A stretch of DNA of 64,000 bases from Heterodontus francisci (lineage: Eukaryota): positions 111,404,351 to 111,468,350 of the forward strand of contig NC_090378.1 in the NCBI RefSeq assembly GCF_036365525.1, in the 5' to 3' direction. The notes under the pieces are model-generated. The model was not told where the DNA came from. It saw only the letters and a list, made by a program, of their open reading frames with translations, and made no database searches. Within the stretch, counting starts at the first letter, position 1. Every line of letters begins with the position of its first letter. A program made the position numbers and the translations under genes. Shown here one piece after another: positions 1-64,000 of the stretch.

Positions 1-784
1 CTCTGAGCTGGAGAGGAACTTGCAGTGGGAGGGGGAGGATCCAGTTGGTACATGTGGGTACCAATGACATAGATAGAACTTGGAAAGAGGTTCTGCATTG
101 AGAGTATGAGCAGCTCGGGGCTAAATGAAAAAGCAGAACCTCAAAGGTAATAATCTCTGAGTTATTACCTAAGCCACAAACAAATTGGAGTAGGGTAAAT
201 AAGATTAGAGAGTTAAATGGGGGCTCAAAGATTTATGTGGGAAAAATGGATTTGATTCATGGGGCACTGGTACCAGTACTGGGGAAAGTGGGCACTGTAC
301 CATTGGGATGGTCTTCACCTGAACCATGCTGGGACCAGTGTTCTGGCGAGTCATTTAACCAGGGCAGTAAAGAGGGCTTTAAACAATAGTGGGGATGAGG
401 GATCAAATGAGGGACGATATGATAATTTAGAGAGAGTGAAGGCAAGAGAGCAAGGAAGCAATAAAGGAATTGATAATCTGAGTGTGGCAGAAAGCGAAGA
501 TTTGTCAGGAAGCAAAACTGGTAACAGGAAATAGAAAAGTAGCAAGCAAAATTAGAAGACAAATGAAGCGAAGGCAAGCATCAAATAGGATCAGAATATG
601 GAATAATGTTATTCATCATTTAGGAATAATAGGCAAAAACGAAAAGGAAGTGGGGTAGCGCTCTTAATAAAGGATGAGATCAGTACATTATTGAGAGACT
701 ATCTTAGATTGAAGGAGCAAGATGTAGAATCAATTTGGATGGAGCTAAGAAACAGCAAGGGGCAGCAAACATTGGTGGGAGTTG

Positions 785-1147
785 TTTGATTTGATTTAGA
801 TTTGATTTAGAGATACAGCACTGAAACAGGCCCTTCGGCCCACCGAGTCTGTGCCGACCATTAACCACCCATTTATACTAATCCTACACTAATCCCATAT
901 TCCTACCACATCCTCACCTGTCCCTATATTCCCCTACCACCTACCTATACTAGGGGCAATTTATAATGGCCAATTTACCTATCAACCTGCAAGTCTTTTT
1001 GGCTGTGGGAGGAAACCGGAGCAACCGGAGGAAACCCACGCAGACACAGGGAGAACTTGCAAACTCCACGCAGGCAGTACTCAGAATTGAACCCGGGTCG
1101 CTGGAGCTGTGAGGCTGCGGTGCTAACCACTGCGCCACTGTGCCGCC
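785..1147 (-). mobile_element. HE1-type tRNA-derived V-SINE
   Basis: The minus strand reads GGCACAGTGGCGCAGTGGTTAGCAC (A box), GGGTTCAATTC (B box), the V-domain GCGTGGGTTTCCTCCGG..TCCGGTTTCCTCCCAC, a CR1-like 3' end GGGCCGAAGGGCCTGTTTC and a short tandem tail. Near-identical to the copies at 12676 and 24282. Confidence 0.9.
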
Positions 1148-2411
1148 AAACAGTAATGGTTATATTGGGCACGGTATAAATCAGGAAATTAGAGGTGCAT
1201 GTAACAATGGTAATGCAGTAATACTGGGTGAATTCAATTTACATATAGATTGGGTAAACCTAATCAGCACTAATGCTGTGGAAGATGAATTCCTGGAGTG
1301 AGTATGAGATGGATTCCTGGAGCAGTACATTGAAGAACCAACTAGGGATCAGGCTATTTTAGATTTCGTATTTAACCTTGCTGTAAAGGAGCCTTTGGGA
1401 AATAGTGACCATAATATGCTATAATTTTACATTAAGTTTGAAAGTGATATAGTTAATTCTGAAACTAGAGTCGTAAATCTCAACAAAGGAAACTACGAAG
1501 GTATGAGGGGCAAGTTAGCTATGGTGGATTGGAAAATACATTAAAAGATTTGATGGTAGACAGGCAATAGCTGGTATTTAAAGAAGTATTACATGGTCTA
1601 CATCTAATATACATTCCCCTAAGACACAAAAAACCAACAGGAAAGATGAATCAACTGTGGCTAAGAAGTTAAAGATTGCATTAGATCAAAGTTAGTGGCT
1701 TATAAGGTTGCCAGAAAAAGTGGTAAACCCAAGGATTGGGAGCAATTTAGGATCTAGCAAAGGATGACCAAGAAATTGACAAAGAAAGGGAAAGGAATGC
1801 AAGCTAACGAGAAACATAAAGGCGGACTGTAACAGCTTCTTTAGATATTTGAAAAGGAAAAGATTAGGGAGGACAAATGTGGGCCCATTACAGATGGACA
1901 CAGGAGAATTTATAATGGAGAATAGGGAAACACCGGAGAAACTAAACAATTACTTTGTGTCTTTTTTCATGGAGAAAGATACAGAAATCTCACAGAAATA
2001 CTAGGGAACCAAAGGACTTGTGAAAATGAGGAACTGAAAGAAATCAGTATTAATCAAGAGGTCGTACTTGAAAAATAAACTGGATTGAAGGTTGACAAAT
2101 CCCCTGGATGAGATGAGCAACATCCCAGAGTGTTGAAGGAGGTAGTTATAGAGATAGTGGATACATTGGTGGTTTCTATAGATTCTGGAAAGGTTCCTGC
2201 AGACTGGAAAGTAGCAAATGTAACCCCACTATTTAAGAAAGGAGGGTGATAGAAAATGGGGAACTACAGACTGTTAGTTTGACGGTAATAGGAAAAATGT
2301 TAGAATCTATTATAAAGGATGTGATAACTCATGAGATAAGACACTTAGAAAATAATGACATGATTGGGCAGAGTCAACATGGATTAGTGAAAAGGAAATC
2401 ATGTTTGACCA

Positions 2412-2564
2412 ACAAACAAAGAACAAAGAACAGTACAACACAGGAACAGGCCATTCGGCCCTCCAAGCCTGCGCCGATCTTGATGCCTGCCGAAACTAAC
2501 ACCTTCTGCACTTCCGTGGTCCATATCCCTCTATTCCCTTCCTATTCATGTATTTGTCAAGATG
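2412..2564 (-). mobile_element. Short CR1 3' tail inserted into an older CR1
   Basis: ACAAAGA tandem tail and CAGGAACAGGCC..TCGGCCCTCCAAGCCTGCGCCGATC, matching the tail of the copy at 40830. It interrupts the host RT at KSCLT|N. Confidence 0.75.
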
Positions 2565-2959
2565 TTGGAGTTTTTTGAGGATGTTACTTGTAGCATAGAT
2601 AAAGGAGAACCAGTGGATGTGGTGTATCTGAATTTTCAGAAGGCTTTATATCAGGTCCCACACAGGAGGATAGTAAACAAAATTAGAGCACATGTGATTG
2701 GGGGTAATATATTGATATGGCTGTGCTAAAATGTCACTGACAGATGCACTAAATGTGCATCCAGGATTCCCACATGATATCAGATCCCCTGCTCCCTAAG
2801 CATCTCCGAGGTAATATCGGTGCCAAAATGTTCATTCATTCAGGAGGTGAGAAAGAGTAAGAAATGGGTAGATGATGGGCACTCTCCCAGAGGCCTTATT
2901 CTACAATGCAACGTCAGAGGATAAGATACTGAATCAAGATTAAATAGACCTCCAATTCC

Positions 2960-3110
2960 AAAGCAAACCTAGACAAGGCAAGACAAACCAAACAAAGCCT
3001 AGTCAACGGCAAGGCAGGCAAAACAAAACCAAGTCAAGCCAAAACATTCTGAATTACACCAAGCCACATCATGACAAGCAAGGTTAAACCAAACCAAATC
3101 AAACCATGTG
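2960..3110. repeat. Degenerate A-rich pentamer-like low-complexity repeat
   Basis: Runs of caaac/caagg/aaacc-type units. Confidence 0.55.
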
Positions 3111-3189
3111 AACTAGCGACAGATTGGTAGCTTTCACTTTCTAGGTATCTTACAGGTATGTGATTGTACTGATTAGATCCAAGTATTAT

Positions 3190-3790
3190 ATACCCCTGAA
3201 GAGGGTGGAGAGCAGATTTACTCGAATTATACCATCGATGAGGGACTTCAGTTATGTGGAGGGACTGAAGAAGTTAGGATTGTTCCCTTCAGAGCAGAGA
3301 ATGTTAAGGAGAGATTTAACAGAGGTGTTCAAAATTCCGAGCTGCTTTAATAGAGAAACTGTGTCCACTGGCAGGGGTGTCAGTAACCAGAGGCCACAGA
3401 TTTAAGATAATTGGTTAAAAAAAAGAGGGAGATGAGGAGTGTCTTTTTATGCAGTAAGTGTTGAGCAAGGGAGTGGGACTATCTGGATAGCTCTTTCAAA
3501 GAACCAGCACAGGCAAGATGGGCCGAATAGCTTCCTGTTTTGCTGTATCAATCTATGTTTCACCACTGGGTCATGACCTGGAACTCGCCATCCACAAGGG
3601 TAGTGGAAGCGGAGACAATCAATGACTTCAAGGTGAAATTGGATGGCCACTTGAAGGAAATAGACTTGCAGAGCTACAGGGATTGAGCAGGTGAGAGGGA
3701 CTGACTGAGTAGCTCCGCAGAGAGCCGGCATGGACCTGATGGGTTGAATGGCCTCCTTCTGTGCCGAAAATGATTATGATTCTATGACCT
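3190..3790 (+). mobile_element. CR1 3' fragments
   Basis: LKRVESRFTRIIP..LGLF..QRMLRRDLTEVFKI remnant with an (att)ctatg tail. A second tail segment is nested at about 3455-3560. Confidence 0.75.
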
Positions 3791-4769
3791 GTTCTGCCTG
3801 TTGCCCAGGATGGATCACGGGATTCTGATCTAGTCGTCTTCGATGACCACTTCCTGTTACTTCTACTTGATCCATATAGTCTTGCACATGAGCCTGACTG
3901 TAGGAATGGAGCTTAAAGGCAGTGAATTATTTGATTTCAATGACACCATCGAGACCAGTTCTGTTGGATGCCATGTAGAGTGCGTCTTTAGCCCCAGAAC
4001 CAGACCAGCGCTGCAGCAGTCAAGTAACCACTAAATACATTGAGTGACGTACAAATCTTTTGAACTGGGTTTCCAGTGTAGTTTTATGCTGCAGACAAAC
4101 TCCTCAAACATGCAGTTTTCATAGGATTAATGCAGCCACTGCATAGAAGGAAAAGCTGTTCTTTGAAGCCCTCTCTCAACTCATGCCATCAATGGACTAT
4201 TGAAGCACAGATCTGAGAGATAAAAGGGTAGTGTTACAACACATTGTTAGATCTATCTCCTCCTTTATCTTTGCCGAGTGTCAAGGCAAAGGTAGACCTG
4301 AAATGTGAAGGCTGATGTTCTTGTCCTTGTTAGGCCAGGGATTCTAAAACTAGGGAGTCTAACTAATGAATGTATTAAAAAGCATGAGGAGGACAAAATT
4401 AACTAAGCAGCATGTTATTGTGGAAATTAAACCTCCAGGAGTCAATTTAAGTTTCTGTGTCTGCTTTTTAAGATAGCCATATAGGCTGAGAGTCAAAGTA
4501 CTGAAGTTGACTAGTTAATGCCCCTTCAAATCTGTCATCCGTGCTGTAATCAGGTTATGAGGCATTGCTCAATGCATCTGTGACACCTAGTGCTAGAACA
4601 TTCCAAGAATGGCTCCACTTGAAAAGCTCTTAACAGGCTGCAAGGAGCTTTGGGATGTCCTGGGATGGTGAAAGGTGATACATAAATGCAAGTCTTTTTT
4701 CTTGAAGAACATGACTAGTATACCAGTTCTTAGATGTATATATCTATATATATTAAAAAGAGCGTGCAC

Positions 4770-5370
4770 AAATTTAAAGGGGGTTCAAAAGAAGACAGAC
4801 CTGGGGATTCACATACACAAATCTTTGAAGGGGGCAGGGCAAGTTGATAAAGCTGTTGAAAAGTATACGAGTTCCTGAGCTTTATAAATAAAGCCATAAA
4901 TGGTAAACCTTTATAAATCACTGCTTTGGCTTGAGCTGCAATATTGTGTCCAATTCTGGGCACTACACTTTAGAAAGGATGTTAAGGGCCTGTAAAGAGT
5001 GCAGAGGAGATTTACCAGATGGGAAGAGGGATGAGGGACTTTAGTTCTGTGGAGAGTCTGGAGAAGCTGGGGTTGTTCCCCTTGCAGCAGAGAAGGTTAA
5101 AGGAAGTTTCCACTGGCAGATAATTGCCAAAAAAGCCAGGGGAAGGTGAGGAGAAATTTTACACTCAGGGAATTGTTGTGATTTGGAATGCACTACCTGA
5201 AAGGGTAGTGAAAACAGATTCAACAGTAACTTCCAAAAGTGAATTGGATATCATTTTGAAAAGGGGAAATAGCAGGGAGAGTGAGACTAATTGGATCGCT
5301 CTTTCAAAGAGCCAACGTGATGAGCTAAATAGTCTCCTTCTATACGGTATCTTTCTATAATTCTATGATA
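4770..5370 (+). mobile_element. CR1 3' fragment
   Basis: DLGIHIHKSLK and IWNALPERVV remnants, with a ttctat tail. Confidence 0.75.
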
Positions 5371-5854
5371 TAAATTGATTAGTTGTCCACTTTGAAGATC
5401 TTTAATATGGTGTCCAGTTGAAACGTCAGCCTCCATTTGCATACTTAAACCTAAGGCTTCGTCTAATGCTAAGATTCATCACCTCCAATCTAATCGATCT
5501 CAATGGAGAGGAAGCCACGATCATTGCTCAGCATTGGATTAAAGCCAGGTCTAAGGGGCCCTCATTTTACAACTTTTCTATCACCGCCTAAAGCACTATT
5601 TGTGTCCTGGCCAAATTTGATCCAACTCCATGAGATGAGAGGACACCTCCCTTTTGCAGAACTCCCTGCCACCACCCCCCCGCACCCAACCCGCCCACCC
5701 CCCAACTCTGCTTATAGCATGAGCTCTATTTGTTTTTATTCTGTAAGTTCAAGCAATGATAATGTAGCAACATGGAGTCCCCATTGTCTTCAGCTACTTT
5801 CTCTTTCATTAAATTCACTGACTGCATTAAAATGGTACACATCAAGTCTATTTA

Positions 5855-6485
<631 letters not shown>

Positions 6486-6489
6486 TTAT

Positions 6490-7530
6490 AGTCATAGAAT
6501 CATTACGGCACAGAAAGAGGCCATTTGGCGTATCAACTACATGCTGGCGCTCTGTTGATCAATCCATTCAGTCCCATTCCCCTGCTCGATCCCCATAGCC
6601 CTCTAAGTTTATTTCCCTCAAGTGCCCATCTAATTTTCCTTTGAAATCATTCATCATCTCCACTTCTACCAACCTCATCGGCAGCGAGTTCCAGGTCATT
6701 ATCACTCGAAGTGTAAAAAAGGTCTTCCTCACATCCCCCTGCATCTTCTGCCTAAAGTCTTAAATCTGTGTCCCCGAGTCCTTGTACCGTCAGCTAATGG
6801 GAACAACTTTTCTTTGCCTACCTTATCTAACCTGTCATAATCTTGTACTCCACTATCAAACCTTCCCTCAATCTCCTCTGCTCTGAGGACAACAACCCCA
6901 GCTTTTCCAACCTATCCTTGCAGCTAAAATCCCTCATCCAAGGAACTATTCTGGTAAATCTCCTCTGCACCCTTTCAAGGATCCTCACAGCCTTCCTTGT
7001 GGTGACCAGAACTGGATGCAATACTCTACTTGGGGCCGAAGCAGAGCTTTATAAAATGTCAGCATAACCTCCCTACTTTTGTGCTCAAAACTTCTATTTA
7101 TGAAGCCCAAGATCCCATATGCTTTACTAACCACTCTCTCAATATGTCAATATCAAAGATCTATGCACATGAACTCCCAGATCCCTGTCCCCCGATAGTC
7201 TTTAGAACTGTGCCGTTAAGTCTATATTGCCTCTCCCTATCCCTTCTGCCAAAATGCACCACTTCACACTTTTCGGTACTAAATTCCATCTACCACTCTG
7301 CCAGCCTATCTATGTCCTGTTGCAGTCGATTTGTATCATCCTCACTGTTTGCCAAACCTCTAAGTTTGGCACCGTCGTCAAATTTTGAAATTGTACTTTG
7401 TATTCCAATATCCATATCATTGATACCTATCAAAAAAAGCAGTGGTCCTACCACTGAACCTTGGGGCAACACTACTGTCTATCATCCTCCAATCTGAAAA
7501 AAAGCTATTTATCATGACCCACTGTATTGT
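6490..7530 (-). mobile_element. CR1 3' fragment
   Basis: PQGSVVGPLLFLIGIND, KFDDGAKL and LERVQRRFTRIVP remnants. The tail closely resembles 38965-39428. Confidence 0.85.
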
Positions 7531-10500
7531 GTCATAGAGTCACAGAGTCAGAAAGTCGTACAGCATAGAAACAGGCCCTTTGGTCCACCGCATCCATGCC
7601 AACCATAATGCCTATACTAATCCCACCTGCCTGCATTAATTCCATATCCCTCTATGCCTTGCTCATTCAAGTACCTGTCCAGAAGCCTCTTAAATGTCGC
7701 TACAGTTCCTGCCTCCACCAGCTCCTCAGGTAGCTCATTCCAGATACCCACTATTCTTTGTGTGAAAAATGTACCCCTTTGATCCCCTTTAAACCTCCTC
7801 CCGCTCACCTTAAATCTATGCCCTTTGGTTTTAGTCACCCCTACCATGGGAAACAGAGTCTGGCTATCTACCCTATCTATGTCTCTCATAATTTTATATA
7901 CCTCTATCATGTCCCCTCTCAGCCTCTTTTGCTCCAGGGAAAACAGACCCAACCTATCCAATCTCTCTTTATAACTCAAGCCTACCAAACCAGGCAACAT
8001 CCTTGTGAATCTTTTCTGCACCCTCTCTAGCTTAATCACATCTTTCCTGTCGTGCGGCGACCAGAACTGCACACAATACTCCAAATGCGGCCTAACCAAC
8101 GTTATGTACAACTGTAACATGATGTCCCAACTCTTGTACTCCATGCTTCGGCCGATGAAGGCAAGCATGCCATATGCCTTCTTCACCACCCTGTCTACCT
8201 ATGTTGCCACTTTCAGGGAACTATGTACTTGCACCCCAAGGTGTCTCTGCTCAAGAACACTCCCCAGGGCCCTGCCATTCACTGTATATGTCCTGCCCTG
8301 GTTTAACTTCCCATTTAACTGCGTTAAATTCCATTTGCCACTCCCTTGCCCACTTTCCCAGTTGATCTGTAAGCTGTTGTAACCTTAGACAACCTTCTTC
8401 AGTGTCCACTATACCTTCAATTTTGGTATCATCTGCAAACTTACGAATCATGCCCCTTACATTCACATCCAAGTCATTAATATAGATGACAAACAACAGC
8501 GGGCCCAGCACCGATCCCTGCGGCACACCACTGGTCACCGGCCTCCAATCTGAAAAACAACCCTCCACTACCACCCTCTGCCTCCTATCACCAAGCCAAT
8601 TTTGTATCCAATTTGCTAGCTCACCCTGGATCCCATTTGTTTGAACCTTCTGGACCAGCCTACCATGCGGGACCTTGTCAAAGGCCTTGCTAAAGTCCAT
8701 GTAGACAACGTCCATCGCCCTGCCCTCGTCAATCCTCTTGGTCACCTCCTCAAAAAACTCAATCAAATTTGAGAGACATGATCTCCCATGCACAAAGTCA
8801 TGCTGACTATCCCTAATCAGACCATGCCTTTCCAAATGCATATAAATCCTGTCTCTCAGAATCCCTTCCAATAACTTTCCTACCACTGATGTAAGGCTCA
8901 CCAGCCTGTAGTTCCCTGGCTTATCCCTGTTGCCCTTCTTAAATAAAGGCACAACATTAGCTATCATCCAGGTCTTCCGGTACCTCACCCGTGGCTAACG
9001 ATGATACAAAAATCTCTGCCAGGTCCCCAGCAATCTCCTCCCTTGCTTCCCATAGCATCCTAGGATACACCTGGTCAGGCCCTGGGGATTTATCCACCTT
9101 AATGCACTTCAAAATCTCCAACACCTCCTCCTTTGTAATGTTGATATGCGCCAGGATATCGGTGTTCCCTCCCTTGAACTCACTAGCTTCCATGACCTTC
9201 TCCATGGTAAATACGGATGAGAAATATTCATTTAAGACCTCGCCCATTTCCCGTGGCTCCACACATAGATTGCCACACTGATCCTTAAGGGGACCTACTC
9301 TCCCTAGCTACCCATTTACTCTTAATAAACTTATAGAATCTTTTAGGATACTCCTTTATCTTATCTGCCAGGGAAATCTCATGGCCCCTTTTCGCCCTCC
9401 TAATTTCCTTCTTAAGTGTAGTCCTACATCCCCTATACTCCTCGAGGGACTCGCTTGGTCCCAGCTGCCTATTCCTGACATATGCCTCCTTCTTTGCCCT
9501 GACCAGACCCTCAATATCCCTCGTCAACCAAGGTTCCCTAAACTTTTCAGCCTTGCCCTTCCATCTAACAGGAACATGCCGGCCCTGAACTCTTCCTATC
9601 TCACTTTTTAAAGCCTCCCACTTGCCAGACATCCCTTTACCTGTAAACAGCCTCTCCCATTCAACTTTTGAGAGTTCCTGTCTGATGCCATCGAAATTAG
9701 CCTTCCCCCAATTTAGGACTTCAACCTGAGGACCAGTCTTATCCTTTTCCATAACAATCTTGAAGCTAATAGAGTTATGGTCACTGGTCCCAAAGTGCTC
9801 CCCCACTGACACATCAACCACCTGCCCATCCTCATTTCCTAAGAGGAGGTCGAGTGTAGCCCCTTCTCTAGTAGGACCATCCACATACTGCTTCAGAAAA
9901 CTATCCTGGACACACTTAACAAATTCTTCCCCATCTGATCCCTTAGCACTAATGCAGTCCCAGTCAATATTAGGGAAGTTAAAATCACCTACTATTCTTT
10001 TGGGCCTCCTTATCTCGAGAGACAATGGATACGCGCCTGGAGGTGGTCAGTGGTTTGTGAAGCAGCGCCTGGAGTGGCTATAAAGGCCAATTCTGGAGTA
10101 ACAGGCTCTTCCACAGGTGCTGCAGAGAAATTTGTTTGTTGGACCTACTATTACAACCCTATAATTCATACACCTATCTGTGATTTCCCTACATATATGC
10201 GCCTCCACTTCCCTCTGACTATTGGGGGGCCTATAGTATAATCCCATCAAAGTGATCACCCCTTTCTTATTTCTAAGTTCTACCCATATGACCTCGCTGG
10301 ACATTCCCCTGGGATCTCCTCTCTGACTACTGCTGTGATGTCCTCCCTAATCAATAGTGCAACTCCCCCTCCTCTCTTACCTCCACCTCTGTCACGCCGG
10401 AAGGAATGTTACCCCGGAACATTGAGCTGCTAACCCTGCCCATCCCTCAACCACATTTCCGTAATAGCTATAATATCACAATCCCATGTACCGATCCATG

Positions 10501-10630
10501 CTCTGAGTTCATCTGCCTTACCTGTAAGACTTCTTGCAATAAAGTAAATGCAGTTTAGCCTACCAGACCTTCCACGCTCCCTGTCCTGCCCCTGCCCGGC
10601 CTGCCTACTGGACTTGCTTGCTTTAACCTT
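7531..10630 (-). mobile_element. CR1 LINE with nearly complete ORF2 (APE endonuclease and RT), disrupted
   Basis: ORF fragments GLYYRPPNS, GDFNFPNIDW, LDLLL, SDHN, KSPGPD, DFSKAFDKVPH, GVPQGSVLGPLLF, FADD, LVRPHLEYCVQFWSP, WNELP, plus a tandem tail at 7531-7560. Confidence 0.95.
9997..10142 (-). mobile_element. 5'-truncated RTE-clade LINE 3' end with 10-bp TSD
   Basis: Encodes FLCSTCGRACYSRIGLYSHSRRC, the RTE C-terminal Cys/His motif. Flanked by ACCTACTATT at 9987-9996 and 10143-10152, inside the CR1 endonuclease region. Confidence 0.85.
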
Positions 10631-10642
10631 GCTTTATTGGTA

Positions 10643-11081
10643 GGCGGTGGCGTAGTGGTATTGTCACTGGACTAGTAACCCAGAGACCCAGGTATTGCTC
10701 TAGGGACATGGGTTCGAATCCGACCACATCAGAAGGTGGAATTTGAATTCAATTAATAAATCTGGAATTAAAAGCTAGTCTAACGATGGCCATGAAACCA
10801 TTGTCGATTCACTAATGTCCTTTAGGGAAGGAAATCTGCTGTCCTTACCTGGTCTGGCCTACATGTGACTCCAGACCCACAGCAATGTGGTTAACTCTTA
10901 CATGCCCTCTGAAATGGCCTAGCAAGCCACTCAGTTGTACCAAACCGCTACAAAGTTAATAAAAAGGACTGAAAGCGGACGGACCACCCGGCATCAACCT
11001 AGGTACCGGAAACGACAACGGCAAACCCAGCCCTGTCGACCCTGCAAAGTCCTCCTTACTAACATCTGGGGGCTTGTGCCA
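10643..11081 (+). mobile_element. tRNA-like head running into a putative LINE 5' UTR and ORF start
   Basis: A box TGGCGTAGTGG (10648-10658) and B box GGTTCGAATCC (10711-10721). Ends in PCKVLLTNIWGLVP, which resembles the first strand of an APE endonuclease. Confidence 0.65.
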
Positions 11082-12120
11082 TCCAGACCAGGTGACTTCT
11101 CCACTCTAAGCATAACCAGCCTTTCCAGTGCATCCTGCCTATCAATTTTCACCCCATCCATTACCTCTAGCATCTCCATTTCTACTGATATTTTGTCAGC
11201 ACCCTCTTCCTTAGTAAACACCGATACAATGTATTCATTAAATATTTTATCCTTGCCTTGTGTCTCTAAACACATATCACCCACTTTGTCCCTAATAGGA
11301 CCCACCCCACTTCTTACTACCGAGATGCCAGATGATGATTTTTGGGTTCCCTGTATGTTAACTGCCATTCCAATCTCATATTCTCTCTTTGCCAGTCTTA
11401 TTTTCCTCTTCACTTCCCCTCTCAACTTATTGTATTTGGCCTGGTTCTGTCTTGAAGAATTCACCTGACATGCCCCATACACCCTCTTTTTTTTGTTTCA
11501 TCATTTTCTCTATCCTTCTCAGCATACCATGAGCCCTGCCTTTGTTCCTTCGCTTTCGCCCTTGCTGGAATGTACCTAGCCTGTACCTGAAGTATCTCTT
11601 CAGTTACAATTTTTCCAGTCTGTCTTTTCTTCCATTTTACCCTGGCTAGATCCCCCTCTCATCCCATAGAAGTTAGCCCTCTTCCAATTTAGAAGTTCTA
11701 CTTTAGATTGTTCCTTGCTCTTCCCCATTATTAAACTACACCTTGTGATACGATGATCACTCTTACCCAAGTGCTCCCCCATAGACATTTGGTCCACTTG
11801 GCCCACCTCATTCCCCAGCATCAGATGCAGCAATACCTCCTTTCTCATTGAACCGAGAACACACTGGTGAAGGACATTCTCTAGAGCACATTTCAATAAT
11901 TCCTCCCCCTCCTTTGCCCTTACTCTAAAATTATCCCAACCGATACTTGGGTAGTTAAAGTCCCCCAATATCACCACTCTATAGTTCTTGCATATCTCTG
12001 TGATTTCCCTGCAGATTTGCTCCTCTCTCTCTCTCTCACTATTTGGAGGCCTACAGAATACTCTCAGTCACATGAACATAACCTTCTTGTTTCTCAACTC
12101 TAACCAAATGGGTTTTGTTT
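11082..12120 (-). mobile_element. CR1 fragment (endonuclease and linker)
   Basis: VILGDFNYPSIGW, GKSDH, NWKRANF and KSPGLDG remnants. Confidence 0.85.
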
Positions 12121-12675
12121 TATAACATTCCTGTAAAGCACCGTAGAACATTTCATTATGTTAAAGGTGTTATATAAACTCAAGTGACTGTTGTTGTAAC
12201 ATATAGATAGAAACCCAATTACATTATAATGTGTCATAAGACTATAGCTGGATCTCAATGAGGTTGATGGTATGAACTAGCACTGACCCAGAGCTGTGTG
12301 TGTCAGGAGTTCAAATCGGAGTATCAGGCACAGAGATTAGTGCAACATTTTCATTATCCACTGGATTTACCACCCGCCCCCAAAGGAATGTGCGAAAAGT
12401 TGGACATGCTAACCTGTGACTTTGATTAGTGCTGGCAAGGCAGCAGGGTCCATGCCCACAGTGCTAATCTAATAAAGAGTCAGTCTAGGTCAGCACAGCA
12501 ATACAATTAATATCCCTATAAATGCATTTGGACTGCTAACTCAGCTTCTTAGTAGACACTATTTATCAAACCATGAGCCCCTGGTGAGCCCTGATTCATT
12601 TAATTGTTGGTAGAGATTTTCAATTTACCAATCCCATTTTTCCCTCTGTACGGTACATTCACAAGTGGCACAAGT

Positions 12676-13033
12676 GGCACAGTGGCGCAGTGGTTAGCAC
12701 TGCAGCCTCACAGCTCCAGGGACCCGGGTTCGATTCTGGGTACTGCCTGTGCGGAGTTTGCAGGTTCTCCCTGTGTCTGCGTGGGTTTCCTCCGGGTGCT
12801 CCGGTTTCCTCCCACATGCCAAAGACTTGCAGGTTGATAGGTTAATTGGCCATTATAAATTGCCCCTAGTATAGGTAGGTGGTAGGGAAATATATAGGGA
12901 CAGATGGGGATGTGATAGGAATATGGGACTAGTGTAGGATTAGTATAAATGGGTGGTTGATGGTCGGCACAGACTCGGTGGGCCGAAGGGCCTGTTTCAG
13001 TGCTGTATCTCTAAACTAAAAAACTAAACTAAA
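12676..13033 (+). mobile_element. HE1-type tRNA-derived V-SINE
   Basis: GGCACAGTGGCGCAGTGGTTAGCAC..GGGTTCGATTC, V-domain, CR1-like 3' end and (CTAAA)n tail. Confidence 0.9.
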
Positions 13034-13293
13034 ATCGCAAACAGACTTTATTTTTAAGACCCAGGGTTTATGATTCCGTTACACGTGGTGCACCGAGGAA
13101 ATCTTCCCCCACTGTACAACTCCCATCCCCATTCCAGTAAAATTCTGTTAAAGATTCCCCCCTCCATAGGTGAGCTCTGAAAGTGAGAGATGTTTGTTGA
13201 GTAAGAGTATCAAAGGATATGGAGTGAAGGCGGGTGAATGCAGTTGAGATACAGATCAGCCATGATCTGACTGAATGGGCCAAATGGACTCCT

Positions 13294-14050
13294 GGGGGTG
13301 GGTATTTTGTGCTCTCCCCACGGCGGGTTTGGAGGTGGGAAGAGCATATAATCAGGCGGGATGGCTGCAGTGGGTTCTCCGACACCTTCCCGCCTCTACT
13401 GAAATTAAACCTGGGGCGGGAAGGCCTGTGAATGGCCTTCCCGCCCTGCCGCCAATTGAGGCCCTTAAGTTGGCAATTAATGCCCAATTAAGGGCCTCAT
13501 CCCGCCACTGCCGCAATCAGCTCAGCGGTGGGCGGGCCTGTCGCCACATGGGAAACACGGCAAAAAAAAGTATGGGTTACTTCCCGGCTCCCGTGGTGGT
13601 GGAGCGGTGGGTAGGGATCCCTCATTAAAAGGCACAGCGCCTGAATGAGGGACCCGACATCAGAAAGGGGGGGGGGGCCCGCTGAGAGCCACCCCACACT
13701 CTGCCCTTGCTGCTAATCCCTACAAACCCTTCCCTGCGACCCCCACTCCACAGGACCTCTCCTGCCATGACCTACCTATGGCCTGGGTCCAGCGCTCCTC
13801 TTCCTCAGGTGAGTGCCGTGTTGGCACTGCTCAGTTAAAGAGGTGCCGGCCTCTGATTGGACGGAAGCTCTTCGAGGGCGGGGCATCCACCGCCGGGGTC
13901 CTTGATCCCGTGGAAGGCCCGTCTCTGCCCAGTTATGTGTCTAATTGGCACTTGATTTGGCAGGCCTCACACAGAAGGGGCGACCTGGGGTTCTCGGCAG
14001 CGTTTTGGCTGGAAGTGGAGACTCCCGTCGCCCGGATGAAACTCCGGCCC
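13294..14050. mobile_element. GC-rich non-coding MITE-like element (~750 bp)
   Basis: Ends GGGGTGGGTATTTT...GAAACTCCGGCCC, with an internal perfect 12-bp inverted repeat TGAGGCCCTTAA...TTAAGGGCCTCA (13457-13499). Related segments occur at 20306, 32620 and 49460. It interrupts a CR1 tail. Confidence 0.6.
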
Positions 14051-15056
14051 TGCACTCCCTACTGTTTCTATTTAAAGTGACGAAGTGTTGGATTCCTTGA
14101 GGTAACAAACCCATTCTGTGATACAACAAATATACTCATCCATGTATGGTGCTCTCCTGGGGTGTTACCAACAATCACTCTGATTGGTGTACAGCCCATT
14201 CCTGTGTGTGGGCAATAAAACCTTTATCAGACGATCTAGTCAATCTTCAGACCACCGACAATTTATTGGACAGCTTGGGGCAAGTTCATAATCAATAAGA
14301 TTCGTCTCCTTTTCAAATTCGCTTGCACCTCCAAATTGGACATTGAGACTGAAGGAAGACAGCAACAACATGGGGAAGTGTTTTTAAGAAAAATAATAAT
14401 CAATTAGAAAAACAATTCAAGCTGATACAACGGTGAGGACAAGGAAGAGAAACAATCTGAGAAAGGGATGAGAGAGAGAGTACAGGTCATTTACAGTTCA
14501 TATTTAAATAAAGGTTGGGTTGCTACATTAAAACATTTCCATGTGGTTATTACTGTAATATTAGTGTTTGTTTCAGTGTCCCAGTGTGGCAACTGAAAAC
14601 ATATAAAACTAGCAGACCCCTGAGAGAGCAGAGTTTCTCTGATCTGGCTAGCAATAGTCAAAGTTAACACCTATAAGTGTGTAACTAGTCCTAAATCCCC
14701 ACCCATAGAAACTGTGCTTGGGGTGAGGAGAAGATTGGATTTACTGGGACGCCTTGTGCAGTCGAATAGGCTGCAGATACTCTCAAGGTTCGGACATGAA
14801 TACTGGCCATTTGGCTGGTGCAAGTTGGGCCTTTTCAAGGGGCCAATGCCTGCAGGAGGGAAAGCTGACAAAGGTGGAAAGAAAATAAAAGGAGATGGAG
14901 TGTGTTTCAGAACAATATATGTTCCTAAAGCTCCATACTTGATCAGAGCTTTGTTTGGAACATACTCCAGCTCATATCTGCTAAGAACTAGTCCACTTAT
15001 TATATTTTGGGACTTTTTTGCCTATTGCAATTGTCAGGCATCAGCTGGCCTACAGT

Positions 15057-15197
15057 AAAATAAAAGCAATATACTGCGGATGCTGGAAATCTGGAATAAA
15101 AACATAAAGTGCAGGAAATACCCAGCAGGTCTAGCAGCATCTATGGAGAGAGAAACAGAGTTAATGTCTAAGGTCGATGACCTGTCATCAGAACTGC
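15057..15197 (-). mobile_element. Penelope-like terminal repeat fragment with degenerate hammerhead motif
   Basis: Similar to 34178-34310. The minus strand reads CAGTT-CTGATGA-caggtc-atc-gacctt-AGAC-att-AACT. Confidence 0.55.
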
Positions 15198-15209
15198 TGG
15201 CCTACAGAA

Positions 15210-16450
15210 CATTGAATCATTGGATAGTACAGCACAGAAGGAGGCCATTTGGCCCATCGTGCCAGTGCCAGCATTTTGAAAGAGTTAATCAATTACTTCC
15301 ACTCCCCTGCTCTTCTCTCATAGCTCTGCAATTTTTTCCTTTTCAAGTATGTATCCAATTTTTTTTTAAAGTCACTACTGAATCTGCTTCCACTACCCTT
15401 TCAGGGAGTACATTCCAGATCACAACAACTCGCTGCATTAGAAAAAAAATTCTCTCATCTCCACTCTGGATCTGTTGCCAATTGTCGTAAATCTACGTCC
15501 TCTGATTATTGACCCTCCTGCCAGTGGAAACGGTTTCTCCCCAGCTACTCAAACCAAAACCCCACATAATTTTGAACACCTCGAGGAAATAGAACCATAG
15601 AAAAATTACAGCACAGAAGGAGGCCATTCAGCCCATTGTGTCCGTGCCAGCTGAAAAACTAGCCACCCAATCTAATTCCACCTTCCAGCACCTGGTCCGT
15701 AGCCTTGCTGGTTACAGCACTTCAGGCACAAGTCCAGGTACCTTTTAAAAGAATCGAGGGTTTCTGCCTCCCCACCATTCCTGGCAGTGAATTCCAGACA
15801 CCCACCACCCTCTGGGTGAAAAAGCTTTTCCTCATGTCCCCTCTAATCCTTCTACCTTAAATCACCTTAAATCTGTGCCCCCTGGTAATTGACCTCTCTG
15901 CTAGGGGAAACAGGTCCTTCCTGTCTACTCTATCTAGGCCCCTCTTAATTTTGTACAGCTCAATCAAGTCACCCCTCAGCCTCCTCTAAGGAAAACAACA
16001 CTAGCCTATTCAATCTTTCCTCATGGCTGAAACTTTGAAGCCCTGGCAACATTCTTGTAAATCACCTCTGTAATCTCTCCAGAGCAATTATGTCCTTTCT
16101 GTAATGCGGTGACCAGAACAGTACACAATAATCCAGCTGTGGCCTAACCAGCATTTTATACAGTTCCAGCATTACATCCCTGCTTGTGTATTCTATACCT
16201 CGGCCAGTAAAGGAAAGCATTCCATATGCCTTCTTCACCACTCTACCTGTCCTGTCACCTTCAGGGACCTGTGGACATGCACTCCCTTTCATCTACCCTG
16301 CTCCAAGGAGAAGAACCCAAGCTCCTCGAATCTTTCCACATCGCTGAAGTTCCTCACACCTGGTATAATTGTACGAAATCTCTTCTGCACCCTCACCAAG
16401 GTCTTGGCATCTTTGTTATAATCTGATGCCCAGATTTGACTATAATGACC
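15210..16450 (-). mobile_element. Cluster of 2-3 nested CR1 3' fragments
   Basis: VVKKAYGMLSF..LVRPQLDYCVLFWSPHYRKD..LERLQR remnant, with separate tails near 15215 and 15590. Confidence 0.8.
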
Positions 16451-17044
16451 CTGATATTTTCTCCAGGCTGGAAAGAGAGCAGGAGAGTGAGGGGAGGGGG
16501 GAGTGCGAGGAGGGATATTTTTGGATGGGAAAACATTAAGAAATTAACTGCAGGGTTTTGAATGTTATAAAAAGGTTTCCCACTCTATAAGCAGCCAGAT
16601 TGACATGCTAATTGTCTGGGCTGCTAGCTGAGGAGCTGATGTCAGGTGAGTCTGACACAGATGGGGGATTGGGCGTTGTGGGGGGGGGGCAGGGGTGGGT
16701 GACAGAGTCTGACAACAAAGCGGGGAAAGTGGGACTACACGGTTTGGGTTCGGGTCAGTCAATAATGGATCTGATCGTCAGCAGGCAGCATATCGGGACT
16801 GGAGGGAAACACCCCCGCTCCTTTTGGCCACAACCAGTGCAACAAAGGCATTCATGGGTTCTCACCTCCTTTTACCTGCCAGGTTTACCAACACCCAGGA
16901 ATCATGGTTACCACAAGTTAAAAATAAAAATGCTGTCAAAATGGAAAACGCTGCCTTCATTAAAGATTTCAGTGATCGATTCGCTCCAAGAGTAGATTGG
17001 ACACACTCCCATCACCTGACAGCAAATTATTGCCAGCCTTGCCC

Positions 17045-17620
17045 TGTCTCCTGAGAGTGGATTGGTCGCCCACTCCCATGACCCGTCTCCTGAGAATGGA
17101 TTGGTCGCCCACTCCATGACCTGCTTTTTGATAGTTGATTGGTCGCCCACTCCCACGAGCTGTCTCCTGACAGCGGATTGGTCGCCCACGGCCCAGGACC
17201 TGTTTCCTGAGAGTTGATTGGTCGCCCATTCCCATGAGCTGTCTCCTGAGAGCAGATTGGTCGCCCACGGCCCAGGACCTGTTTCCTGAGAGTTGATTGG
17301 TCGCCCATTCCCATGAGCTGTCTCCTGAGAGCAGATTGGTCGCCCACGGCCCAGGACCTGTTTCCTGAGAGTTGATTGGTCGCCCACACCCATGACCTGT
17401 TTCCTGAGAGTTGATTGGTTGCCCGCTGCCATGACCCATCTCCTGAGAATGGATTGGTCGCCCCTGCCTCCCCCCACAACCCACCTCCTGACAGCGAATT
17501 TGTCACCCACTTCCTTGACTGTCTGCTGAAAGTGGATTGATCGCTCCTGCTCCAACCCCACAACTCCATCCCCATCCCACCAGCAACCCTCTCCTGAGAG
17601 CGGATTGGTCATCCACTCCC
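17045..17620. repeat. Minisatellite of ~39-40 bp units (~14 copies, 79-bp dimer in the centre)
   Basis: Alternating units TGTCTCCTGAGAGCAGATTGGTCGCCCACGGCCCAGGACC and TGTTTCCTGAGAGTTGATTGGTCGCCCATTCCCATGAGC. Confidence 0.92.
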
Positions 17621-18169
17621 CATCTCTGCCCCGATTCCGTTAAAACTGGAAGTAGGCGAGTTGGAATCGAGATTGAAATTATAAACATTTTCACCTTCCC
17701 ACGCACCTCCAACCACTGTCCTTACAGGTTAAAATTTCCCCCAATACTCCAACTGAGGCCTAACCAGTGATGTATTATGGTTTAGCATAACTTCCTTGCT
17801 GTTGTACTCTATGCTGCTGTTTATAAAACCCATATGCCTTTTCAACAGCTTTATCAACTTTTCCTGCCACCTTTAAAGATTTATATAGGTAAACCCCAAG
17901 TCTCTCTGTTCCTGCAGCCCCTTTAAAATTGTACCATTTCATTTATATTGCCTCTCCTCATTCTTCCATCCAAAATGCATTAGTTCACACTTCTAATTAC
18001 ACATCAGTTTGTAATGACTTGGGTAATATATTATTGTATGATCAAGAAATCTTTAGAAGGTCAGTATACATTATCCAGCATTATCCAGGCACTCTCCCCA
18101 CTTTCCACTAACCTCCCCCACCCCCTACCACCATCCCTGCACCATCTCACTCCCTGTCACAATAAGAGG

Positions 18170-18400
18170 AGTAAGTCCTCGCAGTGTTCTGGTCAATATT
18201 CGTGCCTCAGTTAACGCCATCAAAAACAGATTAACAACTCATTTGGCTCATAGCTGTTTGTGGGATTTTGCTGTGTACAAAATGGCTGCCCCATCTGCGA
18301 CATGACAAGCCACTGCCCTACAGAGTTATGCACTGGACACAAAGCACTTTGAGGCAGTTCTGTGCAGCATGATAAGGCACTGTGCAGATACAAGTCTGTT
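18170..18400 (+). mobile_element. DeuSINE (SacSINE1/AmnSINE1-like) 3' part
   Basis: gtgttctggtcaatatt..aaaacagatt..gctgtttgtggga..ttgctgtg..aaatggctgcc. Confidence 0.55.
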
Positions 18401-19124
18401 TGCTTTTTAATTGCATTCATCAAAAAGCAAGTGCTTGGCAAATCTCTTCTCATCTACTCACAGATGCATGACACATTGAGGTGAATCTCATTGAAATGCA
18501 CCATTCTGTCATTCGTGTGTGTGTTGTCACTGGGATGGAAGCAGAGTGCTGTCTTGCTTCAAACTGTAAAATTCCCATTATACTTTTCTCATAAGAAATT
18601 TTAAATAGGACAATGTAGATCATGAATTTAAAATGAAACTCTATTAGCTGCACATTGAAAAGAATTCTTCTGTTTCAGTGTCTGGATGAAAGCAATATGC
18701 AAATACTGTGCAGGAATATAATATAGATATATATATTATACACATGCATATATACAAATGTAATATATACATACACACAGCTATATTATATAATGTATAT
18801 AAATTCAAGTGCCTTAGAATGCTTTTCTATGTTAAAGGCTATATAAATGCAAGTTGTTGTGTATATGAGTGTATGTATCTATACTGTGAGGAGGGCTATT
18901 TAGCCCAGCCATTCTTTGAAGGAAACTATTGCATGTTGACTGCACCAGAACTTTGATCTTGCCTTTGAAATGTAGATGCTGAAAAAGATTGCAGACACAT
19001 AATGGTCACCATCAAACAATATGATTATTATCATTGTTGGCTGTAAAACGCTTTGGGACATCCCAAGGTGGTGAAAGGTGCTATGTCAACAAACATTCTT
19101 TCTTAAATTTTATTTGATATGCAG

Positions 19125-19400
19125 ACCAGGTGCATTGTCAGGGGTGCCATCTTTCGGATGAGATGTTAAACTGAAGCCCTGTCTGTCTTCTCAGGTATAA
19201 AAGATTCCACAGCACTTCTTTGAAGATCAGCAGGGTCATTCTGGGCAACATTTATCCCTTAATCACTAAAATAGATGATCTGTGCTCAGATTGGCCCCCG
19301 TGTTTCTTACATTGTAACAGCAAACAAACTTTAAAAGCTCGTCATTGGCTGTAAAGTTCTTTGGGGTTTCCTGAGGTCATGAAAGTCTTTCGTTCTTTAA
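19125..19400 (+). mobile_element. DeuSINE (SacSINE1/AmnSINE1-like)
   Basis: Deu core GGTGCCATCTTTCGGATGAGATGTTAAACTGAAGCCCTGTCTG..CTCAGGT..AAAAGATTCCA. Confidence 0.7.
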
Positions 19401-19499
19401 AGCAATAAAACTTGTCTCATTGTCAAAAGTTGGCAGCTCACTCTCTTTATACCTCAAAACGAAAAGTGACTGAAAGCATGTTTACATGCCCAGCCACAT

Positions 19500-19890
19500 A
19501 CTCCTTGACCACTGTCTGAGGCTGATATCATTCTTATGTTCCAATCCCTCCATGGCTTTGTCTTTCCCTGTCTTTGTAACCTCCTCCAGCCCTACAGCCC
19601 TCTTAAACACTTTGCATTCCTCCAACTCTGGCCTCTTGAGCATCCCTGATTTCCTTTGCCTCACCATTGGTGGCCATGTCTTCAGCTGTCTCGACCCTGA
19701 GCTCCGGAACTCCCTCCTCAAATCTCCCTGCCTCGCTCTCCTCCTTTAAGACCCTCATTAAAACCTAGCTCTTCGACCAAGTTTTCGGTCAGCTTCCTTT
19801 GGCTTAGTGACAAAACTTGTCTGGTTATGCTCCTGTGAAGCACCTTGGGATGATTTACTGCCTTAAAGAAGCTATATAAATGCAGGTTGG
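19500..19890 (+). mobile_element. L2-type LINE 3' fragment
   Basis: aatccctccatggc..ctctggcctcttgagcatccc..ttcagctg..ggaactccctcc..aaaaccta.ctcttcgaccaag, ending gctatataaatgca. Confidence 0.7.
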
Positions 19891-20305
19891 TGTTGGTGCT
19901 GTATTGTCTATGACATTGGATTACTGAAGAAATGGCTTTAGCTTCTTCATAAATTTTATAAGAAAGTCTTGCATTTATTTAGTGCCTTTCATGGCCTCAG
20001 TGTGTACCAAAGTCTGAAGCATTTGTGGAGAGTAGTACTGAACCAATATGAAACGAATTAGTCACTGGAGTGTACCCAGGCCCTAAGTCCTGCCACTCTT
20101 TTTTTGCTGTAAATCACAGTTGGTGATAATGGTGAACAAAAATCGTCATGGGTTGGCAGGACATTTTAATGGCAGCCACTTATTTTAAGAGTTTAAAAGA
20201 GTCATTATCCCTATTAAGTTAATGGGCCGAGGGAAGCCATGCGAGCTCATTGAAGGTGCTGAACTTAAACTGAACGCCTCTCCCCTCCCCACCAGAAATA
20301 AACAA

Positions 20306-21027
20306 GGGGCTGAATTTTATGGGCCCCCCCCCCCCGAGACGGGTTCGGAGGTGGGGGCCCATAGAATTGTGGCAGGAGGGGGCGGCGGGCACGTCACCTC
20401 CCCATTGTAATGCACTTTTATTGGGGGTGGGATAGACTGAAGACAGCCTTTCTGCCCAGAGGCCACTTGAAGCCCTTAAGTGGCCTATTACTGGCCACCT
20501 AAGGGCCTCTTCCTGTTGCCGCTAGGATCTAACCAACAGCAGGAGGGGGCCTCCGCCACACTGGGAGGTTGCTCAGTAAATTGCGGCGACCTCCCTGCAG
20601 GTTTGAGGGGGGCTGTCCTCTGCTGGGAAAACCTGCACCTCCATGAACTCCCTTCCCATTGTATTAAACGCCCACCCTCCACCTCTCGCCAGGGCCTGCT
20701 GGTCTGGCCCCAGCGACCCTGCCTCACTTACTTTGGGTTCGGGCTCCAGTGCTGGGCCTGGATCCAAGACCTCTTGCAGTCCCGGCAGTGGCTACCGCTC
20801 CCATTGGCACTGCCGATACTACTGAGCTGCCGGCTCTCTGATTGGTCAACAGCTCTTGGAGGCGGGATCCCTGTCTTTGAAGGGACAATGATCCCGGCGC
20901 CGGGCACTTAAACGCCTGAGTGCAGGTAGATTGCACCGCGGGGGGTGGGGGGGGAGTGATTCTGAAAGGACAAGGCAGGGTTCCCGTTGCCTTTTCGGCC
21001 CAGCACCAGCACAACAAAATCCAACTC
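20306..21027. mobile_element. GC-rich non-coding MITE-like element (~720 bp)
   Basis: Starts GGGGCTGAATTTT and ends AAAATCCAACTC (imperfect TIR). Has an internal GCCCTTAAGTGGCC..GGCCACCTAAGGGC palindrome and a CTCTGATTGG motif shared with 13294-14050. Confidence 0.6.
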
Positions 21028-21029
21028 AA

Positions 21030-21550
21030 GGAATATACAAATTAAAAAAGATATAGAGGCACTGGAGAAAGTGCAAAACAGATTTACAAGGATGATACCA
21101 CAACTGGGAGGTTATAAATATCAGGAAAGACTTAAAAGGCTGGGTCTTCTTTTTGTAGAATAAGGATGGCGAAGGAGTGAGCTGATGGAAGACTTTAAAA
21201 TCATGAAAGGATTTGATTGGATAGATGTGGAGAAAATGTTTCCACTTGTGGGCGGGGGGACCAAAACTAGAGATCATAAATATAAGATAGTTATTCATCA
21301 ATTCTATTGGGAATTCAAGAAAAATGTCTTTAGTGGCTAGAATGTGGAACTTGGTACTATATGGAGTGGGTGCGGAAAATCACACAGACGCATTTAAGGG
21401 GAATCTGGATAAGTAGATAAGGGAGAAAGGAATAGGAAGTTATGTTGATATGGTTAGATGAAGTAAGGTGGGAGGAAGCTTGGATGGAGCATTAATGCCA
21501 GTACAAACCAGCTGGCCCGAATGGTCTGTTTCTGTGCTGTAAATTCTATG
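21030..21550 (+). mobile_element. CR1 3' fragment
   Basis: DIEALEKVQNRFTRMIP-like remnant with an attctatg tail. Confidence 0.75.
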
Positions 21551-23319
21551 TAAAAACAAAAATAAGACCTGAAGGGAAGGGTAGATTAGCAGAAGTACCA
21601 TTTTATGAGCCAACATCAGGTAACTTACAGCATGGGCAGTGACTGTCTCCTGCAGTCCGCATTGGATGTTAGTTAGGATATGCACTGTATCTTGTGACTC
21701 AAAAAAAAACTCAGAAAAAGGGAGAAATGGCGAACCAATAATGGGACTTAAATGCAACATGGGCCATGAAATTCCACGCCACCCAACGCTAACAGAAATT
21801 GAGCACCCTGGCAGTGCATGCCAGGCGGTAACCAGCAGCACCCCCCTCCTTCCATCCCTCCACCTGCCTGGCCAGGCCGACATGCACACTATGGAAGTAC
21901 CTGACCCCTTCCCCAGTGCATAATTGTCTTTAGATGATGTATCCAATAAACAGTGGCCCATGTGTTGGGCACAGAATTAAAGAGATGATTATTAACAAAT
22001 ATAACGAGGAGTGCTTTAAGCCCAAAACAACCACAGATTGTGATGACTGTCTAAGTATCCAACACAGACTGTATGAAACTTAGGTAAAGATGTTTGAGGA
22101 ACCGTGTATGAGAAAAGAAGCCAGGCAAGACAACACCCTCAATGAGCTAAATGACAAGAGGCTTTCTTCCTAGTAAGTATCTATGTGAGCCCCTGTGGTG
22201 ATTGTAATGATGTGCACAAGAGCAGAAAGAAAGCTACTTGGTATAAATAGAAGACAGAAATGGAGCTGGAGATTGACTGCAGTGGATTCATGCCACGGTG
22301 ACAGGCTACACAGCAAGTGCGAAAACCTAAAACCTAATTGTCAATGAGCAGAGGAGATTTGAAAGACAGGTGAGAAAAACAGAAAGCAATGCATGACTTA
22401 AAATGAACGCAATTAAGTCAGCTGCCCTTCCACCTGGGGGAGAGGGGGGGCAGGGTGCTAAGACCATGTGCACTTTGAAACACTCAGGCAGATCAGTCAC
22501 TCACTGAGGGAGGTGTGTTGAAGTGAGCGGTTGACAGGGTGTGAACCGGAATGGAAGCCCATTCACAGTTAGCCGTCAAATTGCACCCTGAGAAAGCTTC
22601 CCACCAGTTCCTGAGATAGTGGCCAAGTGAAAGCGATCAAAACACACCCCCAGACATGGGACACACACAGCATTCGTGTGACAACCTAATGTGCAGAGGT
22701 GTGTGTGTAAGCTGCACCACCCCATCATTGAGCTGGAGGTCAGAACAGTGGGAGTCAAGGAGGACTCCAATTCACACAAATACTCAATTCTGTCATAATA
22801 CACTCTCACACTTCCTGCCCATCTTATCAAGCAGATGCCAGGTTGGATCTGAGAAGGCAAATTTCTAATCACTTTCTGACAATGGATTTCGCCCAGATGG
22901 CACTTGCTCAATCTGTATTGGTCCAAGTCAGGTCACTTCAGAGTTGGCTTTGCTGTTGGTGCCACTTCGGTCATAAACTGGAGGTGGACATACACTGAAA
23001 ATTTCCCATTAAAGGCCAGCTGTAAAAGAGATTCCCTTTGCATTCAACTCTGTACTAGTATCTGCACCAGATCTGTTTCACATTCCAACATTCCATGTTC
23101 CTTCAAGTAGCACAATATCCTTGAGACTCCTAGCCACACTTCAAGGTGGGGTTCAGTAGGTTTCACTGAGTGTGTTAGTCATCCAAGCCAGGAATGTTTT
23201 CATATCCTTGTAATTTTAGACTTTCACTTTCTCCTTGGTCTGCCTCCTTGTCTTGGCTCAAAGTCCTTTCTATAATGTGCACTGAAGAAACAGCTACTGC
23301 CCAATGATGGAGTTACCCC

Positions 23320-25470
23320 ATACGAACATACGAACATTCAAATTAGGAGCCACTCGACGCCTCGAGGCCTGCTCCGTCATTCAGTAAGTTCATGGCTGAA
23401 CTGATTATTCCAAATTTCCACCTCCCCCTGATAACCTTCTACCCCCTTGCTTATCAAGAATCTATCTACCTCTGCCTTAAAAATATTCAAAGACTCTGCT
23501 TCCACCGCCTTTTGAGGAAGAGAATTCCAAAGATTCACGACTCTGAGAGAAAATATTTCTCCTCATCTCTGTCTTAAATGGGTGACCCCTTATTTGTAAA
23601 CAGTGACCCCTAGTTCTAGATTCTCCCACAAGGGGAAACATCCTTTCCACATCCACCCTGTCAAGACCCCTCACGATCTTATATGTTTCAATCAAGTTGC
23701 CTCTTACTTTTCTAAATTCCAGCAGATACAAGCCTAGCCTGTCCAATCTTTCCTCGCAAGACAGCCCGCCCATTCCAGGTATTAGTCTAATATACCTTCT
23801 CTGAACTGCCTCCAAAAGCATTTACATCCTTCCTTAAATAAAGATATCAGTACTGTACCCAGTACTCCAGATGTGGTCTCACCAATGCCCTGTATAGCTG
23901 AAGCATAACCTCCCTACTTTTGTATTCAATTTGCCTTACGATAAACAATAACATTCTATTAGCTTTCCTAATTACGTGCTGTACCTGCATAATGATCTTT
24001 TGCGAATCATGCACTAGGACACCCAGATCCCTCTGAATCTCAGAGCTCTGCAATCTCTCACCATTTATAAAATATGCTTCTTTTTTATTCTTCCTGCCAA
24101 AGTGGACAATTTCCCACTTTCCCATATTATACTCCATTTGCCAGGTCTTTGCCCACTCATTTAACTGATCTATATCCTTTTGTAGCCTCCTTGTCCTCGT
24201 CACAAGTTACTTTCCTACCTATCTTTGTGTCATTAGCAAATTTAGCAACCATATCTTCGGTCCCTTCATCTAAGACATTTATTTATTTATTTAGAGATAC
24301 AGCACTGAAACAGGCCCTTCGGCCCACCGAGTCTGTGCCGCCCAACAACCACCCATTTATACTAATCCTACATTAATCCCATATTCTCTACCACATCCCC
24401 ACCATTCTCCTACCACCTACCTACACTAGGGGCAATTTACAATGGCCAATTTACCTATCAACCTGCAAGTCTTTTGAAGGTGGGAGGAAACCGGAGCACC
24501 CGGCGGAAACCCATGCAGACACAGGGAGAACTTACAAACTCCGCACAGGCAGTACCCAGAACTGAACCCGGGTTGCTGGAGCTGTGAGGCTGCGGTGCTA
24601 ACCACTGCATCACTGTGCCGCCCATTTAGATAAATTGTAAAAAGTTGAGGCCCCAGCACAGATCCCTGTGGCACACCACTCGTTACATCTTGCCAATCAG
24701 AAAATGACCCATTTATGCCTACTCTCTGTTTCACATTAGCTAACCAATCTTCTATCCATGCCAATATGTTACCCCCTACAGCATGAACTTTTATTTTCTG
24801 CAATAACCTTTGATGTGGCACCTTATCAAATGCCTTCTGGATATCTAAGTACAATACATCCACCGGTTTCCTTTTATCCACAGCACATGTAACTCCCTCA
24901 AAGAACTCCAATAAATTGGTCAAACATGACTTCCCTTTCACAAAACCATGTTGACTCTGCCTGATTACCTTGAACTTTTTCTAAATTCCCTGCTATAACG
25001 TCTTTCATAATAGCTTCTAACATTTTCCCTAAGACAGATGTTAAGCTAACTGGCCTGTAGTTTCCAGCTTTCTGTCTTCCTCCCTTTTTGAATAAAGGAA
25101 TTACATTCGCTATTTTCCAATCTAACAGAACCTTCCCAAATCTAGGGAATTTTGGAAAATTAAAACTAAAGCAACAACTATCTCACGAGCCACTTCATTT
25201 AACAGCCTATGATGAAGTCCATCAGGACCCGGGGATTTGTCAGCCCGCAGCTCCAATTTGTTCAGTACCACTTCCCTGGTGATTGTAATTTTCTTGAGTA
25301 CCTTCCTCCCTTCCATTTCCTGATTTACAGCTAATATTAGGAGGTTACTTGTATCCTCAATAATGAAGATCAATGCAAAATATCTGTTCAGTTCATTTGC
25401 CATCTCCTTATTATCCATTATTAATTCTCCAGACTCACTTTTTATCGGACCAACAATCACCTTGTTAATT
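23320..25470 (-). mobile_element. CR1 LINE 3' half (RT), interrupted by a V-SINE
   Basis: DKSPGPDG, KSCLTNLLEFFE, KAFDKVPH, GVPQGSVLGPQLF and LVRPHLEY remnants, with a catacgaa tandem tail at 23319-23340. Confidence 0.92.
24282..24622 (-). mobile_element. HE1-type tRNA-derived V-SINE with probable 6-bp TSD
   Basis: Same structure as the other two copies, with a (TAAA)n tail. CATTTA occurs at 24276-24281 and 24623-24628. Confidence 0.9.
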
Positions 25471-25504
25471 TTTTAATTTTTTAATGTGTAATTACTTCAA
25501 GCAG

Positions 25505-27690
25505 GAGGGAGTGAGCAGGAGATTCCCATCGCCTGTCTCTCCCACTGGAACGAGGAGGAGATTTCCATTGCCTGTCTCTCCCATTGGAGCGAGCAGGAGA
25601 TTCCCACTGACTGTCTCTCCCATTGAAGTGAACAGGAGATTCCCATCGCCTGTCTCGCCCACTGGAATGAGGAACAGATTTCCATTGCCTGTCTCTCCCA
25701 TTGGAGCGAGCAGGAGATTCCCATCGCCTGTCTCGCCCACTGGAATGAGGAAGAGATTTCCATTGTCTGTCTCTCCCATTGGAGCGAGCAGGAGATTCCC
25801 ATCGCCTGTCTCGCCCACTGGAATGAGGAAGAGATTTCCATTGCCTGTCTCTTCCATTGGAACAAGGAGGAGATTCCCATTGACTGTCTCTCCCATTGGA
25901 GCGAGCAGGAGATTTCCATTGCCTGACTCTCCCATTGGAGCGAGCAGGAGATTCCCATCACCTGTCTCTCCCACTGGAATGAGGAGGAGATTCCCATCAC
26001 CTGTCTCTCCCACTGGAACGAGGAGGATATTTCCATCACCTGTCTCTCCCACTGGAACGAGGAGGAGATTTCCATCACCTGTCTCTCCCATTGGAATGAG
26101 AAGGAGATTTCCATCACTTGTCTCTCCCATTGGAGCGAGCAGGAGATTCCCATCGCCTGTCTCTCCCACTAGAACGAGGAGGAGATTTCCATTGCCTGTC
26201 TCTCCCATTGGAGCGAGCAGGAGATTCCCATCGCCTGTCTCTCCCACTAGAATGAGGAGGAGATTTCCATTGCCTGTCTCTCCCATTGGAGCGAGCAGGA
26301 GATTCCCATCACCTGTCTCTCCCACTGGAATGAGGAGGAGATTCCCATCACCTGTCTCTCCCACTGGAACGAGGAGGAGATTCCCATCACCTGTCTCTCC
26401 CACTGGAACGAGGAGGAGATTTCCATCACCTGTCTCTCCCATTGGAGTGAGCAGGAGATTCCCAGTGACTATCTCTCCCATTGAAGTGAACAGGAGATTC
26501 CTATCGCCTGTCTCGCTCACTGGAATGAGGAAGAGATTTCCATTGTCTGTCTCTCCCATTGGAGCGAGCAGGAGATTCCCATCGCCTGTCTCGCCCACTG
26601 GAATGAGGAAGAGATTTCCATTGTCTGTCTCTCCCATTGGAGCGAGCAGGAGATTCCCATCGCCTGTCTCGCCCACTGGAATGAGGAAGAGATTTCCATT
26701 GTCTGTCTCTCCCATTGGAGCGAGCAGGAGATTCCCATCGCCTGTCTCTCCCACTAGAACGAGGAGGAGATTTCCATTGCCTGTCTCTCCCATTGGAGCG
26801 AGCAGGAGATTCCCATCGCCTGTCTCTCCCACTAGAACGAGGAGGAGATTTCCATTGCCTGTCTCTCCCATTGGAGCGAGCAGGAGATTCCCATCGCCTG
26901 CCTCTCCCACTAGAACGAGGAGGAGATTTCCATTGCTTGTCTCTCCCATTGGAGCGAGCAGGAGATTCCCATCACCTGTCTCTCCCACTGGAACGAGGAG
27001 GAGATTTCCATTGCCTGTCTCTCCCATTGGAGCGAGCAGGAGATTCCCATCGCCTGTCTCTCCCACTAGAACGAGGAGGAGATTTCCATTGCCTGTCTCT
27101 CCCATTGGAGCGAGCAGGAGATTCCCATCGCCTGCCTCTCCCACTAGAACGAGGAGGAGATTTCCATTGCTTGTCTCTCCCATTGCAGCAAGCAGGAGAT
27201 TCCCATCACCTGTCTCCCCCACTGGAACGAGGAGGAGATTTCCATCACCTGTCTCTCCCATTGGAATGAGGAGGAGATTCCCATCACCTGTCTCTCCCAC
27301 TGGAACGAGGAGGAGATTTCCATCACCTGTCTCTCCCACTGGAACGAGGAGGAGATTTCCATCACCTGTCTCTCCCATTGGAATGAGGAGGAGATTTTCA
27401 TCACCTGTCTCTCCCATTGGAATGAGGAGGAGATTCCCATCACCTGTCTCTCCCACTGGAACGAGGAGGAGATTTCCATCACCTGTCTCTCCCATTGGAG
27501 TCAGCAGGAGCATCCCATCGCCTGTCTCTCCCATTGGAGTGAACTGGAGATTCCCATCGCTTGTCTCTCCTATTGGAACAAGGAGGAGATTCCCATTGAC
27601 TTTCTGTCCCATCGGAACAAACAGTCGAGTCCCTATGCCTGTCTCTCCCATTGGAGTGAACAGGAGATTTTCATCATCCAATTCTCCAAG
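25505..27690. repeat. 39-bp minisatellite (~56 units, frequent 78-bp dimer)
   Basis: Units GAGCAGGAGATTCCCATCGCCTGTCTCTCCCACTGGAAC and GAGGAGGAGATTTCCATTGCCTGTCTCTCCCATTGGAGC. They produce 13-aa repeat ORFs on both strands. Confidence 0.97.
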
Positions 27691-28291
27691 AGAGGTGGGA
27701 TATGTTGTACATTCAGTGATAACACTATAAATAAATGTTCGTTTTCCCATCTACTGATAAGGGCAAGAAGAAAGCATTGACATCTTATAACGGTGTTTGA
27801 GGGGACAGTGGGAACGTGTGGAGGGAGTGGGGTTAGAGATGTCCACTCTATACTGAGTATTGGCAGCAAAGACTGTCAAAATGCTGAGGTCAATGTGGAA
27901 GGCTGATGGTCTTCATGGACATTGATGATTGGTGTTTACTGAAGAATGACCAATCTGGACAGGGAGGGGGAGTGATGAGGGAGGGAAGGGTTCTTCATGA
28001 CTGTGTTCAATGCTTCCTTCACCTGGAGTGTACATACATGCAAAGAACAACTAGGCAGTAATGGAACCCTGGTTATTTCCAAACCCCATCTTCCCCGTCC
28101 CTCACCCAGGGACACTGATTGTTGCCCTAGGAGGGACTGGCGAATTCTTGCACACACCCTGGGATCAAACCTGGGACCCACCCCTCCCAGTCAGTGGGGC
28201 AATGGTCCAGCTCTACCTTGGCAGGCTGTGTCTGTTGAGGGTTCGGCGGTGGGGTTGGGGGGGTGGTGGGGGTGGTCCCTGTATGATTTAC

Positions 28292-28551
28292 CTGTTCATA
28301 TTTCTCCAGCTCAGTGTGGTAGATCTGCCGGATCTGGGTGAGCTTGGCTCTGTAGTCTGAGTGCTCAGCCGAGTTGTCAGTCGTCGCTCCTCCAGAGACG
28401 GCAGCGGCAGCGGCGGCAGCAGCGGCTGCAGCCGAGGCGGACCCCCCACCTTTCTCCGGCCCCGCAACACCCTCCGCCAGCAGCATGTTGTCCAGTCGCA
28501 CAAGCTGGGGGTCCGGAGGCTCCTCTTCCTGAGCACCTCGGATACTCAACA
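28292..28551 (-). CDS. PBX1: PBX-family homeobox gene, internal coding exon (equivalent to PBX1 exon 3; PBC-A end, poly-Ala linker, PBC-B start)
   Basis: Translates as (V)[40 protein letters not shown]11[36 protein letters not shown]. Acceptor ctcttgcag at 28560-28552, donor GTAAAT at 28291-28286. Length 260 bp, starts in phase 1, ends in phase 0. [12 protein letters not shown] and EGVAGPEK favour PBX1 over PBX3, but the paralogue call is less certain than the family call. Confidence 0.93.
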
Positions 28552-30184
28552 CTGCAAGAGAAGAGAACGTCTGTTAGACTGTGATGGCCAAGCATCAAAA
28601 CACGACCACACATCATACCTGGTACAGTAGAGGGGAAGGAGAGCGAGAGGATAAATGGCCAACGCTAGTTTTCAAACAATAGTTTGAAATGGCCCAGGGT
28701 GACATTGAAGAAACAGATTGAGGGTTTTTTTTAAAATAGATTTGAAACTCAACAGGCAGGTAATTTTACAAGCCTGAGCTCCTGGCACCGACTTGCACTT
28801 GCAGGAAGTGTGTGTCGGAGCTCTGGGTGCGACTTGTACACCTAAGTTTCTGTCCTGTACTCTGTGTGAACTTAGCTCCCCAAAGGGAGAGCAGTGTCAC
28901 ATGGAATTACCCCGAATCTGTTCAATAGCTGTGGAGCTGTGAGCAGGTGCATAGTCAACGCAACAAAGTATCAGTTTCAGGATGTCAAGCCCAAAGTGTA
29001 CACTGTTCTTCTTCCATGGCACCTGAGTTCAAACATTGGAGGTTGTGCAGGGAGCAGCAGGACTGAGTTATGGGGAAAGACTGGAGACCTTCCAACTTTC
29101 AGAAGGAGACATCTCGAGAGAAAGATAACATGGTCAACATTTGGAAAACAACTTCAAATTAAAGCATGACAGTGGGACAAAGAGGCACAGGCATACCTAC
29201 AACTGAGGTCAGGACACACTAAGTCACAGGCACATGGATAGGCTACAGTAGTGGAGGGAAACACTGCTAACATTATTAGCAGGAGGCCAGGAGGTGGTTA
29301 GGTCTATTGTGATGGATGAGCCCAGACTGCTCCATTGGACTTCAACTGTGATTCATGGTGTGAATTTTGATTTCTCCAATCATGTACAGAGGGAACATGC
29401 CCAGAGCAGGCACAATGGCCCAAGTGTGTTAACGTGCATTGCAAATACGTAAAGTGGGTACCACCAGTGCACAGGGATCTGATCATTCCATCTAACTTCT
29501 GCTGTTGTTTCCATTCCAGAAACTGTTCTTCAGACCAGTTTAATGAAAAATGCAACTGAATAAAACCCGTTTGGAATGAAACTGTGACGAGGGAGGTGGA
29601 AGCTATGGTGCCATGTTGACCACAGAAATGAACCAGTCCCAGAAGCCTCTCCACTACCCCTCCCCCCCACCTGGCCCTTCAAACAGACAGCAATGCCCCT
29701 TTATGTTCCCTATTCAGCATGTTGCTACTCATAAACCAATGGTAGCATCCGACTTGACCTATTCATCAGCTTATAAAGTAAGTGAACGTTATTAGATTCT
29801 CTTTTCATTACTGGCGGGATCTCAATGAGGTTTTGTCTCATGGACTTTGGAACTGCCATTATCAGTACGTCAGTTCATCTTCATCTCAGCTATTAATGAG
29901 AAGGATACAGATAAATCTTGGCCCCTGGGAGTTGAAGCTCTGCTCATTACCAGGGGTCTGTCACCAGCCTCACTGCCTAGGTCAGGATCTGGCTTCACTG
30001 GCAGCCAAGGATAGCCCAGTGGCACTGACACACCCAGTGGGGTAGAGGGAGACAGAGGTGCCCAGCAACGTCACGGTACCAAGCTGAATACAGTGAGGAG
30101 ATAGAAGAGGTGAGTCTGAGGTCACAGAGTTCACAGTTGCCCTACTCCCGCCCATTGAGTTTTCACCATTTGCACCCATTTGTG

Positions 30185-30580
30185 GGCCTTAGATCCCTCT
30201 GCACCTCGGAATTCTGCAGTCGTTCTCCGTTTAAGTAATACTTTTTTTTTTATTCTTCCTGCCAAAGTGAACAACTTCACATTTTCCCTCATTATACTCC
30301 ATCTGCCAGATTTTTGCCCACTCACTCAACCTATCTATATTAATCTGCAACCTCCTTATGTCCTCTTCACAGCATACATTGCTATCTGCCTTTATGTCAT
30401 TTGCAAATTTAGCTACCATGCCATCGCTCCCCTCATTTAAGTCAGCACAGACCCCTGCAGGACTCCACTCGTCACATCCTGCCAATCAGAAAAGGGCCCA
30501 TTTATGCATATTCTCTGTTTTCTGTCAGCCAGCCAATCTTCTATCCAGACTAAATATGTTACCCACTACACCATGAGCTG
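30185..30580 (-). mobile_element. CR1 RT fragment
   Basis: VAKFANDIK..IDRLSEWAKIWQMEYN.GKCEVVHFGRKN. Confidence 0.85.
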
Positions 30581-30889
30581 ACCAGAGATGACCAGTACAT
30601 ATTTTAACAATCGGGTTTACTAACAGAGGATACCAATACCTATCCATAAAAGCCTACTATTTTTTCACAAGAACTGCAGACAAAAGCCTCTGAAACTTTC
30701 TATTGTGTTCCTGCCAATGGCTTCAGAATATTTCTACACTCAATCGCCTGCAATACCTGCCGGAAAGTCCATGTTTATCGCTGCGAACAAGGTCAACATC
30801 AGTTGTGATGATTCCCCATTCACAATGTCGCATAGCCTGCTGATGTTTCTTATCAAAGCTTACCTCAGCTTGGTCAGTGGTTGCACTCT

Positions 30890-31180
30890 CATCTCTGAAT
30901 CTGAACCCTTGGGGGTTCAAGCCCTACTCCAGTGATTTGGGTACCAAATCTCAGCCTACACACGAGCACAAAAATCAAGGCTGATACTCCATTCCAATAC
31001 TGAGGGAATGCTGCACTGTCAGAGGTGCCATCCTTTAGATGAGAAGTTAAATCGAGGTCCCATCTACTTACTCAGATGGATGTAAAAGATCCCATGGCAC
31101 TATTTTGAAGAAGAGCAGGGGAGTTCTCCCTGGTGTTCTGGCCAATAATGATCCCTCGATCAACATCACAAAAACAGATT
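30890..31180 (+). mobile_element. DeuSINE (SacSINE1/AmnSINE1-like)
   Basis: GGGTTCAAGCCC B-box-like head and Deu core GCTGCACTGTCAGAGGTGCC..GATGAGA.GTTAAA..GGATGTAAAAGATCCCATGGCACTATT..GAAGAGCAGGGGAGTTCTCCC. Confidence 0.8.
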
Positions 31181-31189
31181 AAGCTGTTG

Positions 31190-32410
31190 TCCTTTTAAAC
31201 TGAGGCCATGTCTGTCCTCTTAGGTTGATGTAAAAGATCCCATGTGTTCTGATCCTGTAGTTTTTTTTGTCTGGGAAGAATGCGGTGTGCCTTTAAGGCT
31301 GGAAAAAGAGCCGTACTGCTTTAAGGCAGCAAACTGTAAAGACTGAGTCAAAGAATGCATTCTCATTGCCCGGGATACAGCTATTCGGAGACTGTGATTC
31401 AAAGGGTGCATTCTTGTTGCCTTGGATATGGCCACTCGGACTGAGCATCGAGAGATACATTTGTTACAATTTAATTTTGAACTGGCTTATAGTACAAACA
31501 GCCTGTTCTAACAGAGGAAAACAGACAGACAGCTGTGTGTTAGCACCTGAAAGGAGAAACAGACCATTTAAACTGAAGGAAGAGAATTTAGTTTATTTAT
31601 TATTCTCTCGCAAAATTCTAAAAAGTCAAGCCAAAACAGAGATCTCTGATAATTTAAACTGAAGGAAGGGAGTTAGATTGTGACAATCTTTTATCCCTCA
31701 AAAATTCTAAAGCCAGATTGATTCTATTGAAAGTGGTTGCGAGTTATTCTTCTGTGGTCATCGCTGGAGAAGGAAAGCATCACTTACTGCTGGAATTAGA
31801 CTATGGATTGTTCTACTGTTGAAGAACCTTTTTTCTCCCCATTGGATGGCTCTGAGGACTTCAAGCAACCTTGGACTTTTTCACTTCTGGCAGGAGTGTA
31901 AATTTGCAAGGACTCTAATTTTTTCTATTTTAAATGTTGTTTATATCTTAGTAATGTTTAAGAATTTAGTTTTTCTAATTAAAGAGTTAATTTGTTGATT
32001 TAAAGACACCTGGTTTCGTTAGCCTCATTCAGGGGTCAATAGATGGTACAATTTGGCTGGGTCTTTAATTTGGAAAGTTTAAGATGACATGTTAGGTGAT
32101 CTGTGAAGGGATGGGATTGAATTATCAGTGCGTTTCTCCCACCACAATCCAAATCTTATATTTTGATTGGGGGCTTTGACTGGAGCGGTCGGTCATAACA
32201 CATGGCACTATTTGAAAAAGAGCAGAGCAGTGTTTCCCGGTGTTCCTGGCCAATATTTATCTTTCAACCAGCATCACTAACAAATAGATGAGCTATTCAT
32301 TAACACATTATTATATGTGGGATCTTGCAGTGCACAACTTGGCTTCTGTGTTTCCTAAATTACAACAGAGACTACACTTGGCTGTAAAGTACTTCAGGAT
32401 CTGCTGTGAA
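31190..32410 (+). mobile_element. DeuSINE split in two by a solo LTR
   Basis: The Deu core ..GATGTAAAAGATCCCATG stops at 31244 and resumes at 32201 as CATGGCACTATTTGAA..GAGCAG. Confidence 0.75.
31245..32200. mobile_element. Solo LTR (956 bp, TG...CA, 4-bp TSD)
   Basis: Begins TGTTCTGATC and ends GGTCATAACA (imperfect inverted termini). CATG is duplicated at 31241-31244 and 32201-32204. No coding remnant was seen. Confidence 0.8.
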
Positions 32411-32619
32411 CAAGTATCCAGGTCCACAATTATTCTCCAGCAATACCCTGAAAGGCTGTCACTTGTTATATTGCCACCGTTGGCAGTGAGCAGCTCCTGC
32501 GTTTGCCTATGTAACAACAGTCAGAGCACTTTGGAGTAACTGGCACTTAGAAATTTGACTGGGCACTGTATTAATACAATGTCTTCCTTTCCTGTCACAC
32601 CCACAACCAATTGAAACTT

Positions 32620-33332
32620 TGGGCCTACTTTTTAGGCCCTGCTGGGGTGAAGAATAGCGCCGCCAGCTTGTGTGCCGGTTCCCCGGCTCCATCCCGCCCC
32701 TGGGCCATTTTCCCAAAAGCAGGATGAGGGAGAGGCAGGGATCCCCACTGCCACATGGCGCGTAGCCATTAAACCAATTAAGGGCCTATAAAGGCCTGTT
32801 AACAGAGGTCAACCGGGATTTTCCAGTTGGTCTCCAGGTTGCCACGGGTGGTGGGGGCAGGTTTAACTACCTGGAGGCAGCATCCCAGCAGCAGATGGTG
32901 GCCGGCACTCCAGGCAGGCCCAGAGGCCCTCCTTGACTGCCTGGGTTCAGGAACAGCTGCAGGCCACCCTGTAGTGAGGATTCTGCCCCCCCACCCCACA
33001 CACACACAATGGTGGCCTGGCTGCAAAAGCCATTTTATATTTAAACTTTAAAAGGTTGGAGAGAGGGCGCCTCCATTTTGAAGCGCCCTCTCTCCTACTT
33101 ACCTTCCATTGCAGCCTGTTGCTGCTTTCAAGCTGGAAGGCCTCTGATTGGTCCACCAGCTTTAAGAGCCTGCCCACTGCCCTTAATTGGACAGTGAGCC
33201 TGCCCCATGGCCATTAATTGGCCGCTCCAGGGAAAATCACAATGAGTGACAGTTTCCCACACAGTGCAGGCATCTGGCCCCCTTTTGAGCCTAATGTTGG
33301 GGTTCAGAAGCCCGCAGGGGAAACTCCAGCCC
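32620..33332. mobile_element. GC-rich non-coding MITE-like element
   Basis: Starts GGGCCTACTTTT and ends GAAACTCCAGCCC. Internal CAATTAAGGGCC, CTCTGATTGG and CCTTAATTGGACAG motifs are shared with the related copies. Confidence 0.55.
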
Positions 33333-34177
33333 TTAGATGGGAGTAACTGAGAGCTATGGTACCAGTGGAAACCACAGTCCAGCATCCTTCCGAGCTTTCA
33401 GAAAGGAAGGGACAAAACTGAAGAAGAAAAAAAATCTCATAATCAACTCACAATCTAATTAAAATGGCATTGAAGAGAAGCAATGGATTTAAACGATTGC
33501 CCATTTCTTCCAGGCCAGGACATTGTGTGTGTATGTCTTCATGACTATCGTGAAGGACAAATCTAAAAACACTAGAGTTTAAAAAAAAAGGTTTCTGTTC
33601 ACCACTGTGCATAATTAAGAGAACGAAACACACAGATCTAAATGAGGCTTGACATTTATGGAATATAATGGGATCCGAGGGGAATTCAGTGAGATCCGCA
33701 TGCCTTTTAACCAACAGGACATGATACCAACAGATATCACTGGCGCTAAGCATGCCACAGAAACCCGCTGTTAGCTATTTAACAAAGAAAAAAATTGCAT
33801 TAATTTTTCAGTAGTACGTGTCAGGAATCTGTATTCTGGAGTTTTGGAGTTGAACAAATATGCACTCAAGTAATTGCATGTTTTTGTTTCCCGACTTAAA
33901 GAGCCATCGTCACCATGTTGCGAGAACATTCCACCCCCCTACCTCTTCGGACACGGGACCACACTTTTTTTGTTGGAGAACAGTTGCCATGCAATTGTAC
34001 TAGATTTGCCAAAGAGAGAGGGAGAGAGAGAGAAAAGAAAGAAGTCGAAATAACTTTTTGCAATGTATGTGTACATCACATATAGTAAGGAAAGAAAAAA
34101 AATTGCTTTTATACAACACATTCCACAACTGTCGGATATCCCAAAGCACTTCTGAGTCAATTAAAGTGCTTTTGAAT

Positions 34178-34310
34178 AAAAGCAAAATACTGAAGATGCT
34201 AGAAATCTGATATAAAAACATAAAGTGTTGGAAATACTCAGCAGGTCAGGCAGCATCTGTGGAGAGAGCAGAGTTAACGTTTCGGGTCTATGACCTTTCC
34301 TGCCAGAAAT
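34178..34310 (-). mobile_element. Penelope-like terminal repeat fragment with degenerate hammerhead motif
   Basis: Similar to 15057-15197. The minus strand has aggtc-ata-gaccc-GAAACGTTAACT. Confidence 0.55.
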
Positions 34311-34459
34311 GCAGCCCTCACTTTCAAGTTATCCATTCTACCCATTTTTTTTATACCATACTTCAGTTTTTGGAAGATTTTTAGCTAAAGAGCCAAATCA
34401 GTGGCAATTTGGGAAGTAGAGTAGTAGGGTTGGTTGGAGGCAAGTAGTATAGGCCGAGA

Positions 34460-34705
34460 TGGAAGATGTCTAAAAATGAGAGCCAGATCTTTCGAATGTG
34501 AAATCGAGAAACTCTCTTCCGCAAACGGCAATTGACGCTAGATCAATTGTTAATTTTTAAAACTGAGATTGATGGACCTTTGCTAATCAAAGGTATTAAG
34601 GGATCTGGGGCAAATGTGGGCATATGGAGTTATGCCATAATCTCATTGAATGATGAAACAGGATCGAGGGGCTAAATGGCCTCCTCCTGTTCCTGTGTTC
34701 ATATG
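34460..34705 (+). mobile_element. CR1 3' tail fragment
   Basis: tttaaaactgagattgat..ggtattaagggat..gaatg..cagg.tcgaggggctaaatggcctcctcctgttcctgtgttc. Confidence 0.7.
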
Positions 34706-35294
34706 AGAGGAAATACTGAGGATTACAGCACCATCACTGGAAGAGACGATAATTACATCAGTGAATTCCAGTTTAAATGCAGACATCGGAACTTGTCATG
34801 GGAAATGTTGACAAGCGTGTGACAACAGCGTGACAACAGGAAGTAAGGCTTAGTAGACAGTAAGTACATGCAGATGTAAGATGTTTTATTGCATTACATT
34901 TGGTGTAAATATATTTAATAATAAAATTATAAAATAAGACATGTCTCTGTGCAGTGCCTGTGCATCATACTTTAAGGAATCCATCAGACTGTCTATATGC
35001 AAATATATGTCCTACTTTCACCTAATTGGCTCATATTCATAAACCAGCAACAAATCACAACCAGGATGCACTGCACCAATCAGCAAGCAGAGAGCAGGAG
35101 TGAAAACAGGCAATTCTGAAGATTAAAAAAAAACTAGAAATCAAAAATCATCTGTCAGCTAAAATGACCAAGAAAAGAACTAAATCATTCCAACTATTCT
35201 GGAAAATTGTTTCACCAGTCATTTTGTCCCTCAACCATCTGACTACACACGAGTTTAAAAAAAAACTACATCTTATAGCATAACCAACATTTAG

Positions 35295-35440
35295 GAGAGG
35301 GAAGCAGAGAACAAAATGGATGACAGATATAATGGACTGGATGCAGTCGACCTATGCAGAATGTGTAAGGACAGTACAGGACAGACAGAGGTGGCAATCC
35401 ATGACAGTCAACCTTCTGAGAAGAAGATCACACCAACAAA
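35295..35440 (+). mobile_element. RTE/BovB-like 3' end
   Basis: Translates as RGKQRTKWMTDIMDW...CVRTVQDRQRWQSMTVNLL, which resembles an RTE ORF C-terminus. Confidence 0.6.
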
Positions 35441-35540
35441 CCAACATTGAGAACTTTATTAATTTGCAGCAACGAATCGAAGATACCCACAAAAACGCCC
35501 AACTCCTGTTTCAGATGAGATTGATAAGTTTTGCCCCAAT

Positions 35541-35675
35541 TAAAGTTGCCAACTCTGGTTGGATGTATTCCAGGATATTTAATGTCCCCCATGAGTTTCC
35601 TCCACCATTGCTCCCAGCTGTGTCCTGGAAATTACTCTTCAATCCCTAGAAATTCCTAGAGGATCGGCAACCCTA
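35541..35675. mobile_element. Internally deleted hAT-type MITE (same family as 62017-62403)
   Basis: GTTGCCAACTCTGGTTGGAT ... GGCAACCCTA termini. Confidence 0.55.
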
Positions 35676-36014
35676 TTATCCCAGGCAAAATAGTCAGCCA
35701 GAGGCCTGGACATTGGGGTTGGTTGTGAGGCTGATGTCTGTGCTTCTGTCCCTGAGCAAATCCAGTGTGGCAGTCTGCCATATTTTTGATAAGACCATCC
35801 CATCTGCTGATGCTGTCCCACTGAGTCCTGGCAGACAAGTCCTTCCAGGACTGGCCAAGCAATGGGAGGCTACAACTGAGAGTATTTGGTCACTCTGCAT
35901 GAGAGGCCATAGTAATAGGATACAGCAAGTTACGTAGCAAAACACTGCGACTGTTAGCAAGCAACACATCTAACTCACTATGAGCAATGCCACAGCATTA
36001 CTGCATTATATATT

Positions 36015-37790
36015 AGAGTCATAGAGTCGTACAGCATAGAAACAGGCCCATGCCGACCATAATGTCCATCTATACTAATCCCACCTGCCTGCATTAATTC
36101 CATATCCCTCTATGCCTTGCTCATTCAAGTACCTGTCCAGATGCCTCTTAAATGTCACTACTGTTCCTGCCTCCACCACCTCCTCTGGCAGCTCATTCCA
36201 GATACCCACCATTCTTCGTGTGAAAAATTTACCCCTTTGATCCCCTTTAAACCTCCTCCCTCTCACCTTAAATCTCTGCCCTTTAGTTTTAGTCACCCCT
36301 ACCATGAGAAACTGACTCTGGCTATCTACCCTATCTATGTCTCTCATAATTTTATATACCTCTATCATGTCCCCTCTCAGCCTCCTTCGCTCCAGGGAAA
36401 ACAAACCCAGCCTATCCAATCTCTCTTTATATCTCAAGCCTTCCAAACCAGGCAACATCCTTGTGAATCTTTTCTGCATCCTCTCTAGCTTAATCACATC
36501 TTCCCTGTAGTGCGGTGACCAGAACTGCACACAGTACTCCAAATGAGGTCTAACCAACGTTATATACAACTGTAACATGACGTCCCAACTCTTGTACTCA
36601 ATGCCTCGGCGATGAAGGCAAGCATGCCATATGCCTTCTTCACCACCCTTTCTACCTGTGTTGCCACTTTCAGGGAACTATGTATTTGCACCCCAAGGTC
36701 TCTGCTCAACAACACTCCCCAAGGCCCTGCCAGTCACTGTATATGTCCTGCCCTGGTTTAACTTCCCAAAACGCAACACTTTGCACATGTTTGCATTAAA
36801 TTCCATTTGCCAATCCCTTGCCCACTTTCCCAGTTGATCTATATCCTGTTGTAACCTTAGACAACCTTCTTCACTGTCCACTATACCACCAATTTTGGTG
36901 TCATCTGCAAACTTACAGCAAATCATGACCCCTACATTCGCATCCAAGTCATTAATATATATGACAAACAACAGAGGGCCCAGCACCGATCCCTGCAGCA
37001 CACCACTGGTCACCGGCCTCCAATCTGAAAAACAGCCCTCCACTTCCAGCCTCTGCCTCCTATCACCAAGCCAATTTTGTATCCAATTGGCTAGCTCACC
37101 CTGGATCCCATGTGTTCGAACCTTCCCGACCAGCCTACCACGTGGGACCTTGTCAAAGGCCTTGCTAAAGTCCACGTAGACAACGTCCACCGCCCTGCCC
37201 TCGTCAATTCTTTTGGTCATCTCCTCAAAAAACTCAATCAAATTCGTGAGACATGATTTCCCACGCACAAAGCCATGCTGACTATCCCTCATCAGACCTT
37301 GCCTTTCCAAATGCATATAAATCCTGTCTCTCGGAATCCCTTCCAAAAACTTTCCCACCACTGATGTAAGGCTCACCAGCCTGTAGTTCCCTGGCTTATC
37401 CCTGCTGCCCTTCTTAAATAAAGGCACAACATTAGCTATCCTCCAGTCTTCCGGTACCTCACCCGTGGCTAACGATGATACAACAATCTCTGCCAGGGCC
37501 CCAGCAATCTCCTCCCTTGCTTCCCATAGCATCCTAGGCTGCACCTGGTCAGGCCCTGGGGATTTATCCACCTTAATGCACTTCAAAACCTCCAACACCT
37601 CCTCCTTTGTAACGTTGATATGCTCCAGGATATTGCTGTTCCCTCCCTTGAACTCACTGGCTTCCATGACCTTCTCCACGGTAAATACAGACAAGAAGCA
37701 TTCATTTAAGACCTCGCCCATTTCCCGTGGCTCCACACATAGATTGCCACACTGATCCTTAAGGGGACCTACTCTCTCCCTAGCTACCCT
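36015..37790 (-). mobile_element. CR1 LINE 3' half (RT), same subfamily as 7531-10630
   Basis: 404-aa and 167-aa ORF pieces with RT motifs (FADD). High nucleotide similarity to 7545-9312. Confidence 0.95.
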
Positions 37791-38040
37791 TATATTTATA
37801 ATATATAAAACACACAGATATGTATTGTGCACATATATCATACAGATTCCCATTTTTATAAAATTCATGTAGATACATATACACACACACACTCTTACAA
37901 TTTATATAATTATCTTCATATCATATATACAGATATATATGCACACATGCATGTATCAGACAGATTCATATATAATGCACTTATATTTATACATATAGAT
38001 ATATATCATTCAATTTATAAAGATACACACACACACATGT
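37791..38040. repeat. Degenerate (TA/CA)n low-complexity tract
   Basis: Alternating purine-pyrimidine runs. Confidence 0.8.
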
Positions 38041-38249
38041 TGGGTCCCAGCTGAGGGCCAGAGTGTGGGAACTCCTGCCTTAGGGAGGCCCAGCCCCGCC
38101 CATTCCTGGTGGATAGCAGCTCCACCACCACAAGGAAGCTGTACCCTGCAGTCGGGCAGTTGGGAAAGGAGCCCGCCAGAATGACTGCCGATTGTCAGCG
38201 TCGGTGTACTATATTCACTGAACCAGGAGAGGTTTTAACCAACAGTAAA

Positions 38250-38880
38250 AGAGCAGGAATCTGTTTGCCTATGAATTGAACATTTAAGTTTCAAGAACTG
38301 AGGGAAACTGCCTGCTTATTTGGCTCATATCTGCTCTGTCAGGCAATCACTTTTGGTTTGGAATACATCATTTTATGTTACATCAATCAGCCTGGAGAGT
38401 TTCCGTAATTTACTGCACCCTAATTAGACAAGACTGGCATCCCTTCATGACCTTTGACATTCCTGAGTGACCCCTCTGACCTTAGCAGTGCCCTGCGACC
38501 AGTCCTATCAGCAGCCTTCCATCATCATTCATTTCTTTGGAGAAGACCAAATAAACATTTAGTTAGCTGACCACTTTAGGGAGGCGAATGGGGAAGGGAC
38601 CTCCAGAATAGGAAGGGCAAAAGCTCTCCGATTTCTCTTGAGGCACTCAGGCTGATGACCCTTTGACCTGAAAGAGTTTACTTTAAGCAATGAAGCATTA
38701 GTCATTAATTTCACACATAAACAAATGACATGGGGAGCTCAAGGTCTGCTCAGTCAGTTTATTTGACTTGTTTAAGTATCATTTGAAGAGAGAGTAAGGG
38801 GGAGGGTTGGAGTTTGTTGAGCTAAATGCAAATAGTTGCCGCACACGTGTAATCCTCTTAGCTGGACTGCCACACACCTA
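38250..38880. promoter_or_regulatory. Candidate intronic enhancer (nuclear-receptor direct repeats plus a PBX-HOX site)
   Basis: Repeat-free island with TGATTGATG (minus, 38381-38389), a DR1 at 38448-38460, a DR3 at 38468-38482, a DR2 at 38656-38669 and several TAAT cores. Function is inferred from motifs only. Confidence 0.4.
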
Positions 38881-38964
38881 GAACTAATAAACTTACTGTT
38901 GATCTAGTACAGACACCTAGCCGTACTGAGAGCTGCAAACTCTGCTTAACTGTATTCATGGAGC

Positions 38965-39428
38965 CATAGAATCAGAACAGCACAGAAGGAGGCCATTCAG
39001 ACCATCAAGTCCATGCTGGCTCTCTGTTGATCAATCCAGTCAGTCCCATTTCCCCGCTTGATCCCCATAGACCTATAAGTTTAATTCCCTCAAGTGCCCA
39101 TCCAATTTCCTTTTGAAATCATTCATCATCTCCGCTTCCACCACCCTCGTGAGCAGCGGGTTCCAGGTCATTACCACTCGCTGAGTAAAAAAGGTCTTCC
39201 TCACATTCCCACTGCATCACTTGCCTAAAATCTTAAATCTGTCTCCCCTCGTCCTTGTACCATCAGCTATTTGAAACTGCTTTTCTTTGCTTATCCTATC
39301 CAAACCTGTCATCATGCTGTAACCTCTCTCAAATCTCCCCTCAATTTCCTTTGCTCGAAGGAGAACAACCCCAGCTTCTCCAACCTAACCTTGTGGCTAA
39401 AATCCCTCATCCCTGGAACCATTCTGGA
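38965..39428 (-). mobile_element. CR1 3' fragment
   Basis: RMVPGMRDFS..RLEKLGLFS.EQRKLRGDL remnant, similar to 6490-6955. Confidence 0.85.
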
Positions 39429-40829
39429 GATGGGAATGCAGCAACCTGTAGCTTCTCCCTTTGCACACCTGGAGGACGAGACCACGCCTACTTTTGTGCC
39501 AATTAGGGCCCTGCCAGTCAGTGCCTTCAACATTAACAACAAGATCAAGAGCTAATGGCTAAGGGAGGAAACACAACAAAATTTGAAGTCGAGTACCATT
39601 AGGCGGTTGGTATTTCCCTCAAGTTAGCATCTTCCAGCAACTCCTGCAACTGAAAAGGCCCCAGACATATTGGCTTTCGTCGTTCCTCTGGAGATCAAGG
39701 GGGGAGGTGCAGATGCTAGGCAAGTCTGCACTTCCTAAAGCCATGCCTAGGCTACGCAGAAAACAAAGAAAGGTAACTTTTCGGCTTGGAAGCTAGAATG
39801 TTGGGACTGCGTGTCCTGGAATGAACAGTGATCTACAGTTAGTATACGCAAGACAGTCCTGAATGACAGTGAACTACACAAGCTTGGCTTGCCAATTCTA
39901 CATTGCCATTCTACAAGAAACCAGATTAGCCGATACAGGCTCTATTCGAGAGGCTAATTACACCTTCTTCTGGCATGGTGAAGATTGGCGTGAGAATGGT
40001 GTAGGCTTTGCAGTGAGCAACTGGCTGGCACAGTCAATTGAGCAACCAATTGCAACCTCGGAGTGCCTCATCTCCCTGCAGTTATCATCCAAAGGAGGCA
40101 CAGTCAACGTCACATGCATCTATGCACCAACTCTGAACGTCAGCATCTCAGATAAAGAGCATTTTTATGACTCCCTAGGTGTCACTCTGAGGAACATCCC
40201 AAATGGTGAGAGACCATTCATCCTGGGTGACTTCAACGCATGGGTTGGGGCAAACAGTGATTCATGGTCAATGTGCTTCAGTTGTCATGGGATGGGTAAG
40301 ATCAATGACAATGGACAATGCCTTCTTGAGCTTTGTGCCCTGAATGAACTCTGCATCACCAATACCTTCTTCCAGGGCACACATCAGCACAAGGTATCAT
40401 GGCGTCACCCAAGGTCTAGACATTGACTCCTCACAAGGAGGCACGATTTGCCCAGTGTTCTTCAGATCCACACCTACCATAGAGCAGATTGTGACACCGA
40501 CCACTCTCTTATCAGCAGTGGCGTGAAGGTGCACCCCCAAAAGTTCCACAGCTCCAAACATGACAGCCCGTCATGCATCAACATACCCTGCATAAGTAAT
40601 GATAATACTAGCACTGTCGCTAGAATATTTACTACCCACCAAAGCCTTAACGGGAAACACTGATGCAGGCATTGATGATGTTTGGAAGTCACTAAGCTCA
40701 ATCATCTATGAAGCAGCAGAAGCATCATTTGATAAAGGCAGAACCCGCAACAAGGGCTGCTTTGAGACCTACTCAGCTGAGATGGTATCTGTCATTGATG
40801 CAAAAAAACAAAGCCAACATGATACACAA

Positions 40830-42823
40830 AGAACAAAGAAAATTACAGCACAGGAACAGGCCCTTCGGCCCTCCAAGCCTGCGCCGATCCAGATCCTCTA
40901 TCTAAACATGTCGCCTATTTTCTAAGGGTCTGTATCTCTTTGCTTCCTGCCCATTCATGTATCTGTCTAGATACATCGTAAAAGACGCTATCGTGCCCGC
41001 GTCTACCACCTCCGCTGGCAATGCGTTCCAGGCACCCACCACCCTCTGCGTAAAGAACTTTCCACGCATATCCCCCCTAAACTTTCCCCCTCTCACTTTG
41101 AACTCGTGACCCCTAGTAATTGAATCCCCCACTGTGGGAAAAAGCTTCTTGCTATCCACCCTGTCTATACCTCTCATGATTTTGTACACCTCAATCAGGT
41201 CCCCCCTCAACCTCCGTCTTTCTAATGAAAATAATCCTAATCTACTCAACCTCTCTTCATAGCTAGCGCCCTCCATACCAGGCAACATCCTGGTGAACCT
41301 CTTCTGCACCATCTCCAAAGCATCTACATCCTTTTGGTAATGTGGCAACCAGAACTGCACGCAGTATTCCAAATGTGGCCGAACCAAAGTCTTATACAAC
41401 TGTAACATGACCTGCCAACCCTTGTACTCAATACCCCGTCCGATGAAGGAAAGCATGCCGTATGCCTTCTTGACCACTCTATTGACCTGCGTTGCCACCT
41501 TCAGGGAACAATGGACCTGAACACCCAAATCTCTCTGGACATCAATTTTCCCCAGGACTTTTCCATTTACTGTATAGTTCACTCTTGAATTGGATCTTCC
41601 AAAATGCATCACCTCGCATTTGCCCTGATTGAACTCCATCTGCCATTTCTTTGCCCAACTCTCCAATCTATCTATATTCTGCTGTATTCTCTGACAGTCC
41701 CCTTCACTATCTGCTACTCCACCAATCTTAGTGTCGTCTGCAAACTTGCTAATCAGACCACCTATACTTTCCTCCAAATCATTTATGTATATCACAAACA
41801 ACAGTGGGCCCAGCACGGATCCCTGTGGAACACCACTGGTCACACGTCTCCATTTTGAGAAACTCCCTTCCACTGCTACTCTCTGTCTCCTGTTGCCCAG
41901 CCAGTTCTTTATCCATCTAGCTAATACACCCTGGACCCCATGTGACTTCACTTTCTCCATCAGCCTACCATGGGGAACCTTATCAAACGCCTTACTGAAG
42001 TCCATGTATATGACACCTACAGCCCTTCCCTCATCAATCAACTTTGTCACTTCCTCAAAGAATTCTATTAAGTTGGTAAGACATGACCTTCCCTGCACAA
42101 AACCATGTTGCCTATCACTGATAAGCCCATTTTCTTCCAAATGGGAATAGATCCTATCCCTCAGTATCTTCTCCAGCAGCTTCCCTACCACTGACGTCAG
42201 GCTCACCGGTCTATAATTACCTGGATTTTCCCTGCTACCCTTCTTAAACAAAGGGACAACATTAGCAATTCTCCAGTCCTCCGGGACCTCACCCATGTTT
42301 AAGGATGCTGCAAAGATATCTGTTAAGGCCCCAGCTATTTCCTCTCTCGCTTCCCTCAGTAACCTGGGATAGATCCCATCCGGACCTGGGGACTTGTCCA
42401 CCTTAATGCCTTTTAGAATACCCAACACTTCCTCCCTCCTTATGCCGACTTGACCTAGAGTAATCAAACATCTGTCCCTAACCTCAACATCCGTCATGTC
42501 CCTCTCCTCGGTGAATACCAATGCAAAGTACTCGTTTAGAATCTCACCCATTTTCTCTGACTCCACGCATAACTTTCCTCCTTTGTCCTTGAGTGGGCCA
42601 ATCCTTTCTCTAGTTACCCTCTTGCTCCTTATATATGAATAAAAGGCTTTGGGAATTTCCTTAACCCTGTTTGCTGAAGATATTTCATGATACCTTTTAG
42701 CCCTCTTAATTCGTCGTTTCAGATTGGTCCCACGTTCCCGATATTCTTTCAAAGCTTCGTCTTTCTTCAGCCTCCTAGACCTTATGTATGCTTCCTTTTT
42801 CCTCTTAGCTAGTTTCACAATTT
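40830..42823 (-). mobile_element. Young 5'-truncated CR1 with an uninterrupted RT reading frame, inserted in the RTE
   Basis: 645-aa stop-free ORF (40902-42839) with all RT motifs and the natural C-terminus, an ACAAAGA tail, and a probable TSD CACAA (40825-40829 and 42824-42828). Confidence 0.95.
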
Positions 42824-44469
42824 CACAACATAAACCCAACAGCTAAGAAACTGCATGAGCTGAAAGTAGCCAAGACAGCCATGCAAAGGAGAGGGAGATA
42901 CTGCACAAACACTGGATTAGCTTATGTCAAGAAATCTAAACTGCATGTGACAAAGGAAATCTGTGAGCTGTGCATGAAGGGATCAAGAGGGCGCTTGGCC
43001 CTGCCATCACTAAAGTTGTTCCCCTGAAGTCAGTAGGTGGTGATGTACTCACCGACAGAAGTAACACTACTGTGAGCTGTACCCCTGTGAGTCAAACATC
43101 TCCCAGTCTGCGTTCAACGCTCTCCCGCAACTTCCTATCATGGATGAGATAGATGAAGAACCCTCATCACTGGAGCTCGAGAATCCATAGATTGCTTCGC
43201 AAACAGAAGGGCACTAGCCAAAGGCGGAATCCTCGCCAAACTGCTCAAGCAGGGAAAATCCCATCTATTGCCACCCCTTTATGACCTTCTCCTTCTCTGC
43301 TGGAAAGTTGGCTCTGTTCCACTGGAGATGCTTGATGCCAAAATCATCAGACTATACAAAAACAAAGGCAGTAGAGGAGATTGCAACAGGGTATCTCACT
43401 CCTTAACACCACGGGGAAGGCCTTTGCGGGTGCCTTACTTAAAAGACTCCATTTACTTGCAGACCAAGTGTACCCGGAAGCACAGTGCGGTTTCTGTGCT
43501 GGCAGATCTACTGTGGATATGATCTTCTCCATACACCAGCTATAACAGAACCGTAGGGAACAGAGTATACCCCTTTACCTTACTTTTGTAGATCTCATTA
43601 AGGTATTGGACACCATCAGCACAGCAGGACTCTACAAGATTTTGGGAAAACTGGCTGTCTGCCGAAGCTCCTCAGTCTCATCCACTCCTTCCACGATAAC
43701 ATGTACTGCACTGTACAGCTTGATGGCTCCACTTTCAACAGTTTCAGAGTGAAGAATGGAGTGAAACAGGGTTGTGTCCTAGTCCCCACTCTGTTTGGCA
43801 TTTTCTTCTCCATGCTCCTAACCTTTGCCTTCCCTGCAGATATGGAAGGAGTCTACTTTCACACTAAGTCAGCTGGCAAGTTCTACAATCTATCAAGGCT
43901 GAAAGCGAAGACAAAAACACATCACCTGATCAGAGAACTCCTCTATGCTGATGATGCTGTGCTAATCACTCACACAGAAACTCAGCTACAAGGACTCATG
44001 GACTGTCTCTCCCATGCCTGTAACTTGCCTTTGACCATAAGCGTTAAGAAAACCGTGGTCATGGGACAAGGTGTTGCATCTCCGCCCCTGATCACATTGA
44101 ATAATACCCTACTGGAAGTGGTTAGCAAATTCTGCTTCCTTGGGTCCACAGTGACAGACAATATTCCCTTGATGCAGAGCTCCATACACGCATAGGGAAA
44201 GCAGCAACCACCTTTGGCCGACTCACGAAACGTGCATGGGCTAACACCAAGCTGACCCTTCGGACCAAGCTGATGGTTGATAAGGCCTGTGTTCTCAGCA
44301 CCTTGCTGTATGGCTGTGAAATATGGGTGACTTTCTACTTGGCTGTTTCTACTACTGTATTATTGTCTCATTCGTGGATTCGTCCTAAATCAGAATAACA
44401 AGATCTATTAATATTAGCAACTTAAAATAGATCCAGATTAATTGTTACAAATATTTAAACTTTATGCAG

Positions 44470-44770
44470 TAAGAAATATAAACAAGAGGAGGCCATTCAG
44501 CCCCTCAAGCCTGCTTTGTCATTGCTGATCTTTTTCTTAACTCCATTTATCCGAATTTGCTCCATTTCCCTCGATATTCTTACCCAACAGAAACCTATCA
44601 ACCTCAGTTTTGAAAGCTCCAGTTATACCCCAGCAATCAAAGCTTTTTGGGGGAGAGGATTCCAGATTCCCAATCCACTTGAGTGAAGAAATACTTCCTG
44701 ACATCACCTCTGAACAACCCATGGCCCCTCGTTCTGGACTCTCCCACTGGAGGAAATCGTTTCTTTGTGG
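44470..44770 (-). mobile_element. CR1 3' tail fragment
   Basis: AFKTEVDRFLLGK remnant and aggaggccattcagcccctcaagcctgct tail. Confidence 0.7.
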
Positions 44771-45069
44771 GACCAGGGAAATCTGCCCCTGAAGATACCT
44801 CTTGAGGCACCACAATACATACTCAGGAGGCCAACTGAAGTCAAAAACTTGGATGTTCCTGTTAAAGACCCAGCCTTCCAGTCAGTGAGGGCTGCCACTA
44901 GTTCAGTGAGATAGTTAAGCAGGAAGACTCTCATATCTGAGCCCCTGTAAGCAGCGTAAAGTGTGCACCACCAGCATAGGAATACTGTCCACATGAAATA
45001 TAGACGACCGATGTACTCAAGAGAGAACTGCCACTAAAAAAAGGATGCATTCATATTGCGCTTTTCAGT

Positions 45070-45335
45070 TGTGATTGAGGAATAAATATTGACCAGGACA
45101 CCGGGGAGAACTTGCCCTGCTTGTCTTCGAAGAGTGTTGTGCATTGTAACCAAGAGGGTAGATAGGGCCTCAGTTTAACATCTTATCCAAAAGACAGCAC
45201 CTCCGACAGGGCAGCACTCTCTCAGTACTGCATTGGAGAGTCAGCTTGGATTACATGCTCCAGTCTCTGGTGTGGCAATTGTACCCACAACCGTCCAGCT
45301 CAGAGGCAAGAGCGTTTGCCACTGAGACATGGCGG
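45070..45335 (-). mobile_element. DeuSINE
   Basis: Reverse complement of the head and Deu core (aatattgaccaggacaccggggagaac..ggcctcagtttaacatct..gacagcacctccgacag.gcagcactc). Confidence 0.75.
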
Positions 45336-46719
45336 GCACTGCTAACTAACTTGCTGCGACTCAGTCCTCTGGCTGGCACTAGAATCTTTCTCACCAGAGA
45401 GTGGGGAAGGTGCTTGTTGTTAGGCTGCCCTGAACCCACCAGGGCAATCACAATGTCTCAGTTATTCAGTTTGAGCAACCTTCAGATTGTGTAAGCTGCC
45501 TGAGCCTGTGTTCTCAGCACTTTGTTGTATGGCTGTGAAACGTGGGCGACTTACATCTACCAAGAAAAGAAGCTCAATAATTTCCATCTTCACTGTCTGC
45601 GGCGCATTTTGGGTATATCCTGGCAGGAAAAAATTATAAATGTGGCAGGGCTCTCAATGGCAGAGCTCCCAAGTGTGTTGGCACTAATCAAACAGAGGGA
45701 GCTTCGGTAGATCAGACAGGTCCGCAGGATGGAAGATGGTCGCTTACCCAAGAACCTTCTGTATGGTGAGGTAGCTGGGGCCAGATGACCAGTGGGGTGC
45801 CCAAAGCTCCGTTTCTAGGATGCTTGCAAGCGTGACGTGAGGGCCCTAAATGTTGTCTATCACACCTGGGAGTCACTAGCTGGTGAAAGAGGGAAATGGT
45901 AACACATCCTGTGGACTGGTGTGCACTACCATGACAACCAGTGGCTACAGCAGCTTGGCAACTGGTGCCAACATCAAAAACAACAACTCACAGTGTCACT
46001 TGTGGCAGATCCTGCTTCTCAAGGATTGGCCTTCACAGCCATCAGCAAAGGTGCACCAAGAGAATACACCCCACCTAAATAGATTGTTTGCTGTATGTCC
46101 ATCATCTTTTGTAGATGGAAGGATGCCAACCTGGGACTTTGGGAGTCCGATGACAGGAAGAGCAAACCTCCCATGAGTGTTGAGAGCAGATTTTAGCATC
46201 AGTGATTTGTTATGAACAAATATTTTTTTGAAGATAAAACATACCTCCAATGGGTTTGCAAGGAGGTAGCTCCCTTCACCCATTAAATCAGACAACTGCC
46301 TATTAATTAAATTAAATGTTGCGCCAACTTCAGTAAGATTCATTGCCAGGCGGGCAGGCCGCAATGCTTCCGAGATGAATGATAAAGGGTCCGAAATCTT
46401 GGAATAGCATGTGCAGTGTTCCCCATGCACTTACTGAGTTCATCATTGTCGTTTTGAATGCTACTTAGCTCTCTGTAATACCCTGTGACAAACACATCCA
46501 GGCCTGTGACACTCTCCTCTCGACATGTACTCCTTGCACTACACAATATGATTGGTCGAAGGATGCTTTTCTGTCCCATTGGGAGAACTGCGGGGTGCAG
46601 GGGTTGGGGTGGGGGGGGTTCAGTTTTTACACACGCTCCACACCTTCTGACACCACGCTCAGGTGGTCATTAGTCAAGCTTCAATCATGACCTTTCACCC
46701 TTCATTAACATCAACTCAT

Positions 46720-47600
46720 CCAAAACTCTGCTGCTAATTTGCACGAAGTCATATTCACCCATCACCCCTGTACTCTCTACATTGGTGCCCGGTTCGGCCA
46801 GGCCTTGATTTTAGAATTCTCATTCTTGTTTTCAAATCCCTCCATGGCCTCATCCCTCCCGCTCTCTGTTAATCTCCTCCAGCCTCACAACCATCTGGGA
46901 TATCTGCACTCCTTCAATGCTGGCCTCTTGAATATCCCCGATTTTAATCACTTCACCACTTTATTAAAATGTATTTTGGGATGTGAGCATTGTTGGCAAG
47001 GCCAGCATTTATCGGCCATCCCTAATTGTCCTTGAGAAAGTGGTGCTAAATAATCTTCGTGAATTCAACTGAATGGCTTGCTAGGCCATTTCAGAGGGCA
47101 GTTAAGAGCCACCCACATTACTGTGAGTCTGGAGTCACATATAGGGCAGACCAGGTGAGGTCAGCAGATTCTATTCCCTACAGGACATTAGTGGACCAAA
47201 TGGGTTTTTACCACAATCCACTAATTTTATGGTCACCATTAATGATGCCAGCTTTATTTAATTAATTTGAAATTCCCCAGCTGCCAAGGTGGGATTTAAA
47301 CTCATGTCTCCAGATCATTAGTCCAGACTTCTGGATTATTAATTCAGTAACATAACCAGCATGCTACTGTACGATTGCTGGCCATGCCATCAGCTGCCTA
47401 GGCCCGAAGCTCTGGAATTCCCTTGCTCTGCCTCTCTTCCTCTCTCTCTTTCTTTAAGACACGCCTTAAAGGCAACCTTTATCTGTCTTAATACCCCTTA
47501 TGTGGCTCGGTGTCAAATTTTATTTAATAAAGCTCCAATGAAATGCCTTGGGATTTTTTACTTTGTTAAAGGCACTATATAGATGCAACTTGTTGTTGAG
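46720..47600 (+). mobile_element. L2-type LINE 3' fragment split by a SINE
   Basis: caaaactctgctgc..cacccatcacccctgt..tacattgg..aaatccctccatggcc (QNSAA/ITPVL/HW-like). It stops at ~46960 and resumes at ~47375. Confidence 0.7.
46965..47372 (-). mobile_element. tRNA-headed SINE combining the 10643-type head with the 51030/61760-type LINE tail
   Basis: The minus strand has a degenerate A box, GAGTTTAAATCCCACC (B-box-like), a body similar to 10800-10930, then CACCACTTTCTCAAGGACAATTAGGGATGG..ATAAATGCTGGCCTTGCCA..CACATCCC. Confidence 0.7.
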
Positions 47601-47959
47601 TCCCCTGCGAGCTGATTCTGGAAAGTTCTCGACTAAGTACTGGCTGATCATCCTACGGCTCCCGATTAGTTTTGACACGCGGCATAAATCCATTTATTTG
47701 TCTCTGCAAAGTTTTGAGTTGCGTCTGTCACACTATGTCACACAACACAAGCCAGATATAATGGCCGTGAAAGCTGCCGGATTGCCATAAAAACCCAACT
47801 GGTTCGTTAACGTCCTTTGGGGGGGTGGGTGTGGGGGGGGCGGGGGGAACTGCTGTTCCTCTCCCCATGCCACCCTGGTCTGATTTGGCCTGTCCGTAAC
47901 TCCAGTCCCAAAATACATAGTGAGGGGGCAACAAATTGCCATCCACATCCCAGAAACAA

Positions 47960-48330
47960 AATTAAACACTTTTGCATTGTAGTTACTATTGTATGTAGGA
48001 AATGAGACAGCCAATTTGCACACAGCAAGCTCCCACAAACAGCAATGAGATAATGAGCAGATAAACTGCTTCACTGATGCTGGTAGAGGGACCAATATTA
48101 GCCAAGACTCCTCTGTTTTTCTTTGAATTACGCTGTGGAATGTTTTATAACCACCTGAGAGAACAGACAGATCCTCGGCTTATCATCTCACCCAAAAAGA
48201 CAGCAGGGCACTCCACAGTACTGCACTGGGAACATTAACCAGGATTGCATGCTCAAGTCCCTTGAGCGAGATTTGAACTCTCAACCACCCAACTCAGAGG
48301 TAAGAATGCTACGCACTGAGCCACATTTAA
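47960..48330 (-). mobile_element. DeuSINE
   Basis: cagccaatttgcacacagcaagctcccacaaacagcaatgag..ccacctgagaga.cagac..catctca.ccaaaaagacagca..gatttgaactc. Confidence 0.7.
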
Positions 48331-48879
48331 CCCTGGGCAGCAGGCTCCCTTTATTGCTGTTAGTCTGTGGAGCTGATCAGGCAAGGGAGTGGGGGATATG
48401 CCCGGTCAATGTTTCTCACAGCCCACAGACAGGTTGGCAGGGCATCAATTAACATTCATGACATACGAGGTGGAATGGGCTCAAGGGTAAGTGAACTCAA
48501 GAGTGTAAAAATTTGTGCCCCCTATGTAGTATGGCAAGGGCAAAGAGCAGAATACAGTTGCAAAGCAAGAACTTGCACTGCTTTTGTACCTGATCCTGCC
48601 CTCAGGCAGTCCCAAAGCACTTCACAACCAAGGAATTACTTCTAAGCGCTGTTGTTCTGTAGGTAAATTTAACGGGCCACTTTCTGGATTCCGCAAGTCA
48701 TGGAGATAAGCGTCCAGTTATTCTGGTCAGACTGCTCATTTCATCAGGGCCCAATGCATAGGGTCGAGACCATGCATATGCAAACAGGCCACTAACATGA
48801 CAAAACGAGGACTAGTGAGAGATACAGGACAGGCCAAAGATAGGCAACAGCACGGAACAGAGAGAGAGAGAAAGAGAGA

Positions 48880-49110
48880 GAGAAAATGTGGGTGTCAATT
48901 AAATAAATCAACTCTGATGCCTCTATAGGGCTGACAGCTCGGCTTAAAGATTCTGACAGCCTTCTCTCGGTGGCTTCTAATCTCATAGCGGTCCCTGGAG
49001 CCCATGACCAGCAGTGCTAGGCTGAGTGGACACATACACTTCGCATGGTGCTTCGATCCCTGCAGCTGTTCTGCTTGGCCTGCCTCTAATGATGGTAATT
49101 AGCATGGAGT
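48880..49110. promoter_or_regulatory. Candidate intronic enhancer (PBX-HOX and MEIS-type sites)
   Basis: TGATTTAT (minus, 48903-48910), TGACAG at 48932 and 48954, and TGACA (minus) at 48893. Function is inferred from motifs only. Confidence 0.35.
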
Positions 49111-49169
49111 GGGCCCAGGCCCGGAAACAGCGGGCCCACAGCCTGACTGCAACAAGGCAAGTCCTTTAC

Positions 49170-49450
49170 ACACAGCACACGGAACAGACATGCACACATA
49201 GACATAGACACAGACATAGACACACAGACAGAGAAATACGCAGACACACATACAGAGACATAGGCAGAGACATAGAATCACATACCACACACAACAGACA
49301 CGCACACACAGACATAAACACAGACACACAAACAGACACAGACACACAAACAGACATAGAATCACATACAGATAGACACACAGACCACACACAACATTCA
49401 GACACACACAAACACAGACTTAGACACAGGCGCATTGACACACAAACAGA
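49170..49450. repeat. Degenerate (CA)n/(CAGACA)n microsatellite
   Basis: Direct inspection. A similar tract lies at 50240-50395. Confidence 0.85.
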
Positions 49451-49459
49451 AATGAGGGA

Positions 49460-50222
49460 ATCTGATCAGCCCCATGGAGGTGGGACCGAGAGTTAAATTT
49501 GAAAATAAGGCGTCGGCTCAGCTGCCCGACCTGTTCCCATCTCCAAGTGATCTTGCCGGAGGTGGGGTCAATGCGGCAGCGTCTACCCCACCTGGCAAGG
49601 TCTACCTCGCCCGGCAGCGTCTACCCGCTCGGCAGTGTCCATTTGCCCGGCCGCAGCGGGTAGCAAATTAGACCAATTAAAGGACCAAATGGCGGTAAGT
49701 TCCTGACGCTGCCGGGAACTTCCTGACATTGGATGGCCTCCCAGCTGAGGCCGGAGCACGGCAGCTTCCTGGAGGCTGCCTCCTGGTGGTGACCAGGGTG
49801 AGGGGGGGCGCCATTGACACCTCCTCTCAATCCCACAATCGTGGAGTTGCTGGGTTGAGAAGGCCAAAGCCACAGCCACAAGCAATCCTGTCGAGGGGCT
49901 CCCCCTCCACAATGATGGCCCTGACAGCTGTAGCCATTGTTTAATTTTACATTTTATGAAGTCTTCAGAGAGTCCCTCCATTTTGAGGCACCCTCGCATT
50001 CTCCTGCCTGTCGCAGCAGTGCCCAGCTCTCCCAGTTGGGCTCACGGCTCTCCAGAGCTTCAAGCCCTTGGACTGGGCCTGTTGCCTCGGGAACACGCCC
50101 GCCATCCTTAATTGGACAGCGAATGCAGAGGCAGCCTCTTAATTGGTTACCTGGTCGCCATGCGGCCAGACAACACCAGTGAGCTTCGGACCTGCTCTTG
50201 GTACTGACTGCAGAAAAATTTC
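49460..50222. mobile_element. GC-rich non-coding MITE-like element
   Basis: CCAATTAAAGG, CCTCCATTTTGAGGCACCCTC and CCTTAATTGGACAG motifs shared with 32620-33332. Confidence 0.5.
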
Positions 50223-50392
50223 AAAGTTTGTCAGATTCCACCCTTAAACAAAGACATAGGAACACACAGACACACAAACACACACCACCACCACACAGAG
50301 ACATAGATATGCTCACATCCCATAGATTCAAACACACACTCGCACACCACACAAAGCAAACATGTGCGTGCACACACACACATTCATAGACA

Positions 50393-51092
50393 CAATCCAA
50401 CCATCTCCTCCGACATTCAACCATATTAACATCGCTGAATCCCCCACTATAAACATCCTGTGGGTTACCATTGACCAGAAACTTAACAGGAGTAGCCACA
50501 TAAATACTGTGGCTACAAGAGCAGGCCAGAGGCTGGGAATTCTGTGGCAAGTAACCCACCTCCTAACTCCCCAAAGCTTGTCATCTACAAGGCACAAGTC
50601 AGGAGTGTGATGGAATACTCTCCACTTGCCTGGATGGGTGCGGCTCCAATAACACTCAAGAAGTTCGACACCATCCAGGACAAAGCAGCCCACTTGATTG
50701 GTATCCCATCCACAAACATTCACTCCCTCCACCACTGATACATAGTGGCAGCAGTGTTTACCATCTGCAAAATGCACTGCAACAACTCACCAAGGCTCCT
50801 TCGACAGCACCTTCCCAACCTATGACCTCTACCACCTGGAAGGAAAAGAGCAGCCGATGCATGGGAACACCCCCACCTGCAAGTTCCTCTCCAAGCCACA
50901 CACCATCCTGACTTGGAACTATATCACCGCCATTCCTTCACTGTCGCTGGGTCAAAATCCTGGAACTCCCTTCCTAACAGCACTGGGTGTACCTGCAGTG
51001 GTTCAAGAAGGCAGCTCACCACTACCTTCTCAAGAGCAATTAGGGATGGGCAATAAATGTTGGCCTAGCCAACAGCCCATGAATGAATAAAA
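50393..51092 (+). mobile_element. 3' fragment of a second CR1/L2-group LINE family
   Basis: NIL.VTIDQKL..SSHINTVATRAGQRLGIL and IYKAQVRSVMEYSPLAW..DTIQDKA remnants, with tail CTTCTCAAGAGCAATTAGGGATGGGCAATAAATG.TGGCCT. Confidence 0.8.
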
Positions 51093-51349
51093 TTCTTACA
51101 TTCACCTATGATGTTTAACAGGAAGCTTTGATCCAAGTCTGTAACTGGTTAATTATGCAGATCACTACACTTAACCATCTCCCTTTACATATGTAAAAGG
51201 TGCTGCTTTAAGATCCAAGAATTTCCTCTTAATATTTTAGACATCATGAAGTCAAAATTATCTTGTTTTCTTCCAATTTCCTGTCCCCCATAGCTGGTGC
51301 TGCCCCCTATAGGGATACCATTCCACAGGCATTCTCCTGCCAGTACATC

Positions 51350-51456
51350 ACCCATCCATACCTGCCCAGGGAGTGTTTGATTGCACTGTCCAGACGGAGC
51401 TTTACTCTGTATCTAATGTTTTCTTCTAGGGAGCTTTACTTTGTATTTAACACCCC
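51350..51456. repeat. Left remnant of the ~67-bp tandem repeat (Tx1 target flank)
   Basis: ACCTGCCCAGGGAGTGTTTGA..GGAGCTTTACTCTGTATCTAA, then a second AGGGAGCTTTACTTTGTATTTAAC. Confidence 0.75.
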
Positions 51457-54400
51457 TTTTTTTAAGTGAAGGAAGCCTTGATACCCCAGGCCCTTTTATT
51501 TTTGTCGAGGGGACCTTTATTCTCCAGGCCTCCTTTATATGTATTTTAATTTTTTGTATATTACATAAATAACTTCATTTTTAAAAAACAGGTAAATAAA
51601 ACAAAACTCAAATTAAAATGTAATTTTCAGCATCAATGATGCACTCCAGCCCCTGAGGTGCCCACCAGTCGCTGAAGGCCTCAAGCGACCTGGCAGACAT
51701 CGCTTGTTCCTTCTCCAGGGACACCCGCATGCGAACATAACCTTGGAAGAGGTGCAGGGAATCAGGGTGAACAGACCCCCAGATGGCATGTACCTGGACT
51801 TGTGAAATGCCACCTTGGCCGGGCCCAGGAGCAGACTATCGAGGGGATCCCCCCCACCCTCCGCACCGGGTGTCCAAAGATCATGAGCGTGGTTCTGAAG
51901 TGCAGCCAAAACTTGAGGAGCAGTCCCTTTAAATACGCAAAGAGGGGCTGCAACCTCGCACACTCCATACATACATGGAACCCAGACTCGTCCAGGCAGC
52001 AGAAATTACAGGCAGCCTGGGAGTCCGTGAACCTACTTAAAAGCTTATTGCATGGGACTGCCCTGTGCAGCACCCTCCACCCCAGGTCCCCAGTGTAAAT
52101 AGACTCTCGCGTAGAGAGACCTCCACCGGGGGTTTCCCCTCATCACCAGATGGCAACACAGACTGCCACAGCGTGTCCGGGCGGCAGACGAGGGCGAGGA
52201 AGCAGAGAGTGTGCAGGAGCAGCCCATACAGGAAACCCCTCCGCACGGTGTGGAATGGTATGGAGGGCAATTCCAAGAGGCTACTCAAGTTGTGTGGGAC
52301 TGGCTCCCGAGGAGGGTTTTGGGGCTTGGGTCCGATGAACAGTTCCGGCCGAGCGGGGATCAGCTCGGCTGGGAGTGCTCCACACTCCCGAGTCCCCTCG
52401 TCACCCACAGTGAAGGGCATCCTGGGAACTTCAGCTACTCCTCCACCCGTCGGTCTGTCCCTAGAGCCGGCAGCCCGGACAGCCAAGGCCCTCCCCTCTC
52501 CTCCACCGGCGGGGGAGCACCCTGACTGGAGGCGACCATGTTCCAGACTCTGTTAAGATCCCGGGAAAAGACAGGCAACTTCCTCAGAGAGGCGCGGCTA
52601 ACGTTCTCCGCCGGCAGCTGCGTGTCGTCTTGAAGGCAATGCCCCTGGCGGATAAAATGCGTCAAAAGTGCATGCCATCTGGGAGGACACTCGACATACA
52701 GGTATCTCTGCAGGGTCCGAAGGCGGAGAGTTGCAGTCTGGGTGCGGACGCACACCAGCGACTGGCCGCCCTCCTCAATCGGCAGACTCAGGACCACGGC
52801 AGACTCTCAGTGTTTCCTCTTGCCCCAGAAGAAATCGACAAGCTTCTTCTGGATCTTGGTGGCAAATGCGGGGGGGCAGGACCAAAAGTGACCAGTTGGT
52901 ACCACAGCATCGAGGCTACCAGTTGCTTTATGACCAGCGCTTGGCCCCTGTAGGAAAGTACTTGGAGCAGTCCTGTCCAGCACCCTAGCTGAATGGTAAC
53001 TTTCACCTCCAACTCCTGCTAGTTTGCTGGCCAGGCTTCCTCAGCGGGACTCAGGTGGACTCCCAGATAGAGGAGGTGCGTGGTGCTCCACGCAAAAGGT
53101 GTTAACTCCTCCGGCAGGGAGTCCATCCGCCACTGACCCACCAGGAGTCTGGAACATTTCTCTGAATTGATCCTTGTGGAGGACGCGGCAGAAAAGATCT
53201 GCTGGCATTCGCACATCCTCTGCAAGTCACGGGATCTGTGACCGTGAGGAACACGCCATCGCGTAAGCCAAGAGGATGACCCGCATGCCCAGTCCATGCA
53301 GAGCCAAACCTGCCAACCTCCTGTGAAGCAGGCACAGGAACGGTTCCACGCAGATGGTATATAATTGGCCAGATACGGGGCATCCCTGACATACTCCTCT
53401 CCCAAAGCGAAGGGACACCATCAAGGACCAGCTAACTTTGACCAGACACTCTGCGGTACAAAAGTCGGACCCAGGCCACAAAATGCGGCCAGAGTCCGAA
53501 CACACGCAGAGCCCTGAAAAGATATTTGTGTTCCATCCTGTTGAACACCTTTTCCTGAGCGAGGGAGAGAAAGGCAACCGACAGACCAGTCCTCTGGGAA
53601 AGTCGGATCAGGTCCAGGTCTAGGTGGATGTTGTCCTGGGTGGACCGGCCTGGGACCGTGCAGGAATCGTCAGGGTGGATCGTGTGGGCCATCACAGACT
53701 TCAGGCGGGTGGACATAGCCCGGGCAAAGATCTTATAATCCGTGCTGAGGAGGGAGACCGGACACCAGTTCTTAAGCAGGCGGAGATCACCCCTCTTCGG
53801 CAGCAGGGCGATTACCACCCTGCACCACGAGAGGGGCATCTCCCCGGTCGCCAGGCTTTCCCCCAGGACCCGCGCATAAGCGCCCCAGGATGTTGCAGAA
53901 CGTCCTTAAGAACTTTGCGGTCAGCCCGTACAGCCCGGGGATTTGCCTCGCGAGAGCTGGGGGAGGGCTCCACCAACATGAGAGGAGCCTCCAGTCCCCT
54001 CCAGGCTGACCTCCGGTAGGTCCTCCCACATGTTTCTCCGCGCATCCTCACTGCACGGATGCGGAGAGAACAACGCACTGTAATAGGTACGGACCTCGAT
54101 GAGCAGCTCGATGAGCTGCTTCCTAAACCCCCGCCATTTTCCCAGCGAGTAGAAGAAGGGTGAGGCTCAGTCCAAATCTTCCAGGATCTGGATCCGCGAC
54201 CTCAGGTGCACACCTGAGGACCCTACGAGCTGCAGGTCCCTCAGTGAGCCCTTCTTCTCTTTGTACGCCTGCCACAGGGCCGGGCCCACGATGCCTTGAC
54301 TGCAACAGGACTCCAAGTCGAGCACCTCCCTCTCCCAGCGCCTGATCTCAGCCTTCCGCCTCTTGGTCGACCCCTTCGCGTACTCCTGACAGCAGACATG

Positions 54401-57400
54401 GATGTGAGTCTTGCCCACATCCCACCATAGCCTCAAGGAGAGGAACCCCCTGCTTCCTTCTCCAGTCAGCCCAGAATTGACGGAACGAGTCCTGGAATCA
54501 CTCGTCCTCCAGCAGCCGGTTGTTAAAGTGCCAGAACGCGGACCCTGCCCGCGTGCGGAGAAGAGTGAACTCTGCCCACACCAGGTGGTGGGCTGAGCAT
54601 GGCACTAGCTGCATGGAGGCCACCAAGATGCAGGAGAAGTACACCTGCGAAATGTAGAGACGGTCGATTCGGGACCCTCCTCCTCCAGACCTCCAGGTGA
54701 AGGTGCTGGAATCGGGATGAAGATTCCGCTAGACGTCCACCAAGTTGAGGGAGTTGGTCAGTTCTCTCAACTTCTCTACCAATGCTTGACAGCGCTGGGG
54801 AGTGGAGCGATCCTGCACCTCGAGGGTACAGCTAAAATCCCCCTCAAGGATGATGCACTCGCCGTTATCGATAGAGTTGAAGTGAGCAGACACTTCTTCA
54901 AAGAAGCGCGCTTACAACTATTTTACCCAGGTGAATGGCAAGGTGGAGCAAGCTGATAGACCTCCAAGAGCTCCAGCTGAAAAATCGGGGCCAACAAGAT
55001 AGCCACCCCACTAGAAATAGGGGTGAGGTGACTCATGTAGACCCCACCCTATCACTCCAGGAGCCAGGTGGCTTCGTCTCCTGGAACGGTGCATATCTCT
55101 ATTCCCTGAGGACTGAGAGATTGTGAAATCTGCAGTGAGACCCACTGCTGCTATTGATGTTGAGGCTGGTTATGGTTATCTTCATGTTAAAAGTACTTTG
55201 AAACCCATCACCAACACCTCACTGTGAAGAGGGAGCAGAAGTGCACTTCGCCTTCCACTCCTCCAGCAACCCATTGAGGAATGCTTTGAACTGGTGCCTC
55301 ACAACCACTTTCACACCTGCGCCCTTCGCCCCCCTTCTTGAGGGCGGCACGGACGGACCACATTATCAGCGCCAGATTTGACCATCGGCCTAGGGCCAGT
55401 TGAACTTTATTGTGGCAACCCCGGCATGCCGCGAGGAAGTCCCGGAGTTCTGCTGTGGGGATGGCAGGAGGCACGAGGGACTCCACTGCCTCACTGGCAA
55501 TGGATTCAAGATCGTCCTCCATGCCCCACACTGATTCCCATCCTCCTCTGGGTCGTCACCGCCAGCAGCCGACACACCCACCAAACTCTGTGAGGTGGAC
55601 ATTCCGGCCGCACCAGTTGGTCCTGCCTCCAACATGATCTCGCCCCCAGGATCGATGGCGAAGGGATTCTCTCTGGGTTCTTCTATGGAACTGGAGCCAA
55701 TGGGCACCAGTGGTTCAGGAACCCCCTCCACCTCCTTCCCCAGGCCAGTGAGCGGCCCAGGGGAGATGGTAGTTTCCGACTCAGGAGATCCACCCGAAGC
55801 CGGGACTGGAGGCGGAGAGAGGAAGCCAACTCCCACTCTGCCAGCGCCCGCAGGCCCAGCAGATGCGGCACTATGTAAATTGGCCTCAGGATCGGGTACA
55901 TCCTGGGCAGCAGCATCAGGCTGCTGGGAGGTTTGACCCTCACAGGTCTCGCCCCCCACCCAGGACACCCGCCCCATTGGCATAAGGAGCAATTTCTCCC
56001 GTGGGGTCCACAGGCTCTCCCACAGCAGGCGGGCCCTCTCCCCCATCATCGGGAGTTGCGAAATTAACAGGGGCTTCTCTCCCGACTCCATCCTGAGAGA
56101 CATAGGGCTGCTGCTTAGGGTTCGAGGCCCTGATAGCCCTTGTGGTGGGGGAAGGCTGAGGACTTGTGCCAGGAGAGGGACTCTGTAACTCCAGGTCCTC
56201 TTCAGAGGAGGTAAGCCTCCTCCTCGTATTTCAGGAAGAGCACGGAGGCTCAGAAACCTCAATCTCAGTAGAGGTCTCTGCTTCTACCTCCCCACCACCC
56301 CCAACCCCGCCGCCCAGATTCTTTAGCCCGAGCTTAGCCGCAGGGCAGGTGGGCTCCCTGGATCAGGCTTAGGGCTAAGCTGAGGCTCAGGATTTTTTTT
56401 GTATCCAGGGGGTGTGCCTTCGAATGTTTTGATTTGCGTCATGCCTTCTTTCCAATCGGACGGGTCTCCCACTCCCAATGGCCTCCAGAACCGCCTGAGC
56501 GGTGTTTGTTGCAGATGTAGGCGGAGTAGGGGGAGGTGCAGTAGAGGGAGGTGCAGCGGCGCCACTCTGGGCCGCCAAGGCGGAGTTGACTCTTATGAAC
56601 ATGCACCACCCCCTTACAGGCATGGCATCATGCCCTGTCCAAGGATTAGAAGACACAGTATGTCGCCCCTTGGAACTCCACATTTAACTGGCACTCCATG
56701 ACTTCCTCTGGCGTCAGCTGCATAAAGAGCTGGTGGCGGAAGGAGTAGAAGTGCCGGTGGCTGTTCTCCCGAAGACCAAGCGGGACTGGGGTGAGCCCCG
56801 TCTTTACCGCCCCACGATGGTGCAGGTGGGGGAGGAGGAGCTCACCAGAAATGAAGGGCAGACATTCGGCAAATTGACCCACTGCGCAGTGGCCTCCAGG
56901 GGCTCCACTGGCAGAAATATCCCACCCACAGTGAGCCCTTTGCTCAGGGCCAGGGACACCGCTCGCTCGGTCTTCAGGAAACAGTCTTCCTGTACATTTT
57001 AGAGGCAGCAACAGTGGCCGAGGGGGCGACAACCTCGGCCATTGCTTTGACACATGCCACTATTGACATGTTGAGATGGAAGGGAGAGTAAGGCTGCGAG
57101 GAAGTTTCTCTTTAATAGGTGATTGGAGTAGCTTACTTGAGAATCCAAAGCCCAGTCTTCCAGTCAGGGGAAGGTTCTTCGCCCGGGTCAGCTGGAGCTG
57201 ACCGATTCTTTCCTCTTCCTGCTGTTATATAAAGACTGTCTTTAGTGGGCAGCTCCAGCTGTCCCGAGCCACGCAATTGGAGTGGGGAGGGAGCTCCCTT
57301 GATGCAAGATGGAAGAAAAGCACAAGAACAAATACAGGGGCTCCCTATAGAGCTTTGCAGCCCCACCCTGGATCTTCCAGCGTCTCTACCCTCCCCCAAC

Positions 57401-57621
57401 AGACCAAACAAAAACAGTTCTCTGGTGCTCCAACACTCACCTTTCCAAAATAACGTGCAGGTCTTCTTTGCTCTCCACTAAATAGAAACAGTTCCACACT
57501 TGAAGTTGTAAATCTCTCAGCTCTCTCCCCTCTCCTCTCCAGCTGCAGCTCCCATCAGCCTGCACAGGTGCAGTTGTTTTGCCTGATTGCACACAGGAAG
57601 TACGCCACAAATTCTCCAGCC
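51457..57621 (-). mobile_element. Full-length decayed Tx1-clade non-LTR retrotransposon (5' UTR, ORF1, ORF2, 3' UTR; ~6.2 kb)
   Basis: ORF1 remnant from ~57070 reads MSIVACVKAMAEVV..ASKM..FLKTERAV..GLTVGG.FLPVEPL..PFISGELL..RHFYSFRHQLFM with a CHAC knuckle. ORF2 starts MKITITSLNIN at 55185, with LLPKRGDLRLLKNW.PVSLLSTDYKIFA, TVPGRS..DNI, GRGV.QGCP.SG.LY and a C-terminal CNFC..H..MEC motif ending ~51613. An oligo(A) lies at 51457-51463. Confidence 0.9.
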
Positions 57622-57624
57622 AAT

Positions 57625-57813
57625 CCCGTGCTGTATCTGCCTTGGGAGTGTTTGAAGGGACAGTGTAGAGGGAGCTTTACTCTGTATCTAGCCCGTTTTT
57701 TTTTTCTTTTTTCTTTATTAGGCAGCAGAAAACCCATGCTTTACCTTCCTTGGAAGTGTTTGATGGGACACTGTAGAGGGAGCTTTACTCTGTATCTAAC
57801 TCATGCTGTCCTG
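57625..57813. repeat. ~67-bp tandem repeat (2+ units) with a short poly(A) insertion
   Basis: CCCGTGCTGTATCTGCCTTGGGAGTGTTTGAAGGGACAGTGTAGAGGGAGCTTTACTCTGTATCTA at 57625 and again at 57733, with a T-rich insert at 57696-57730. Confidence 0.85.
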
Positions 57814-58635
57814 AAATAAGAAGGATGAGGATGGATCCAGTGTGACAGAGATACTTAATGATCCTCTATTCACTGCAGTCGAGACATTTGCACTTTGTGC
57901 CCAGAGAGTGTGTCGGATGTGAATCAGTCACACTCATGGCCTCAATCTATTCCATCTCTGGGAATTCCTCTGACTCTGTGTCCAAATGTCTACTCCTGAC
58001 GGTACAGCGCAGTGCCTTGTGGAATTCACCCGTTTACATTGCTGGGTGACGAAGAACGTTCTGCTGTGGAATCAACCTAGCCCTGTGCGACTGCACACAT
58101 GCAGCGACCTCACATTGGCCCAGATTTTACTGGACGGAGGGCATCGCTCAGCATGCCCTGTGACCTGAATTTCTCCCCTCACCCTTTAGCTGGGAAAAGG
58201 TTTGCCTGCAATTTGCTGGAAGCGTGAGCTGATCGCAAGGTTGCCAGGGCATCTGGGAATTAGGTGAATGACTGACCCAACAAGCTTTCTCCTTAACCCA
58301 GATTTAAAGATAGAGATGGAAACAGAGGAACAATGGAGAAGAAATAGGGTGAATTTGATACAGAAAGAGAAATAAACAGAGGGAAACAAAGACAGGATTA
58401 AGAAAGAGCAAAAAAAAGAGATGGCAAGGAAAAGTAAGAAAAGTGGCAGCTGTTCTCCTGACTATCTGATTGTGGGAGAAATCACAGCCAGCCTGCTCCC
58501 TGACTCAGTGGTGCAGAGGCCCAGTTGTCGCTGCCCAGCTGAATCGAGCTAACCCAGTACAGACTACGGCATGGAAACAGTCAGCCCGCAGTTGTGCTCA
58601 AGTCACAATCTAGGACTTTCTGCCCACAGAGCTTT

Positions 58636-58833
58636 CCTGATATAAGGAGGAACTCTGTCCCTTTCCCCATTATCCTCAGGAAAGGACAATCCCATTCCCA
58701 GACATCGGGGGAACTCTGCCCCTTTCCCCATTATCCTTGAGAAAGGACCAGCACATTCCAGACATCAGGGGAACTCTGTCCTTTTCTGCATTATCCTCGG
58801 GAATAGGCCAATTTCCAATGTCAGGAGAAACTC
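58636..58833. repeat. ~60-bp tandem repeat, 3 copies
   Basis: GAACTCTG.CC.TTT..CATTATCCT recurs at 58650, 58711 and 58771. Confidence 0.8.
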
Positions 58834-60069
58834 AATGTTCTGCCCCAAGCCCAGATGCTACATATCAGGGAGAAGGCTCACCCCGACACTCCCGCATGCC
58901 TTGATGCCAGGAAGGCTCATCCCTGACCCCGATACCCCCCCGCCCATGCCTCGATGTGCCAGGGGTTGGACACACTTCTGTTTATGCTTCTGCTCACTGT
59001 GCCCCCACCACCAAGCCCCCCGAATCTACATCACATCTAGCACCAAAAGCTTCTCAAACCCACAAAGCTATGTGGTGTCATGCATACCAAGGGAAGGGAG
59101 ATGCGAAATATGCACTGAGACCACAGCGGGGGGATGCTTGGCGGCAGGAGGTCACGTGATGAAACCTCCAGGGCTACATCCAACCAGAGTTGGCAACCCG
59201 AAGGGGACCCTTACCCAACATGGAAGAGTTAACGCCTTCTGATGGGTCATGTTGCTTCTGGTCAAGGGGAAGGATATTGAAATAAAAGACTTAAGAGATG
59301 AAGGGAGGGGGAATGAATAGCCTGTCACTCGCACATGAGATGGCAGAAGGGAAAGGAGTGAGAGAAACAGGACAGGACCCTTTGTACCTGTCGAGGAGAA
59401 TGAAGGGACCTGCCAGCTGTTTGCGAGCTAGTGTCTGCTTGCCTGGCAGTTCACATAAGGCATCACTCTTTGACTTGCCATGAGCGTATGTGTGAATAAT
59501 TAACAGTAATTAATCCTCAATTACCATAATTAAGCAAGTCACAGAAAATTAAGTGGCATCTGGAGGCGTCTTCAACAGAGGCGGACAGTGCGCTCAGCTC
59601 CTCCATCAGCCATCTGAAAGTTCATTCTGTGCAGCAAAGTACCACCTCTCAAACATTTTAGTCCTCGGGGAGGTCAGGGGCTGGGCTTGTGGATAGGCCT
59701 GGCAGTACCTGCAAAGAAATTAACCTGGGAGATTGTATATTGACTGCCTAGGCTGGGACGCCTGTGGGTTTCTCACATCCCCCTCCCTCCATGGTTGAGG
59801 AAAGTGCTGACACTCACTATTGAGTGTCACATAGCAAAAATGGCTCAGCTAAATGAGGCAGTGAAAGGCTGCTAACACCACTGGAACTGTAAACCCAAAA
59901 GCAGCCAAGTTCTTCAGGATAGGAAGGGAGTAGGGGAGAGAATACATCTGCAACGATACCTGGTTTCCTGATGGGTGGACCCCACACTGCCAGAACACCC
60001 TCCAACTCATTGCACACAGCCATCTCAAAGTCACAGTCCTTATCCACTGGTCAGTGACAATCCCTACAT

Positions 60070-60228
60070 TCCAACAGTTTGTGGGAGCTTGCTGTGCGCA
60101 AATTGGCTGTTGTGCTTCCTACATTACAACAGTGATTACACTTCAGAAGTACTTCACTGACTGCAAAGCACTTTGGGATATCATGAAGTCACAAAAGGTG
60201 CTAATTAAATACAAGCTCTTCTTTCTTA
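60070..60228 (+). mobile_element. DeuSINE/L2-type 3' tail
   Basis: gtttgtgggagcttgctgtgcgcaaattggctg..tcctacattacaacagtga.tacacttca.aagtacttca..gcactttggga. Confidence 0.7.
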
Positions 60229-61499
60229 AATGTTCCAATGCTATGCTCTTTGCCATTCAATAGTTTGGATACTCTTATTAATTGAAAGACTTAGAACCAA
60301 AAGGCCCAAACTCTGTCCGAATTCCTGATTAGGTTGGTTATTGTGTGAGCATTAAGCCTCAGTCGATCAATCAGTATTGAGTATTGATCAATCAATCCGG
60401 TCAGGGATTTAATCCCTTAAGTTGGGCAGGATGTGGGAGCAGCAAGCCCACTACCCACATACCCAGTCATAGGACCTATCCACCGTAATGGTCAGACCTC
60501 ATATTCATGGCAGGCTACCCTTGCGCGTTTAGTGCGGCTCGCCAGTCAAAGTTGGGGGGGGGGGGTCATGGGTTGGGTGGGACAGAAGTTCTGCCAGCTC
60601 CTGCGCAGGGCAAAGTTGGTTGAGTTGGGCTAAAGGGGAAGGGGGAGGCAATCTCAGGAGAGGGCTGTACATGGTTGGGGCAGGTCGAATTTCCCCCATT
60701 ATTGGAGTTCCCACCAGCTAAGAATGTATCAGGGTCCTACTTCCATTATAGGACCCCATGTTACATCATGTAATGGGGCTGCTATCTGTTCTGGCCAAAG
60801 ATTTGGTCACCTTTCTGAAGGCCCCATTGAAAATGGCAGCAGGTAGAAACGGGGCAGTACGCTCTGTACTGCAGTTTTGAGCGTGCTGCTGCCTCCGTCT
60901 GGAAGGAAACGTAAGGTCATTGACATTCCCTCCTCTGCCTAGCTAAGCATCTTGGTCAAATCTCAGAAATGTAGCCCTGCCATATCTTCCATCGTCTACC
61001 TCAACTATGTCTGGGGCCTCTCTGAGCAATACCGCTCTGGTTTTGTGCTGTGGACCCACTGGGATGTGGAGGCTTTCATCCCATCCACCTGGGCCAGACT
61101 GGCCACAGAGGTGAAAGTGCCTGTTCAGACTTGACACCCAAGCTGCGAGTTTTCACTGTAGCAGAATCCTCGGTGTAAACGCGACAGGACAGACTTGGAC
61201 CCGAGCCAACTGTCCTGGAGGGGGTGGAGATGAATGGGTGTGAGTGAGCATGTCTAATTTGAGTTTTGTGGGGTCTAGGCAGGATTCTTCCTCCATTAGT
61301 TAGCCTATGTTGAGGAAAGGGTGTTTGGGTTGGTGAGGGGTGGGTGGTGGAGGTGGGGCAGGGAGTGCGGTGAAAGGTGGAAAATGGCTGTGGTGTCCAC
61401 TCTAGTTTTATTAAAGTTCCACCGTGACCAAAGCAATTGCTTGACCTGCTAAGTTATTTTAGACAGAGAAGAGGTTCAAAGGTGTGTCCCAAATGCATT

Positions 61500-61835
61500 G
61501 TAAGCTCCTGAAACAGGCATCCTTCAACAGCACCTTCCAAACCCGCAACCTCTACCACCTAGAAGGACAAGGGCAGCAGATGCATGGGAACACCACCACC
61601 TGCAAGTTCCCCTCCAAGTCACACACCATCCTGACTTGGAACTATATCACCATTCCTTCACTGTCACTGGGTAAAAATCCTGTAACTCCCTTCCTAACAG
61701 GACTGTGGGTATACCTACCCCACATGAACTGCAGTGGTTCAAGAAGGCAGCTCACCACCACCTTCTCAAGGGCAATTAGGGTTGGGCAATAAATGCTGGC
61801 CTGGCCAGCGATACTCATATCCCATGAAAGAGTAA
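61500..61835 (+). mobile_element. 3' tail of the same LINE family as 50393-51092
   Basis: Aligns with 50790-51090 (cagcaccttccaaaccc..ctctaccacct.gaagga..gcaagttc.cctccaag.cacacaccatcctgacttggaactatatc). Confidence 0.8.
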
Positions 61836-62016
61836 AACAAAGATTGAGCACGTTTGCAATCTACATCCAGTACAATTGACTCTGTAATTTCTTGCCCGGA
61901 CCCCATTCTCTCTACTGAGTGAATCAGACAGTTCACAGACAACTGAGGGTCCACATTATCTGAGCTGCAGCTAGGTGAACAACCATCCAGCTCTTAAAAC
62001 CCATTCAAATGACCAC

Positions 62017-62403
62017 CAGGGCTGCCAATTCTGGTTGGATATAATCCTGGAGGTTTCATCGCATGGCTTCCCACCTCCAATCACCCCATCCCCACACTCC
62101 TGCCATTGCTCACCCGACACATCCATCCCCGTGAAGCCTCGCCTTTCCATACCACCTGAAAAGTGAATGGACTGTTCATTAACTAACTAGCTCATTCATA
62201 ACCGCCAGTCAAACAGCTTTTTTGCCATCTCTGATACTTTTATAACGAAAGTGAATTTTAAAAATGAAGTCAAAAACCCTTCCATTTATTTTATTGCCCC
62301 TATGACTTTTCCCTTGGCATTTGTTTGCTCACAGCAAGTGTCCAGGAGATTATTCTGTAATTTCTGGAGACTCCAGGGCAATCCTGGAGGGTGGGCACCC
62401 CTA
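62017..62403. mobile_element. hAT-type MITE (387 bp, 8-bp TSD)
   Basis: Termini CAGGGCTGCCA and GGGCACCCCTA. Flanks ATGACCAC (62009-62016) and CTGACCAC (62404-62411) match at 7 of 8 positions. Confidence 0.7.
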
Positions 62404-62614
62404 CTGACCACAAGGGAAAAGATCAGTCTTGAAACTGCTGGCACCTTGAAGAACATTGAGGGACGATGAGTGGGAGGAAGGGGAGGTGGTTGCATCCTAG
62501 TAGTTGGTGACCCTGTCAGCGACATCCAGACAGCATGCTGCACTGGGATCCATCATTCCTCCACCAGCTGGGGTCACGGAGCTAAGGTGAGGATAGAGAG
62601 ATGGCTTGATGAAG

Positions 62615-62762
62615 GTATCCAAAACTCTGGTACCCATATCCGAACTTGCACTGAGTCCTGTTCACTCAACACCCCTGTGCTTGCTGACCTACATTGGCTC
62701 CTGATCCAGCAATGCCTCGATTTTAAAATTCTCATCCTTGTTTTCAAATCCTTCCCTGGATT
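62615..62762 (+). mobile_element. L2-type LINE fragment
   Basis: IQNS..TPVLADLHWL.IQQCLDFKILILVFKS is the L2 C-terminal signature. Confidence 0.75.
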
Positions 62763-62769
62763 TCCTACA

Positions 62770-64000
62770 TTCGAATTAGAATTAGAACATTACAGCGCAG
62801 TACAGGCCCTTCGGCCCTCGATGTTGCGCCAACCTGTGAAACCATCTGACCTACACTATTCCATTTTCATCCATATGTCTATCCAATGACCACTTAAATG
62901 CCCTTAAAGTTGGTGAGTCTACTACTGCTGCAGGCAGGGCGTTCCACGCCCCTACTACTCTCTGAGTAAAGAAACTACCTCTGACATCTGTCCGATATCT
63001 ATCACCCCTCAACTTAAAGCTATGTCCCCTCGTGTTTGCCATCACCATCCGAGGAAAAAGACTCCCACTATCCACCCTATCTAACCCTCTGATTATCTTA
63101 TATGTCTCTATTAAGTCACCTCTCCTCCTCCTTCTCTCCAACGAAAACAACCTCAAGTCCCACAGCCTTTCCTCGTAAGACCTTCCCTCCATACCAGGCA
63201 ACATCCTAGTAAATCTCCTCTGCACCCTTTCCATAGCTTCCACATCCTTCCTATAATGCGGTGACCAGAACTGCACGCAATACTCCAGGTGCGGTCTCAC
63301 CAGAGTTTTGTACAGCTACAGCATGACATCGTGGCTCCGAAACTCGATCCCCCTACTAATAAAAGCTAACACACCATATGCCTTCTTAACAGCCCTATTA
63401 ACCTGGGTAGCAACCTTCAGGGATTTATGCACCTGGACACCAAGATCTCTCTGTTCATCTACACTACCAAGAATCTTCCCATTAGCCCAGTACTCTGCAT
63501 TCCTGTTCCCCCTTCCAAAGTGAATCACCTCGCACTTTTCCGCATTAAACTCCATTTGCCATCTCTCAGCCCAGCTCTGCAGCCTATCTGTGTCCCTCTG
63601 TACCCTACAACATCCTTCGGCACTATCCACAACTCCACCGACCTTCGTGTCATCCGCAAATTTACTAACCCACCCTTCTACACCCTCTTCCAGGTCATTT
63701 ATAAAGTTGACAAACAGCAGTGGCCCCAAAACAGATCCTTGCGGTACACCACCAGTAACTGAACTCCAGGATGAACATTTGCCATCAACCACCACCCTCT
63801 GTCTTCTTTCAGTTAGCCAATTTCTGATCCAAAGCTCTAAATCACCTTCAACCCCATACTTCCGTATTTTCCACAATAGCCTACCATGGGGAACCTTATC
63901 AAACGCCTTACTGAAATCCATATACACCACATCCACTGCTTTACCCTCATCCACCTGTTTGGTCACCTTCTCGAAAAACTCAATAAGGTTTGTGAGGCAC
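62770..64000 (-). mobile_element. CR1 LINE 3' part (RT), continues beyond the window
   Basis: DFSKAFDKVPH, GVPQGSVLGPLLF, FADD and RPHLEYCVQFWSP in 216-aa and 149-aa ORFs, with a (TTCTAA)n tail. Confidence 0.95.

Follow-up and report, generated by a model that had tools for sequence, protein, structure and literature searches.

Two poly(A)-tailed inserts, one of them a decayed Tx1-type LINE, at the same position of a 67-bp repeat unit in Heterodontus francisci

A short array of 67-bp repeats split by a LINE

The window analysed here, a 64-kb (64,000 nucleotides) stretch of the Heterodontus francisci genome, contains a 6.2-kb Tx1-type LINE on the minus strand that splits a 67-bp tandem repeat in register. 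The earlier note on this DNA had placed the element at 51457-57621, minus strand, between two parts of one array, and this placement is borne out: the left flank ends at 51456, a run of seven T (T7) follows at 51457-51463, and the repeat resumes at 57620-57622. The tandem repeat of about 67 bp proposed there was likewise recovered, with a period of 67 bp. The left-flank unit aligns to unit C of the right flank with a score of 74, which none of 4465 random 120-nt windows reached (maximum 32), and BLAST of flank against flank returned the unit matches alone. With unit C (57625-57692) as the query, BLAST, nhmmer and a 22-mer scan of the 64-kb window detected clear copies only at 51350-51456 and 57620-57813; the best stray match (17/18 nt at 27793) had an E-value of 0.02, in agreement with the earlier observation that the repeat occurs nowhere else in the window.

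Without its inserts the array would measure about 275 bp (0.43% of the window) and comprise about 3.5 units (A, a partial B', C, D and a 14-nt start of E), which are 81-89% identical to each other. Unit A, the most diverged (81-82% to C and D), lies at 51340-51416 on the plus strand together with about 10 nt of the end of a preceding unit. It is followed by an 11-nt pyrimidine stretch without assigned strand (51417-51427), located inside a 20/23 direct-repeat match, and by B' (51428-51456, plus strand), which corresponds to the last 29 nt of the unit and is 91-92% identical to C and D over 22-24 nt. On the other side of the element, unit C (57620-57695, plus strand) keeps the 67-bp period and is 88% identical to unit D; it runs from the duplicated target stretch up to the primer site of a second insert, described below. 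Unit D and roughly 14 nt from the beginning of the following unit, where the array ends, occupy 57730-57813 on the plus strand.

The array is absent from the 71 rows reported for the window by Tandem Repeats Finder. Neither an Rfam family nor a tRNA matches the unit, which folds no better than its shuffles (z of -0.26 and 0.70). No oligo-T or terminal inverted repeat borders the outer edge of unit A, and no inverted repeat links 50000-51470 with 57600-59500, where old ends could have decayed. The outer flanks have no direct terminal repeats between them and neither recurs in the window. We take the 67-bp repeat to be very abundant in shark genomes.

Other repeats surround the locus. A dispersed repeat at 50500-51093, which we presume to be related to the 3' part of a LINE, has an end that matches 46991-47063 in inverted orientation; it stops about 250 bp left of the array, and the array is not its tail. 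Another short array (61 bp, 2.9 copies; 58634-58812) lies about 0.8 kb to the right of the locus. Two 39/78-bp minisatellite arrays are present at 25513-27669 and 17043-17463; the longer one yields frames that stay open for about 750 codons on each strand, probably not genes.

Anatomy and decay of the large element

The large element consists, in its own 5' to 3' direction, of a presumed 5' region, an ORF1 with a zinc knuckle, an ORF2 with APE endonuclease, reverse transcriptase (RT) and zf-RVT regions, a 3' hairpin and an A7 tail. The 3' UTR of about 145 nt (51457-51607, minus strand, including the T7 run of the plus strand) ends with a nested hairpin predicted by minimum free energy folding (-26.1 kcal/mol, z = -2.54); 3 of 200 shuffles folded as well, for one of four sequences folded.

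ORF2 (51608-55185, minus strand) is broken. Its identification relies on Pfam, a tblastn map, PDB matches (L1-EN/LR1/LTx) and alignment. Four of 13 pieces matched Pfam families, namely RVT_1 (E = 4.5e-11 and 0.018) and, weakly and below the curated cut-off, Exo_endo_phos (0.044) and zf-RVT (0.007). Relatives used as tblastn queries cover ORF2 piecewise over several frames, and the layout of Tx1-clade ORF2 proteins, i.e., an N-terminal APE endonuclease, an RT and a C-terminal zinc region, is present in pieces.

ORF1 (55182-57078, minus strand) is also broken and combines a Tx1-type N-terminal region, a decayed CCHC knuckle and a long low-complexity tail. It was recognised by tblastn with the relatives P0072, P0078 and P0086 (36% identity to P0078 over 74 aa, E = 1e-8). 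P0078 and P0072 carry an intact zf-CCHC at the matching place, which is decayed in the window copy. One ORF1 frame would stop at a TGA overlapping the ATG of ORF2; this candidate stop/start overlap reads ATGA (55182-55185, minus strand), an arrangement that suggests coupled translation, as far as the sequence can tell.

The remaining 540 bp or so (57079-57619, minus strand) are presumed to be a 5' UTR or promoter region by position only, because the repeat resumes beyond them. They show no homology support, no self-match in the window and no Rfam match at the gathering score. A good splice-donor-like motif is found around 57440 (minus strand). This region could include an intron or captured host sequence.

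The earlier note had called the element full-length, which holds for its extent and fails for its coding capacity. Frameshift-aware alignment revealed a total of 8 stops and 14 frameshift calls in ORF2: 6 and 7 against P0003 (residues 22-769), 2 and 7 against P0033 (721-1288). The aligned part of ORF1 displays 2 stops and 4 frameshift calls against P0078; several of the frameshift calls are paired and could be artefacts of the alignment. In the endonuclease, the window copy reads GDFS and SAH at positions where all six aligned relatives have GD[F/W/Y]N and DH. Judged by these altered catalytic motifs, the copy is dead and its endonuclease inactive as written. The hairpin loop of its endonuclease counts 7 residues, two fewer than in L1, and aligns without gaps to the R1Bm loop graft 2v0s; the loop is also 7 residues long in P0034, and 11 in P0003 and P0033.

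Relatives of the large element

The RT piece is most similar to an unnamed ENA protein (71% identity), followed by proteins from a stingray (65%) and a sturgeon (63%) and by a Takifugu protein annotated 'Transposon TX1 ... ORF 2' (50%). In a representative library it obtained 14,418 matches at E ≤ 0.001. A medaka cluster named TX1 was also matched. Tx1-like ORF2 fragments were found in Hemitrygon akajei (P0002), Rhincodon typus (P0055 and P0086), Acipenser sinensis (P0003, flagged UNVERIFIED_CONTAM by NCBI) and sea turtles (P0006, P0009-P0011 and P0014), with identities of about 53-65% across the RT piece where a value was reported.

In a quick, midpoint-rooted IQ-TREE phylogeny of the window copy and 108 of 155 proteins (47 were dropped for short coverage), the window copy branches in a clade of 15 rows (SH-aLRT 100) with the ENA, stingray, whale-shark (P0055) and sturgeon proteins and 10 further rows; five of these ten were looked up and all five are from sea turtles. 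The tree was built without P0086, P0010 or any curated Tx1L, Keno, Kibi, Koshi or L1 reference. The assignment to the Tx1 clade in a chondrichthyan setting made in the earlier note is supported by the stingray protein and the whale-shark gene models among the closest relatives, which by themselves point to an elasmobranch host. Tx1 repeats have been reported in the whale shark and Callorhinchus (PMC8455134).

Two of the gene models have a composite structure: P0006 (Lepidochelys olivacea) joins four near-identical RT copies, and P0086 (Rhincodon typus) an RT and the ORF1 that follows it, which suggests clustered or head-to-tail relatives and gives weak context to the site preference discussed below. 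The window itself also contains long open frames with RT-like sequence from a different type of LINE (8251-10046, 36075-37901 and 40902-42842), one of them open over 646 codons, which share 23-33% identity with Tx1-like queries and which we assume to be CR1-like.

Insertion junctions and a second poly(A)-tailed insert

For an element in minus orientation the oligo-T marks the primer side. It is preceded by ACACCCC, the break on this side lies just after CCC(G), and the unit resumes on the far side with ATCCCGT. The earlier note had located the insertion at a TATCTAA-CCCGTG junction of the unit; the in-register split stands, with the break 4-5 nt to the right of that point and a decayed duplication. 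An ACCC-like stretch present on both sides of the element would represent this duplication of 5-7 bp, with best matches of 4/5 and 5/7 nt; it accompanies an A7 tail, and is short, imperfect and near chance expectation. An L1-type TTTA (by the L1 endonuclease consensus of PMC1950540) exists in the unit on the same strand (57676), about 17 nt from the insertion site, and was left unused; the site itself is not T-rich.

A second insert, overlooked in the earlier note, separates units C and D at 57696-57729 (34 bp, minus strand). It is composed of about 10 nt of unique sequence, an AATAAA and an A-rich tail. Read on the plus strand, AGCCCG is followed by 10 T and 24 more bases, after which AACCCAT resumes the unit. 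This stub shares with the large element the unit position (within 1 nt), the orientation and the geometry of the duplication (4/5 and 5/7). Its overlap with the 3' UTR of the large element is limited to A-rich sequence, and it is not the 3' end of that element; as its sequence differs from this end, we regard it as a separate event. No other copy with up to 3 mismatches is present in the window.

The 11-nt stretch at 51417-51427, left of B', was left out of the insertion-site evidence. Its resemblance to the start of unit D is matched by only 78 of 2000 shuffles, and that to units C and A by 519 and 1548 of 2000, respectively. With the 29-nt B' it has three possible readings: a unit that has lost its interior, the decayed remains of a poly(A) insert flanked by a 23-bp duplication, or the second tail of a 3' read-through.

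A probable preference for one position of the unit

We consider it more probable than not that an old Tx1-type LINE was inserted by target-primed reverse transcription into a pre-existing 67-bp minisatellite, through an endonuclease that prefers one position of the unit. The APE endonuclease would nick the plus strand just after CCC(G), and the free 3' end, at a point where T is the next nucleotide of the unit, would prime on the poly(A) tail of the RNA; at the large element this primer would be the 3' end of B'. Cleavage of the second strand 5-7 nt upstream would produce the short duplication. This enzyme, or a sister of it, would then have cut the neighbouring unit and reverse-transcribed no more than 34 nt of another polyadenylated RNA, which may come from a heavily 5'-truncated sister family or have been mobilised in trans, and the large copy would have decayed after its insertion. 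Across the genome, the element family is predicted to prefer the 67-bp repeat, which would offer it many copies in which an insertion does no harm, in the way that other Tx1 families prefer their own targets.

The second insert favours a site preference set by the endonuclease. Given that it fell in a unit, the chance that it would lie within 1 nt of the first on the same strand is 3/134 = 0.022, calculated post hoc. Of the 27 runs of at least seven T in the window, two begin inside the 275 bp that are repeat (binomial 0.006, again post hoc, and one of the runs defined the finding), and three follow CCC or CCC-N, two of them being the inserts and the third lying at 34345. Both clear inserts (2/2) agree in position and orientation, within one locus, and the parent of the stub need not be Tx1. 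The site preference proposed in the earlier note gains a second insert at the same nucleotide as internal evidence, although both events belong to this single locus; with n = 2, one locus and post hoc probabilities, the data hint at a preference.

The translated ORF across the 5' junction (57454-57816) yielded no further copy with flanks in the protein set, with none at E ≤ 1 among 79 near-length candidates and none at E ≤ 10 among 13 longer ones, and tblastn of 154 RT relatives gave no match to the repeat or the 5' region at E ≤ 1e-3. An exact-motif scan of GTDB returned 0 matches, and a phage collection likewise returned none. These collections suit the question poorly, and their empty results carry no weight for or against specificity. 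An RT scan of GTDB returned two weak loci on contigs of Planctomycetota (bacterial) metagenome-assembled genomes, and the ESM Atlas, queried with translated units, gave a best score of 0.79, a low recognition that is uninformative.

A less likely explanation, though one with a real share of the probability, is that a weakly specific or promiscuous LINE struck a common repeat at random or because the locus is a hot spot, the shared position reflecting a preference for a short motif or DNA shape, for example CCCG/T beside the imperfect palindrome of the unit. Two events at one locus with weak duplications are what such an element could leave, the presumed abundance of the repeat in sharks raises the prior of chance strikes, and one of the 25 other T7+ runs (34345) also follows CCC-N. 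This explanation has to accommodate two A-tailed inserts at one nucleotide of a repeat that makes up 0.43% of the window, and an L1-type site in the unit that was passed over.

It is unlikely that the units are instead part of the element, as 5' UTR monomers or 3' read-through, and travel with it, a possibility that the earlier note had named as one that would overturn its proposal. In favour of this reading, two units directly adjoin the 5' side of the element, homology does not settle where the element truly starts, and beyond the tail the 29-nt partial unit and the 11-nt A-rich stretch could derive from a donor copy by 3' read-through. Such read-through would itself imply a donor in the same repeat, units in one register occur on both sides of the element, and the outer left edge of the array lacks oligo-T. 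Moreover, a duplication of its own accompanies the stub between C and D, hence these units behaved as target DNA, and we disfavour the idea that they are the element's own termini.

We give equally little credence to the joint proposal of a coupled elasmobranch system, in which the Tx1 endonuclease would home to one bond of the 67-bp unit and place there both its own and unrelated poly(A) RNAs, while read-through transcripts (the 29-nt partial unit and the A-rich stretch) would carry the target along, seed landing sites and spread the repeat. Least probable is that the true target was some larger mobile element, or a type of locus, with the 67-bp unit as its internal repeat, and that the short array is its remnant: some means must have brought a 3.5-unit array to the locus and there is precedent in Tx1L within Tx1D and Tx1-Mar within Mariner-N4 (PMC4494074), but the outer flanks have neither inverted nor direct terminal repeats, do not recur in the window, and no Rfam or tRNA gene is nearby.

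Comparison with other Tx1-clade elements

The preferred reading, insertion at one position of a pre-existing repeat, resembles the behaviour of Xenopus Tx1L, which also has two ORFs, an APE endonuclease with an RT, and a fixed insertion point in repeated DNA. Differences are apparent: the target here is a 67-bp unit for which no transposon ends were found, the duplication is about 5-7 bp long where that of Tx1L is reportedly 23 bp, and the copy is dead. In addition, the hairpin loop has 7 residues, against 11 in the Tx1L endonuclease, which nicks its own target almost exclusively (PMC1950540).

Target preference is widespread among these elements. The Tx1 clade is one of three main target-specific groups (PMC4640811), and the Tx group is likewise named as a main one elsewhere (PMC3747384). 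Many Tx1-clade families with a target preference have been described, such as Tx1 in Tx1D, Keno in U2 genes and Kibi/Koshi in microsatellites, together with Tx1-Mar in a Mariner and others in LTR or Harbinger elements (PMC4494074). Satellites, U5 and 5S are among the known targets given in the legend of Fig. 3 of that paper (Kojima, 2015; PMC4494074), where a family counts as target-specific if at least 20% of its copies are flanked by the same target, and where tandem insertions and a trans-mobilised SINEU occur at the same targets. Of the targets named in the earlier note, 'Dewa into tRNA arrays' was not found in the portions of the literature searched.

The crocodilian pair of Tx1-Mar and SINEU, compared by description only, would share with our locus a preference for certain fixed positions within an abundant repeat, the insertion of unrelated short RNAs in trans and tandem insertions around the duplication; it differs in that no U1 or U2 head is present here according to Rfam and in that our target is not recognisably a Mariner. 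Keno, Kibi, Koshi and the Tx1 families labelled 'Sat' in Fig. 3 of Kojima (2015) are likewise Tx1-clade APE elements aimed at multicopy DNA, but the flanks here are not U2, tRNA, 5S or microsatellite. Keno was rejected for lack of a U2 snRNA flank, with no Rfam match in the window at the gathering score, and Kibi/Koshi because the flanks consist of the 67-bp unit and not of (TC)n or (TTC)n. By analogy, the locus would work like Tx1L or Tx1-Mar; judging from its flanks, it is not Keno, Kibi or Koshi.

This pair of element and target was not found described in the literature searched; Repbase or Dfam may already list the family. A 20-nt motif of the unit, on either strand, retrieved no paper, three 12-nt motifs were absent from both of two supplements of PMC11406177, and the 67-bp repeat was not found in the part of PMC11406177 that was searched.

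Implications

Since Tx1 families that target transposons, microsatellites, satellites and RNA genes have already been described, the locus presents at best a new pair of element and target. The known mechanism is unchanged, and as the copy is dead, any use would depend on young intact copies. If the preference were family-wide, it would add a pair from a cartilaginous fish to the catalogue of Tx1 targets, with an APE endonuclease whose GC-rich, non-L1 target and short hairpin loop would be useful for questions of target switching, and it could shed light on the interruption or spread of a dispersed minisatellite in sharks.
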